Source of the DNA: Octopus vulgaris
Lineage: Eukaryota
Direction: 5' to 3'
Length of the DNA stretch: 64,000 nucleotides
Assembly: GCA_951406725.2 (NCBI GenBank)
Contig: OX597819.1
Location: forward strand, 1,736,001-1,800,000
Part shown: piece after piece, positions 1-64,000 of the stretch
Layout: every line of letters begins with the position of its first letter
Position numbering within the stretch: position 1 is the stretch's first letter
Translations under genes and position numbers: made by a program
Notes under the pieces: generated by a model
What the model saw: the letters and a program-made list of their open reading frames with translations, nothing else
Databases searched by the model: none
What the model was told of the DNA's origin: nothing

Positions 1-1298
1 GCAGCTGTGCAATATAGGGTGTTCCGTTTAATAAATGGTGAAAGACAAGAAATGACGCAAAGATTGGTATTTAACGGTCGGTCTTTTTACAAAATATGCC
101 TGTTTCTATACTCCCTGATATCGCATAATTTTACGAAGTGTCTAAGAATACAGAATCTTTTTCATCGACTCCATACTGAATCTGATGGACACATGGAGAT
201 TGTTTATGAGGTTAAGATATTATGTGACTCTTCCTTTCAACAAAAATACTAGTGGTGGAGAAGACGTTTAAATTTCTCAGACATTCGTTAAAGTTTTGGT
301 TGAAAATCGTGTATATTTCATGAAATACCGTCTCTTTAAAGTATCCAGTTAAAAGATTTATATAAGACAGTGCAACTATTTGATCCGTTGTTACTTCTAA
401 TCTGCCTATATGCTTTTCCATCCAAGTTGAAAGTGATTGTTTCCAATATTAGTTATAAAGCTTTGATGATGAAGTTTATCAAGTTTTTATGTTTAAGTAC
501 CTACCATTCAGATACTATTTAAGTAACGTTTTATGTGTGGTATATCGGTATTAATGCTAGCTAAGTTAATATTAGCTTGTTAATATTAGTATAATTTAGG
601 ACAGTTGATGGGAAATATTTCAAGAAATCCATGTTTTGTTATACATAACGCGGGGCCTTTCGGCATTCATAGTTAAGAATAAAATCTGAAAAGTAATTTA
701 GGCGACGTAGCGATGATTGTGGTCTCGAAACTATCGATATCAGTTTTTGATCAGCTGGTCTCAGTGTTTCTATGCATTGATTATTTTGTTCATCTAAAGC
801 TTTCTGTACAGCCAAGCTTTTATCAATATTTGGAAATCTGTAGTAATTCTTTCCGTCGATCTTGATGTTATATGTATCTATATCTGCATGTGTGTATATA
901 TTTTGTTTGTAAGTGCGTATGTGTATACGCATGCATGTGTGTGTGTTTGTGTGTTTGTGTGTGTGTGTGTGTGTGAGTATGCATGCTCAATGTTCGCATA
1001 CATGCTTGCATGCAAACTTGCATATACGTATACGCAGTTGCATATGAAGTTATACAACCGAACTCAATATATCAAATATCGTATTTTCAATTTTCATTCA
1101 AACCATTTTTTACCTGTCACATGACTTCTTTGACTTGTGGCAACAGCCGACATGTGAGCCATCTTTCTATAAAACCAAATGTACTCGCTCTTTTTAGCAG
1201 GTATTGATTCTCGAGCACAAGCCAAGTAGATATAAATTCTTAAAGAACAACGCAACATTTCTTTTGTTTTCATTTACTTATGCATATATATACCATAT

Positions 1299-1329
<31 letters not shown>

Positions 1330-1620
1330 CGAATATATATACATATATATATATATACACACATACACATACGTCTGGAGGAGATGGGAGTTCGAGTACC
1401 ATGGGAAACCTTAGACTTTTTCTATCAAAATGGGTTTTCAACCCAATATTTTCATGCTATTCTTTATAGTTTTGTGCTTCGGGATAGATTCTAAATAGAA
1501 TTCTTTGACGTTTCATTGAATGTTTATCAACTTCTTATGACATCAACAAACACACACGCACATACACACACACACATGCACACACACACGCACACACACA
1601 AACACAACTAACTATCTATA

Positions 1621-1683
<63 letters not shown>

Positions 1684-1690
1684 ATATCTA

Positions 1691-1753
<63 letters not shown>

Positions 1754-1906
1754 AAGTAACTAACTATCTATTCATCTATCTATTTAGCGAATTAGACATC
1801 AAATATATTAAATATATTAAATTCATCAAATACAAAATATGTTATACATGCAGAACGAGAGAAAGTAAATGGTAAAAACTTTCCGATGATGCATTTATAC
1901 GTGTAA

Positions 1907-1962
<56 letters not shown>

Positions 1963-2166
1963 GTGTGTGTGTGTGTATATTCATGAATAGGTTCACCTTA
2001 CACAGGGTACAAATGAGAGATAAGTAAAGCGGTGGAAGAAAGGTATATAGGTCCAACACCTGTTTCTGGGGGTTCGGTGATTCATAATAATGTTCGCAGA
2101 TTTAGTCCATCAAAAATGTGGCCGTATGGATGCATTTAACATAGGATAAGACAAACCTCCGTCATA

Positions 2167-2209
<43 letters not shown>

Positions 2210-2861
2210 ATATTGGTAAATTCAGTATATGAGTAAATGAACTAACACTATATTCAGAAATATAATCAATTGTGTGATGATATAACAATATCAACTTCCA
2301 TAAAAAAACGCGCACTTATACGAGTCAGTCTGCCTTTACGATACGTGTTCTGACTATTGTGTGTATTCACGAATTTGCATCATGGAACTAATATTGGCAA
2401 TGAACATAAATTTTACCCTGCAGTAATTTCGTGTGTAATTTATTGCTTCTTGTGACTTCATATTCATATATATATATATATATATATATGCATATATAAC
2501 TGTACATATGCATACGTGTGAGTATGTGAATATGTTTAGGTGCTCGAGTGCTATCTCTCATTTTCCCATCTTCATGGATCTGATGACGCTATGTCATACT
2601 GTCACTGATCTGTGACTTAAAACAGAAACAGCTGTAAAGCAATGATTGTGATTACGTAGCTCCTGTTCTTTAGTAATACGCCTATTAATAAATGTGATTA
2701 TTAATATATATTTATACACTCACACACATATATATATATACATACATATATATACACACACATATATATATATATAATATATATACATATAGTATATACA
2801 TATATATATATGTACATATAATATATATATATGTGTGTGTATATATACATATATATATATG

Positions 2862-2892
<31 letters not shown>

Positions 2893-2905
2893 GTATATAT
2901 ATATA

Positions 2906-2963
<58 letters not shown>

Positions 2964-2999
2964 AATATATACGTACACACACACACACATATATATGTA

Positions 3000-3170
3000 T
3001 ATACGGCGGGCTTCTTTCAATATATGTCAACCAAATCCACCCACAAGGTTCTTTCCTCGCGCTTATGTTATAGTAGAAGACACATGGCCAAGATTCCACG
3101 CAGTGCGGCTGAATCCCGAAACATGTGGCTGGGAAGGAAACTTCTTACTACATATCAACACGCGCGCGCG
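3000..3170 (-). mobile_element. tRNA-derived SINE, 5' head (same family as 40925-41345), adjoining a microsatellite tract
   Basis: The reverse complement resembles the head of the 40925 copy (cccagccacatg...cactgcgtgg...cttgg...ggatttggttgac...gaaagaagcccgccg). Confidence 0.65.
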
Positions 3171-3393
3171 CACGGATACATATGTATATTGAGAGAGAGA
3201 GAGAGAGAGAGGGATGGGGCGATAGTCTGCTTCTATTCAAAGCTTGACCACTTCTTGTTAGATGTGGTATGTTGATGCATGACCACATCAATCACAGCAC
3301 AAACATTGGAAATAATTTGAAATACAAGAATCACAGCACAAACATTGGGAATACTTCTCACCTCAAGTGGTAGTGTTGTTTCTTCTTGTTAGA

Positions 3394-3800
3394 TTAAAGG
3401 CTATTTAAGTAACGTTTTAGACTAGCGTTTGGATTACAGGTTTTATTACAATTATGGTACATGAGCTCGTCTCGTGGATTTATTATTGTCTCACTTGCGA
3501 CACCTATATGAAGATGAGTCCTAAAATGTGAAGTTAAGCCAGCCTTAGACAAGAAACTTTTATCACACGTTGAACTAGCGAATGATGACACTATTTCTAA
3601 GTTGAGCCATGTATTTCTGTAGATATCTTTTTATTTTTACATACTTTTGCTTCTTTCCTTCAAAATCTCTTTACCCGAGCCATGTTTAATTCCTACCCAA
3701 GAGTATTGATTTACGGATGGCTGTGGCAGTATATTTGCCCCACTTACTGGGTGATGGGTGTAATTCCATAGAAGGGTTTATTTACCTGCCAGGTTAAGCG
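3394..3800 (-). mobile_element. Decayed RTE-type LINE 3' end with C2H2 zinc-finger remnants
   Basis: Minus-strand CDKSFLSKAGLTSHFRTH plus a second degenerate finger, preceded by a basic RTE-like C-terminal segment containing stops. Confidence 0.5.
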
Positions 3801-4029
3801 AGAATACGAATCTTGAATGCGGCCTCCTTCAGATTTCCTATGATAATATCCAACTGTTTTATAGTTTACAGTTTTCTACTCATATATATCATTATTTACA
3901 TACTTGTGTCAAAATTTATTCTGCATTTACATGCATATATATATATATATGTGTGTGTGTATGTGTGTGTATTTGTGTATGTATGTATGTGTGAGTGTGA
4001 GTATGTGTGTGTGTCTTCTGTTTTTTTTA

Positions 4030-4662
4030 ATTATTATAAATCTTCCACTGAGGAGGAAGCCGGTTTCCAAAAAAGGTACATGGCTCCATCTATGTGATGT
4101 AGTTAACACACACAAATTCACATTTGGAACTTGAGAAAAGTCTTGGATATTTTTACTGTTCCACTCACAGATTGCATTTGTAATGTACGAATCAGCCAGT
4201 CAATTTCTCTTTCTAAAAATCCCAGTGTATCCAGATTCTCCTTTAAGCATTTACTAACAGAACCTAGTGCTCCAATTATTATTGGTATGAATATGAATTC
4301 ATAGTCTGGATATAGAAGCTGGAGGTTTCGAAGCAGTTGTCCATAGATATCCTCTTTTTCTTTGATTTTCAAAGAGATATTTATATCTGCAGGGCAGCTA
4401 ACCTCTATGACAGTACTTGCCTTTGCCTCTCTGTCCCAAATAACAATATCCGGTTTGTTATGTTTACATTTGACATAAGTTTTGATGGGAATATTCCACC
4501 AGTATTCCTTTTCTAAGTTTATTTCAGGACAGTCTTTTTGGCGGATGGCATTGTAAATTGTTTTAGCAACAACATCGTACCGTATAGGGAGGTAATACTG
4601 TGACATTTGAGGACAGCTGCTAACCAAATGCGTAATGTCTTCTGCAGAAACATGGCATGGCC
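4030..4662 (-). mobile_element. R4/Dong-type non-LTR retrotransposon 3' fragment (CCHC knuckle + restriction-like endonuclease)
   Basis: C....EDITHLVSSC knuckle remnant, R.D.VAK, KPDIVIWD...IEVSCP (PD-(D/E)xK) and IPIIIGALG. 5'-truncated at a (TATG)n tract. Confidence 0.88.
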
Positions 4663-5050
4663 TATGTATATTTGTATGTATGTATGTGTGTATGTAAGCA
4701 TGTATGTATGTATGTATGTATGTATGTATGTATGTATGTATGTATGTATGTATGTATGTATGTATGTATGTATGTGTGTGTGTATGTATGTATGCATGCA
4801 TGTGTGTATGTACGTATGTATGAATGAATGTATGTAAAAATGAGAGACAGAAAATGGAATTCATGAGAACTACTGCGGTTGTTTCGACTCATCATGCACT
4901 CGTACCCAACAGGTGAAATGCTGTACAATCAACTGTCACGCATTATAGTTGCAGATGCGTCTCCTCATGCGACTTTTCAAAAAGTATCTTGTTTCTTGTC
5001 GTTTCGCTTATTTCTATAACAATACATTTCAGTGTAGCATTCTATCCGTC

Positions 5051-5177
5051 TAATGAGCTGAGATAGAATGAAAGAATCCTTTTGATATAAGCAATAGAAT
5101 AAACAAGGGAAAAAGAATAAGGAAAAAAAATAATTGCTTATGTAAGAAGAATTCTTTCATTCTATCTCAGTTCATTA
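5051..5177. repeat. Inverted repeat / hairpin with ~45 bp arms
   Basis: taatgagctgagatagaatgaaagaatcc...taagcaat (5051-5095) is nearly the reverse complement of attgctta...gaattctttcattctatctcagttcatta (5133-5177). Confidence 0.8.
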
Positions 5178-5180
5178 TGA

Positions 5181-5352
5181 AGCAGAGACGCGTGGCTTAA
5201 TGGTTAGAGGAGTGGGACTCATGATTGTACGATTGTGATTTCGATTCCTGGACCAGGTGATGCGTTGTGCTCTTGAGTAAAACACTTCATTTCACGTTGT
5301 TCCAGTCCACTCAGTAGGCAAAAATGGGTAAACCTGCAATGGACTGGCATCT
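5181..5352 (+). mobile_element. tRNA-derived SINE (5' part)
   Basis: A-box-like tggcttaatgg and B-box-like ttcgattcc, followed by a body shared in reverse orientation with 6540-6675. Confidence 0.75.
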
Positions 5353-6387
5353 ACAACTATAATGCATGAGAGTGTAAACGATCGCAGTGGTTCTGCATAA
5401 ACAGACTCGGGAATTCCGCTTCCTGTCTCTCATTCTTTTATATAAACTCCATCGACAAAAAGAAATTCTGGAAATAAATCCAGTGGCATATACCGCCATA
5501 CTTACAGCTGTTTCTAGGATATTTATTAATTATATCCCTTCATCGGAGACGGTGTGAGAGGAAAAATTAAGTCATAGTTAGTTTCGATGTGATACAAAAT
5601 AGAGAGTGAGGTGGAGGAAAGAAAATAGATGTAAGATATGTTTGAATATTGAATTTGTAAATCCGTTTTATAGGCATAATGGTATATATGCAATATTCCA
5701 ATATCCTTTGAGTAAAATCCAAAAGTCCAACAGAGTTTAATATGAGTCCTTCCACATATAGAGTTTATAAGCAATGTAATATTCCCTTAGGAGTGAGAAC
5801 CAGAAGATTTTTAAACTTGGTCATTCCCAGTAGGGAATTTATATACAGTGTTGCAGAGTCAAAGTTTGTATTTAAAATGATTTAGAAATAGGGAGTGTAT
5901 TAGTATGGTTAAATTGAAAACAGGAAGAGTGGAATGAAATAAAGGGGAAAAAAGGGAAGAGAAAGAAAGAATGAAAGAGAAAAGAATATATATATATATT
6001 ATCTGTGTGTGTATGTGTGCATGATAGGCAGTATAATGGCTGTTCGAATTTTAGTTTTTGTAGCTGAAATGACCTTTAAGAAAAAGGGTAAGAAGATAGT
6101 TCTAGATGGAAGTATGTACGAGTGTATATGTGCTTGTTGCTGTTTACATGTGCATGCGCGTGTGGTTAGAACGTGTTCCATAGAATTAATCCAAATTGAC
6201 AAAGTAGAAGTGCATAACAAAAATTTGCATCCACAGGACTTATTTACCTCGCGTCCATGCATGAACAAGTCAATGAAGAAAAGAAAAAGCTAAGGTCCAA
6301 TTCCAAGAACACAGTTTCCCAACAGATATGCAGAAAAATCTAAGGTTAAAATGAAACACAATTAAAAATACTGATGTTGACACTCAC

Positions 6388-6675
6388 ACCAGTTGATCCG
6401 ATCAACGAAACAGTGTGCGCGCGAAATTAACGTGCAAGTGGCTGAGCACTCCGCGGGCAAGCGTACTCTGAGCGTAGTTTCAGGGTGACTCAGCATGACA
6501 TAGAATGTGACAAAGATCGCTCTTTGAAATATAAATACTACTCACTTTTGCCAGCTGAATGGACTGGAGCAACGTGAAGTAAAGTGTCTTGCTCTAGGAC
6601 ACAATGCACTGCCAGGAATCGAACTCACTTTAGAATCGTGACCTGAAATACCGTACCCATTAACCACACACCGTC
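6388..6675 (-). mobile_element. tRNA-derived SINE
   Basis: Minus-strand B box gagttcgattcc. Head and body match 5181-5330; the tail matches 40015-40170. Confidence 0.8.
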
Positions 6676-7642
6676 ACCGAAAAAAATACTGATAATAAAC
6701 ACTTAAAGGCAGACACACAGACACAGACATATACAGAAATCTACTGGTAGGTGATTATATTTAGGTTCTAAAGATCGATCTGTTACTGGCCAATTATAAT
6801 TTGTTGTAGAGGTGACTTCTTCATCGAACACTCCTTATCAATTATTCTGCGTTTGCATCAGACACATAAAGTATATTTTCAGTAATAAAGTACTTTTCAT
6901 GATACATTTTTTTATTTTCTTTTTTTTTGGGGGGGGGATAAATATAAATTCTGCTTCTGCATCTCTTAATGGTTAAAAATTTTAAATGTGCGCGCATACA
7001 CACACATGCACACATGCATACATACATATATACACATGTACATACATACACATCTATATACATTTGTGTATGTATACGGGTTTATTTTTCTAGCAATGGA
7101 AGAAATATGTGGCTCGAAGAAAAATCTGACATACTAGATTAGGAGAAAACGAATACTACTACTTAATAAAGGGCTCTCTCTCCAGAGTCTCCCTCATATA
7201 CATCCACACATATATATTGGCATATATATTTACACACACGTTCACACACACACACACACACACACTCACGTGTGTGTGCACGCGCGAGCGCATATATTCA
7301 TACATAAGAATATGAAAAGCATACAAATAATTATATATACATATGTGTGTGCGTATGTGTGTGTGTGTGTACATGAAGATATACAAATATATATGAGCGT
7401 GTGTATATCTTTATACATATACGTATGTACGTATATATCTACACGTCTGTAGTCAGATAAATAGCTAGCTAGCTAGATAAATAGATAGATATTAATATTT
7501 TTATTTGCCAAAAGTAACAATGTGACTCAAGAGGCTAGGGTTTCGTATAAAATATATCTAGTCACACTTTGAGGATCTAGTTATCATATCTATTCTATCA
7601 AACATAGACGCAGAAACATACATATACATATATATATACATA

Positions 7643-7706
<64 letters not shown>

Positions 7707-7930
7707 TATATGCTAATATATTATCCATAAATATGCAACTTTATATATATATATTATACATTAGAAACTATTCGTGTTAATATTTTCAATACTCCTCCCA
7801 CCTCGTACAGTTTGCTTGTTGCTATCGCCTCTCTCCGCTTTCACTGCAGTCTTGAGATTCTTATATTTTGCTGTTCTAACCATTTTCTACTCCTCAGTGA
7901 AAGTTTTGTCATTTCGGAAAGCTCTCTGTC

Positions 7931-7993
<63 letters not shown>

Positions 7994-8303
7994 TTCTCTC
8001 TCTCCCTCTCTTTCTCTCCTTCTCTCTCACTCTCTCGTTTTTTCCACACTCTCTCCCTCTCTCGTTTCTTCCACACTCTCTCCCTCTCTCTCATGCCTGC
8101 TTTTTCGATCATTACCATATTTATTGATTAATTTATTTTAGCTCAAATAAAAATTTGGGGGTTGCAAGTTTTAAACAGATAGTCTTTTATGCCTTATACA
8201 AACACACACACAAGCATAATTCCACACATATATGTATACATTTCTGCATACATATTTATGCATATACATACATACATGCCTACATACATACACATATATA
8301 TAA

Positions 8304-8366
<63 letters not shown>

Positions 8367-8443
8367 CCTTCATTCCTGAGCGTCCAATAATACTATATTT
8401 GTTCCACGTCCTCGCGTTGTTGTGTTTTCATGCTTGGATTAAC

Positions 8444-8503
<60 letters not shown>

Positions 8504-8586
8504 GGTCCCGGGTTGATTCGGGGTTAACCACAGTAAATAAGGTACTCAATACATAGCAGAGTAAAATTAATTTATTATATAGAAGG

Positions 8587-8637
8587 AGTTTCTACAGGAC
8601 TAGAACTGTTTCATTCAAGAGAAATCATCAGGAAGCT
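8587..8637 (-). ncRNA. Type I hammerhead ribozyme, mirror copy
   Basis: Reverse complement of the 8646-8696 motif, with one stem I mismatch (GAAACU). Confidence 0.65.
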
Positions 8638-8645
8638 TGTTAACT

Positions 8646-8696
8646 AGCTTCCTGATGATTTCTCTTGAATGAAACAGTTCTAGTCCTGTAGAAGCT
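8646..8696 (+). ncRNA. Type I hammerhead ribozyme (sense to the receptor gene)
   Basis: Stem I AGCUUC/GAAGCU; core CUGAUGA (8652-8658); short, weak stem II (UUC/GAA); GAAA (8671-8674); stem III ACAG/CUGU; cleavage triplet GUA ending at 8690. Confidence 0.72.
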
Positions 8697-8759
8697 CCTT
8701 CTATATAATAAATATATATATATATATATATGTATGATACGATGTGACAATTTGTTGGT

Positions 8760-8832
8760 TGTCATAATAAAACACAGAGTTTCGGATGCCGGGGCTGAAG
8801 TTTGCTTTGGCATCTCATCAGTTATTAAGACA
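8760..8832 (-). ncRNA. Hammerhead ribozyme in the Penelope 3' terminal repeat (stem III mismatch)
   Basis: Same as 11823-11895 except that stem III reads ACUC-U-GUGU. Confidence 0.7.
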
Positions 8833-9289
8833 AACGCTATGAAGAAAAAACCGTTGAATAAAGGGAAATTACTCCAATTGGCACATATACCCTTGCAGGC
8901 ATCCCTATACTCATATACACATCTCTACACGCACACATACATACATATGCAGATATACAAAATGTAGTTCATACGTATGTGCATATACATACGTGGAAAG
9001 ACGTATATACAAATAAAAACACATACGCAAAAATGCATGCATCTCTATACGCACATGCACATACATACGCGGATAGACGTATATACAATTAAAAACATAT
9101 ATGCAAAAAAAAGCATAAACGGTAAAGCATTCCCATTCGCCTCAAAACTTGAATATATAAATGAGTTATATATGTATATACACCCTCCTGTCTGTCAAAC
9201 ACATCTACACCTGCATATATATAAAAGTATATACATAGATATATGTATGAAGGAGGGAGACAAGTACAACAGGTACAGTCTTGCACTCG

Positions 9290-9323
<34 letters not shown>

Positions 9324-11822
9324 ATAATTCGTACACATGTATACATGCACGCACATACACATTAGTTATATACTACACGCGTATAAGTTACATAATTATA
9401 AAGGGTGTAAACAATATACAGAAAAATGTATAAAGCAATAAAATATATATAAGAAATAATATAAAAGATGTTAAAACATATGAAATGCTTGTACGTGGAC
9501 ATAGTATAAAAAGCAGGTTCTATCTGTGATCTTGGGGGTTCCAAAAACGTAGCAAATGTTTTGTCATATATGGACATGACCCAAAATTTCAGTTCTTGAA
9601 TTTAGACATGTAGCGGGGTCTAAAGAACTCTTCCAGATGAACCATGTTTCCATATCGGAAAAACTGCACTTTACACATTACACTTGGCCAAGATATTCCA
9701 GTGTCTCTTATAGCTGACACCTTTTTTTTAAGGACCATATATAACTGGATAATTTGGTTGTTTCCCTTTAATCCCAGTGTCTAAAACATAAGGTGTGATT
9801 GTTAAACCTGGCTTTAAAATTTCCCTCTTTGACACCCACATATATCTTTGACGAAACTATGTCCTTAGTGGTTGTAGAATCTACGGTGGCTTCATAAATG
9901 ATGGCCTCGGTCATACAAGTTCCATTTAGCGGGTACAAATTTTTAACTCTGCAAGAACAGTTTGCTTCCTTTTGTCGTTTTTGTTAGTTGTGTGCAATTA
10001 TATTTTTAAAGTTAGTAGTAGAACTAAAGTTAATTTTAAGTTGTGCCTATTAAAGAGCGTTCTATGATTATGATTGATTGGAAAATGCCTATCTATAAGT
10101 GATGAGAAATATCTACCTATATTAAAGGTCACTTCGGATGAGTAAGGTGGTGTGAACCAGATAATGTTCCCATTCCTATTTTTCCTTTTTTTTGTTACTG
10201 GACTAATGACAGGTGTATAGGTTATTTCCTCGCTAAAACCACTATCTTTTAGAGCTTTATTATTTATTGGGGCAACACTATTAAAAATGTTTATATTGAA
10301 GGAGGGGCTAGAAATTCTCTTACTAGTGTTTTAACTAAATTCTTAAATACTATGGGGGGATGGTAGGAACCTACATTTATATAGCTAAGCCTATCGTTGG
10401 ACTTTCTATAGGATTTGTAAATATTCTTATTTAAACCTAAAGATACATATAGGAAATTGACAATCATGAGGTTGGCATCTATTGTTTTGCTAAGATTGAA
10501 TGTTTTCATCATTTGGATAATGTCCTTCCTAAACCGAGCTTGCGCTGGCCCATTGATGTTTGTGGTTGAAACTAGAGCATCATCTTTGTAAATGGCAAAA
10601 TATATACCAGGAAAAGTTTTACCCAACGTATCGAGTAGGAATAGTCCAAGGAGATCGCATATGCCTGCGCCATCATATGATCCCATGCTCATTTCGAAGG
10701 CACCCGCTGTATCGGTTGTCTTAATCCACTCTGCGTTCTCACCGAAGAGTAAAGTCTTTCTAGCATGGAAGATTATGTCCTTATCTTGTGTAAATTTTCT
10801 ATAAATTCGCTTGCGAAGATGGGGGCTTTATCGAGCAGTTCTTTAGAGACAGAAGCATAGAAATCTACAATATCAAATTGTGTAAATCTCCCTTTATTTT
10901 TATTTCTAATGGCTTTAAACCAGTCAACCACTTCTATACTTTTAGACCATTGTACTAACCTAGTAGCATTTCTGACTTTAGCATTAATTTTTCCTTAAAA
11001 TTCCTTACTAATAATACCAATTTCTCATTTGCTGGGTTAATAAGTCTACATTTAGGATTAGATAGGAAGTTCTTTTTATGGTCTTTAATAGTTACAAAGG
11101 CCTCTTTCTGGGAGGACCTCTATTTTTTAAATCTAATTTAAGCCTAGCAGCGATGATGCTAGCTTCTTTATTAATGACGTTATAAACTTGTGGTCCAGCT
11201 TTAGTGTAATTATTAATAATGTTGTTATGTAGAAGTGGTGAGTATGCGTTGTTTTCTACAAGGTATAAGTTCTTGGTTTTATCAGAAAAAAGTGCCGTTG
11301 TTTTTTTTTGGAACTTTTTATGTATTTGATGTCATTTTTCAGTTTCTGTTGGAAAGTGTTAAAAGAATTACGAAATTTCATTTTGTTTATAAGATTCAGT
11401 AGGTCCCTTTCGAAGTCTTCTAAGACCTTGATTTTAGGAGGTAATTTCTTTTATTTTATTCCCTAAAATATTTTCTCTGTAGTAACCTTTTCCATGTTGG
11501 CTTTCCATCTCATACGCTTAATAAGGTCTGTAGTTTGCTCCAAAAGTTACTTAGAGTATAGTTCCCTGGATAATATAGGTATGATTCCCATAGAATAATT
11601 GATACTGATGACATCCAAATTAAATTCTTCTGCAGGACAGAGTCCTCAACCGATTTAAGGCATTTTTTTTTTCAAAACAAGCTGTATATGCTTCTAGAAA
11701 AAAAGCTGTGGTATATGGGAGGTAATTTATTAATAATAATGATATGACAAAAAAAGAATGAATGAGACCAGGATATGTAAAATAGAGAATTTATCTATAA
11801 ATATATGTGACAATTAGTTGGT

Positions 11823-11895
11823 TGTCATAATAAAACTCAGAGTTTCGGATGCCGGGGCTGAAGTTTGCTTTGGCATCTCATCAGTTATTAAGACA
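11823..11895 (-). ncRNA. Minimal type I hammerhead ribozyme in the Penelope 5' terminal repeat
   Basis: Minus strand: UGUCUUAAUAA-CUGAUGA-GAUGCC(loop)GGCAUC-C-GAAA-CUCUGAGU-U-UUAUUAUGACA. Palindromic stem III ACUC-U-GAGU; cleavage triplet GUU. Confidence 0.82.
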
Positions 11896-11953
11896 AACGC
11901 TATGGAAAAAACCGTTGAATAAAGGGAATTTACTCCAATAGGCATGGGGAAAG

Positions 11954-12006
<53 letters not shown>

Positions 12007-12899
12007 CGTTATATACATCCACACACCCATATTTATACAAATACATGAATAGGTATTTCTGAAGCAAAACCTATATCAGCTGCAGCATATAGTGAATCTT
12101 ATATCATCAGGTTACATGTCACTCGGGCTCATCACCAAAGGTACTTAATGTCATGTTTTATTACTGCAAGTATTGCCGTTTCAATATTTGGATGTGTGGG
12201 TTTCTTCTGACCACTTAGGTTTACAGAGTGAATAGGAAGTCTTTTATTTCTATGGTTCGTTTACCTTCCAATCCTACGGTTCCCACCGAATGTGAAATTA
12301 TTTTTTAAGAATTCAACAATTTAAAGAATATAATATAAATATTTGATCTAATAGTAGTTTTTTAATGAAATAAGATAGTTTTCACATCCATTTAAACCTG
12401 TGCTTTTATTTAATATGCTTCAATTAGATGCATAATTAAATCACGAACTAATCTAGAGATATGGAACGATTATCAGTAGCACAGCGCATTTGAGACCAGA
12501 CTTTGAAGTCAAAATTTCCATTTTTGAACTTGGCATACCAATCACGAGCGGTTCTTTCAGCTATGGCACCCTCTCCATACACAACACAAATGTCGCGATC
12601 AGCTTTTGTGGCCTTAGAACCTTGATTAAAAGCAAAAAGAAGGAGGTGTCGAAATGCTCGTTTTCCTTAATTTGACACTCATTTTAAAGATCTGAAAATA
12701 ACCAAAAAATAACTCAAATTAACTGGAAAGAAAGAAAAATAGATGCCAAAATGATTCAAAAATAGAATACTCGAAGTAAATAGATTCCAAAATTTAAAAA
12801 CGCAGTAAATCCCGAAAATTTATAAAAACGGCGGGAACTTAGTTGCCAGCCCAATATGTATATATATATATATATATCCATAATTTGTACATAGTATAT

Positions 12900-13080
12900 T
12901 CTTTATTTCTTTACTTGTCTTTCTCACTGGTCTTCGACTATGTTAGGGTGCCATCTTGAATGTTTTAGTCAACCAAACGGTGCTTTATTTTATCTTTGAT
13001 GTCGAAAATCAGTTACAGGGACTTAAGTAAATCAAAGCTGGTTTTGAAGTGGCGAGAAACAAGCACAAATACAAACAAGT
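12900..13080 (-). mobile_element. Degenerate SINE 3' part (family of 40925-41345)
   Basis: The reverse complement loosely resembles the 3' tail at 41200-41345; adjoins a (CA)n tract. Confidence 0.4.
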
Positions 13081-13644
13081 ACACACACATTTACACATTT
13101 ATACACACTCACACACACACTTAGGTGGAATATCCCCACGCCTCTCCCATCAAGCACATGCACGCATATAACCCGACAGCTTCATAACCCGATCAAAATG
13201 AGATCTGTAAGAATTGCGAGTCTCCTAATAGTATTGAGTCTCACCAACACTAACTTCGATTTCATTCATGAGATTACTTTAAGCGAATAACCTTAAACAC
13301 ACACACGCACACTCACGCACATACACGCGTACACGCGCGCTTATAGGTGTGTAAATGAGATGGGTGTGTATGAATTATACACTGTCACATTTTTCATACG
13401 TATTCTTACAAGGCATATCATAAGTAATCTTACCTTAGCAATGTGTCACCAAAGTGCTCCCTAAAATAAAGCAGTTTCTGAATTTACAGTTTATATAGTG
13501 AACAATAAGCAGAAAGAGATAACATCTGTATACAGGAAATGTATGCGATCATGTCTCCAAGGATGTTTACCACTAAGGTACATAATATGTCTAGAGCTTT
13601 ATCCATTAATAGGTGTTGTAAACACTAGACAACCTTTCTGTGAC

Positions 13645-13823
13645 AAAGAGTCCTGTAGGGTAAACGCTCAAAAGAGTCCCGTAGGGTAAACGCTCAAAAG
13701 AGTCCCGTAAGGTAAACGCTCAAAAGAGTCCCGTAGGGTAAACGCTCAAAAGAGTCCCGTAGGGTAAACGCTCAAAAGAGTCCCGTAGGGTAAACGCTTA
13801 AAAGAGTTCCGTAGGGTAAACGC
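13645..13823. repeat. 26-bp minisatellite, ~7 head-to-tail copies (aaagagtcccgtagggtaaacgctca)
   Basis: Units start at 13645, 13671, 13697, 13723, 13749, 13775 and 13801, with few substitutions and no spacers. Confidence 0.95.
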
Positions 13824-14038
13824 ACAGAAAATTGGGCAAATTTTATATGTATGCAGATATAATGTTTTGTCAAATGAACTTCCCAGGGACATACATACTA
13901 ACAAGGTGCATAAGTACAACTCGAGATAAATCAGTTTCGTCTTGAGTGTATCTCATCAAAATGCCCAACAAATATTCATATAAATCATATGTGTGTGTAT
14001 ATATGCTCTGAGAAGCACAGGAGGGTTAGAACTAAAAA

Positions 14039-14077
<39 letters not shown>

Positions 14078-15019
14078 TGTGTGTGTGTGTGTGTGATTAT
14101 ATATACATATATACATACGCGTGTGTATGTATATGTGTCTGTGTGTGTGTTGCATGAATGTATATATCAATGTAAATATCGTAAATTGTATAGGGTTTAT
14201 TTTTATGCCTTTTCTGATAGAGAAATCAGTATATAGGGTAGAGATGACAGATTTAGTATATGAAGAAATACGAAAACAGCAGTCTAGCCGAGTTTTTTTG
14301 TCCCGGCTGATAACAACTCAAGTATTGGGGTTTATAATGTTAGAGATATTCTGAGGTTGTATGTTTGAGCTTATTAGCTGCTGTTTTTTTTATATAATAC
14401 CAACACACACAAAGTCACCCACACACATGTACACTCCTGCATACACGCACACCTATACATTCATCTACACATGTATGTGTATATATATAAATAAGTATAT
14501 GCTTACATACACACACACGCACACACACACACACACACACACATGAACATATACATATACCTATATGTAAATCATGCATACTTATGTTTCTTCGATTTTT
14601 CTCTTTCATCTTTAATTTAATTAACTAATGTTGGTAAATATTCCTCTGGTTTTTGCTATGAGCACATTGACGTCCGCATAACGGATATTGTTGATGTTTT
14701 GTCCACTTATCTGTATACATATCATACCTGTTAGATTTTCAACCGATCGTTAAATTTTGTTACTATATAATAAAAACTTGTCTGTTCATAAGATCCTCCT
14801 ATCGTACTTTTATATTTTCTTATCCTTTTACATTTCCAATTCTGATTTTTGCTGCTTATTCGTTAACTCCTTTCAATTTAGAATTATATCTAAATGAAAG
14901 GGCTTACGAGCTTTAACGATTTCGATAGATTTCAAGATTTCAAAGCAATTAGTAGATTAAATTAGTAAAATATCAAAAAGAAAAAAAAGGAATAAAGTAA
15001 TGAAAAGGAAAACTGTTTA

Positions 15020-15485
15020 TTTTGGGAGATCAACAAGAAAGTATTTTAAAATAAAGATCTAACCAGTAAGAGTAAGAAAAGACTCCGGGGAATATACACA
15101 GAACCGCCTTACATATGTGTGGCAACCCAGAACATAACTGGCTTAACGACGTTGCGGAGATGTGGTTCCTATGAACAATATTGGTGCCCTATGTACACAC
15201 AGTGACAACACTGATGTCGTTAGACAAGCAGTAACTAACAGAAATGTTTTATACACAAGGAGGTAACAGACTTACTTTATTGGATATCATATAAAAAATA
15301 ACCCCAGAGTTTGAAAACTTAATGACAAATGGTAAAGGTAAAGGAGGAGTCAGCCAGGGAAAGCAGAGAGAAATAATATGGCGACAGAATGACCAACTCC
15401 AGTGTGGAGCAGTGGATGGGGAATAAAGGTTTTGGACCTCCATGATCACCGGCAGTTGTAGGCATGGGACATTATGAGGACATGA
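15020..15485 (+). mobile_element. Decayed RTE-clade LINE 3' fragment
   Basis: Broken frames read EMWFL..., QTYFIG.H, FENLMTNGKGKG..QGKQRE and SMIT, matching the RTE C-terminal pattern EMW..R...F.GH...LE.L...GK..G.R.RGR.R. Confidence 0.6.
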
Positions 15486-16749
15486 AGAATGTGTATGTGT
15501 ATGCGTGTGTATATATACTCACATACACACACAATTACACACACACATATTGCAGTGAAGGTTATCTAAAACACTTGTTCTCAACATGTGGACCCATTTG
15601 CTTCTTATTTTACTCAAATGGACCCTCATAAACATTCGATATTTAAAAAATCCTATTACATATTTATAATCAGATATTAGGAATCGTATAAAGAAACTTG
15701 TTAAAATATTTTGTATATTGTTGAATACTAACAAATTTCTTGCGCATAAATTTTAACAACAAAATCTTATATGGAGTTCCAGTGACTATATAGACCCCGT
15801 TTGAGAGTCACTGATGTAGAAGAATACGAGAATTGAAAAGAGCGTAGAGTAAATTATATAACAATATATATAATGGGTGGAACACTGAAACATGCAAATA
15901 TCGGAGTTGGTGGAATAAAGATGCTTGCAAATATTGAAGGCCAGCGTGCATAAAGTACAAACAAGTCTCTGCTGCATTTTCCAAGAGAGTTTGTTTCTTT
16001 TCTCTAAATAAATTACAGTGAGTTTAAAGAATTTTCATGTCACCCATTCAGATTTGAATTCCAGAGATTTTTTCTGTGTCAAATATGAAAATTTGGCAAT
16101 AGCTCCTAAGCTACACAATAGCCTATATGCATCTATATTAATGTGTACATAAGTAGGAGTGTTTGCATTTATATTGGTGATTGTATTAGTGAATCTATTA
16201 TAAATATAATAGGAAAAGAAAGACTGAAACGTAGAATGCGATAGTTTAGTTACTCCGATATGAATTGTTTCCAACATTTAATCAGTTGTTCAGACAGAAG
16301 GAGTCTGTGATACTTACGTTTGAACAACTGACGACATGTAGTAAAATTTCGAGTGTAACAGTTCACTCCGTCGGTCAAGATAAGGTCATATTTATTTATA
16401 TATTTTTCTTACAAGACTCGTCACGTTTCCTTCATCTGACAATTTTCAGAGGAATTTTGAAGTGAAAGAAATAGACCAAACCTTGATGATAATAATTTTA
16501 ATCAATGAACATATCTACTCTCTCTCTCTCTCTGTCTCTCCGACGATTGTTTAACTGGCTGAAACTTGGAATTCCCTGTCAACAATATTCTTGTACTCTA
16601 TAAAAGACTTGTACTCTACAAAAGCATAGAGTAACCACCAGATTAATGTAAAATCGTAATTATAACTAAACTAAACATGTTTGTGTGTGAATGTATGTAT
16701 GCATATAAATGTGTATATATATATTTTTATTTGTATATATATATATTAT

Positions 16750-17000
16750 CCACCACCTTTCCAACAACAATCTTGGCGCCGTTTTGAATTCCATATGTCA
16801 AACACTCGTGGACATACACAATCAAAAATGAACATTACTCCCATTCGGAAACAGTTTTTCACGCTCAGAATTGCTAAAGCTTGGAATAAACTACATGCAT
16901 CGGTTGTCAGCTACAACCTTCAAAACTTCCATGTTTACTGAAATTCACCTAATGCCTTTTTTTTTGCTGTAGTGAACCTGAGCACATTATACAACAATTT
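16750..17000 (+). mobile_element. CR1-clade LINE 3' remnant
   Basis: SNTRGH...RKQFFTLRIAKAWNKLHASVVS matches the CR1 ORF2 C-terminal TRGH...R..FF..R....WN.LP..VV. Confidence 0.75.
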
Positions 17001-19124
17001 CATTATTAGAATTATTAAGAGTCCAAATAAATATACGCATACATACATTCATACATACATGCATACATGCATATATACATAAATACATACATACATACAT
17101 ACATACATACGTACATACAGATATATAAATATATATTTACTCTTATATATGCGCAAATATGCATACATGCATACATTCATACATGCATATATACATTTAT
17201 ACATATAGATTCCGACTTATTTAACTTATTTCATTATCATTATGTATATTGAAGCACTAACCCATACTATATCGAGCTCTGTATATTATGATTTAGATAA
17301 GATTGTTTGGAAGGTGATGGTGCCTGTGTTCTAATACATACATATATATATATACATACATACAAATGCAAATATGTTTGTGTTATTCAGCTTATACGAT
17401 TTGTTTCCAACACACATTTTGCCTTTGTGACTAAATGCATCAACTGCTTGTGTAGGACATTGTACAACTGGGTCCAATTGCACCATGCACAACCCCTGCA
17501 GAAGATACAAATTAGCCATAATGGGGAAACGTGCATAGGCAGAAATAGTATGAGTTGATTTATCTTGTGTTTGTCATATGCTTTCTTAAAATTGCTCTGA
17601 GCAGTAATCAGTAATATTACAAAGCACTGTGGTAAGTGCATTTTATTATTACTGGAAGTCTTGATTATGCTCTTCGCGTAGAAGCTGTCGCACCTTCCAC
17701 TGAACAAACAGGAAATACTGTGTGTGTGTTTGTGTACGTGCGTGCGTGTGTGTGTACATGTGTGTGTATATAAATATATATAAACGTATGGACACAAAGG
17801 TATAAAGTGATAGATGGCTAAACAATATATAAATGACCTTAAACGTTCATATTTTTGGTTTTCTTACCGGTTTCAACCGCTTAGTTGCAGCCATAATTAT
17901 GTAATATCTTTGTTGATTTATTTTATCATATCGAGCTTGCTAGTGTCGATAAAACGACATTCGTGTTTATTCTGATATGAGTTTCAAGTATTGATATGAG
18001 TATCCACACTGCGTGTGTGTTGTAGAGTTCTATGGAGTAGTCATTATTTTTTTCCAATAATCTTGCTTCCAATACGCATTTGCGTATCATTTACAATAAT
18101 ATTTTTAGATATTTATCAATGAGGCTGGAAATGGCTAATTCAGATCCAAGTTTATATGCCTGATATTTTCAGCACTCAGAAATATTTGAATCTATATGTA
18201 ACCTGGGTTTGAGTTAAAAAAACAACAACATAATAATAGCGAGGTCAATTAAGGATTGTTCATTAAAGGAATTGTCTTTTTCTTTAATTCATATACATTG
18301 ATTCTCATATGTAATGGAGAGTAGTTGCAACGTTTGTTTCATATGTGTAATCTATTAAAGCTCTCCTGATTGGACTCATTTCAAGTATTACTTTTTTTGT
18401 TCAACCATTTACGAAAATATTCCAGTAATTTTAAAACATACCTAATTTTGAAAACAACCCATCTAGTCATAAACTTTTCAGAAAACATTCAGTTGCATTG
18501 TATGAAATAATATCACTTTTCATAGTGATTGCAAGAAAATTATCATTCATATATATATATATATATAGGGAGAGTTTACGAAAAAAACAAAATATATATA
18601 TATTGTATATATTCTTATATTGTGCATTTTTGTGTGCATGTGGGTGGTGTGAGTGTGTGTGTGTATGCGTGGGTGTTATATGCAAGACACAGGTTTGTTT
18701 CGCCTTCATTTTATGTCCTTTAAGTATAAAGTAAAAGAATAAAGATTTTAAGCTCATTGGCTCTTTTAAGTTTTCTCGGTCTTCCGACTAAAGATGTGTT
18801 GGAGTTCTTATAACTGCACTTTCGTAGTAAGCTGCAAGAATCGTGAGAATAATGTAGTGATAAGACATACTAAACATCCTAAATTTTATGAAACCATTAA
18901 CCACCGATATTCGTTGTGTTCGCTGTGCGCTAAAATTGTGCTATGTACTTTCCTATAAAACGCTAATATATACATATACGGCTTGCATGGAATTAAACAA
19001 ACTTATTGTTAACTTATTTAATATACTAAACATCTAATTAGAAATATGAAGTGAGATAAAAACATTAACTCAATGGCTGTAAATGGGTAATCATGTGTAA
19101 TGTATATATATATATATATATATA

Positions 19125-19480
19125 CTAGCAGTATCGCCCAGCGTTGCTCAGGTTTGTAAGGGAAATAACTATAAAGCATTTTAGAGAGTTATAGCCAAAA
19201 AATAGCAAAAAAATGGGAAAAAAAGAGAGTTAAAAAAGGTGGAGTTGCGTCCCCTAGACGGTCTGTGGTTTGGGTTTCTGATTCTCACCCCATGTCGAAT
19301 TTATCGATTTTTTTCAGAACTGGGGGAACTTTTCAAAATTTTCGCTGCGTTAGTTTTGAATTATGACATTGGGCTATGTGTGTGTCAAGTTTCATCAGAA
19401 TCGGTTGAAAGCCGTGGTCAGGGTGAGGGTACGAGAAAACAGACACACAGAAACACGCACAGACAAACTGCCGTTTATAT

Positions 19481-19485
<5 letters not shown>
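19125..19485 (-). mobile_element. Non-autonomous Helitron
   Basis: On the minus strand it starts TC (19485-19484) and ends CTAG (19128-19125), preceded by a degenerate GC-rich hairpin (ctgagcaacgctggg). Inserted between A and T within (AT)n, with no target-site duplication. Confidence 0.72.
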
Positions 19486-19516
<31 letters not shown>

Positions 19517-19746
19517 TAATACCATTGTCCCGACCTCGGCCAGTACTGTGAAAACTATATATCCCTAAGGTGATCTAATAACACTAATATATGTCCCACC
19601 TTCTGTGATATACTTACCGAAATAATTAAAATATCGCTTTGATACTGGGCTGTTGCTCTAGTTCTCTCTCCTCACGGCTGAAATATTTCTAATTAGATTT
19701 TTTAGTATGCATATTACATTACATAACGATAATGACATAACGATAA

Positions 19747-19828
<82 letters not shown>

Positions 19829-19847
19829 GTGTGCGTGTGAGTATGTA

Positions 19848-19888
<41 letters not shown>

Positions 19889-19900
19889 TATACACACATA

Positions 19901-19941
<41 letters not shown>

Positions 19942-20499
19942 TTAGGATTTTTAAGTATTTATTATGAATGTGTGATTGTTTATAAATTAAAATAATTAAT
20001 ACACGTATGGTAATGAGATTAGGGCTAGTGGAATATACATTTACGGAAGTTCGAATGCCAATGTTTCGTAAATTTAGAGTTATACTGTTCAAAAGAAAAT
20101 TAAAGTAGAAAAATATCAAATAAACAATTGTTGGCATTCAATATATATTAAAACTTTTAATTACTATGATTGCTAAATTAACACTTAAGGATTGATTATT
20201 TAAATATTTACTTATAAACTAAGAAATATATGAAAGGAAAAAAAATCTAGTCTTAAAATTACTTATGTTATAAAACAAAATAGAATTCATGTTTCTTAAA
20301 TTGAACAGTGACCATGACACATCACCGAAAGCGAAACTGCGTGAATATCAAAGAAATTTACTCAGAAAATTGAAACCAAATGATTGAGATGGGGCAAAAA
20401 CGGAAAAATAAATTAGCCAAACAGCACCTACCAATAACATAAAACTGACCCTCGCTCACTCAATTTCCATGTTTTATGCATATCTGGTTTATTTTACAG

Positions 20500-20586
20500 G
20501 AATGAACATTTTCGTCGCCTTTTTCGTCTTGTTGCTATTGCTGGCAGAATCCACTCCTCGGGCGGCCTCGTCCATTCCTTTAATAG
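20500..20586 (+). CDS. nAChR-family (Cys-loop) subunit, M2 / M2-M3 loop exon, alternative copy A: (G)MNIFVAFFVLLLLLAESTPRAASSIPLI(G)
   Basis: Acceptor ttttacag ends at 20499 and donor gtgagt starts at 20587. 87 nt, phase 1-1. Aligns to M2 from 4' through the conserved AE..P......PLIG of nAChRs, and splices in frame to the exon at 54608. Confidence 0.93.
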
Positions 20587-20626
20587 GTGAGTCAATCTCA
20601 TTTTCCACCACTTATTTATGTTACAG

Positions 20627-20710
20627 GAATGAACATTTTCGTCGCCTTTTTCCTCTTGTTGCTATTGCTGGCCGAGTCAGTCCCTCATGCCGCAACAGTT
20701 CCATTGATAG
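20627..20710 (+). CDS. nAChR-family subunit, M2 / M2-M3 loop exon, alternative copy B: (G)MNIFVAFFLLLLLLAESVPHAATVPLI(G)
   Basis: Acceptor gttacag ends at 20626 and donor gtgagt starts at 20711. 84 nt, phase 1-1, no stop codon. Paralogous to copy A, with mostly synonymous changes at conserved residues. Confidence 0.88.
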
Positions 20711-23287
20711 GTGAGTTTTTCTCCATTCTCTACCACTGATTAGAAAAACGGTGTTCGTTTCACCAATGACGTCATCGTTTTCACGATCCCATATCCATGA
20801 AATGTTTGACCATAGTAATGCATTCTTTCGTTAAACTCACAAGAAAGCACTACTACAGGTCAAACTTCTCACCCAAGAGTGTAATACCCTCTTTGTGCAA
20901 TGCTAAGGTAATTTATTCATATCTTCATCACCCTTGCACGAGAGCACAATAGGTTATATAAGATTGATGTTAAAAGCATTTTCACTTAACTTGGGTCAAC
21001 GTTTGGGGCTTAATTTAAAACAAAATAATTTCTGAAAGAAAGAATATTTACTAAAAACTTCACAGTACACACATTTACTAAACAAGTTCACCATACACAG
21101 ACACACAAACGCACGCACACACGCACGCAACATCGCACTTGTTAGTGTTTAAAAAGCATTTAAACAATAATCAATATTCTAATACTTCATAAGATATTTA
21201 TTGATTTTTAAAACATGTACGTTGAGTATACAATACAATTTCGGTGAAAGTATAGAAATAGTTATCTAAATATACTACAGATTTTAAATATAGGAAACGT
21301 AATAATTATTAATGCAGAGAACATTAAATAAGCAATGTAGATTGGTTTCTAGAAGGAGAGAAGAGAAATGGGACGTCTTAATATTTTTGTATAAGTGTGC
21401 AACTACGATGAATTGATATATGACTCGATATGTAGCACACTCCAATTTATATCTATATCATAGAGAACATAATTTGTTTTCAATCTTTACAGGAGTTTCA
21501 TACACATACTACGCAAAATCTACAGAAATAGGCTATCTTGAAACAGTTATAGATTTCTAAATTTGGTACAACTCCTAATTTTGGAGAGAGTAACAGCCGA
21601 TTAAATGTGTTCTTGTACTCCACGTGAGCACATTTTATCGTCCTCTAAGTGTTGATGAAAATCCAAAATTGATTCAAAGCATAAACAAACATAGTTAAAC
21701 ACAGTAAAACATTTTCTCAGGTGTACAACTGATTCTGTTATCCATTATTCCGTTTACGTAAGCATTAATTGAAAGTGTATTAAAATCTCGAATTTTAGAA
21801 TAAATAGAATGATAATTTTTGTAGAGAATAGATTCTATTTATGTAGGATTTTATGTAAGTTGCTAGGTTTTAAAAATTCCTGTTTTATGGCGGGATTATA
21901 AAGCCCGATATTTTCCATTTATTTTAATACTTAAGTATCATACACGAATCGTTGCTTGAGAGCAACTGATTGCAAATAAGGACTTTAATTTCTGCATATT
22001 CATCAAGTGATGTATCACACATATTAAACATACCACGTTAATTTCATATATAGTAATAATAATGCTCACTTGATCCTGACATATGTTTTGGTAATGTATT
22101 GGTAAACTATCTTTTAAGTTTTATATACATTTAACACTTCGGGGAGCAAGAAATGTTTTCCTCATTCTTAATCAATGAGAGCGAAAACACATTGGAGAAT
22201 GACAGTGAACGAGGAAGAATTAAATGTTGAGTTGTGTGTCGAGGAACGATGGGACTGAAAAGTGGTTGGCGAAGGGAAGAAGATAACTTAATGGAGGGTA
22301 AGCCTAGAACTCGAGAGATAACATATTTGGGTAAAATTGAAGGATCGAAGCAGTAAGGAAGCAGATGGTAATTGATAAGTTCAAAATAGAAGACTTTCTT
22401 TTGGCAAGATCGGTGATCATAGTAGTCACCATGATGCCAATAGTACTGTCTGCATTCGTCCTAGCTCAGGCTGCAGATTAGAAATGCATATTCACACAAA
22501 GTCGTATTCCAAAATGATCATCATTGTGAACATTAAAATAAAGTTAAAATTGAAACAAACGAAGGAGATATCCCGAAGGTAAAAATGATGCGTTGTCCCA
22601 TGTATTTCCCAGAGGGTCCTAAAGTACCGGACGTCGGGGAAAAGTAAATGGACTAACCAAGTCAGTTGAAATGCGTTGGCTTATTGTGTGTGGGAAAACG
22701 CGTTCATTACCGGAGCAATCATTTAGACAATGCTTTCTTCATTAACTAACTTATAAAGCACAGCAGAATTTGTATGTGATGCAATGTGTAATATTGGCAG
22801 ATATGCAACCAAAAGTTTGGGTGATTTGGAATAATGATTTGGGTCTGGTGATTGGTGTTTTGTTATTGGTATAAAGACAGGTGTAAAATGTGTATTGAAT
22901 GTATTTAAAATTGCCTTACTATTCAAGTCTGAGTACCACAGAATGGATTACTGTTGCGGGAAAGAGTGGGGTTGTTATGAATTCACATAAAAGAAATATA
23001 AAAACAAATGTTGTGTCTACTTTCATGCACATATAATTCATTGTCATTTCCTGCTATTCACCAGTTTGTCCATGCTCTCGTAGTTTAAGAAAGGAGAAAA
23101 ACTTTCACACTCCACGATGAGGGACTTTGTCCAAAATTCATCCGCTATTCTTAATGGTATATGAACTTAAAAAACAAAACTTTGTATTTTTATCAATAAA
23201 TTCGATATTTGCTGACGCAGACTACCAACATCTCCCTGGACTTTATTTTTATTGTAATCTATTTATATGTATATTTATCTATTTCAT

Positions 23288-23339
<52 letters not shown>

Positions 23340-23390
23340 TATATAAATATACATATATTTGTACGTATATATACACACATATATATGTAC

Positions 23391-23470
<80 letters not shown>

Positions 23471-23526
23471 ATACTTCTATATATAAGTTTGTGTTTGTGT
23501 TAGCTTGCATGTTTAACTTACATGGT

Positions 23527-23575
<49 letters not shown>

Positions 23576-23750
23576 GGAGGGAGAGAGAAGAATAGATCCA
23601 CAAACAGAAAAATAAAAGTCAATTGTATGAAATTGGAGTGAAATCTTAATAGAATTTGTAGCAACAGAAAGTACAGAACACACTACGGGTGTTTCTGTAC
23701 TTTCTGTACTTTCTGTTATATATATATATATGTACTTTCTGTACTTTCTG

Positions 23751-23784
<34 letters not shown>

Positions 23785-26700
23785 CCTATATCATTTCCAA
23801 ATGCCCTCAAATCACACTATCACTTAAATAAAACAATACGGGATATTAGAAACTGGAATGTTTCTGAACAGCTCAGTTAGGACTGAATTCGTTACTAAAC
23901 AACAAGACTCATGCTTATAAAGTAGTAATAATTAATGCTTAAAGATAATTGCCCTTAAAATATCAAATTGTTGCTGATGAGTATATGCAGGATAGTTCAC
24001 TATGTGCATTACGGTATTTCATTAAAACTGACATCACCAATATTATCTTCTGGAGACAATGAAAGAACGGCAAGAAATGTTTTCACATTAACTTACTTTC
24101 CAAACTTTATTGTATGCAAAATAGAAAAATAGAACTTAATGGTATGAAGTCATACAGAAATTTTAGTAGATTTATATATTTGGAAGTACACTGGTAACGA
24201 TTCAGAATAAAGTTTATGTTAGCAAATCATTTGTCTTTTAAACTTGAACAGTACTTCTATTATACTTTAGATTTACCGCGAAACGTACATTTGTTCATAC
24301 GTATTATTGTGGTAATAAATTTACATTGTACATTTTTAACTCGCAAATAGTTTAGTGTAGAAAGAATGCGATAATCTACTGGTTTATATTTCTTCGAAAT
24401 CTAGAAAGTTACAGCTTTTGCTATGTAATATTTTTGTCGGATAACATCATTACTTAAAATAACTTTCTGCTTTAAGGTTTTTTTAAAATTCATTACACAA
24501 AACACCTGAAAACCAGATGCTGACTTTATTGTGTACACATATCCAAATATTTTACAGTTTTGTGTATTATGAATATACATAGCAGAAATTACTTCACTAA
24601 AAACGAATTAGGATAATTCAAATACGATTACTCTACCATGCATACTTAGAAGAATATAGATATTAACTATACATTAATCACCACTAATCCACAATGCAGA
24701 TTAATAAATTTCTGTAAGCGTGAGCTGGGATTAATTGATTACAAAAATGTTAAATAACTATCATGATATAATTAGTAAAGCTAGTAACCTCCATGTATTA
24801 TACAATATTAGTAATGACCATAATTATCTGGTTAAAAAAATATATATATTAGCAATAAAGAGAGCGCTAATTCACATGAATTGACGTTGTTGAATTTTAT
24901 ACTTCGACCTCGGAAATATTACCATCATGCGCTCTACTAGAATTTTCCAAGACATCTATATTAAAACGGCTAATCTAGCCAACTGCTCGTAGTTTTCAAA
25001 AACAAAGTGAGAAATAGGTGCTCCATACTACAAAACAGTGGACATTAAGATAATATCAAATATACTCCTAAGTTACTGACATTAATAAACTGAAATACAT
25101 ATGAGGAAAAATTAAAAAATAGCTACACCTTTTTTAGGCGCTATTTACAACAAATTTATTTAAGAGTTATTTAAGAGACGCAGTTCTAAACTAAATTATA
25201 GCTGTACAACAAAACAAATAACCTAAGAAACTCAAATCAGTAGATGTGATTTATTATTCACAAACAAAACGTTATACCGTCAAAATTAGTCATACAGAGG
25301 AGCCAAGGCATCTATCCATAAACTAGATAACGAGAGCGAAGCAAACGAAATGCCGGCGGGTAAATTTAACCACGACTCTTTCAATTATCCTATTTTTCCA
25401 AAAACAAAATGAAGAGGAATATCACTATATTATCTATCTTCCAAATTCAAAGAATACAGATTTGATCCGGTCTCCACTGGAAAATTCTTGAATGATGCAA
25501 GCCATATATGTATGGGACAGAATCTGAAATCGCAAGAAAAATTTAAACGCATTAAGCAATAAATATAACAATCACATGAATGTTAGCTTAACATTTTAAA
25601 ACAAATACAGACTTTTCAACGAGTTGCATTTGATGTCTTTAAATATATAGACACATAATGGGATTTGCTTCCCATATTCTAATTCATCATTTTATTTTAT
25701 AGTTACTTACATCATATAATTTAAAACTTTTTAAAGATTTCACAAAATGACAGGCATTGATAAGTTATCTAAGTATAGTTACTGACCTCAAAAGCGTAAA
25801 GACACTACAACACCAGATGAAACAGATTAATCTGACAGTGATCACGTTACAAGAATACATGCAAAATAACAGAATCTGTATTTTAGTACACATATTTTAG
25901 GTTAGCTGATTATCTATATTATCAGCCAAAACACGATTATGTAAATTATAATACCCATTATAAATAAATCCACCCAAATCTAATTTTGTTATAGATTGCT
26001 CATGATTTCATTAATTTTCATTACATGTTTTAGAATTGAATATGACAACGTCTCTCACTTTTATCTTTCATTCATTCAATTCGTGAAAATATATTACTGG
26101 ACGATTTTAGTTCGCAACAAAATCATATAAAGGATATAAATAATAATTCTTTAATGATAATAAAAACATACATTGATTTATAGTACGAATATAAGTCACC
26201 GTTTGGACTTTAGTAGGTTACATGTATATTTATCTTGGAAATTATTAAAAATTCGCCTGTGGGGATTTTTCCTTCCCTATATCTGCTATGATTCAAAGTT
26301 GTATAACCCAGAAAATAGAAAATTGTCAAACAAATAACGTTTGAAATAAATATTTCGGAATAGTATTTTTACTCTAAATATAGAACCTAAATTAGTTTTA
26401 TAGAATGTCACATATAATCTTTTGGCATATTTATTCAAAACATGGCAAACTATTTCAGAATGAAATGTTGAAATAGTTAGCAATCTTTGATAACTGGATG
26501 AAAATATATAAAAAGATTTCAATGTTTTATTTTCTATATATCATTGATAAATATAAAATCGAAGATCTAATTCGATAATCGTAACTGATTTATTAAAAAA
26601 ATCTCTGATAACTAATATATAAAAATAAATATATAAGTACTACATAATAATATAAAAATAAATAAAATATAGTTCCCAATATATTATTAAAAAAATGAAG

Positions 26701-27141
26701 GCTATTACTGCAATGTTTTAGATTGATATCCAAACATTTTACGTGTTTTTATACTTTCGACACCAACATGATCATCACCAACCAAAATCACGTGCATTGC
26801 CAATAATTTCACCTCACCTAATAAACTATTGTCACAGTTTGTACCACCAACATCACCGTCACCATCGTATCATTGTTAATACCACTACCACCACTATATA
26901 TACTACCGACATCATACACCACCACAGACAGTGTAGCCAATAACTTCTAGGAGACCATATTCAGCTGCTTTACTTCTATTACGTCTACATGCAAAATGAG
27001 ACACATGCTTTCGTATATTTTTTCCTAAAAATTCTTATGAAATTAACAACATTTAAGTCAGTTATTAAAATTACTTAGTAGGTTTAATCTATATTAAGAC
27101 TTTCATATGAGTGAATGACCATAGATACGTAGAAACTTATA

Positions 27142-27182
<41 letters not shown>

Positions 27183-27943
27183 GAGTACAGAAATTCGGGG
27201 TGAGTACTTGATAATTGTAAGCACCTGTATATACCGTTTGGTGGTGTAGGTGGAGGAGTAAATTGATCAAAATAAAAACATGATGCCAAGGATTCAGCGG
27301 CACATATGTTTCGGGCCTTTATTAGACAGATTTATAACAATGCATAATGTATGTCTGTGGCCTTCTTCAGCCGCGCACAACAACTTCCACAAGGACATGT
27401 GTTACATCAAAAATTCTTGGTTGGGGATGCAAATCCTCTCATTCGCGTACGACATAATGCGGCAGCAGCATAGAATTGAAGCGTCTATCTCGTTCTTCTC
27501 TCAATGTAGAATGAGGGAATTTAGATGTTGAAGTAATGTAAATAAATTAACAAATAAATACATATATAGACGTGAAGGGACCTGGTGATAAGAGTAAATA
27601 GGGGTAAAGATGGAGGGGCGAGAATTCAGGACGAAGGATAAAAAATATATAAAAAGTGTAAGTATAGAAAAATGTAAAAGTGTAGAGTATAAAGATATAA
27701 AGAGATATAAGGAGATATAAGGAGATATAAGGGGGTATAAAGAATATAAAAAAATATAAATGAATATAAATGTATCAAGTTATAAAGTAAAAATAGAAAT
27801 AGAAATAAAAATAAAAATAAAAATAAAAGCAAAAAATAAAAATAGGAATAAAAATAATAAAAAAATATATAAGGATAAGGGATGTATAGTGGTTACGGAC
27901 CAAACATGGTGGTCAGGAAAGTGACAAAATCCAGTTGTAGAAT

Positions 27944-27994
<51 letters not shown>

Positions 27995-29585
27995 CATACG
28001 TATATGTATATGTATATATATATATAAATATATATATATATATGTGTATATACATATATATGTATATATATATATATATATATGAATAGCATACTGGCAT
28101 TTGCAAATATGCCGTAGTTGAATAACAAGTCAAACTTAACTACACTAAAAACGTAGCAATTTATTTTAACATATTATTGTAATTCTTTAATGCGACAAAC
28201 TAGTTTATACAGCCAATTGTTTAAAATCATCTTATATTATGAACTGAATTTAGGCACGATTTCTAAAATCGTAAAATTTATTCTTCTTTTTTTCCTTGCT
28301 GAATGTCATGTTAGCTCCTACATTATATTAAGAAATACACTTTAGACGTAATGAAACAGTTGACAGAAAATTCGAAACTATTATTTCTTACACATTTAAA
28401 AGATGAATGTTGACATATGTATTTCTTTATACACACATACACGCACACATATATAGACCCATACACACACAAACACTCATATATATATAAACTAAGGAAT
28501 TTGGTCATGACCCAGCTTTTATGTAGTAAGTTACACTATAGTTAGGTTCAAGAGTGAATTAGACAAGATAATCTTCATTTGTCTGACTGTAATTGATTTT
28601 GGGTCCATTTGTTGAATGTGAGCTCTAATGGGCTCGTTTTATGAGAATCATTATTGAATGGTGCAGAGTCGGCGTATATTACTTTATAAGAAATATTGTG
28701 GAGATCCTTGTGCTTTTACCACGGAAAATGTTTGTCTTACTTTAAAGATAGGTATTTTCTTAGGTATTTTCTATATCTATTTACATTTGGCTCTATTTTT
28801 GATTTTTATGATTATTTTTGTTAGCTAAGACTTTTCTTGCATTAGTCATTGAACTGTTTCCTACTGAACATAGATACTATAGGCTCTTCAACAGGAATAT
28901 AGTTAGCTACAACTACACAGAGAATGTAAATCACACACACACCATAATATGAATAACCAAATAGCTGATAACTCACAAACAAAAACAAATCAAAGCTATA
29001 CACAATGTACAATGATTAAAATGCAGAGAAGTATGTATATATCTCAGCAGCGACCTGAACATTTAAAATCAGTTACACGCAACATATGCAGTCTTTTCAG
29101 AATGTGTATAGGGCAAATTGAACATCTTGTCACGACATATTTGAAAACTAAGGAAGATTTATAAATACATAGATACAAATGGTAACATACATAGTTGCAC
29201 TACACAAAATACAACGTCGTATCCTGTATAAAACAAAATAAATTTATGTTTGAAAGTTTGGTCCCATTTGCAAATAGGGTTGTTATCGAAGAATGACGTG
29301 GCATTTTGAGCATGTTAGGATTGTACCATTATCTATGATTACGATCAATCAATGATCAAAATGGATTAACTAATAAAAGAAACGTAAGAATACAAAGAAA
29401 TGCAATAGTTTGAATATCTATTTTAGTTACCTAAAAGATTTCAGGGTGGGGAATAACGACCAAAACATCAGTTTAAATAAATATAAGGAAAGGTATTTAC
29501 ACGATGTATTAAGGTACTATCCTCCTCTTTCATGCTTTTTCATTCCTGTGCATGTATGTCTCTGTGTATGTATGTACGTATTTTG

Positions 29586-29638
<53 letters not shown>

Positions 29639-29882
29639 GTGTGTGTACGTGAGTGTGTATATGTATGTGTGTTTGTGTTTGTGTGTGTGTCTAATTTCTT
29701 TATTAATGTATATATGCAATACTCAATCGATTTTGAGTTGGTAGCCCATACCTTTCAATAGTGATTTTTAGGTGCACATGTAGCTGCGAACGGACAAAGT
29801 AATGCTCTCGACTCTCCCACAGTCGCCTTAAGTGCAGGTCTTTAAATGACCGATTGAGAAATAGAGTTGCATATATTACGTT

Positions 29883-30025
29883 ACTGGTACTATATTTCAT
29901 TTCATCAAGATTTGAAAGGCGAAGTTGAACTCGGCAGGATTTCACAAAAAGAGCTTAGAGAGCCAGAACAAATACCTAAAAGGTATTTTGTTCGAATTTG
30001 TAACGATTCTGCCGATTCACCGACA
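29883..30025 (-). mobile_element. Degenerate tRNA-SINE (family of 49885 and 57505)
   Basis: Shares actggtact...gaaaggc.aagt..acctcggc.g.attt and the downstream segment with those copies. Confidence 0.55.
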
Positions 30026-30050
30026 TTAACCCTTACATACATACGTAAAT

Positions 30051-30152
<102 letters not shown>

Positions 30153-30252
30153 GTATGTATATATGTATGTATATATGTATGTATGTATTACGGAGATGTA
30201 TATACATAGTACGTGACTAGATCTGAGATCGTGTACTGAAACAAAAACAATA

Positions 30253-30502
30253 GCAGCATGGAAGATATGTGTAAGCCATTTAAGGACACAGAAAAACGTT
30301 AGTTTCACTTCAACATTTAAAATTGATTTGTGTCAAAATATTTTCGTCGCTTTGAAACTGCGACCTGTTCACTGACGCAGCACGAAGTTTGTCAGTTTCA
30401 AAGCGACGAAAATATTTTGACACAAATTCGATTTAAATGTTGAAGTGAAACTAACGGTTTTTGTGTGTTCTTAAGTGACTTACAAACGTCCTCCACGCTG
30501 CA
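30253..30502. repeat. Long imperfect inverted repeat of a hammerhead-bearing (Penelope-type) unit
   Basis: ~30253-30360 is the reverse complement of ~30393-30502. A single copy of the same unit occurs at 42880-43020. Confidence 0.88.
30330..30378 (-). ncRNA. Minimal hammerhead ribozyme, G3:C8 core variant
   Basis: Minus strand: GCGUCA-GUGAACA-G-GUCGC(aguuucaaa)GCGAC-GAAA-AUAUU-U-UGACAC. Confidence 0.6.
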
Positions 30503-30561
<59 letters not shown>

Positions 30562-30570
30562 CTTATGCAT

Positions 30571-30604
<34 letters not shown>

Positions 30605-30835
30605 TGCTAAACTTCGCTAAGATAAATATTTCAATTACCTGAAGATTGACTGTAACCATAACTCGAATTATTACGAATTGTACAGCCATGAAAAGATCGT
30701 AGTGTTTTACTCTTTATCTTTTATTAAACTTTTAATACTTTTGATATATATTTAAAATAATATAGATTAATTAATTTTATGTATTGGCTTATGTTTTTCA
30801 TTGTTTGATTTGCCTAATAGTGGTTTTATCTCTAA

Positions 30836-30893
<58 letters not shown>

Positions 30894-31703
30894 AATATTT
30901 AGAAGATATATGATGCATTTATGCAGTTAAGCAAATATTTGTATATCATAACAACAGAAATACTTTAATTTTATATTAAGAATCCCGCCATAAAACATAT
31001 TTATTTAGCATATGAACTATTATATTGAATATTCATTAGAACCGTAAACGATAACGTGTAAAACTTTGTGTCAGTATAAGTATAAATCATAATTAGAAAC
31101 TTTAATTCGATATTCCTAAATAATATATACCTCTGCATTTCATGAAAATATTTCCATGTTAAGAAAATAACTGAAAATCTAAATTCATTGTTATTCAAAC
31201 ACATCAATCAATTAATTAATTGCACAGACATAAATATAAATTCATCTTTATTCCATATTTAGCAATAATTTTACACTCTAACTGATTATTGAATCATTTG
31301 TTAAGTTTCCATTGACCATATGTTATGAGAGGTGTGACTGGTAAGTCTTGTACCAAGCAAATTCAAAAAAAAAAATCATTGAGTCGGACAATTATACAGA
31401 TAAGAGGTCTAGGCTATTGTATTTTGGTGGAAGTGTGAATGACATGGATAGAAACGCCACCGTCATTTTGTGAAAAGAATATGGAAGTAATGCTATTTCG
31501 CAGGTGAGTTTATTTCCTTTAGTGTTTTTAACTAAATAAGACAATAAGAAATAATCTGAAACATGTTCACATGCACCTGATAAGCCAATTTTATATAACA
31601 ATAAATAGAATTACTAAAATGTAACTTTGTCTCCGCTTTTTCTCTTTCTCTCACTTTTTCTTTCTATACATATGCGTGTATATGTGTGTTTGCGTGTATG
31701 CAC

Positions 31704-31751
<48 letters not shown>

Positions 31752-31802
31752 CTATACACACACACACACACATACATATATACATATATATATATGTGTG
31801 TG

Positions 31803-31833
<31 letters not shown>

Positions 31834-34800
31834 TTGTATGTATATATGTATATACATATATATAAATATGTATGCTTATATATATATATGTATATATATA
31901 CATATATATAAATATAAATAGTGCATGTATATTTACACACCAGACACCAAACTCACACATACGCACGCACACATACACACACACATACACACAAACAAAC
32001 AAACGTACACACAAACATATACATATTCACTTTTTTTATTATACATGTATGCTGCAAACTTTCTCTTGAAATGAATGTGAGGTTAATACATTTATCATCA
32101 TTTGTATTTCTGTTGTTGAAACCTTTTATGCATTTCCTCCAAAACATGGTTATTTTTTGTTCAGCTGTTGTTACAATATATTTGTAATTGCTTGTTTATG
32201 TTTATGTAGTACACTTTAAAAAAAATGGCATTTATTTATGCTAGACGATTTTGAATGCTAATGGGACACGGGAGTACTGCCTTTTCTAGCAAATTCTTTT
32301 TACAGAGAATGATTAGGATTTCACTGACCAGATAAATGTCTTGAATGAGCAAGGGAGAAAAGAGATAAGAGAGAAGGAAAAGTAAGGAAAGAAGTAGCCA
32401 AATGAAACGTAATTTAGTAGAAAGCTAACAGCCAGATTGATGATGTGAAGAGCTGTGAGAAATGGAACATTAATGAGTTATATAGAGATTGTAACATATT
32501 AAGATATGCGGTATGTGTATGACCACAATCACATAAATACACACACATGTACATACATAGATAAAGGAATTAAATGAATATCTATGAACTTCATTAGCTT
32601 AGAACTGTTATTACTATAAGCTGCAGTGGACTCATAGTTGAGTGCCTGAGTAACAGCTTATAGCTTCATTGGATCCTCGGATATGTTCATAAGATAATCG
32701 TTTAATTCTTTCTCATTTTCTTATTACCGTTCTGCCCTCGACCAACACATCGTTCTGAAGCATAGGTGTACTGAGGTCTACACCTGGTTATTAGTTTCAC
32801 AAAGCCTAAGCAAAATATTAAGATACATAAATAGGTAAATATAGAATTACGCTTACACAAACATCAGGTAGACAAACGGGTAAGGAAGAATAAGGATGAC
32901 GCTATGCAAGGTATGAGAAGAGGTTTACATGTTCTCAAGTACGCTCGAGAAAATAGAAATATGTAAAATAAAAAGAATTCATGAAATTTAAGAAAATTAG
33001 TCCGGATAACAAAAGCCATTTCCTATGCTTGTTGGAGATGCCATGCCAAATATAAAGTGACTTCTCCTTATAACAGCGGATGTGATTTGAACTGTAATGT
33101 GCAACAAACCCTAACAAAGACAGAAATCAAAACGGTCGTAACAAATTAAATTGACGACCACGGGTTTGCAAATATCTTTAGTATTACTGCAGACATTAAG
33201 GGGAATAGCACGAAAATTATTTATTGAACTGCATCAAGTTTCGCACGTATTTAATACATTGCAAGTTTTTTTTACCCAATGCAGCAGATGAGATTGACAG
33301 AGATCAGGTTGACATTGTGATGAAATTTCGTGAAGTTAGTACCGTGGTGTTAGATTTGAAGTTATAGGTGTTGTAACTTCAACGAAAGTATTTGAAAGTA
33401 TCTGATTGTAAAGCGAGTTCTGACCGAGAGATTGCGTTTATCTATATTTCTTCCCAAAGAGAGAAGGGGGCGATCACAGGTTCAGAGAAAAAAGCAAAGG
33501 CTTCGGAGAATGAGTTTTTAAACGAAGCGTGATCAAGTGGATGGTAACGAAAAAAGGAATTCGGTTTTAAGGTGTGCATCTGTTTAGTAGAATACTGTGC
33601 AGGTTTGATGTGGGAGGGAAGGCACGTTTGAAAACAGAAACAATTGACATATGAGTGGACTTGTAATACAAGGAACTGTTTGTAATGGTATGTAGAAAAC
33701 TAGCACTTATGTCGGATATAATGGAAACAAATGCAAAGTGAAAAGTATTGGTGATCGAGATGAAGGGGTTCGATTCATCGTTAGTGAATGGAAAATTGCG
33801 ATGTAGCTATTAATATGGTTTTCTTTTAACGCTAATAGTAGCCCAGTTAAATAGGAACATATTTAAATCTCCTCGTAGTCAACAAAGATGTATACGTAAT
33901 TTAGCCATGTTTTAGGTGGTCCAGTAACCTAGTGGCGAAACTTACCTGAGTGGAGAAGCATTTTAAAGTGATTTCGTGGTTAGTGAAACAGGGGATAATA
34001 TTCGATGTGTTCGAATATGAAGTATCTTTCGAGGATTTGTTTTACTGATGAACCGTCATTATTATTGGTGCGAAACTAGTATGTTGATTGGTCGAATGTG
34101 CTGAAGAGAATTACCTTGTCTTACGCAGAAATGGTGTGAAATGCGAAACTGAGTAAAAATTAGACCCATTCTTCATATTTCCTGATAAAAGATTTTTAGC
34201 CGAAATATTACGATAAAAAATAGAAGTGTAAACTTTTTTGTTTCTGTTTTGCTGCTTTTCGTTCTTGCATTTCCAACTTGCACAGCAGTCACATCCTAAA
34301 TCACGTTTAACCCTACTGCACTATGATTTAAGCAAACTATAACATTATAATGCATTATGTATATATCTGTGTGTGAATATATGTGTATGCTTGTTTTATG
34401 AAGACATGGACAATGACCGAAGAAATTTATTCAAATACATATTATTACTAGAGTTCAGTGTAGCTGGCGACGTGCCATGAATATCCAGCTAGGCTGAATG
34501 AAAGCATATTGAGATAAACTTCGAACGAAAAATATATGGTTTAAGTAACATTCTTATAAATGCACTGGGGACATACGGTGATGTGTTATAAATATCTCTT
34601 TTGCACACAAGCAATTGAAGAAACTTTAGTAAAGGTAAATATATGATATTTTGCAGCACTTTGTGTTCCAATTGCATTTATAAGATCGCTTACTCGAACC
34701 ATATTTTTCTTCTCAAAATGTTATCGTTAAACCCAGCTGGAAGTTTACAACATCGATACTGGGCGCTATTAACTTTTATATGAATAAATGTCTTCGGTCA

Positions 34801-35840
34801 CCATCGATTTAACTGTTGCTTCCATAAAACACTTACACATACACTTACGCATTTATGTATACGGTCTTGTATGTATTTAATTAAATTCAATTGATATATT
34901 TAAATGCATACATACACTTTATAATTTAATGGGAAGAGTGGGGAAAGGAAAATGCCGGTAAACTAATATCAAGTGGGAGGAGGAATTGATTTTGTTGAAC
35001 ATCGAAGAGCACGTATGAAACTTCCGTCTAAATCTTCCCCAACGATTAAGCTAGAGCTACTAAATGTCTTAAACGAAATTTGTTCAAATGTTTGCATTTT
35101 TTGTAAAAGTTTCAAAACATTTATTTAAGGCGTTGGTTGATTTTATGACATTAATTAAGACGAGAAATCTTTCAGTCGTACTTTGGTTAAAACAGTTTAT
35201 GTTTATTATAGCTTATGATTTACCAATTTATTTTAAAAGTGTGACTGTCTCACAACCTCCGTATATCATATGAAACCTCTGTAGTAATTTTTCATCCACA
35301 TTTAGAAAGAATTAACGTAGTGGTCCATAAAAGTTTCCTTTCTTAGTAATTTAGTATTCAGTTATATTATCTTCTTTATTTTTGGGATTTGAAATCAAAA
35401 TTATTGATAACTCGCTGAAACACTGACAGTTGTCATTTCGAGTGCATAAATCCCATATGAGTATTTATGCTATTATAATTAGATTATTTAGATAAAATAT
35501 TCTGATTGCTCGGAGTGAAAGTGAAACTATCTCCAATAATATTTATGTTAAATAACAATGGACTATATCTTTGCGAAATATTTACCCTTAGAGTTGCTCG
35601 CACTTTTTGTAATTTTTTCACATTCTTGCACTTTTTTGTACTTTTTGCTATGTTAAATTGGATATTTGATGAATGGTATTTCATAATAATCTATTTCAAT
35701 AATATATGTCTATTAGTAATCTGATGATTATCTTCATCCTGGTACTTTGTATTAAAATTAAAGTCATGCACAAATAGTTGTGCAATACTATAAACTAAGT
35801 ATTGGTTAGTCGTGTTTTGTTCTTGACATAACTTGTAATG

Positions 35841-35908
<68 letters not shown>

Positions 35909-37063
35909 ATGTGTGTATGTGTGTAGGTGTGTATGTGCGTGTGAATCGGTGTATGTGAGTGTATGCATGTATGTATGTGTGTCTGTGCGTGTACGTGTGC
36001 ATGTATGTGTGCCTGTGTTTGTGTGTGTGTATGCGTGTGTATGTGTGTGTATTTGTTTGTGTATTGAACTGAATCTTCGTGTAACATTCTTATGGTTTAT
36101 AAAGTGTAATTGTGATAATGGAATGTTGTACCAGATAAGCAATAAAACTACCACCCCATCAAGAAAAATGAATAGTTGAGATTTGGATGAGTGAAGGTTG
36201 TCTTTTTATCATATGTCCATTGCTAAAGGATTGTAATGGACACAACGATCCCATAAGGAAAGCCATATTAGTGAATGTTCTTTTTGTACTGTGATCCTTG
36301 TGGACCGATTCTGTTATAATGCATGCGTGAAAGAGCGGTGGGGAGTGTGTGTGTGTGTGTGTGTGTGTGTGGTATACGAATGTTATCTGCCATATTTAGC
36401 CCTTTAGATAAAAGCAGTCTTTGTTTTTATTTTGTGCCGCTGACTCAAATATTGATATGTGTGACAATCAAACAGCTGATTGCCTGAGAACAGCTGACCA
36501 GCTGTTCTTCGACATTCGATTCCTTTCTCTTGTCTGTGCGACTGCTCAGATCTACTTCCTTTAATTCTAGCCGAATCAGAATTAACTCTGTTCCATCAGC
36601 CTTTTGCTGATGTCAGTCAGTGAACTTCACATGTAGTTACTGAACGTCATGGCTTAGTTTTTATGGCATCATTATTGAATTTGAAAGATAAAGTTATTGT
36701 TTATTGAAAATTTCCTGATTAAAATGAAGTTAGTCCCGTTACATGTACCTTCATTTTAATAATTAACGCGTATTCTTCATTATAATCTTGTACAGGCTAT
36801 AATGATTTTTGAAGGCCTTGAGCGAATGGTGGTGTTGGTGAGAGTGATAGCTTGAACAGATGTACGTAGATTCCTCTATATATGGAGCAATGACGTTTAT
36901 ACGCAGCTTTTAGAGTTGAAAATGTTAAAATGGATAGATTGCAAGAGATGTTTGATTCGAAAAATCTGATGTTTAGTAGAACTTCTGAATGGCAGATACT
37001 TTAGTTTGGAAACTTACTCGCTCTTAATAGAGGATGGAAACAAGCTACATTGAGGATATTCGT

Positions 37064-37106
<43 letters not shown>

Positions 37107-37263
37107 CACAAGTACACATACACATATAGAACATGAAATTAAAGCTCTGTCAATGTAGTGGGTACAGAGCAGGAAAAGCCAACTCGGTCGTAGCCCCCTG
37201 AATAATAATAATAATAATAATAACAACGCCAACGACGACAACAATAACAACAACAACAACAAC

Positions 37264-37317
<54 letters not shown>

Positions 37318-37373
37318 TATAATAATTATAATAATAATATATTATGTGAGAGAACAGTGCTATTATTCTTCTT

Positions 37374-37404
<31 letters not shown>

Positions 37405-37414
37405 TTATTATTAT

Positions 37415-38088
37415 TGCCTTTGCACTGCTTCTAATGCTGGAGATGTACTACGGTATCAGCTGTTCACTACCAGTGGACTAAGGTAGCACCTCTTATTTTT
37501 CGAGCACCTTACGGTGTGTTCGAGCTGTTCCAAGCAGTGCTGTTTTCTGCAAGTGCTCTACCCTTATTGCAACCCCTATTTGTTACATGTACTTCTAGAG
37601 ATTTTTACTCACTGTTCTCAGACCTCCGACCACCTTTTTCATCGACCACAACTGCTTTACCTCCCAAGATAACCTGACATACTTGTCGACTTTTCTTTCT
37701 TCCTTATCCGTGTTGTCAGTTGGGCATGCTATATCTATGATCCAGCATAGTTTAGTTTCTTTCTCAATTACGACTATGTCTGGCTTCCTATTCTCTATCG
37801 CATCGTCGCACTGAATCATAAAATCCGACAGGATCTTTGCACTATCATTTTCAATGATGGCTTCGGGTTTGTGGTCGTGCCAATTTTTTGCTCTGTCAAG
37901 TCCATACTTCTTGCAAAGTGTCTAATGGACAAGCGTTGCTATGTTGTCGTTGCGTCTCTTATATTCCTTCTAGACTAGTGGTGTACATTGACTGGTAATA
38001 TGCCATACGTCCACAGATTCTGCACTTATCACTTTCTGATATGTTGTCTACTCTGTATTTTATGTAGTTTGTTCTTAGTGTTTGCTCT
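37415..38088 (-). mobile_element. R4/Dong-type non-LTR retrotransposon 3' fragment lying between (TAA)n-type microsatellites
   Basis: CRICG knuckle remnant, ENDSAKIL.DF, IQCDDAIENRKPDIVVIE...IIDIACP and LQKTALLGTAR. (TAA)n/(GAA)n after the 3' end and (TAA)n/(TGA)n before the 5' end on the element strand. Confidence 0.88.
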
Positions 38089-38174
<86 letters not shown>

Positions 38175-38199
38175 ATGTGGCTGAATTGCTAATTAGTCA

Positions 38200-38895
38200 G
38201 AGAGCATATGCAGAATCTGTGGACAAGGAGACGAAAAGATTACTTACCTTTTAAGCAAGCCTTACATTCTCATAACCAAGATGGATTAGTTGTTACACTC
38301 TTCAATATTTTTGACTTCGTGAAGAAAAACTACCCGAGTAAATCGCAAACGTTCACTCACTAACAATAGTATACTGTAAACACACTGATACTCTCTTTCT
38401 TCCGTGACTGCTTTCAATACTACAATTATTTTGCAAAAGCTTTGCTAATATAATGATTTTATTCATTGGGAAGTTTGTGGATTCAAAGTGACAGGAAAAT
38501 GTGACCAAAAACCAGAATTTGTGAAGATGAATTACAATTACAGGATTCTAGAAGATTTTTCCGTAAAGACCAACCATACTATTGAAGCAAAAGAGAAAAA
38601 AATAGACATTATTAGAACACAGAGTTTCAAATACTATATGATGCTGGAATGGATATGATTAAAACTTCAGAAAACTGAAAAACACAAGAACCTGGCAAGA
38701 AAGATGAAGACCTTTTGAAACACAAAGATGACGATTGTTCCTGTGGTAATTGGCACACATCACACGACACTCAATTTACTATCTAAGACGCTGCAGAGGC
38801 TGCTATTGGAATTGAGAGAAGCATGAACGATCTGCAGAAAATACCATCCTGTATTCAGTAAGAATCCTAACGAAGATTCTTGAGATTTGAAGAGA
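38200..38895 (+). mobile_element. Second, more degraded R4/Dong-type 3' fragment in the opposite orientation
   Basis: CRICGQGDEKITYLLS (~38206), IHWEVCG...KPEFV...YRILEDFSVKTNHTIEA (~38461), IVPVVIGT (~38735), ILYSVRILTKILEI* (~38850). Confidence 0.75.
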
Positions 38896-39871
38896 AATGT
38901 CACCATATCTCAAAATGAAGTTCTTCCTAAATAAATTAGCATGTAAGAGCTCTTGAATAAAAATTGTAGTAGCAAAAGTAGAGTCGGTTGGCCTTTTCTT
39001 CATGTAGTCTAAATTATTCATATATAGATAACAATATTTCAATTGTGGGCATAAGTGTACAAAACGACTATTCAGAATTTAAGTAATATATTACCTTATA
39101 TAGAAACATTTCCTTTTGAAAAGCACTCACACACAACAATACATATGCATTTATAGATATATGTGGGTGCATGTGTGTGTTGAGTGTGCTGTTTCTATGA
39201 CAGATATTATTTGTAAATATCGTGAAGTTTTATTTGTCGGTTGTTGAAATATAGAGAAGATATAGAGAGGTAAGTGATGCTTCTCTCTTAATATATTTTA
39301 AATATTTTTGCAATAAAGTAAAATATTTTCCTTCACAAGTTGTATCTGAACATAAACGGGGCAGTACAATGATAGTTTAAACAGCAATAACTAAAATTGT
39401 GTAGAATGAGAATATCATCCCGTATGAAAGACATTCAATGAATGCAAATTTAATTGATATAAAGTGTAAAGAGTGACAATATTTTCACAATTCTTTGTTT
39501 GTATATGTATTAATATATGTATTACACACACAAAATACACGCACTTGCGTTATATATAATGTACAAACACACGCACAGGCATGCGCGCGTGCACACACAC
39601 ATATGTTTGTGTGTGTGTATGTATTATGTAGCTATGTAAATGGGGTAAATCGAAGGTGTGTCCTCTTGAAACACATAGTTTTTTCCAATCAAGAGAAGAT
39701 ATCGCCTATTAGAAATTCTGACAGGCAGAGTAGCAAATAATACACTGAAGAATTTTTTATAGGAGATGTCTTACATGTTTTCTGTTACGTATACAATGTT
39801 GTAACTTCTTTTAGAGAATGAAACACGCTTAACGGCGAATAAATATTTCTAAAAGATTTTCCATTCTCCTC

Positions 39872-40463
<592 letters not shown>

Positions 40464-40817
40464 ATGCGTGTGTTTGTATATATAAATATATATATAGCAT
40501 AGTATGTTGATCGGGATATCTCATAAATCAATTCTTGTCAAAATATTGAATGCGTAGGTGTTAAGAGTTTAGATTCCTTTGCCTTATTTCGAGGAAATAA
40601 GGTAGATGCGCTACTCTTTGGGAGATTGTCCATGATGATCGCAGAGGACAGGTAGTGTTAAGTAACCAGCGACCGGTAGGATTTAGAACTGAGCAACAAC
40701 ATTTTCTTTGTTAAGTACAATCGGTTTGGTGCTGTCAAGTTTCGTATCAATGTGCGTGACAAGTATAGGTCTTTGATGTAATTCTTTAGGTACTCAGGCT
40801 TATAACTTCCCCCCCCC

Positions 40818-40863
<46 letters not shown>

Positions 40864-40885
40864 CACACACATACATATATGTATG

Positions 40886-40924
<39 letters not shown>

Positions 40925-40928
<4 letters not shown>

Positions 40929-41094
40929 GAGCAGGAGTGGCTGTGTGGTAAGTAGCTTGCTTACCAGCCACATGGTTCCGGGTTCCCAGTGCGTGGGACC
41001 TTGGGCAAGTATCCTGTACTATAGCCTTGTGATTGGATTTCGTAGACGGAATCTAAAAGAAACCTGTCGTATATATATATATATATATATATAT

Positions 41095-41157
<63 letters not shown>

Positions 41158-41345
41158 TTATGTGTATGTGTTTGTCCCCCCTACATCACTTGACAACTGA
41201 TGGTGGTGTGTTTACATCTCCGTAACGATTCGGTAAAAGATTACCGATAGAATAAGTACGAGGCTTACAAAGAATAAGTCCTTGCGTCTATTTGCTCGTC
41301 TAAAGGCGGTGCTCCAGCATGGCCGCAGTCAAATGACTGAAAAAA
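40925..41345 (+). mobile_element. tRNA-derived SINE with internal (AT)n(GT)n microsatellite
   Basis: Head gtggctgtgtggtaag...ggttccgggttc, internal microsatellite at ~41070-41170, 3' part ending ...ggcggtgctccagcatggccgcagtc...gactgaaa, then an A-rich tail. Confidence 0.8.
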
Positions 41346-41923
41346 TTAAAAGAACAAAAGAAAATAAATATATATGCATGTATATAACAAAACTATTTTT
41401 ATACTTGCCCCATTATTAAAGATTTTATTTTCATTGATATTTTGCTCACACGATGTTTTGCTCGCCATCATATATTTGAAGCACAGTAATACTAGAAGCG
41501 TGAAGAAAAATAGCAAGAATCAAAATAATCTAGTGATAAACGACAGCTACTCCAAGACTCCTCCATAAAATTCCAACTAGGGGTGATTACTCCCAAACTT
41601 TGCCATTCATGTTTTTGTATTGTTCTTCGATTCATATTTTTGCGCTGCTGTTGTTCTTTTTTTGTTTGTTTCAGTTCGTGTAGTTAAGGGAAGGCTTATT
41701 TGAATCAGATTGTTTAGTCGTTAGTTGTTGAAAACAAGACAGGATGATTACGAGCGACAGTGGATGCGATTTCTAGTATCTAGAGATACCATCGTGAAGC
41801 AAGACTAATTGAAAGGATAGGCACTTACACGAAATTACTTTTGATTTGCTGAAAATTTATCGAAATTTCGGCTACTTTCATCGCTTTCTTAGAGTTCGTC
41901 ATTGTGTATGGTCTATCATATAT

Positions 41924-41997
<74 letters not shown>

Positions 41998-41998
<1 letters not shown>

Positions 41999-42700
41999 TT
42001 ACTTTGATACTTTGATAGGTTTCGGCCATTATTGGCCCAGGCCATGTCTAACTTAATAGCACCACCTGGTGAAGTCTTTCAAGTCAGAATTTGGGCACTA
42101 TGGCCCACTCAAGTAGAGAGTTATTGTTTACAGAGACATATCCGAGTGTAGGAGGTTTATCCGGGATTTCTTGAAGGAATCTGTCCAAAGACTTCTTGAA
42201 CCCTATAGGGTCAGTTTCTGTTTTAATGTGTTTTGGTGTAATGTTAAAGAGAGCGGGGCCAATTGAGGTGAAATAATTGTGCCGTATTGTTGTTATGAGA
42301 TGAGAGTGCGATTTTTGTTTTGGGCGGATGGCACGGGGCCCAAGCCTTGGATGTACCTTAAAGGTGATGCCAACATCATTTGGGCAATGCTGATGGAATA
42401 TTTTCCACATCAAGCAGATGATGTAGCGCTCACGGCGACGTTGGAGAGAATAAAGTTTTAGCTTTTCTAGTCGACCCCAATAGTCGAGGCCTGTCATGCC
42501 ATCAATCTTTTTTGTGATTGACCTTTGAGGTGCTTCAACTCTTATGATACTTTGTTTTGTGTGGGGAGACCACAGTGGACAACAGTATTCAAGGTGAGGT
42601 CGGGCAAAAGTGGAGAAGAGAAGGATAATGGTGTGGATATCTCTCGACTGGAAAGTTCTGAGAATCCAGGAACACATTCTGCGGGCCATGTCAACTTTGG
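41998..42700 (-). mobile_element. CR1-group LINE 3' end (RT thumb / C-terminus, 3' UTR, short tandem tail); 5'-truncated, fairly young
   Basis: Uninterrupted 201-aa frame with [43 protein letters not shown] and FKKSLDRFL. Tail (tatcaaag)2. Confidence 0.9.
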
Positions 42701-42771
42701 TGTTTATATGATTGTTTATTTATATATATATATATATACATACATACATACGTATATACATACGTATATAT

Positions 42772-42842
<71 letters not shown>

Positions 42843-42959
42843 CATATGTGTATATGTATATATATATATATATATATACAATTGCAGCGTGGAAGGTGTT
42901 TATAAGCCATTTAAGAAACACACAAAAGCCGTTCGATTCACTTCAACATTTAAGTTTAA

Positions 42960-43009
42960 TTTGTCAAAATATTTTCGTCGCTAAAATCCGCGACCTGTTC
43001 ACCGACAAA
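42960..43009 (-). ncRNA. Minimal hammerhead ribozyme, G3:C8 core variant, within repeat unit 42880-43020
   Basis: Minus strand: UUUGUCG-GUGAACA-G-GUCGC(ggauuuua)GCGAC-GAAA-AUAUU-U-UGACAAA. Confidence 0.65.
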
Positions 43010-43138
43010 GTCCGTGCTGCATCTAAGAAAGTAACGGTTAGTTCGTCATTTATATGTACGTATGTATGTGTGTATGTATGCATATATGTGTGTATGTATG
43101 TACGTATGCATGTACGCACATACACCTGTGTATGCATG

Positions 43139-43172
<34 letters not shown>

Positions 43173-43408
43173 TGTATGTATGTGTGTGTGTGTATATGCA
43201 CGCACATACACTCTATAAAACATAAAGCTATAAACCTGTAGCGATGGATGGATGTAGAGTGACCACTCATCACAAAACTATCAAGTTTCAACTTCCTACG
43301 GCCGAAGCTAGAAAGTGAATTTATGACGCTTACTCCCAAAACTATACCCTATATATATATATATATATGTATATGTGTATATGTATATATATATATATAT
43401 ATAAATAC

Positions 43409-43441
<33 letters not shown>

Positions 43442-43445
43442 CATA

Positions 43446-43567
<122 letters not shown>

Positions 43568-43809
43568 TGGATATATATATATGTATGTATGTATGCATGT
43601 ATGCATGCATGTATGTGTGCGTATGCGCGTGCAAGTGCATATGCCTATTCATACGTACATATATACATATTTACACACACACACACACACGCACGCACAC
43701 ACACATATCTATGGATGTGTGTGTGTGTTCCAGCGTTCAGCAATTCTTATTTATTAGTGGCTCAAAAGTAAAAAGTTCTTTTTGTCTTCATATTATTATT
43801 TGTACAAAT

Positions 43810-43990
43810 AAGGCGGTATGGCTCTAAGCATTTTCTCTGTGTCTTTACATTTTACGATCAAATTGCGCCGAGGTTAACTTTGCCTTTCGTCTATCGTGAT
43901 CGATGAAATAAATATCATATTAGGACTAATGTCGAAGGAATCGACTAGTCCTTTCGCTCAAAATGCCAAGCCTTCTCTCTAGTAGAAAGA
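43810..43990 (+). mobile_element. Degenerate tRNA-SINE (family of 49885 and 57505)
   Basis: caaattgcgccgaggttaactttgcctttcgtc...gatcgatgaaataaat matches the reverse complement of those copies. Confidence 0.55.
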
Positions 43991-44353
43991 TACATTGTAT
44001 TATAATTACACACATGTACATATGTATGTATGTATCTATATATATATGTGAGTGTGTGTGTGTGTATATATGTATATAAATATGTTTGGGTATATATATG
44101 TTTATATACTATGTGTAAATTTGAGATAGTATGAAGGGAGATACATACATCAAATATATATGCGTGTTACGTAAAAACATGTAAATAATATTACATATCA
44201 AAAAATTTTAATTAATTTTCCGATATAAAGACATCGGTTAAAATATTAATTACAATGTATGTTAAAATGTGTACTCAATATACATACACACACAACACGC
44301 ATGCACAACACATACAGGGGCATGTGTATATATATATATACATATATATATAC

Positions 44354-44391
<38 letters not shown>

Positions 44392-44395
44392 ATAC

Positions 44396-44447
<52 letters not shown>

Positions 44448-44449
44448 GT

Positions 44450-44512
<63 letters not shown>

Positions 44513-44773
44513 CATATATAAATATGTATATATGTGTATGTATTCAGAGAGTGGAAATACTTTTAGTATAAATTATACTCATACTAACAAAAATTGATGC
44601 TCTTAGTTGCACCAGGAGATTTTCGAATAACTTTATAATTAAATACAATAATGTAATTCAGTTTAAAAAAAGGAGTCCCACTAAATTTCTTACACATCTC
44701 ATTGTCCTTTGCACTGCATGGCTCTGCACCGTTACGATATTTTAATTTGTAATGCATGCTTTCTTTCGACTGC

Positions 44774-44843
<70 letters not shown>

Positions 44844-45107
44844 CAAATATAAATTTCTTACTTTCTTAAATTATAATTTATTACATTGATTAAATTTAGG
44901 ACTGTTTTTCTTTATGAGAAATAGGCAAGATATTATCTACTTAGTAGAAAGGAGGGAAAATCACTATTAAGTTTTTTTTCATCATCCTGGAATGTATTTA
45001 TAAAATAACTGACAACGTGTTGTGTATAATTCATGCATGTTCATTTTAAGAATACTATCTCACGTATACATAGGAACATATTTCTTAAATTGACTCTAAT
45101 TCTCCAC

Positions 45108-45188
<81 letters not shown>

Positions 45189-48100
45189 GTATCTATGTAT
45201 GTATGAATGTATGTATGTATGTATGTGTGTGTGTATATGAATATTATTAGAATATTGCTAGATATGTGACTAACTGTAATCTTATGGATTAAGTCACCTG
45301 TTTGTAATTATGTTGCTATGTATCTGTGCATATATGTTGATTACATGTTTGTGTATGAATTTCAAATCTGGTCTATGTTAATGTATCGTACTTTGCGTGT
45401 CTAATTTTAATTGTGTAGTCAGTTGCATTGCCTCTGTGCCTATGTACTCAGACAATACAACTGATTAACTGATTAAATATGATTAACCTGTATATAAGCC
45501 TGGCTATGACAATGTATTTGTGTTGAACAGTATGGCAGTAAATATATTCAATTGTATCTTTGTGTGTGTTTTTAGCATCCGTTTATCCTGTGTACATCTG
45601 TTTGACACTGCAAATTCTATTATGTAAGGTCATTATAGGAATAAACCTTGAGAATAACTGTGGGCCTTACTCTTTACTGTAACTGTCTCTGTTGGGTTAT
45701 GATCCAAATAACCTTGAGCTTATCCCAAATGTATTAAGCATTTTTTTTTTATGTAATCGCAATGTGATACATCTAAATTGGTTGTATCTTGCTTTGTCTT
45801 GTCATGTCAATGTGATCTTTTAGCCCTTATTGAATATATTGTCCGTATTTTTCTTATTCTCTAATTTTATTTATTATTTTGTTTTATATTTTTTGTTTAA
45901 TGGTTATCGAATTCTGAATGTGTATTTTGTTCTTTATTTTGTTTTATCTTTCTTTCGGCATGAATTTCTGATGTATATGGGGCAATATGTTAGACCTGTT
46001 GTTATATTTCGATATGTTTATCTGACCAGATGGTTTATTAATTTGAATTACAAAATTATTTGAACGATGGATTTGAGATACCAATAGCTTGTTTTCTGCC
46101 AGTATTTCAACATTTTGACACATACACGAATTACATACATACATTCAAGCAAAAGACACTCATGCAAACGCACATACACTCTCACACACACATAAACACG
46201 CACACACACACAAACAAATATATGTGTCTGCGGGCGTGTGTTTGTGTGTATGTGTGTGTTGTGTGTATGTTGTGTGTGTGTGTGTGTGTGTGTATCTGTG
46301 TGTGTATGTGTGTGTGTGTGATAGGCCAAATTGTACTGACAGGAGATATAGAATTCAACATAAAAAGCAGAGTATTTATGTATTTTATTTACAGCCGGAA
46401 ACATACATCAGTGACTCAAGATCCAAAAGTTTCATGCCACAGTAATTATGAAACTCAATAATATCTAATAATTACGTACGATTTACAGAGGCAATGAATA
46501 GTTTGAGTAATATTTTTCAACTACATCGTTATACACTCTCACATACGCAATATATTATGTATGCATACTTATGATGTGTATGCGTTTGTGATTGTACATT
46601 CATATATTTATGTGTGTACATTTGTGTATTGATATACACGTACTTATGGCTATATATATATTACTAAGCATCTGTGAGTATGGCTATAATATTGTCATAT
46701 TCTTGAGTATCTGTTGTAGTGTTTTTACACGTTTATTTTAATATATGTGAGCATATGTCTAAGTGTACACATGAGTGTGTTGTATGCATAGAATTTATGT
46801 ATACACTGAATTTATATGTAGGTAAGCGCGTATATATGAACGTTTGTTCAAATCCTCAAGTATAAGTGTGTGTGTGCTTATATGAGCGTGCGTGGACCTT
46901 TAGTTTTCTTATATATAGGTATATCCTTAGATGTACTTTCAAGTATATGTTCTTATTTTGAAGTGCACGCATATATCTATGAATTTGTGTATATGCATAT
47001 GTTTATATATTTGTAGAAGTGTGTGTGGCTGTGGCTGTGAGCCTATGTGTCTGTCTTTATATAAATCTTTTTATTGAAATTTTGTTATTTCTCTAGTACT
47101 AAATATTTCTTGCTGGGAGTAGTTTTCCCAACAGAATTCTAAATGCGGATGCAGTCATGCATTAAAGCACACAGTTTATCATTTGCATTTTGAAGTCTTA
47201 TTGAAAAAGTTTATCGATGCCAGCAGGAAATATTTTATATCAGAGAGGTAACAAATATTACATTAAAAAAGATTATTTACTCACCTTCCTAATACTGAGT
47301 ACTCATTTTATCAGTTCCATACTAACATGCGTATATATGAGTGCATGTGTGCATGTGTAAGTATGGATTTAGGTATGTGTGAGTGTGCGCATGAATATGT
47401 ATATGTGTATTTATACATCTATACACACACATACACACACGTGCACACACACATATATATGTGCTCTTGTACATATATATAATGTATGTACATGCAATAT
47501 TATATATATACAATGTTCTAGTGTGGAATCTGCGGTCTTCACAGGGCGGATATTTTGGAGGGAATCAATTTGATAATTCAATCCAATCAAAATAGACGCT
47601 TAAGGTACGCTTAAGTAAATCTTAACCAGAAGTTTTGGAAGGTTTATTGCAAATATTTTTCTTGCTGCTTTTAACAGTGAAATTAGTGTTAGAATCTTTA
47701 TTTAGAAATTTTAAATTGACTTCTTTTAGATCGACTCTCTCAATCATGAGAGTGTATCCGAAAAGTGATCTAATTGAAACTGCCTTAGTAAAAGTTTGAA
47801 ATTTTGAGATGTTAATAACAAATTTTAGACAGTTTTGAGGATAAAACCTTAGAATAAAATATCTAATTTAGTTGTTGAATTAATCATTTCACCCAACGCA
47901 AAACATTTTCTTTTGTTTTCATATATACTAAATAAAGAGTAAAACAAGTTCTAAGAAGTTCTACGGAACATTTATATTCAAGTGGTGATAGTCTATTTTA
48001 TTTAAAATATGTCTAAGATTCTAATAGAAATAGCATAATTTTTGATATTGAATAAATCATTTGTTTAGTGAATATTCTCCAATATTTGGAGGGTGGCAGT

Positions 48101-48677
48101 ACTCTAACATGTTTCACTGGGTAATAAACGAACACTGGCAGTGAGAAGTAAGTTAATATTTCAGCATCATCTACCAGCCTGAGACACATCAAGATAAGCA
48201 GTTATAAAAAATGGTATGTATTTCTAATTTCATCTATCTTTGCAATTCTGTTTAATTGCAAAGAAAGTATTTGTTCGTTTAAATATATCGAAAATGTTAT
48301 AGGGAATCTATCTTTTGAATTGTATGTTGCAATACGTAACCGTAGCCAATCTTTCATTGTTTACAGCTCATCCATTGACTATTTTAATAAAATATAAGCT
48401 TAGTTATTTGAAAGTCATGAATACACGTATGTTTCACTATTACGTATATTCTTATGACCAGGTACTTATACGCGAATACAAGCGCATACATATATATGCT
48501 ACTTTATCCTTTTGCTGGTACTACTCACTCAATTGTGCCTATGTACAGGGACTGTCTACAATGATCTTAATCGATCATATCGGCCCCAATAATTATTCAG
48601 CCTACTATTTGTTATTGACTTCTTTTATCATATAGCTAAGTTGCCTTTTGATATAAATAATCCCATGGCCAGGCATA

Positions 48678-48718
<41 letters not shown>

Positions 48719-49884
48719 GGCATGCACACACACACACTCGCGCGCAAACACACACACACGACAACCTTCATTTTTACTTATATGCTTTACTTTTGTTAAC
48801 GGAAAGGGGCACAAAACTAGCAGACAGCAAATACAAACTTTACTTTAGGTTATGTTAATGTCTCTGAAAATTTTTTTAGTTAAAATAGAAAAGTAGAGAT
48901 TATGTATTAGATAGCAAAACTCAGTGTTTATAGCATGTTGATCGCCTTCACGTTCATAGAAAACGCGCTGAAATCGTATATGATCTTGCGTAACGAGTTA
49001 CAGAACAGTTTCCGCAAACTATTAGGCTAATAATTGACTCATGGCCCATGATAATATATTGAAAATCAGTACAGGCGTAAAATAAACACAAGTCTGAGTA
49101 TGAGTTAGTCAATTACAAATGAAGAGTAAAGATAATTCGGCCCTATTTGTTCTCTCTGAATCGAAGAGCTTAGCTTTGTGTTTTTAGTTATTTGTTTCTT
49201 ACTTTCTTTCTTCCCCATACCGCTCACTCTCTGTCTCTCTCATTCTCTCTACACACACATACTTATAGTTACTTTCAGTCACTCTCTCAACTCTTTGTGA
49301 TTGCTCAGGGGCACATATGACGGGAGTTGGCATAAAACCGACAGAGCTCCAAGTGGGTTGACTTGAAGTATATTGGGTGTAGGGTTTTCTGTGGGATATG
49401 TGGATGGTGTCAGGTAGTTGCAGTGGGACAGTTGGCCGATTCCATAAGTGCGAAGACGGTTTGGTAACGACTATTTTATTGAAGGTTAGATACATATGAA
49501 GTGTATTTTGAGTGTAGGTGAGTTTCGGTTTGGAATATGTGAGGGGATGAGAGGAACTCATTGAAAAGAGTTGAGGACTGCGAAAGATTCAGTTGCTCTA
49601 GACGCGGTTTCAGTGTGAAAGATTGAAAGACCTACAAATCAGAAGTAGCAAGGTAAACACAATAACCGTTGCAACAGTGGTAGCAGGAGCAGTAAATGAT
49701 AGTACTAATACCAGTAGTAACCGCGGCCGCAGAAACATAATCTAGTAATACAATAAGTCAGAACGAAAGTAGTAATGTTTGCCTATTTATCGAAATTTCT
49801 GTAGTCTTCTTTCAGACAAGAAACCGTGTCGGAGCTGTTGTCATATGATATTGCTGATGATTCACCTAGGCTAATAATTATTTC

Positions 49885-50090
49885 AAATTTTGGCACAAGG
49901 CCAGCAATTTCAGGGGAGTAGGCAAGTCGATAACATGGACCCCAGTGCTCAATTAATACATATTTTATCGACTCTGAAAGGATGAAAGGCAAGTCAACCT
50001 CGGTAGAATTTGAACTCAGAATGTAAGGATGAACGAAATGCCGCTAAGTATTTTGTCCATCCTGCTAACGGTTCTGCTAGCTCACTGCTT
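49885..50090 (-). mobile_element. tRNA-SINE with conserved central domain (MetaSINE/Sauria-like core, tentative)
   Basis: Minus-strand B box gagttcaaattc, then gaggttgacttgcctttcatcctttcagagtcgataaaata. Colinear with 57505-57712. Confidence 0.78.
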
Positions 50091-51338
50091 TCCCACTTAG
50101 ATGAATATTAAAGAATGATAACAAATCTTGGCGGGCACGTAGATATATATACAGAGTATTCTATTGCGACATTGTTACTGTTATTCAGTTCGGTAAAAGC
50201 CAAGGATTAACAATAAAAAAACAAAAACATTTAGTACATGTACGAATCTACTTTGCTTTACGAAAGCAGTGTTAATAAGTTGTATTAGCAAGCGTCGGAC
50301 CATTTTGTTGTGTTATATTCACAGCCAAAAGTCCATTTTGCTGTTTTGCTTTGTTTGTCTCATTTACTCAAAGATAATTTTGTTTGCAGAAATTCATTTT
50401 TAATGTATGTCGTAGCATTGGGTATGCTCACTAGAATTGTTTCTGTTCTTTTAATTCATTTTGTTCGTATTTAAAAGAAAATCATTCCTCTTGAATGTTT
50501 GTCCAATAAGTCCACCGCATCTATATATATGAAAAGTGCTACGTCAGCCATATCAAGTCCTGTCATAGTTTTATGTGATAGACACAAGTTATATTTACTA
50601 CATCAAAAATTTGGTGTCAGATCCGAACATATAGATGCATATAATGTCACCGATTATATTTTCCCTTTAAGTTACGTTTTGATTCAATTTATATTATCGA
50701 TGTAAGAGTAGAGTTAGCGTGCACCCCCACCCCTAGAAACACATAGAGACGTACAAATAAACTCAAAGATATACGTATATCTATGTATCATATATTATAT
50801 ATGTAGTTACATGCAGGCTTAATTCAGTGAACGGAAAATAAGGTTGAGGGTATTGAATTTATAACGGTAATAAGAAAAAAAGCCATTGATCTGAAATGAA
50901 GTTATCAAAGGAATGTCGAAATTTCAATTGACAAAAACTTAAATGAAATGAGTTCGATTTCTGGCTGCTTTGACCACACCCAGTTACCAAAATTTCAGAG
51001 AGATTAAAATATAGTGCTGCATGTAAAATCAGTCTCCTTATCAAGCTAACTGAAATGCCAATGGAAAATTTACGACGTGTGCCTTTTACTCGAAAAACAT
51101 ACGTAGTTTAGCAATTAGAAAGCTAGCAAACGAAAAAGACCTGGATCTAATTTCTGTAAGGCTTTTAGCCTTTAATCAAATGCAGTCATATTTTAGACTT
51201 GGTTGTCTATTATCTATTTCATTATCTGAATGTTTGAAACAATGAGATGAGTTAAAGAAACTCTATTAAAATAGAACAGAAATTAAAATCTTCGTGTATG
51301 TAGATTATTTATATATGTATATACGCGCACACACACAC

Positions 51339-51372
<34 letters not shown>

Positions 51373-51380
51373 ATGTATAC

Positions 51381-51417
<37 letters not shown>

Positions 51418-51433
51418 GATAGAGAGAGAGTGT

Positions 51434-51465
<32 letters not shown>

Positions 51466-52805
51466 AATGAAAAGTGATATTTATGCAAACACCTTTTTGG
51501 GCAAATTATGAGACGTGCGTACAAGAAACCCATAAAGCCTTCCCCTTATATTGATTTAAAAATTGTTTAGAATCAATAACATTATGATGACCAAAGAAGG
51601 TGGTTTGGTGTCGTGAATGATTTATAGCTTGACATAAATTTGTCACATCAAGGTGATAACAGCAAGAATGAAACAGTACTATTCCTGTCACTCAACACTT
51701 GCAAAATACCTCCGTTGTTTTCAGAAATTTGTAGGTGTATTCCCATTGATCTATAATTTGTTAATGTATAGTAATATTTAATTTGTTATATTCAGATATT
51801 AAATTTCATGCATGTTCGAATGCGATTGTATGACACGTGTAAGTAAAATTAGTCGTTATAAACCCGAAACAATTATATTGACGTATTGTTTAATATATTG
51901 ACAAGTAACAAACGCATGTGCATCAAAAAAGTACGCGAAAACACACAGGCATATCTAAAACTAATAAACTTTGTTGGTTTACATTTGAAAGTACACGTTT
52001 AGTTACTCCAGCAAGGCGTTGATATTACTTTCCCTGGTGGGTGAATAGGACGGAAAGACACACACATTTTACTGTAGCAAGTATTATCAAGCAGACCAAC
52101 GATCAGGGAATCTTTTTAGGTGTTACCGAAAGATATATTCCCGTAAAATTATATTGATTGATAGGTTTTCATTTTGTCCTGAAACCATTGTTCCTTGGTT
52201 ACGAAATTAATATATTTATTTAACAGTTTTTCTTTTCTAAAAGCTCTTGTTATATTATTAAAATAAATTTACGTTGGGTAGAAGGAAGAAGGATATAGCT
52301 AATTTGAAATAAAATTGCAAAATACCTTTTAGTAAAAAGGTATTTCTCCGTTGAGGTTTATGGTCTTTTAAAGAAATTTGTCACAAAATAATCATCACAA
52401 TTATGCAGAAATTTTTTATACTGTCATTTTATTCACTAATATTTTTTTAAAGAATATTCTATTAGAAAATAAACGTCTTCATTATATCTGCATTTAGCCT
52501 AAATACTAATAGCAGTATAGTTTGTTTCTGTTTTTGCTCAGGTATAATTAAACCTATAAATTAAAATAAACTTTAAAGTCAAATATCAATATATATTAAA
52601 TATAGCATCTCATAAAAGGGACATTAAACAATAAAAATACTTATTTGCTTCATGACTATGTCTTTGATAAAAACGGACTTATGCATTACACTCAAAATAT
52701 TTTATTTTATCCCATTTCATGTTCCTTATGACCACTTGTTACCCAATCCTAAGCAAGACAATCGCGCCTTTAAAATGTGCATACAGCTGATAGAACTGCT
52801 GATAG

Positions 52806-53320
<515 letters not shown>

Positions 53321-54607
53321 CTATTCATTGTTTGACTTTTCATTTTCCGTTTGATCAATTATAATTGTATTTTCTTTTCTTTATTTTATTATTTACCTTT
53401 TTGTACATTTTTGTAGTCGGCAACATAGTTATTATGGACTGTAAAAATATATGATCCGTTAAAGCAATAGAATCAAATGAACAAAATGCAATTCTTCATC
53501 TTTCTTTCAGATATTAGAACTGTATGTTATGTATATTTATAATTTACCTTAGTAACGTTTCATTTTACTTCAATTTATTATCAAACGTGTATATTTTATC
53601 AACTAATTTGCGTCAAATTAGTAGTAATCCAGTGAAAACGCTATTTGCAAGTTGTATCTAATCAATGGAATTTGTTCATGTTTGTTTTCTTTCACAAAAT
53701 AACTTCCTGGTGTAGTTTCCTCATTTAGAATCAACAGAAAATTAAGAGGAAATAAAAACACACTTAGGCTCAAACTTGAAGAATGTTTTGTCCATTGTGA
53801 ATAGTTGTAAATTATAGTGATTAAATTCTATGTTAAAATTAATATTTAGAAATTTGTCTGGAATGTTAATGGATTTAATTAAACAAAGTTATATCGTGAT
53901 GATATAAGTTATAGCATTTATGTAAATCTTTCATGAAATAAGTAATGGCGCATCCTTAAGACATCCGTTGCTCTCGAAAGACCATGGGTCACTGCCTGGA
54001 GAATTTTGTGTCAGCTGCTGATGGTGGTGCGTCGTCTGGAACATAACAAAGTAATTTATAAAACGCTAAGCTATTAGTAAACCAGTAATGATTTAGTGAT
54101 AAAGTTAAGAAATTAAAAAAAACCTATTGTCGATTTGAAACAGATATAAGCTTCTAGTATTTCAGGTGGCTTTTGTGTTTTAGTGGACAAAATTTTCTAC
54201 AGTCTTCAGTTTCAAATTAGTAAGCAACGGTTGCATATATACTAAAATCTAGTGCGAATCTTCAAAAGATTCCAGACTTGAAGAGAGAACATTGTGCATA
54301 TTAGGAGAATTGTTACTTTTCCTTTTCCAAATATTATAACAGATACATCTTGAAAAATATATTATTAGATGATCAACGCCTCTACTTACTTGATAACATA
54401 ATTGTGACATTTAAAATATATATTCCTGCTATGAAATTGTAAAAATATGGGGAAGTATTTTCTGTTATACATTTAAATTCTCGAATACTTTTGGAAGAAT
54501 AGAACCTGCAAACGTTCTACAATAATTTGAAGACTAAGAGAAGCGGTATTTATGTTTTGAGATTCTGTGTGAATAAATATTACTAAATATTTTGTTTTAC
54601 GTTTCAG

Positions 54608-54726
54608 GTGCATATTTTTGCCTTAGTATGGTGATGATTACCCTATCCACAGTATTTGCTTGTGTTGTTGCGAATATGTTTTTCCGTGGTGTACGAGTGC
54701 ATAGAGCACCGTACTGGCTGCGTGCA
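54608..54726 (+). CDS. nAChR-family subunit, M3 exon: (G)AYFCLSMVMITLSTVFACVVANMFFRGVRVHRAPYWLRA
   Basis: Acceptor gtttcag ends at 54607 and donor gtaagt starts at 54727. 119 nt, phase 1-0. Hydrophobic M3 followed by the typical post-M3 V.N...R......P.W.R motif. Confidence 0.93.
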
Positions 54727-54791
54727 GTAAGTATTGTTTCACAAAAATTTATATCAACATTTTTAATACCTTTGATATTGTTTCAGAAGGA

Positions 54792-54875
54792 AAATTATAT
54801 AAGATTATTTATAAACTCCAAATTATATAAGATTATTTATAAACTCCAAATTATATAAGATTATTTATAAACTCA
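54792..54875. repeat. 28-bp tandem repeat, 3 copies (aaattatataagattatttataaactcc)
   Basis: Units start at 54792, 54820 and 54848, beginning 65 nt downstream of the M3 exon donor. Confidence 0.9.
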
Positions 54876-55149
54876 AAATTAATTAGATTACTCCCACTGC
54901 ATAATAGTTACTTATTTGTATTTATCTTAAAAACATAAAAAAGTTAAATTAAACCCAAGCGAACTTTTAACTCAGAGCATGAAAGAACATAAATTATTAC
55001 GACTGATCACATAATTCGATAATTCACCGTTTCTGAAAATGTATATTAATAATAACTTTCAACATGCGTTCAATGCTGCAAATTTTGATTTATTAACGCC
55101 AGTCCTTTGCCAACTACCAATATAAACGTGAAATTCACTGCCAGGCCAT

Positions 55150-56950
55150 AAGGCCAGAGATTTCTGAAAGTCACTCGTGGTCGCTATTCCTCACCTCGAT
55201 ATGAAAACTAATGCGCCACTTCCACTGGCTGCATTCCTCAAGTAGTAGAAATTTGTAAGCATCGCACAAGACTCCAAACGCCAGGCGCCTAATATTAGCA
55301 TTTTTTGATCCAGAACTGCAGCTCTTTCAAAGAGACGATCTGTGAAAGTATGTGACCCACAAAGAACAAGACACCCACTCACTATTTAGAAATCTTTGTA
55401 GCTGAAGCAAGGAAGAAAACCTCGGAGATAGGCTTCTTGAGTACAAATGTAGTGTTTGACCAAATAAACACGTCTCCTTCACATGAAGTAGAACATCGGA
55501 AGCTCTAATGTGACCAGGCGAGAAATAGGGTAAGGTATGACGACCAAGGGATAGTATATAGCGAAAGCTATATTTACGTTTGCCGCCTCTGTCCGATATT
55601 TTAAAGACTGATTTCTTTTAACCCATTTCTGGATGAGACTGGCTAACCTATTCGTAAATTTATCATTGATACTGTGCCCCTTGAGTTTCGGAGAGGTCTA
55701 GATCACAGCCTCTAACAGATTAAAGGAATGACAAATCTCCATCCTCTTGTAGATTAAAGGAATGATAAATCTTAATAATAGTAAGCCCGTTAATGGCTTT
55801 CCAATAAAACCTTAACCCAGAAAGGCAAAAACAATTCAGATACTTGTCTGTATAGATCAATAACTATTCAACAATCAAAAATCGGAGAATGAAGATCGTT
55901 GGTGCTGTGTGAGGCTTGACAGACTGAGGACGAATATGTTTCAAAATGTTCAAATCCAACTAGTTTCGCTGACGGTATAAGTGCGAAAGTTGTTTTATGG
56001 AGAATCGGAGAGAACATCTGAATGCAGAAGGTATTTTATGGAGTAGAAATTCCATTTAAGGAAAGTTTTGCCTCTCACAATATCAGAGAAAAATCTAGAA
56101 AAGGTTATCTTTCTTGATTGGACAACCATACCCAACGGACCATCCATTTTGTTTTCGTAACAGCCATTCAAAAATCAGACTGAACATAGTATATTTAAAT
56201 TCTATAAAGCAAGGGAAACAGAGAGTGGTTGGAAAATCGAAGACTCACAATCGCACCAAACCTGGTCAAATTCAGCGAATATCAAGACGATTAAAACAGC
56301 ACATATTCCAACCCTTTGTATGACATCCGATATTTATACGTCAAAATCTGTAAAATTTTACACCTTTGTTAGACTGTAGCCCAGTTATTTCGCATGCCAA
56401 TTCAGTCTGTTCATTTACTGCATCGCCAAATTCAGTCTGTCGTTACTCTTTACTTCCTCGACTTCTTTCAAACAAGCCGTATCTGCAGGCGATTCTGCTT
56501 TCTCCTGCAAGGGAGCTACCATTCAAGCTGGAATGCAACTAACTTTATTCGACAATGCTTGTCCTATCAGGGCTGTTTTTGGTTGAGGTATGTGCACATT
56601 GACTTGAGGTATGAGTATGTTGTTAGGTGAGATCCATTACTGCATGTTGGGTAGAAAATGGGCGAAAAAGACAATATTTACAGTAATTTTTATAGCCAAG
56701 TGTTTAGCAGTGTATTTCTGAAAAGAGTTGCTCAAGCGTTCAAGCTGCTAACCTTCTCCAGAGTAAGTGAAGAGAGGCCATATAGCCCAATATGCATGCG
56801 TGTAGCTTTGAGATTACAACTAACTACCAGCCTAATGAAGTTACTGTTACGTTGCTTCCTGGCACTCTTACTTTTCCCATGCATTATTGCATGTTTTATA
56901 GATACCTTCACCTTCATGTACCCGTAGAGTCCGAAAACCTCTTTAATCAT
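55150..56950 (-). mobile_element. Highly degraded LINE ORF2 remnant, possibly L1/Tx1-like
   Basis: Microsatellite-free block of higher GC with short broken frames such as IQKW.KRNQS.KYRTEAANV, reminiscent of the L1/Tx1 W..R.LS..GR....N motif. Confidence 0.35.
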
Positions 56951-57504
56951 GTAGCATATATCTCATTATACTGGAATTTTATATCGTTGTTGTCTGTTAT
57001 CAACTATATTAAATTGTCAAAATATAGGATTATATATGCTTGATGTTATACGAATTATGTGACAAAAGGTCTATATCTGTAAAACAATGCAATTTTGACA
57101 CGTTAATGAAATCAAGCGATTGGCATAAAAATTATTTCAGCAATTTATATATTGAATTACTTTTGTTATTTTTATTCTATTTTACCAAAACACATTATCT
57201 TACAAGTCCTAATCAACTGAATTTGCGAGGGGCGCAATTTGTTGCGGCAGCAAACTCCATACTTCATAATCACTAACACTACATATAAAAATTGCAAAAC
57301 CCCATTAGATTCCACAATTTGTAGCCATATCTGTCTCAAATTACACCTTTCAAATAAAGGGTAAATTGGATAACGTAGACCTATTTATATAAAGTGACGG
57401 AACTATCATGGGTAGAACACCTTTGTTCATACTTGTTGTATCAATATCGAACTAGAGCTAAGCAACAACATGCTCTCAAACTCATCCACGAGAAATATTG
57501 ATTT

Positions 57505-57712
57505 AAAATTTTGGCTTAAGGTCACCAAGTTTTGGAGAAGGGTAAGCCATTTACATCGACCCCAGTGTTCAACTGGTACTTATTTTATCGACTCCAAAAG
57601 GACGGAAGGCAACGTCGACCTCGGCGGAATTTGAACTCAGAACGTAAAAATGAACAAAACATCCTGAAGCATTTTGACTGGCTTGCTGACAATTTCATCA
57701 GTTCGCCACCTT
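57505..57712 (-). mobile_element. tRNA-SINE (same family as 49885-50090)
   Basis: Minus strand ctgagttcaaattccgccgaggtcgacgttgccttccgtccttttggagtcgataaaataagtaccagttgaacactggggtcg. Confidence 0.8.
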
Positions 57713-58338
57713 CAGTCACTAGAAATATCAAAATGCTTACACGCAGAACTATATGCAAACACTGTGCCATGTTGCCTACCAGTAACACAGTGTCAAGAAA
57801 TTTCACATTCTAACCGAGTCCATCTCCTCGCTTGGCGCTTTTCACACCACCAGAATGTGCTTCTATACAAATATGGACGGGAGAATTGGAAGAGAACAAT
57901 GCGTAAGTGTAACTCTCCACTTCCACTGAAAATTAATACAGAGAGTGCAATACGCTCTTGATTTGGCATGAAATAGTAAAGCGGTTTATTGTGCCTAGTA
58001 GTTCGGCTGTATATCTGCTTGATTAATAACACAAGATTATTGACATATTTGATTACACAGGTTTAAAAATGAATAATTATTTAATTATATAATGTTTCTT
58101 TTCATTTAGAATTATAAATACATAAAAAAGTTAAAATGCATTAAGTTCATTTTCAATACATCGAATTCAGAATAATTCCCAGAGAAAATTGAGTGTTATA
58201 TGAATGTATTAAATTCTATATTTGAATATTAAAACTTTAAGTGAACGGTTCCATTGGTTTATTTGATTAACGTTTTGGTAAAACACATATTAGGTTAACT
58301 TTATTTTAATTACCTTCTAATTTCACTTCTTTCTTCAG

Positions 58339-58800
58339 GTTATGATTGACGGAATAGCGCGTGTCCTTTTTCTCCGCGACCAAGTGATGGACAAGAATCA
58401 TAAAGAACAATCCAAAATGCGAAACTGGAATGTAAAGGTGACTGGCGAAAATAACAAGAAATTTCCTGCAGCCGATGCGAAATTTGCGAAGGTGCGATTA
58501 CTTGAAAATAAAGACGAAAAAATGTCTGCATCATCGGATACACTTGAACCCTCGGTTCCTGATACGGTCATAGAACAACATGATGATAGACAGTCTCTGA
58601 TGCGCTCTGCCATTCTCGAAGAGGTCAAAGCTATCCGGGAAATGTTGGATAAAGTCCAAGAAAAAAAAATGAAATTGGAAGAACGTGAAAAATTGGTGCG
58701 AGAATGGCGAGTGATAGCTTGCGTTACAGATAGACTGTTTTTTATCGTGTACGTATTGGTCAACGTTATTGGGGTTCTAGTGATATTTGTTAGAAAATAA
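58339..58800 (+). CDS. nAChR-family subunit, terminal coding exon: intracellular loop, MA helix, M4 and stop (VMIDGIARVLFL...EWRVIACVTDRLFFIVYVLVNVIGVLVIFVRK*)
   Basis: Polypyrimidine tract and cag end at 58338. Phase 0 matches the previous exon. Contains the nAChR EW..A.V.DR.F motif before M4; TAA stop at 58798-58800. Confidence 0.94.
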   Translation, partial: VMIDGIARVLFLRDQVMDKNHKEQSKMRNWNVKVTGENNKKFPAADAKFAKVRLLENKDEKMSASSDTLEPSVPDTVIEQHDDRQSLMRSAILEEVKAIREMLDKVQEKKMKLEEREKLVREWRVIACVTDRLFFIVYVLVNVIGVLVIFVRK

Positions 58801-59093
58801 GACAAAACAGGCTTCCATTTTGCATGGATTAACATGAGGTTTCCGTTTGTAATCTTCTTCTTGTCCTCTTCCTACACCTTCTTTGCCTCAAAATTCTCAA
58901 TGCAATTTATATTGATATAATATTTATAATATATTGCTCTAACCACACAGATATATATTTATATACACACACATATACTCACATATATCTTAATGTATTT
59001 GTGTGTGTGTCTCTACATACACTTACATTAATATGTATTTACAAGCATATATTTGTATGTGTATAAGTCGAGATATATTTGTGTGTGGTAAGG

Positions 59094-59150
<57 letters not shown>

Positions 59151-59287
59151 TATATGTAATATTTACCTTAATACATACGTAGACTAATATTATATAGCAA
59201 TGTATTAATTTAGCCAGTAGAATGTATGAGTATACATATATGTAATGTTATAATATATATGTATACACACATGCGCATATATGTATA

Positions 59288-59365
<78 letters not shown>

Positions 59366-60150
59366 CAAAGAGAAAGAATGCAACGGTGCGAGTTTACAAA
59401 AGGGAGAGTTTGATAGATATACTGTAGGGGAAAATGGATATACACTAATGTATTTAGTTAATTCAAATGTATGAATATGTGTGTAAATATATACATATAT
59501 CATATATGCATACGCATATATATGTGTGTTTGTATGCATATATGAGTGTGTGTGTGTGTGTGTGCATATATATATATATATATATTTACAAACACACACA
59601 TATATATATATACAAACATTATATATATACACATATATATACATATATATATTTATATATGCGCATGCACACACATATCTTTGTATATATATATATATAT
59701 ATACATATATACAAAGATATATGTGTGCATGCGCATGTGGATATGAGAGAGAGAAAAACAAAGTGATGCATAAATACATTCATGTATATAAAAGTGTCAA
59801 ATTGCCCGTAAGTTAAAAGTTATAAATCTATTGTATATTACCCATATATATTCGTAGTAAACGTATTTTAACTGAATGAATGTGTAGCATATTAGGTTTA
59901 AAATATAAACAAATGAAATATTCACAGTTTTCATATAAATGATTCCACCTAAATAATTGGAATACATAAGTATTTGTAAATGTTGCTTTGTATTTAATTT
60001 CTAAATGAAATGTTAGATAGAAGGTGATCATATTATATTATTGGCATTTTACTGCGTAAAATACTAAACATATATGAATAACTTATATTGCATGTGTCAG
60101 TTCTTGTGTGTAAAAGTATATTTAGAAACAGAAATATTTAGATGCGTTTT

Positions 60151-60209
<59 letters not shown>

Positions 60210-61509
60210 GTTTATTTAATCTCTTAGTTTTAATTCAATATCCTATCTTATCTCTGAGACAAAGCTGAATAATATCAGAGGACAAGCAAGAGGAACCGTT
60301 CCTTAAGAAATTTCAATTTAACATTTCAAGCAAATGATAAAACGGAAACCAAGTGACAAGTCATGTATACAATTTGATGATTTGATCTTTTCACAAGTGA
60401 GACTTCATTTTACGTCCACCCTGTTGTCCAGGGCCATCTTTTCAAAACGAAATTATATATGAAAGAGAGCAAAATAAGAAATTAAAAAATTTCCAGCGTG
60501 ATGGCCTGGATGATATGTAAGTACACATATACTGATAAAAGACATGCATTGGCACACACTCATCAATTTAAATGAACTTAATGCGTAGCTTCACTTATAA
60601 TATATACGAACGCACGCTGACGAAAACCAGATACAGAAAAGGTATATGTGTATATACATACATACATATACATACATACATACATACATATATAATATAT
60701 ATATATGCATATATATATATATATATATACATATATATATGTATATATATATATATACATATATATATACATATATATACATATACATATATACATATAC
60801 ATATACATATATATGCATATATATATATATCAAATTTACATTACAGCAATCTGAGATAGAATGGTGTTTGCCATGTAAAAAGACCTCTAAAATATTAAGC
60901 AGAATACAATTATAATAATTCTGCCTCAGTTTTCTACTTTTCTTGTTCAACGGACTAAAGAAACAAAAACAAAGTGAAAGCGGTAATTGAAAATATGATG
61001 ACAAGTAAAATGCAGTTCTGCTAAATTAGTTCCAGACATGCAAGACGATTTTATGATTGAAATAAAGCACCCTCGGAAATCGAACGCATCGATGTGTAAA
61101 ATTAAAGAGCACGAAATAATTCAAAAATTGATAAAGAATAACTAACACGAACGTTACTTCTTATATACATATATATATATATATATGTAACATATATATA
61201 TATATATATACATGTATGTGTGTGTACGTGTGTGTGTGTTTGTGTGTGTGTATAAGCAATTGTCAATCTCTATGTATCTTTAAATATATACATACATGCA
61301 AAAATTATCTCGTATTAATTATCAAGTTATAGTTACACGTATATATGTACATATATACATATGCAAATGTATATGTATATTATATATATATACATATCTA
61401 TGTATCTATAAATAAGTGTATGTATATATCAATTTACAAACACACTGAAGCACACACATACACACACCACCCCCACACGCATATATATAAGTGTGTGGTA
61501 TATATATAA

Positions 61510-61543
<34 letters not shown>

Positions 61544-62309
61544 CATATATATATAAACAATGCACACATACAAATTTATGTATTTATGTATGCATATATG
61601 TAGACATACGAATATATAGAGATATGATATCCAAATGTTAAACGCTGTCTTTATAACTGATGATTAAAAAGTCCTTTTAATAAATCTGCCAGATACAAAG
61701 ACCATTTAATGAAAATGTATTAACGATACACTAAACATTGCAGTACATTTAAAGAAAAAAAACGAAGAGCGTTGTAAACTATAAAAGCTATTCTATTGTT
61801 ATTAATGTCATTACTGATTGTTATGCCGTTAAATTGAATTCTCATGTGTTTATGAAGAAATGAGATCATTTTTTTCTTCATGAAATCAAACAAAATAAGC
61901 AGTAGGAATGAATGTGTAATCGTATTTGTTGGAAAGGAAACTTTCTCTGCGGTATATTGGTTATTGCAAACTACTTTTTTCACGGTTTTGAAAACAAATA
62001 GAAAAGAAAGAAAGGAAGAAATAATAAGAGAAATAAAGGAAAATGTTTACAATGACAAATCTGCAAATAGAAAACTTAAATCAAGCATGAATATGTATGT
62101 AGCCATTACATACGTACACATGTGTGTTTCTGTATTTTATGGGCACCTATGTGCACATTATTTCTTATAAGCATAAGTTCATATTTGTAATTATTTTATA
62201 ATTTACTACACATTGTACGTTATACTTGTGTATACACATACTCACGTGCACACACACACAAATACAAGTGCATACACCCATACACTGGCACGCACACAAA
62301 CACATATAC

Positions 62310-62345
<36 letters not shown>

Positions 62346-62445
62346 ACATATATATACATATGCATGTGTATATATACATATATATATATTCATATATATA
62401 TATATATACATACATATATATATATATACATATATATATATATTC

Positions 62446-62483
<38 letters not shown>

Positions 62484-62525
62484 GTATATGTATATGTATG
62501 TGTATATATATATATGTATATATAT

Positions 62526-62579
<54 letters not shown>

Positions 62580-62994
62580 TGACTTTGCCGATTGCGAATA
62601 TGAAATATATTTAGAAAATAATTTCAGTCATTAGAATTTTTTTTTAAAATCTTTAAGCAAATATATATTCTCTTTGAGTGTATGTATACTGAAATTCTAT
62701 ACATATTCTCTGCTGAGTATAATCGGGAACGTTCATAGCGCAATAGATAATGCAAGGCCAACCTAAGAATATGAGACATTAAAACATTATCTCACGATTG
62801 AGCAATTTTTTAAAATTTGAAAGTTTTAGTTTGCAAATAGTTTTCCTTTCCTTAAGAAAGTATTTTTTATTTTTATCTGGCATTATAAAGACAATTCATA
62901 AAAGTGCTACCTTCTATTATAACATACTTGTATCCGTCTCATCCAGCTATCTCTCTATAATAGCGAATGTAATACTTATATTTATCTACCTATC

Positions 62995-63132
<138 letters not shown>

Positions 63133-64000
63133 ATCATATATATATAAATATATATGTGTGTGTACATATGAATATATATTTCCATATGTATGTACAAATT
63201 CATGCATACACTCTTAGACACACATATACGCTATATACACACATACGCACGACCACACACGCAGATTTATATATATGCTGTTTAGCGTATCAAACACACA
63301 TACGTTTTAAAATAGGTGGATCAGTTTATAATGTGCTAGTGGTGTAAGGTGATAAAAATGTGAAGTAGAGCGACATTTAATGGAGCATTTGCTTTTCGTT
63401 TTACTTTCTCACGTTAAATAGTTTTTGTTATCATTCAACTGAAATAGATTATATAAGAGGGAAAGATCAAATATTGGCTTTTGGGCGATTAAATATGTTT
63501 TATGTAAAGTAGTTGCATGTATTTGATAAGTTACATGATGTGTACGTGGTCTTACACAGTATATTTTAATTCATATACACACACCGTCACATTCAATACC
63601 ACTTAAACTTGCTTACGGATAGTCGTACATTAAAATTAAGGTTAAAGATAATAGTTAACTAGTAGGTAACTTATGGTATCGATTTTTAGTGGGTTTCTCA
63701 TCAAAACAAGTTTAAGGAAATTCCTTTTAGCTTCCAAGCTCTTGAAATCATAACTAAATGGAATGTGTCATATACTGTATATATATATATATACATACAT
63801 ACACACATACAAATGTATGCATGTATATATATATGTATGCTTGTAAGCATCTGCGCGTGTATATATATGTGTGTGTGTATGTATGTATGTAAATATATAC
63901 ACCCACACGCACAGAGACATACACACAAATATGCATGTATGTATCTTTGATTTGTTTGTTATTTTATTTTTGTACGTGAATGTGTGCGCGTACAAATATA

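Follow-up and report, generated by a model that had tools for sequence, protein, structure and literature searches.

Near-identical first halves and diverged second halves in the tandem M2 exons of an octopus nicotinic receptor gene

Why should two neighbouring copies of one exon be almost identical in their first halves and silently saturated in their second? The question is raised by two pore-coding exons, A and B, in a 64-kb stretch of Octopus vulgaris DNA (the window). An earlier note, made from the letters of the sequence, took them for an old duplication with both copies under selection, and explained their likeness either by gene conversion or by constraint at the RNA level. The features concerned are as follows.

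20500..20586, + strand: exon A, 87 nt, phase 1-1, encoding M2 from G4' and the M2-M3 linker, with V13'; the type matching other molluscs
20587..20626, + strand: intron between A and B, 40 nt, GT-AG, with branch-point-like adenosines at intron nt 14, 28 and 32
20627..20710, + strand: exon B, 84 nt, phase 1-1, with L13' and an altered M2-M3 linker one codon shorter
20494..20545, + strand: copy A of the shared 52-nt block, made up of 32 identical nt, the 13' base and 19 more identical nt
20621..20672, + strand: shared 52-nt block, copy B, the counterpart of copy A
20526..20526, + strand: position 1 of the 13' codon, G in A (Val) and C in B (Leu, at 20653)
20546..20586, + strand: diverged 3' block of A, counterpart 20673-20710; 7/9 silent differences, four residue changes and a 3-nt gap
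20711..20742, + strand: intron start after B, still resembling the intron start after A
54608..54726, + strand: the constitutive exon that follows (M3), 33,897 nt beyond B
58339..58800, + strand: last coding exon (cytoplasmic loop, M4)
G000:C6:1631827: upstream exon (loop C, M1, Pro-Ala-Lys), ending ~124.7 kb before A, outside the 64-kb window

Peptides encoded in the window match named Octopus proteins (nicotinic receptor alpha subunit), and the domains PF02931 (Neur_chan_LBD) and PF02932 (Neur_chan_memb) score above cut-off in 3/3 proteins. The genomic upstream exon encodes vicinal cysteines (YACC) and terminates in ...ESPAKLQLG, with Pro-Ala instead of Glu before M2, a feature that marks anion-type nicotinic channels (PMC4055736). 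From these residues the gene is predicted to encode a Pro-Ala (anion-type) nicotinic receptor alpha subunit that passes chloride. Lymnaea LnAChR-B and Schistosoma SmACC share with it the Pro-Ala before M2, a YxCC loop C and a near-identical M2 peptide (PMC4055736), but the accessible text of that paper describes no twin M2 exon for them, and chloride selectivity is, for the octopus channel, a prediction. In an unrooted tree of 29 family members, which holds no insect rows, the octopus gene falls in a mollusc clade separate from LnAChR-B (100/100 support). In one public octopus model of the receptor gene (P0008, P0115) the greater part of the loop C-M1 exon is missing, probably through an annotation error, since G000 has this exon intact.

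Exons A and B are tandem, homologous and equal in phase, with intact splice sites (both are flanked AG...GT). No third M2 exon was found in the 174-kb gene span, and two C1 paralogues have one M2 exon each (30 kb and 20 kb around them searched). The numbering of position 13' was confirmed by ungapped alignment to the solved human alpha4; this residue points into the pore, within the hydrophobic gate (PMC10757554). Use of exon B would change the gate at V13'L and also the linker between M2 and M3, which takes part in gating.

The pattern described in the earlier note was reproduced in each of its particulars. Over exon nt 1-46 the copies differ at one base only (20526 G / 20653 C, GTC/CTC, V/L), the preceding 6 intron bases are identical, and the repeat period is 127 nt with an intron of 40 nt. 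Silent differences are absent from the M2 codons (0/13 informative codons in the 5' block) and present in 7/9 codons of the 3' block once a one-codon gap has been placed. That gap is new: a codon is missing from the M2-M3 linker of B, and the copies therefore differ in length (87 nt vs 84 nt). The silent split between the 5' and 3' blocks gave p=0.0002 in a Fisher test, for which the breakpoint was picked post hoc, and p=0.0017 in a longest-run permutation. With octopus codon usage, 13/13 identical codons would arise at saturation with a chance of ~1e-7, while the 2/9 identical codons of the 3' block compare with 2.6 expected at saturation. The downstream intron starts are indeed related, with 18/25 aligned positions matching after the donor hexamer (p=0.006 against mononucleotide shuffles, region picked post hoc). 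Three levels of likeness therefore adjoin: near 100% in the shared block, ~70% at the intron start, and saturation in the 3' block. GC3 is raised in the shared block only (10/13 vs 5.6 expected; p=0.012, a single post hoc test) and equals background in the 3' halves. Identity reaches right up to the 13' base from either side and takes in the third position of its codon.

A repeat of 127-nt period could be collapsed or mis-polished during assembly, and the earlier note had asked for raw reads on this point. Both copies and their lone difference were recovered in 4/4 independent DNA runs from four studies, none of them flagged as the source. Each run yields a 155-nt contig that covers 20496-20650 without a difference, and depth over the shared 32-nt piece is about doubled. 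The 4/4 independent runs rule out an assembly artefact, the chance of which we put at practically nil. The split identity of A and B is real, statistically solid and specific to this pair.

Its specificity was established by comparison with other receptor genes. A metagenome scan for loci with M2 exons, of which the best 80 of 88 were kept, yielded tandem M2 exons, two or three in number, in at least 15 loci among the 80 listed, many of the others being short contigs. Each set lies inside a single Pro-Ala nicotinic receptor gene (L049, L057, L059, L061, L063-L067 and L076-L081; L067 has three M2 exons). Among the matches listed, 17/17 other twin pairs show silent divergence that is even along the exon, at 38-100% in the 5' block; their longest identical runs are 7-23 nt, vs 32 nt in the octopus pair, and their periods 150-1697 nt, vs 127 nt in the octopus pair, the shortest. 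The 17 pairs are not independent cases, since the loci form ~10 groups of near-identical sequences. L003, a C1 paralogue whose M2 peptide equals that of A, differs from A at 11/14 silent codons. This diverged paralogue and the 17 diverged pairs listed rule out a general constraint on M2 codons.

What the other pairs do share with octopus is the choice of residue. V13' in one exon and L13' in another occur in 14/15 other twin-exon loci and 15/17 other twin pairs among the matches listed, and in 0/15 of these V/L pairs is the third base of the 13' codon common to both copies. In the annelid-like loci, whose closest named protein is Dimorphilus DgyrCDS7085 (an assignment that is weak where a contig carries the M3 exon only), V comes first in four loci, and the DgyrCDS7085 model itself contains two M2 peptides; in the bryozoan-like loci, nearest Watersipora, L comes first. 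A bivalve-like locus in the octopus gene's own clade (L052) has one M2 exon between the M1 and M3 exons. Independent origins of the V/L twin exons are likely, although an ancestral twin pair with many losses could also be accommodated. The recurrence of V/L at 13' in cephalopod, annelid-like and bryozoan-like genes was not found described in the literature searched; repeated independent duplication of like exons is itself known from ion channels (Copley 2004, cited in PMC8373072).

Two further features of these loci were observed. In L081 and L049 the upper part of M2 carries, in some alternative exons, Asn or a basic residue. Bryozoan-like loci seem to duplicate the M1/Pro-Ala exon too (L080:2397-2504 and 2825-2932, L079:1795-2168), one copy carrying Ala-Ala instead of Pro-Ala.

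Public models of two Octopus species contain A only, B only or neither (15 of 26 cluster members listed), transcript-derived proteins contain B alone (4/4), and A and B occur together in none of the proteins examined. Steric exclusion operates where fewer than ~50 nt separate a branch point from the 5' splice site before it (PMC7969005), and all candidate branch points in the 40-nt intron, which are predicted only, fall below that limit. An intron of 40 nt would be too short for joint binding of U1 and U2, so that A could not be joined to B. A and B are old and probably mutually exclusive pore exons and, as every possible branch point lies within the limit, steric exclusion is likely to govern their choice. 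A similarly close spacing of branch point and upstream 5' splice site, under ~50 nt, is known from alpha-tropomyosin exons 2/3 and OGDH exons 4a/4b (PMC7969005); in octopus, however, the spacing comes from the 40-nt intron rather than from a distant branch point in a longer one, and the branch point is predicted. Separately, three models (P0105, P0107 and P0278), from two Octopus species and a transcript of a paralogue, skip the M2 exon in frame and would lack the pore helix.

YCAY is the binding site of Nova/Pasilla. The 361 nt around the exons (20456-20798) hold 16 YCAY motifs, a density reached by only the top 1.2% of windows across the 174-kb gene span (p=0.046 vs dinucleotide shuffles), and a YCAY-binding factor is a candidate regulator of A and B. 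The densest YCAY windows of the gene, with up to 34 per 360 nt, lie at ~16270-16620, ~4 kb upstream of exon A, and may be a simple repeat. A similar pyrimidine-rich motif is found before A (20456-20470), in the 40-nt intron (20592-20607) and after B (20716-20735).

The age of the duplication can be judged from proteins of other cephalopods. The exact B peptide, gap included, is present in four transcript-derived proteins of a more distant cephalopod lineage, all four of them B-type. Outside the M2 exon that lineage differs from Octopus at 18/420 residues (two proteins counted) and Argonauta at 5/420, which sets the B-bearing lineage ~3.6 times further from Octopus than Argonauta, a distance that we infer to be decapodiform-level. 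As the B peptide is unchanged at such a distance, the duplication is old, and the earlier claim of an old duplication with selection on both copies is supported. B is likely the derived copy, for other molluscs carry A-like peptides. Orthologous cephalopod DNA was found neither among the best 80 of 88 metagenome loci, nor by off-frame translation of A, intron and B among 48 short proteins, nor in viral or prokaryote collections. An alternative is a recent duplication in which selection on exon-specific splice signals, or a burst of local mutation, quickly separated the 3' halves; the similar intron starts and the near-identical 5' halves would then follow from a single event. We nevertheless regard it as highly improbable, given the full B peptide in the distant lineage and 3' silent sites that sit at plain saturation.

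For the likeness of the 5' halves the earlier note had named the right two causes, conversion and RNA-level constraint. Conversion is modestly favoured, since the identity is specific to this pair. We see about an even chance that rare gene conversion or unequal exchange homogenised the acceptor and M2, with L13' spared or re-made. In such an event the acceptor-plus-M2 block would have been copied from one exon onto the other, by a one-off overwrite or a staggered exchange; the 13' difference would have been skipped and spared, or re-made by one transversion, likely under selection; and the linker block, with its four residue changes and 3-nt gap, would have been protected from homogenisation. 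The event would have been episodic, not steady. In view of the recurrence of V/L in the other pairs, selection may plausibly act on 13', or a single transversion may have brought the difference back.

Several results speak for conversion: the edge is sharp, with 13 identical informative codons followed by 7/9 different ones, three levels of likeness adjoin, the duplication is old, the GC3 rise is confined to the shared block as GC-biased conversion would give, and the shared block has no pairing partner above chance. Where selection opposes conversion, high divergence is seen only around the selected sites (PMC3924837). The red/green opsins of that study resemble the octopus pair in their low divergence outside, and high divergence around, functionally different residues, but the octopus exons lie 127 nt apart in one gene, and their one selected site has no surrounding peak of divergence. 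Against conversion, tracts must stop at, skip or re-make exactly the 13' base, the pair in L079 has a 63-nt intron yet escaped homogenisation, the Dscam exon arrays are free of conversion (PMC3236188), and GC-rich silent sites fit an RNA element as well. Toy models built on rough site lists reproduced the whole pattern in no more than 0.2% of draws (32 settings) under steady conversion with selection, and never (36 settings of 160 samples) under homology-dependent conversion. Both sets of models reject steady-state conversion as a sufficient cause, so that only a one-off event fits, and a one-off event is hard to falsify.

Constraint at the RNA level would account for the identity abutting 13' on both sides, and for the failure of steady conversion, by one shared splicing element, a protein site or docking partner, that froze the 5' silent sites while the 3' halves diverged early for exon-specific signals. 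This account is possible, if somewhat doubtful. The intron starts that are still alike and the density of YCAY motifs around the exons are consistent with it, as, weakly, are four DNA runs with other organism labels, from close relatives: 4/4 of them have 0 differences at 20496-20900, whereas three carry 3 substitutions plus a 2-nt gap at 20300-20523. Precedents come from Drosophila, where alpha6 exon 8b is nucleotide-identical across species (PMC1919356), and from coleoids, where conserved editing slows nearby mutation (cited in PMC8382921). The 8b precedent, however, concerns conservation between species and not between two copies, and constraint of this kind is shown by 0/17 other twin pairs listed and by no paralogue; it also needs 13 codons frozen in two copies beside 9 that are saturated.

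The earlier suggestion that docking-site or ADAR pairing might be involved found no support. No complementary partner above chance was found in 159 kb of intron, and the local fold of the exon region is ordinary (z=0.05). Blastn of six sub-regions against the 174 kb returned matches of chance length only, and a duplex scan of both introns gave a best value of -40.8 kcal/mol vs -37.4 to -39.9 in 4 shuffles, a level at which imperfect duplexes can hide. An ADAR substrate formed by the shared block and a complementary stretch of intron, with recoding of codons 5'-7' in A and B as the result, seems improbable to us. A>G changes at 20502, 20505, 20506 and 20508 would yield M5'V, N6'D/S and I7'V, and the transcript-derived proteins do show A>G-type differences at other positions; yet M-N-I is unrecoded at 5'-7' in 4/4 transcript-derived B proteins, which shows only that any editing there is non-majority, and the last 37 nt of the shared block contain a single adenosine, a silent one. 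A further 12 cephalopod proteins were counted, but as genome models they carry no information on editing, and receptor names are absent from the supplement of PMC8382921 (editing). Within 20 kb the best duplex partner for both exons is a colinear antisense-like stretch at 15316-15408, but it was matched by 2/47 and 3/29 shuffles in energy and by 60-98% of shuffles in alignment over whole introns, and was dropped as a pairing partner for not exceeding chance. This stretch is single-copy in G000, its reverse complement aligns loosely along both whole exons, and the 13' base is unpaired in the predicted duplex.

A rather unlikely, more far-reaching form of the RNA-level account may be stated. A and B would carry an identical in-exon RNA element whose silent sites have been frozen since before octopuses split from the distant cephalopod lineage, and the exons would compete for a single splicing partner, the choice flipping V13'/L13', a switch reached separately in cephalopod, annelid and bryozoan chloride-type nicotinic receptors.

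Either-or TM2 exons are already established for the insect nAChR alpha6 (PMC1919356, PMC2064938). Its exons 8a/8b/8c are, like A and B, old tandem copies of a TM2-coding exon in a nicotinic subunit; they are spliced one at a time, and one copy is very highly conserved. The octopus gene differs in being of the Pro-Ala anion type, in the 40-nt gap between its exons, and in copies that are nucleotide-identical over half their length. The Pro-Ala subfamily and the single M2 exon of the clade-mate L052 speak against a shared origin with the alpha6 exon 8 cluster, and the octopus duplication is likely independent of it, given that bivalve-like member of its clade. The A and B isoforms of octopus are already in public annotation. 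In the literature searched, most subscription papers being outside its scope, we found no publication on the octopus pair, and only the Dscam paper on conversion between mutually exclusive exons; 'alternative splicing' does not occur in PMC6896357, nor 'isoform' in PMC13174522.

If conversion erased all M2 differences but one, evolution would have pinned the functional residue, on which the splice choice turns, to one base, and the recurrence of V/L at 13' among twin exons in other phyla suggests that the switch is useful. The pair would then allow an inexpensive test of the tuning of inhibitory cholinergic channels in octopus and its kin. It would be, moreover, one of few examples of conversion acting between mutually exclusive exons, something sought in Dscam but absent there. 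If the sites were frozen instead, they point to a shared splicing element inside coding sequence.

What the first reader, a model, noticed from the sequence alone, without database searches (positions are those of the whole stretch)
20500..20710. Tandemly duplicated, probably mutually exclusive pore (M2) exons in a nicotinic-family receptor, separated by only 40 nt
Seen: two paralogous exons, A (20500-20586, 87 nt) and B (20627-20710, 84 nt), each ttacag|...|gtgagt, phase 1-1, open, and in frame with the M3 exon 34 kb downstream. The gap between them is 40 nt, and its best branch-point candidate (CUCAU, A20600) is only 14 nt into that gap. Both exon lengths are multiples of 3, so frame or NMD cannot prevent double inclusion. 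Established: donor-to-branch-point distances this short block splicing between two exons, a known mechanism of mutual exclusion; insect nAChR alpha6 has mutually exclusive exons 8a/8b/8c for the equivalent M2 segment. Inference: this mollusc gene switches between two channel pores. By alignment to alpha7 (G4'...E20') the isoforms differ at pore-facing 13' (Val in A, Leu in B) and in the M2-M3 coupling loop (STPRAASSIPLI vs SVPHAA-TVPLI; Arg vs His, one residue shorter). This could tune gating, desensitisation or conductance and would be convergent with insects. Gene predictors would probably annotate only one copy.
Basis: partly seen in the sequence, partly recalled or inferred. Interest (0 to 1): 0.92.

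Follow-up and report, generated by a model that had tools for sequence, protein, structure and literature searches.

The report
Switchable pore exon, octopus chloride receptor
An octopus gene for what is probably an inhibitory (chloride) acetylcholine receptor carries two alternative copies of the exon for its pore helix, both used, and similar valine-versus-leucine exon pairs turn up in related receptors of other invertebrate groups, which points to a repeatedly evolved way of tuning these channels.

Summary
Confirmed. Exons A (20500-20586) and B (20627-20710) are intact, 40 nt apart, the only two M2 copies in a 159-kb M1-to-M3 span. Both are spliced: assembled run contigs join A to M3 (2 of 3 runs) and B to M3 (3 of 3) at similar depth, with no A-to-B joint. 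RefSeq already lists A, B and skip-both isoforms for two Octopus species, so this is annotated, though I found no paper. They differ at one M2 position (13' Val/Leu) and five loop positions, tuning rather than 'two pores'. New: tandem M2 exons recur in this clade in a brachiopod, an annelid and 9 distinct genes on unnamed animal contigs; 8 of those 9 pairs are also Val/Leu at 13', in both orders, and the octopus gene lies in a different orthogroup (AU p 1e-43). Function is untested. The scan noted an alpha6-type pair in another genome before.

The parts
20500..20586 (+). M2 exon A (87 nt, phase 1-1): M2 4'-20' plus M2-M3 loop, Val at 13', loop STPRAASSIPLI; the family-typical form
   Evidence: contigs covering 20498-20589 with loose end equal to M3 exon in X1 and X5; RefSeq XP_052824820.1, XP_036360176.1
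20587..20626 (+). 40-nt gap: A donor, branch-point candidates at A20600, A20614, A20618, B acceptor; its first ~28 nt are paralogous to the intron start behind B, so it is probably the remnant of a ~127-bp tandem duplication
   Evidence: bin depths leave no coverage for it in X1, X4, X5 (a hole in contigs proves nothing by itself)
20627..20710 (+). M2 exon B (84 nt, phase 1-1): Leu at 13', loop SVPHAATVPLI, one residue shorter
   Evidence: loose end equal to M3 exon in X1, X4, X5; RefSeq XP_052824821.1, XP_029637701.2 and four Logan proteins P0002, P0023-P0025
20711..20741 (+). B donor and downstream intron flank, paralogous to the flank behind A
   Evidence: local score reached by 0 of 20000 random intronic 29-mers and 58 of 20000 shuffles
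54608..54726 (+). M3 exon (119 nt), common acceptor for A and B
58339..58800 (+). last coding exon (intracellular loop, M4, stop)
   Evidence: 100% identical to the O. bimaculoides RefSeq protein over 152 aa

Best explanation
The gene encodes an alpha-type (YACC) subunit of the lophotrochozoan Pro-Ala (anion-type) nicotinic receptor clade in an Octopus species. A tandem duplication of about 127 bp copied the M2 exon with short flanks, leaving only 40 nt between donor and acceptor. U1 at A's donor and U2 at B's branch point cannot both load, so A and B are not joined; each mRNA takes A, B or (less often) neither. SHOWN: structure, use of both exons, no A-B joint in three assembled runs, annotated skip form. 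INFERRED: steric exclusion; chloride selectivity from the linker motif; and that the two subunits differ in gating (EC50, open probability, desensitisation) through a bulkier residue in the 13' hydrophobic ring and a shorter M2-M3 coupling loop, while selectivity is unchanged. The same Val/Leu choice by tandem M2 exons exists in other paralogues of the clade in a brachiopod, annelids and bryozoan-like animals, most likely from separate duplications.
For: Junction contigs A-M3 (X1, X5) and B-M3 (X1, X4, X5), no joints listed, A contig unbroken across its 3' junction in X1 and X5; contig depth A:B 72.7:41.5, 305:254, 24.4:30.3 against 4-10 in introns. Of 15 listed of 26 cluster members: 7 A, 3 B, 2 skip-both, 3 fragments ending at M1, 0 with both; a second cluster at 93-94% identity has B with an identical peptide in 4 of 4. 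Linker PPESPAKLQL; Pro-Ala defines Lymnaea and schistosome ACh-gated chloride channels (PMC4055736 passages); the octopus gene groups with Lymnaea PAK subunits. 13' maps to alpha7 V251, one of the three sites of the alpha7 anion mutant (PMC10941285 passages; alignment). Paralogous flanks. Recurrence: Lingula RefSeq isoforms V13'/28 aa vs L13'/27 aa; Dimorphilus model with two M2 exons run together, F13' then L13'; 13 of 116 metagenome loci carry two M2 exons, 9 distinct genes, 8 of them V/L. Octopus gene in a mollusc-only group (100/100), AU rejects one clade for genes with a pair.
Against: No functional data for either isoform; Val-to-Leu is conservative and Leu, Ile, Phe occur at 13' in single-exon paralogues (22, 7, 5 of 80 distinct 28-residue peptides). 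Logan contigs drop rare variants, RNA status of X1, X4, X5 is a guess, and the one raw-read run gave 0 reads, so low-level A+B joining is not excluded. No branch-point mapping and no octopus minimum-intron figure was obtained. Gaps in the other animals are 63-884 nt, so the steric mechanism is not general (only L120, 63 nt with CTAAC 18 nt from the donor, fits it). Splicing of the metagenome pairs was not shown. For insect alpha6 a functional difference 'remains elusive' (PMC6393475). The skip-both isoform suggests imperfect control.
Confidence: 0.7

Rival explanations
1. The exon pair is real and both are spliced, but the isoforms are functionally near-equivalent: a redundant duplicate tolerated because the 40-nt gap made it harmless from birth.
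For: Only one conservative change within 4'-20'; 13' varies among single-exon paralogues; no measured difference known for insect exon 8 variants.
Against: B peptide is identical in proteins that are 93-100% identical overall; the single Val/Leu change is kept inside a tract where 12 of 12 synonymous codons are identical between A and B, against 2 of 9 in the 3' half (permutation 7 of 3000); 8 of 9 other gene pairs show the same V/L split.
Confidence: 0.2
2. The A/B pair is ancient: an ancestral spiralian PAK gene already had V13' and L13' exons, and paralogues later kept one or both; the octopus copies look young because of gene conversion.
For: L13' exons of octopus, Lingula, Dimorphilus, L054, L056, L083, L142 all end VPLI and octopus B and the Lingula form are both one residue short; a third octopus paralogue constitutively has an 84-nt, L13', VPLL exon (L025); the mosaic of synonymous identity fits conversion.
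Against: Octopus intron flanks are still paralogous; overall synonymous divergence is 7 of 21, below the 19 of 25 against a paralogue; both octopus exons have a basic residue after the loop Pro like their own orthogroup, not the Pro of the others; order is L-then-V in bryozoan-like loci but V-then-L in annelid-like loci and octopus; 6 of 8 loci spanning M1-M3 have one exon; many losses would be needed.
Confidence: 0.2
3. Exclusion is enforced mainly by regulatory proteins or RNA pairing (docking site and selectors), not by geometry; the 40-nt intron could be spliced.
For: A conserved C/U-rich motif follows both donors; very short introns exist in some invertebrates (recalled); other animals keep pairs with gaps of hundreds of nt.
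Against: Best pairing of the A motif anywhere in the span (-21.5 kcal/mol) is weaker than 6 of 8 shuffles; donor regions fold no better than shuffles (z -0.94, -0.29).
Confidence: 0.15
4. B is a decaying pseudo-exon or an assembly duplication.
For: Two O. vulgaris GenBank models and the Argonauta model carry only A.
Against: B-M3 junction in 3 of 3 assembled runs at depth similar to A; B isoforms in two RefSeq annotations and four Logan proteins.
Confidence: 0.02

Closest known systems
Insect nAChR alpha6 mutually exclusive exons 8a/8b/8c (PMC1919356, PMC6393475, PMC2064938; passages seen)
   Same: Tandemly duplicated, alternatively used exon covering part of M2 in a nicotinic-family alpha subunit; conserved across species; function of the variants unresolved.
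   Different: alpha6 is an alpha7-like cation-type subunit; this gene has the Pro-Ala linker and falls in a separate clade (octopus cation-type paralogues are outside it), so the duplication is independent. Two copies 40 nt apart, unequal length, inside 159 kb of intron. Insect exon boundaries and spacing were not fetched or compared here.
Lymnaea anion-selective nAChRs (van Nierop 2005, seen only as a reference title; text not held) and schistosome SmACC-1/2 (PMC4055736, passages)
   Same: nAChR fold with YxCC, Pro-Ala before M2, same clade; exon A differs by one residue from the M2-exon peptide of proteins named type B.
   Different: No alternative M2 exon is mentioned in PMC4055736 (0 hits for 'splic'); the octopus gene is not the type B orthologue but belongs to a mollusc-only sister group that is triplicated as whole genes in gastropods (13' V, V, F).
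Steric mutually exclusive splicing (57 of 629 human clusters with donor-to-branch point under 50 bp; PMC5740500 passages)
   Same: Donor-to-branch-point distance 14-32 nt; no frame or NMD safeguard.
   Different: Here the whole intron is 40 nt and seems to be the untouched remnant of the duplication; branch point not mapped.
RefSeq isoform models XP_052824820-22.1 (O. bimaculoides), XP_036360176.1, XP_029637701.2, XP_036360178.1 (O. sinensis), XP_013418082-87.1 (Lingula)
   Same: They already encode A, B and skip-both (octopus) or both forms (Lingula).
   Different: Automated predictions under misleading alpha-3/alpha-10/alpha-5 names; no description found in the papers searched.

Membership tests
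Mutually exclusive tandem exon cluster | Neighbouring paralogous exons encoding the same protein region with compatible phase and splice sites | tested here: met
Mutually exclusive tandem exon cluster | Each exon is spliced into transcripts | tested here: met
   junction contigs; RefSeq and Logan proteins
Mutually exclusive tandem exon cluster | The two exons are not joined to each other | tested here: met
   no joint in 3 assembled runs, 0 of 12 listed full-length models with both; rare joining not excluded because contigs drop rare variants
Mutually exclusive tandem exon cluster | Exactly one exon is included (no double skip) | tested here: inconclusive
   skip-both models exist in both RefSeq sets (P0013, P0015); their abundance could not be measured
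Steric (short donor-to-branch-point) exclusion | Branch point under 50 nt from the upstream donor | tested here: met
   whole gap is 40 nt; candidates at 14, 28, 32 nt; criterion
Steric (short donor-to-branch-point) exclusion | Lengthening the distance abolishes exclusion; branch point mapped | not testable with these tools
   needs minigene and lariat sequencing
Lophotrochozoan anion-type nAChR (LnAChR-B-like / SmACC clade) | Pro-Ala in place of Gly-Glu before K0' | tested here: met
Lophotrochozoan anion-type nAChR (LnAChR-B-like / SmACC clade) | Groups with Lymnaea and flatworm Pro-Ala subunits within nAChRs | tested here: met
   quick tree, 59 rows apart from two octopus cation-type rows, SH-aLRT 99
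Lophotrochozoan anion-type nAChR (LnAChR-B-like / SmACC clade) | Acetylcholine-gated chloride current | not testable with these tools
   needs expression and reversal potentials
Insect alpha6 exon 8 system (orthology) | alpha7-like cation-type subunit with GEK linker | tested here: not met
   linker is PAK; cation-type octopus paralogues L026, L028 fall outside. It works like alpha6 exon 8 but is not a member
Docking-site/selector MXE (Dscam type) | Common intronic site pairing with a selector beside each exon | tested here: not met
   no pairing better than shuffles over 1583 windows; no cross-species intron data, so weak

The most novel reading that the evidence does not exclude
Acetylcholine-gated chloride channels of lophotrochozoans have evolved the same splice switch at least three times (octopods; annelids, perhaps with brachiopods; bryozoan-like animals, in reverse order): a duplicated M2 exon offering Val or Leu at the 13' pore ring together with a changed M2-M3 loop. 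This would mark 13' plus loop as a natural tuning knob of inhibitory cholinergic signalling, set by cell type, with gastropods reaching the same end by whole-gene triplication, and with the octopus pair born exclusive because the duplication left only 40 nt.
Probability: 0.4. Interest if true: 0.72.

Novelty: new variant of a known kind. Interest (0 to 1): 0.55.

Why it matters
Alternative M2 exons in nicotinic receptors were known from the insect cation-type alpha6 gene, where their function is unresolved. This is a case in the anion-type clade, with an unusually clean contrast (one pore-ring residue plus the coupling loop, both forms abundant), so two cDNAs and one swap mutant test what natural 13' and loop variation does to an inhibitory ACh channel. 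The recurrence of a Val/Leu pair in separate paralogues of several phyla suggests selection for that contrast. It also flags a common annotation trap (one model concatenates both exons, others keep one).

Tried and rejected
No run on record as RNA was listed as a holder; the one raw-read RNA run laid 0 reads, no test. Third M2 copy in the 159-kb span: none (profile built from only 4 peptides, still E 1e-18 and 1e-15 for the two copies). Docking site or special RNA fold: none above shuffles. Second M2 copy beside the two other octopus PAK paralogues: none within 1.5 kb each side and none among 7 own-genome hits. Alternative M2 isoforms in annotated clusters of scallop, oyster, clam, abalone, Pomacea, Biomphalaria, Lineus, Watersipora, Owenia, Schistosoma: none among listed members, which is not absence, since the Watersipora M2 peptide is identical to the first exon of the paired loci L046/L099. 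Squid, cuttlefish and Nautilus orthologues were not returned by three protein searches, so the duplication is not dated. Wider context for the metagenome loci was not available. The careful 61-row tree did not finish; the quick tree is cited and a careful 24-row subset. Exon conservation against introns (0 exon differences; intron 11 of 592 in X5, 7 of 310 in X4) is too weak to use. van Nierop 2005 could not be read. Literature searches without a paper on this gene or on lophotrochozoan M2 exon pairs: (open library only; supplements not read). No structure or complex prediction was run: it could not resolve a Val/Leu gating effect.

Full report
Observation. The stretch occurs once in the own genome. 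The upstream exon lies outside the window and ends at G000:C6:1631827, so the pair sits alone between introns of 124,672 and 33,897 nt, and no third copy was found in 264 kb.

What the gene is. The last exon is 100% identical to O. bimaculoides RefSeq proteins, so the window is from an Octopus species. The protein is an alpha-type subunit (YACC) whose M1-M2 linker reads PPESPAKLQL; alignment to human alpha4 puts PAK on GEK and confirms 13' and the loop deletion. Pro-Ala at this place is the defining motif of the Lymnaea and schistosome acetylcholine-gated chloride channels, which form a clade inside the nicotinic receptors (PMC4055736, passages). In a quick tree all PAK rows stand apart from two octopus cation-type rows, and the window's gene falls in a mollusc-only group with bivalve orthologues and three gastropod paralogues (100/100 in a careful 24-row tree). 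It is therefore a predicted chloride channel, and since the motif is in the constitutive exon both isoforms share it. Chloride selectivity itself is inferred.

Are both exons used? Yes. In three assembled runs from three coded organisms and three studies (RNA status guessed by the tool), contigs cover A and B separately; loose ends behind 20589 (X1, X5) and 20713 (X1, X4, X5) are the M3 exon 34 kb away; no joint was listed, and in X1 and X5 the A contig runs unbroken into M3, leaving no A-to-B branch in those graphs; contig depths A:B were 72.7:41.5, 305:254 and 24.4:30.3 against 4-10 in introns (depth is a poor measure of expression and contigs drop rare forms). The fourth run, raw reads, laid nothing. 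Among 15 listed of 26 members of the main cluster, 7 carry A, 3 carry B, 2 skip both, 3 are fragments, none carries both; four Logan proteins at 93-94% identity carry an identical B peptide; two O. vulgaris GenBank models and the Argonauta model carry A only. So RefSeq already holds A, B and skip-both for O. bimaculoides and O. sinensis.

How exclusion probably works. Any branch point in a 40-nt intron is under the 50-nt distance used to call steric interference (57 of 629 human clusters; PMC5740500, passages); the three YTNAY candidates are 14, 28 and 32 nt from the donor. The intron sequence behind A resembles that behind B (0 of 20000 random intronic 29-mers, 58 of 20000 shuffles reach the score) and the acceptors match, so the gap looks like the remnant of a tandem duplication of about 127 bp that was exclusive from birth (inference). 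A docking-site search and local folding gave nothing above shuffles. The branch point is unmapped and the octopus minimum intron length was not measured.

What differs. From 4' to 20' only 13' differs (Val/Leu); the other five differences are in the M2-M3 loop. 13' is alpha7 V251, one of three sites in the alpha7 anion mutant (PMC10941285, passages); that it faces the pore and that the loop couples binding to gating is recalled knowledge. A and B share 12 of 12 synonymous codons in the 5' half but 2 of 9 in the 3' half (best split reached by 7 of 3000 permutations), and the single Val/Leu base change survives inside the identical tract, which fits homogenisation or strong constraint with selection to keep 13' different. 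Against this, Leu, Ile and Phe occur at 13' in 22, 7 and 5 of 80 distinct 28-residue peptides of the clade (the 27-residue forms were outside the pattern), so Leu is ordinary for the family, and no functional test exists.

Recurrence elsewhere. Lingula RefSeq isoforms of a different paralogue alternate between a V13' 28-residue and an L13' 27-residue M2 segment (3 and 1 of 4 members). A Dimorphilus gene model has two M2 exons run together, F13' then L13'. A pattern scan of metagenome contigs returned 116 loci, mostly animal genomic DNA; 13 hold two M2 exons on one strand, 9 distinct genes after removing near-identical loci, gaps 63-884 nt; 8 of the 9 differ as Val/Leu at 13' (L029 is Leu/Leu). 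L054 and L103 span M1-M2-M2-M3; 6 other loci spanning M1 to M3 have one exon; most loci were too short to tell. Order is V-then-L in L054, L056/L087, L083, L142 (annelid-like; L054 groups with the Dimorphilus gene at 93/94) and L-then-V in L045/L107/L130, L046/L099, L103, L120 (bryozoan-like; L103 and L046 group with Watersipora). These are related loci, not independent events, and their splicing was not shown. L120 has a 63-nt gap with CTAAC 18 nt from the donor. An AU test rejects one clade for octopus, Lingula, Dimorphilus, L054, L103 and Watersipora (p 1.45e-43; the group was chosen after the first tree was seen). This shows different orthogroups, not by itself separate origins; separate origin of the octopus pair is favoured by its paralogous flanks, its orthogroup-type basic loop residue and the reversed order elsewhere, while the shared VPLI ending and one-residue deletion keep an ancient-pair reading alive (about 0.2).

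Comparison with what is known. Insect alpha6 has mutually exclusive exons 8a/8b/8c that include part of TM2, conserved for about 300 million years, with function unresolved (PMC1919356, PMC6393475, PMC2064938; passages). The octopus case works like it but is not orthologous. Convergent exon duplication in ion channels is an established theme (Copley 2004, seen only as a reference title). Six searches of the open library and passage searches in PMC6896357 and PMC13174522 found no description of this isoform pair or of M2 exon pairs in anion-type receptors; subscription papers and supplements were not seen. The scan's notes hold an alpha6-type pair in another genome, not checked here.

Verdict. 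New variant of a known kind; interest 0.55.

Noticed in passing
RefSeq models P0013 (XP_052824822.1) and P0015 (XP_036360178.1); genomic join G000:C6:1631827 to window 54608: An in-frame isoform skipping both M2 exons is annotated in both Octopus species; it would lack the pore helix and could be noise or a dominant-negative subunit.
   Followed up: partly
L025 (G000:C1:177373683-177373784, minus strand): A third octopus Pro-Ala paralogue has a single 84-nt M2 exon with Leu13' and a VPLL ending, i.e. constitutively B-like; the type-B-like paralogue (L023) is constitutively A-like.
   Followed up: partly
   Followed up: partly
L046:2099-2191 (also L099): A strongly diverged 93-nt second M2 exon with intact AG/GT sites, two residues longer, Ala at 9' and Tyr at 8' and 11'; its partner exon equals the annotated Watersipora peptide, so that annotation may miss an exon.
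   Followed up: partly
L029:1038-1589, L031, L109, L113, L115: A subgroup of M2 exons carries Lys or Arg near 16'-17' (for example LLLKLL, LLLRIL), a basic ring at the outer pore of anion-type receptors; L029 has two such exons in tandem.
   Followed up: no
P0106 (Dimorphilus DgyrCDS7085): The public gene model concatenates both M2 exons, probably an annotation error; P0003 and P0026 (O. vulgaris) lack the stretch from the Cys-loop to M1.
   Followed up: partly
G000:C6:1576013-1627311: The RefSeq isoforms also vary at the N-terminus (an optional upstream exon near 1576013 and a 5-residue variant), so the gene has further alternative splicing.
   Followed up: no
window 54790-54880: A short tandem repeat of about 27 nt (three copies) lies just behind the M3 donor.
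   Followed up: no
L056, L083, L142 second exons: The Leu13' exons of these three loci are more alike in codon choice than their Val13' partners, hinting at nucleotide-level constraint on the alternative exon; not quantified.
   Followed up: no
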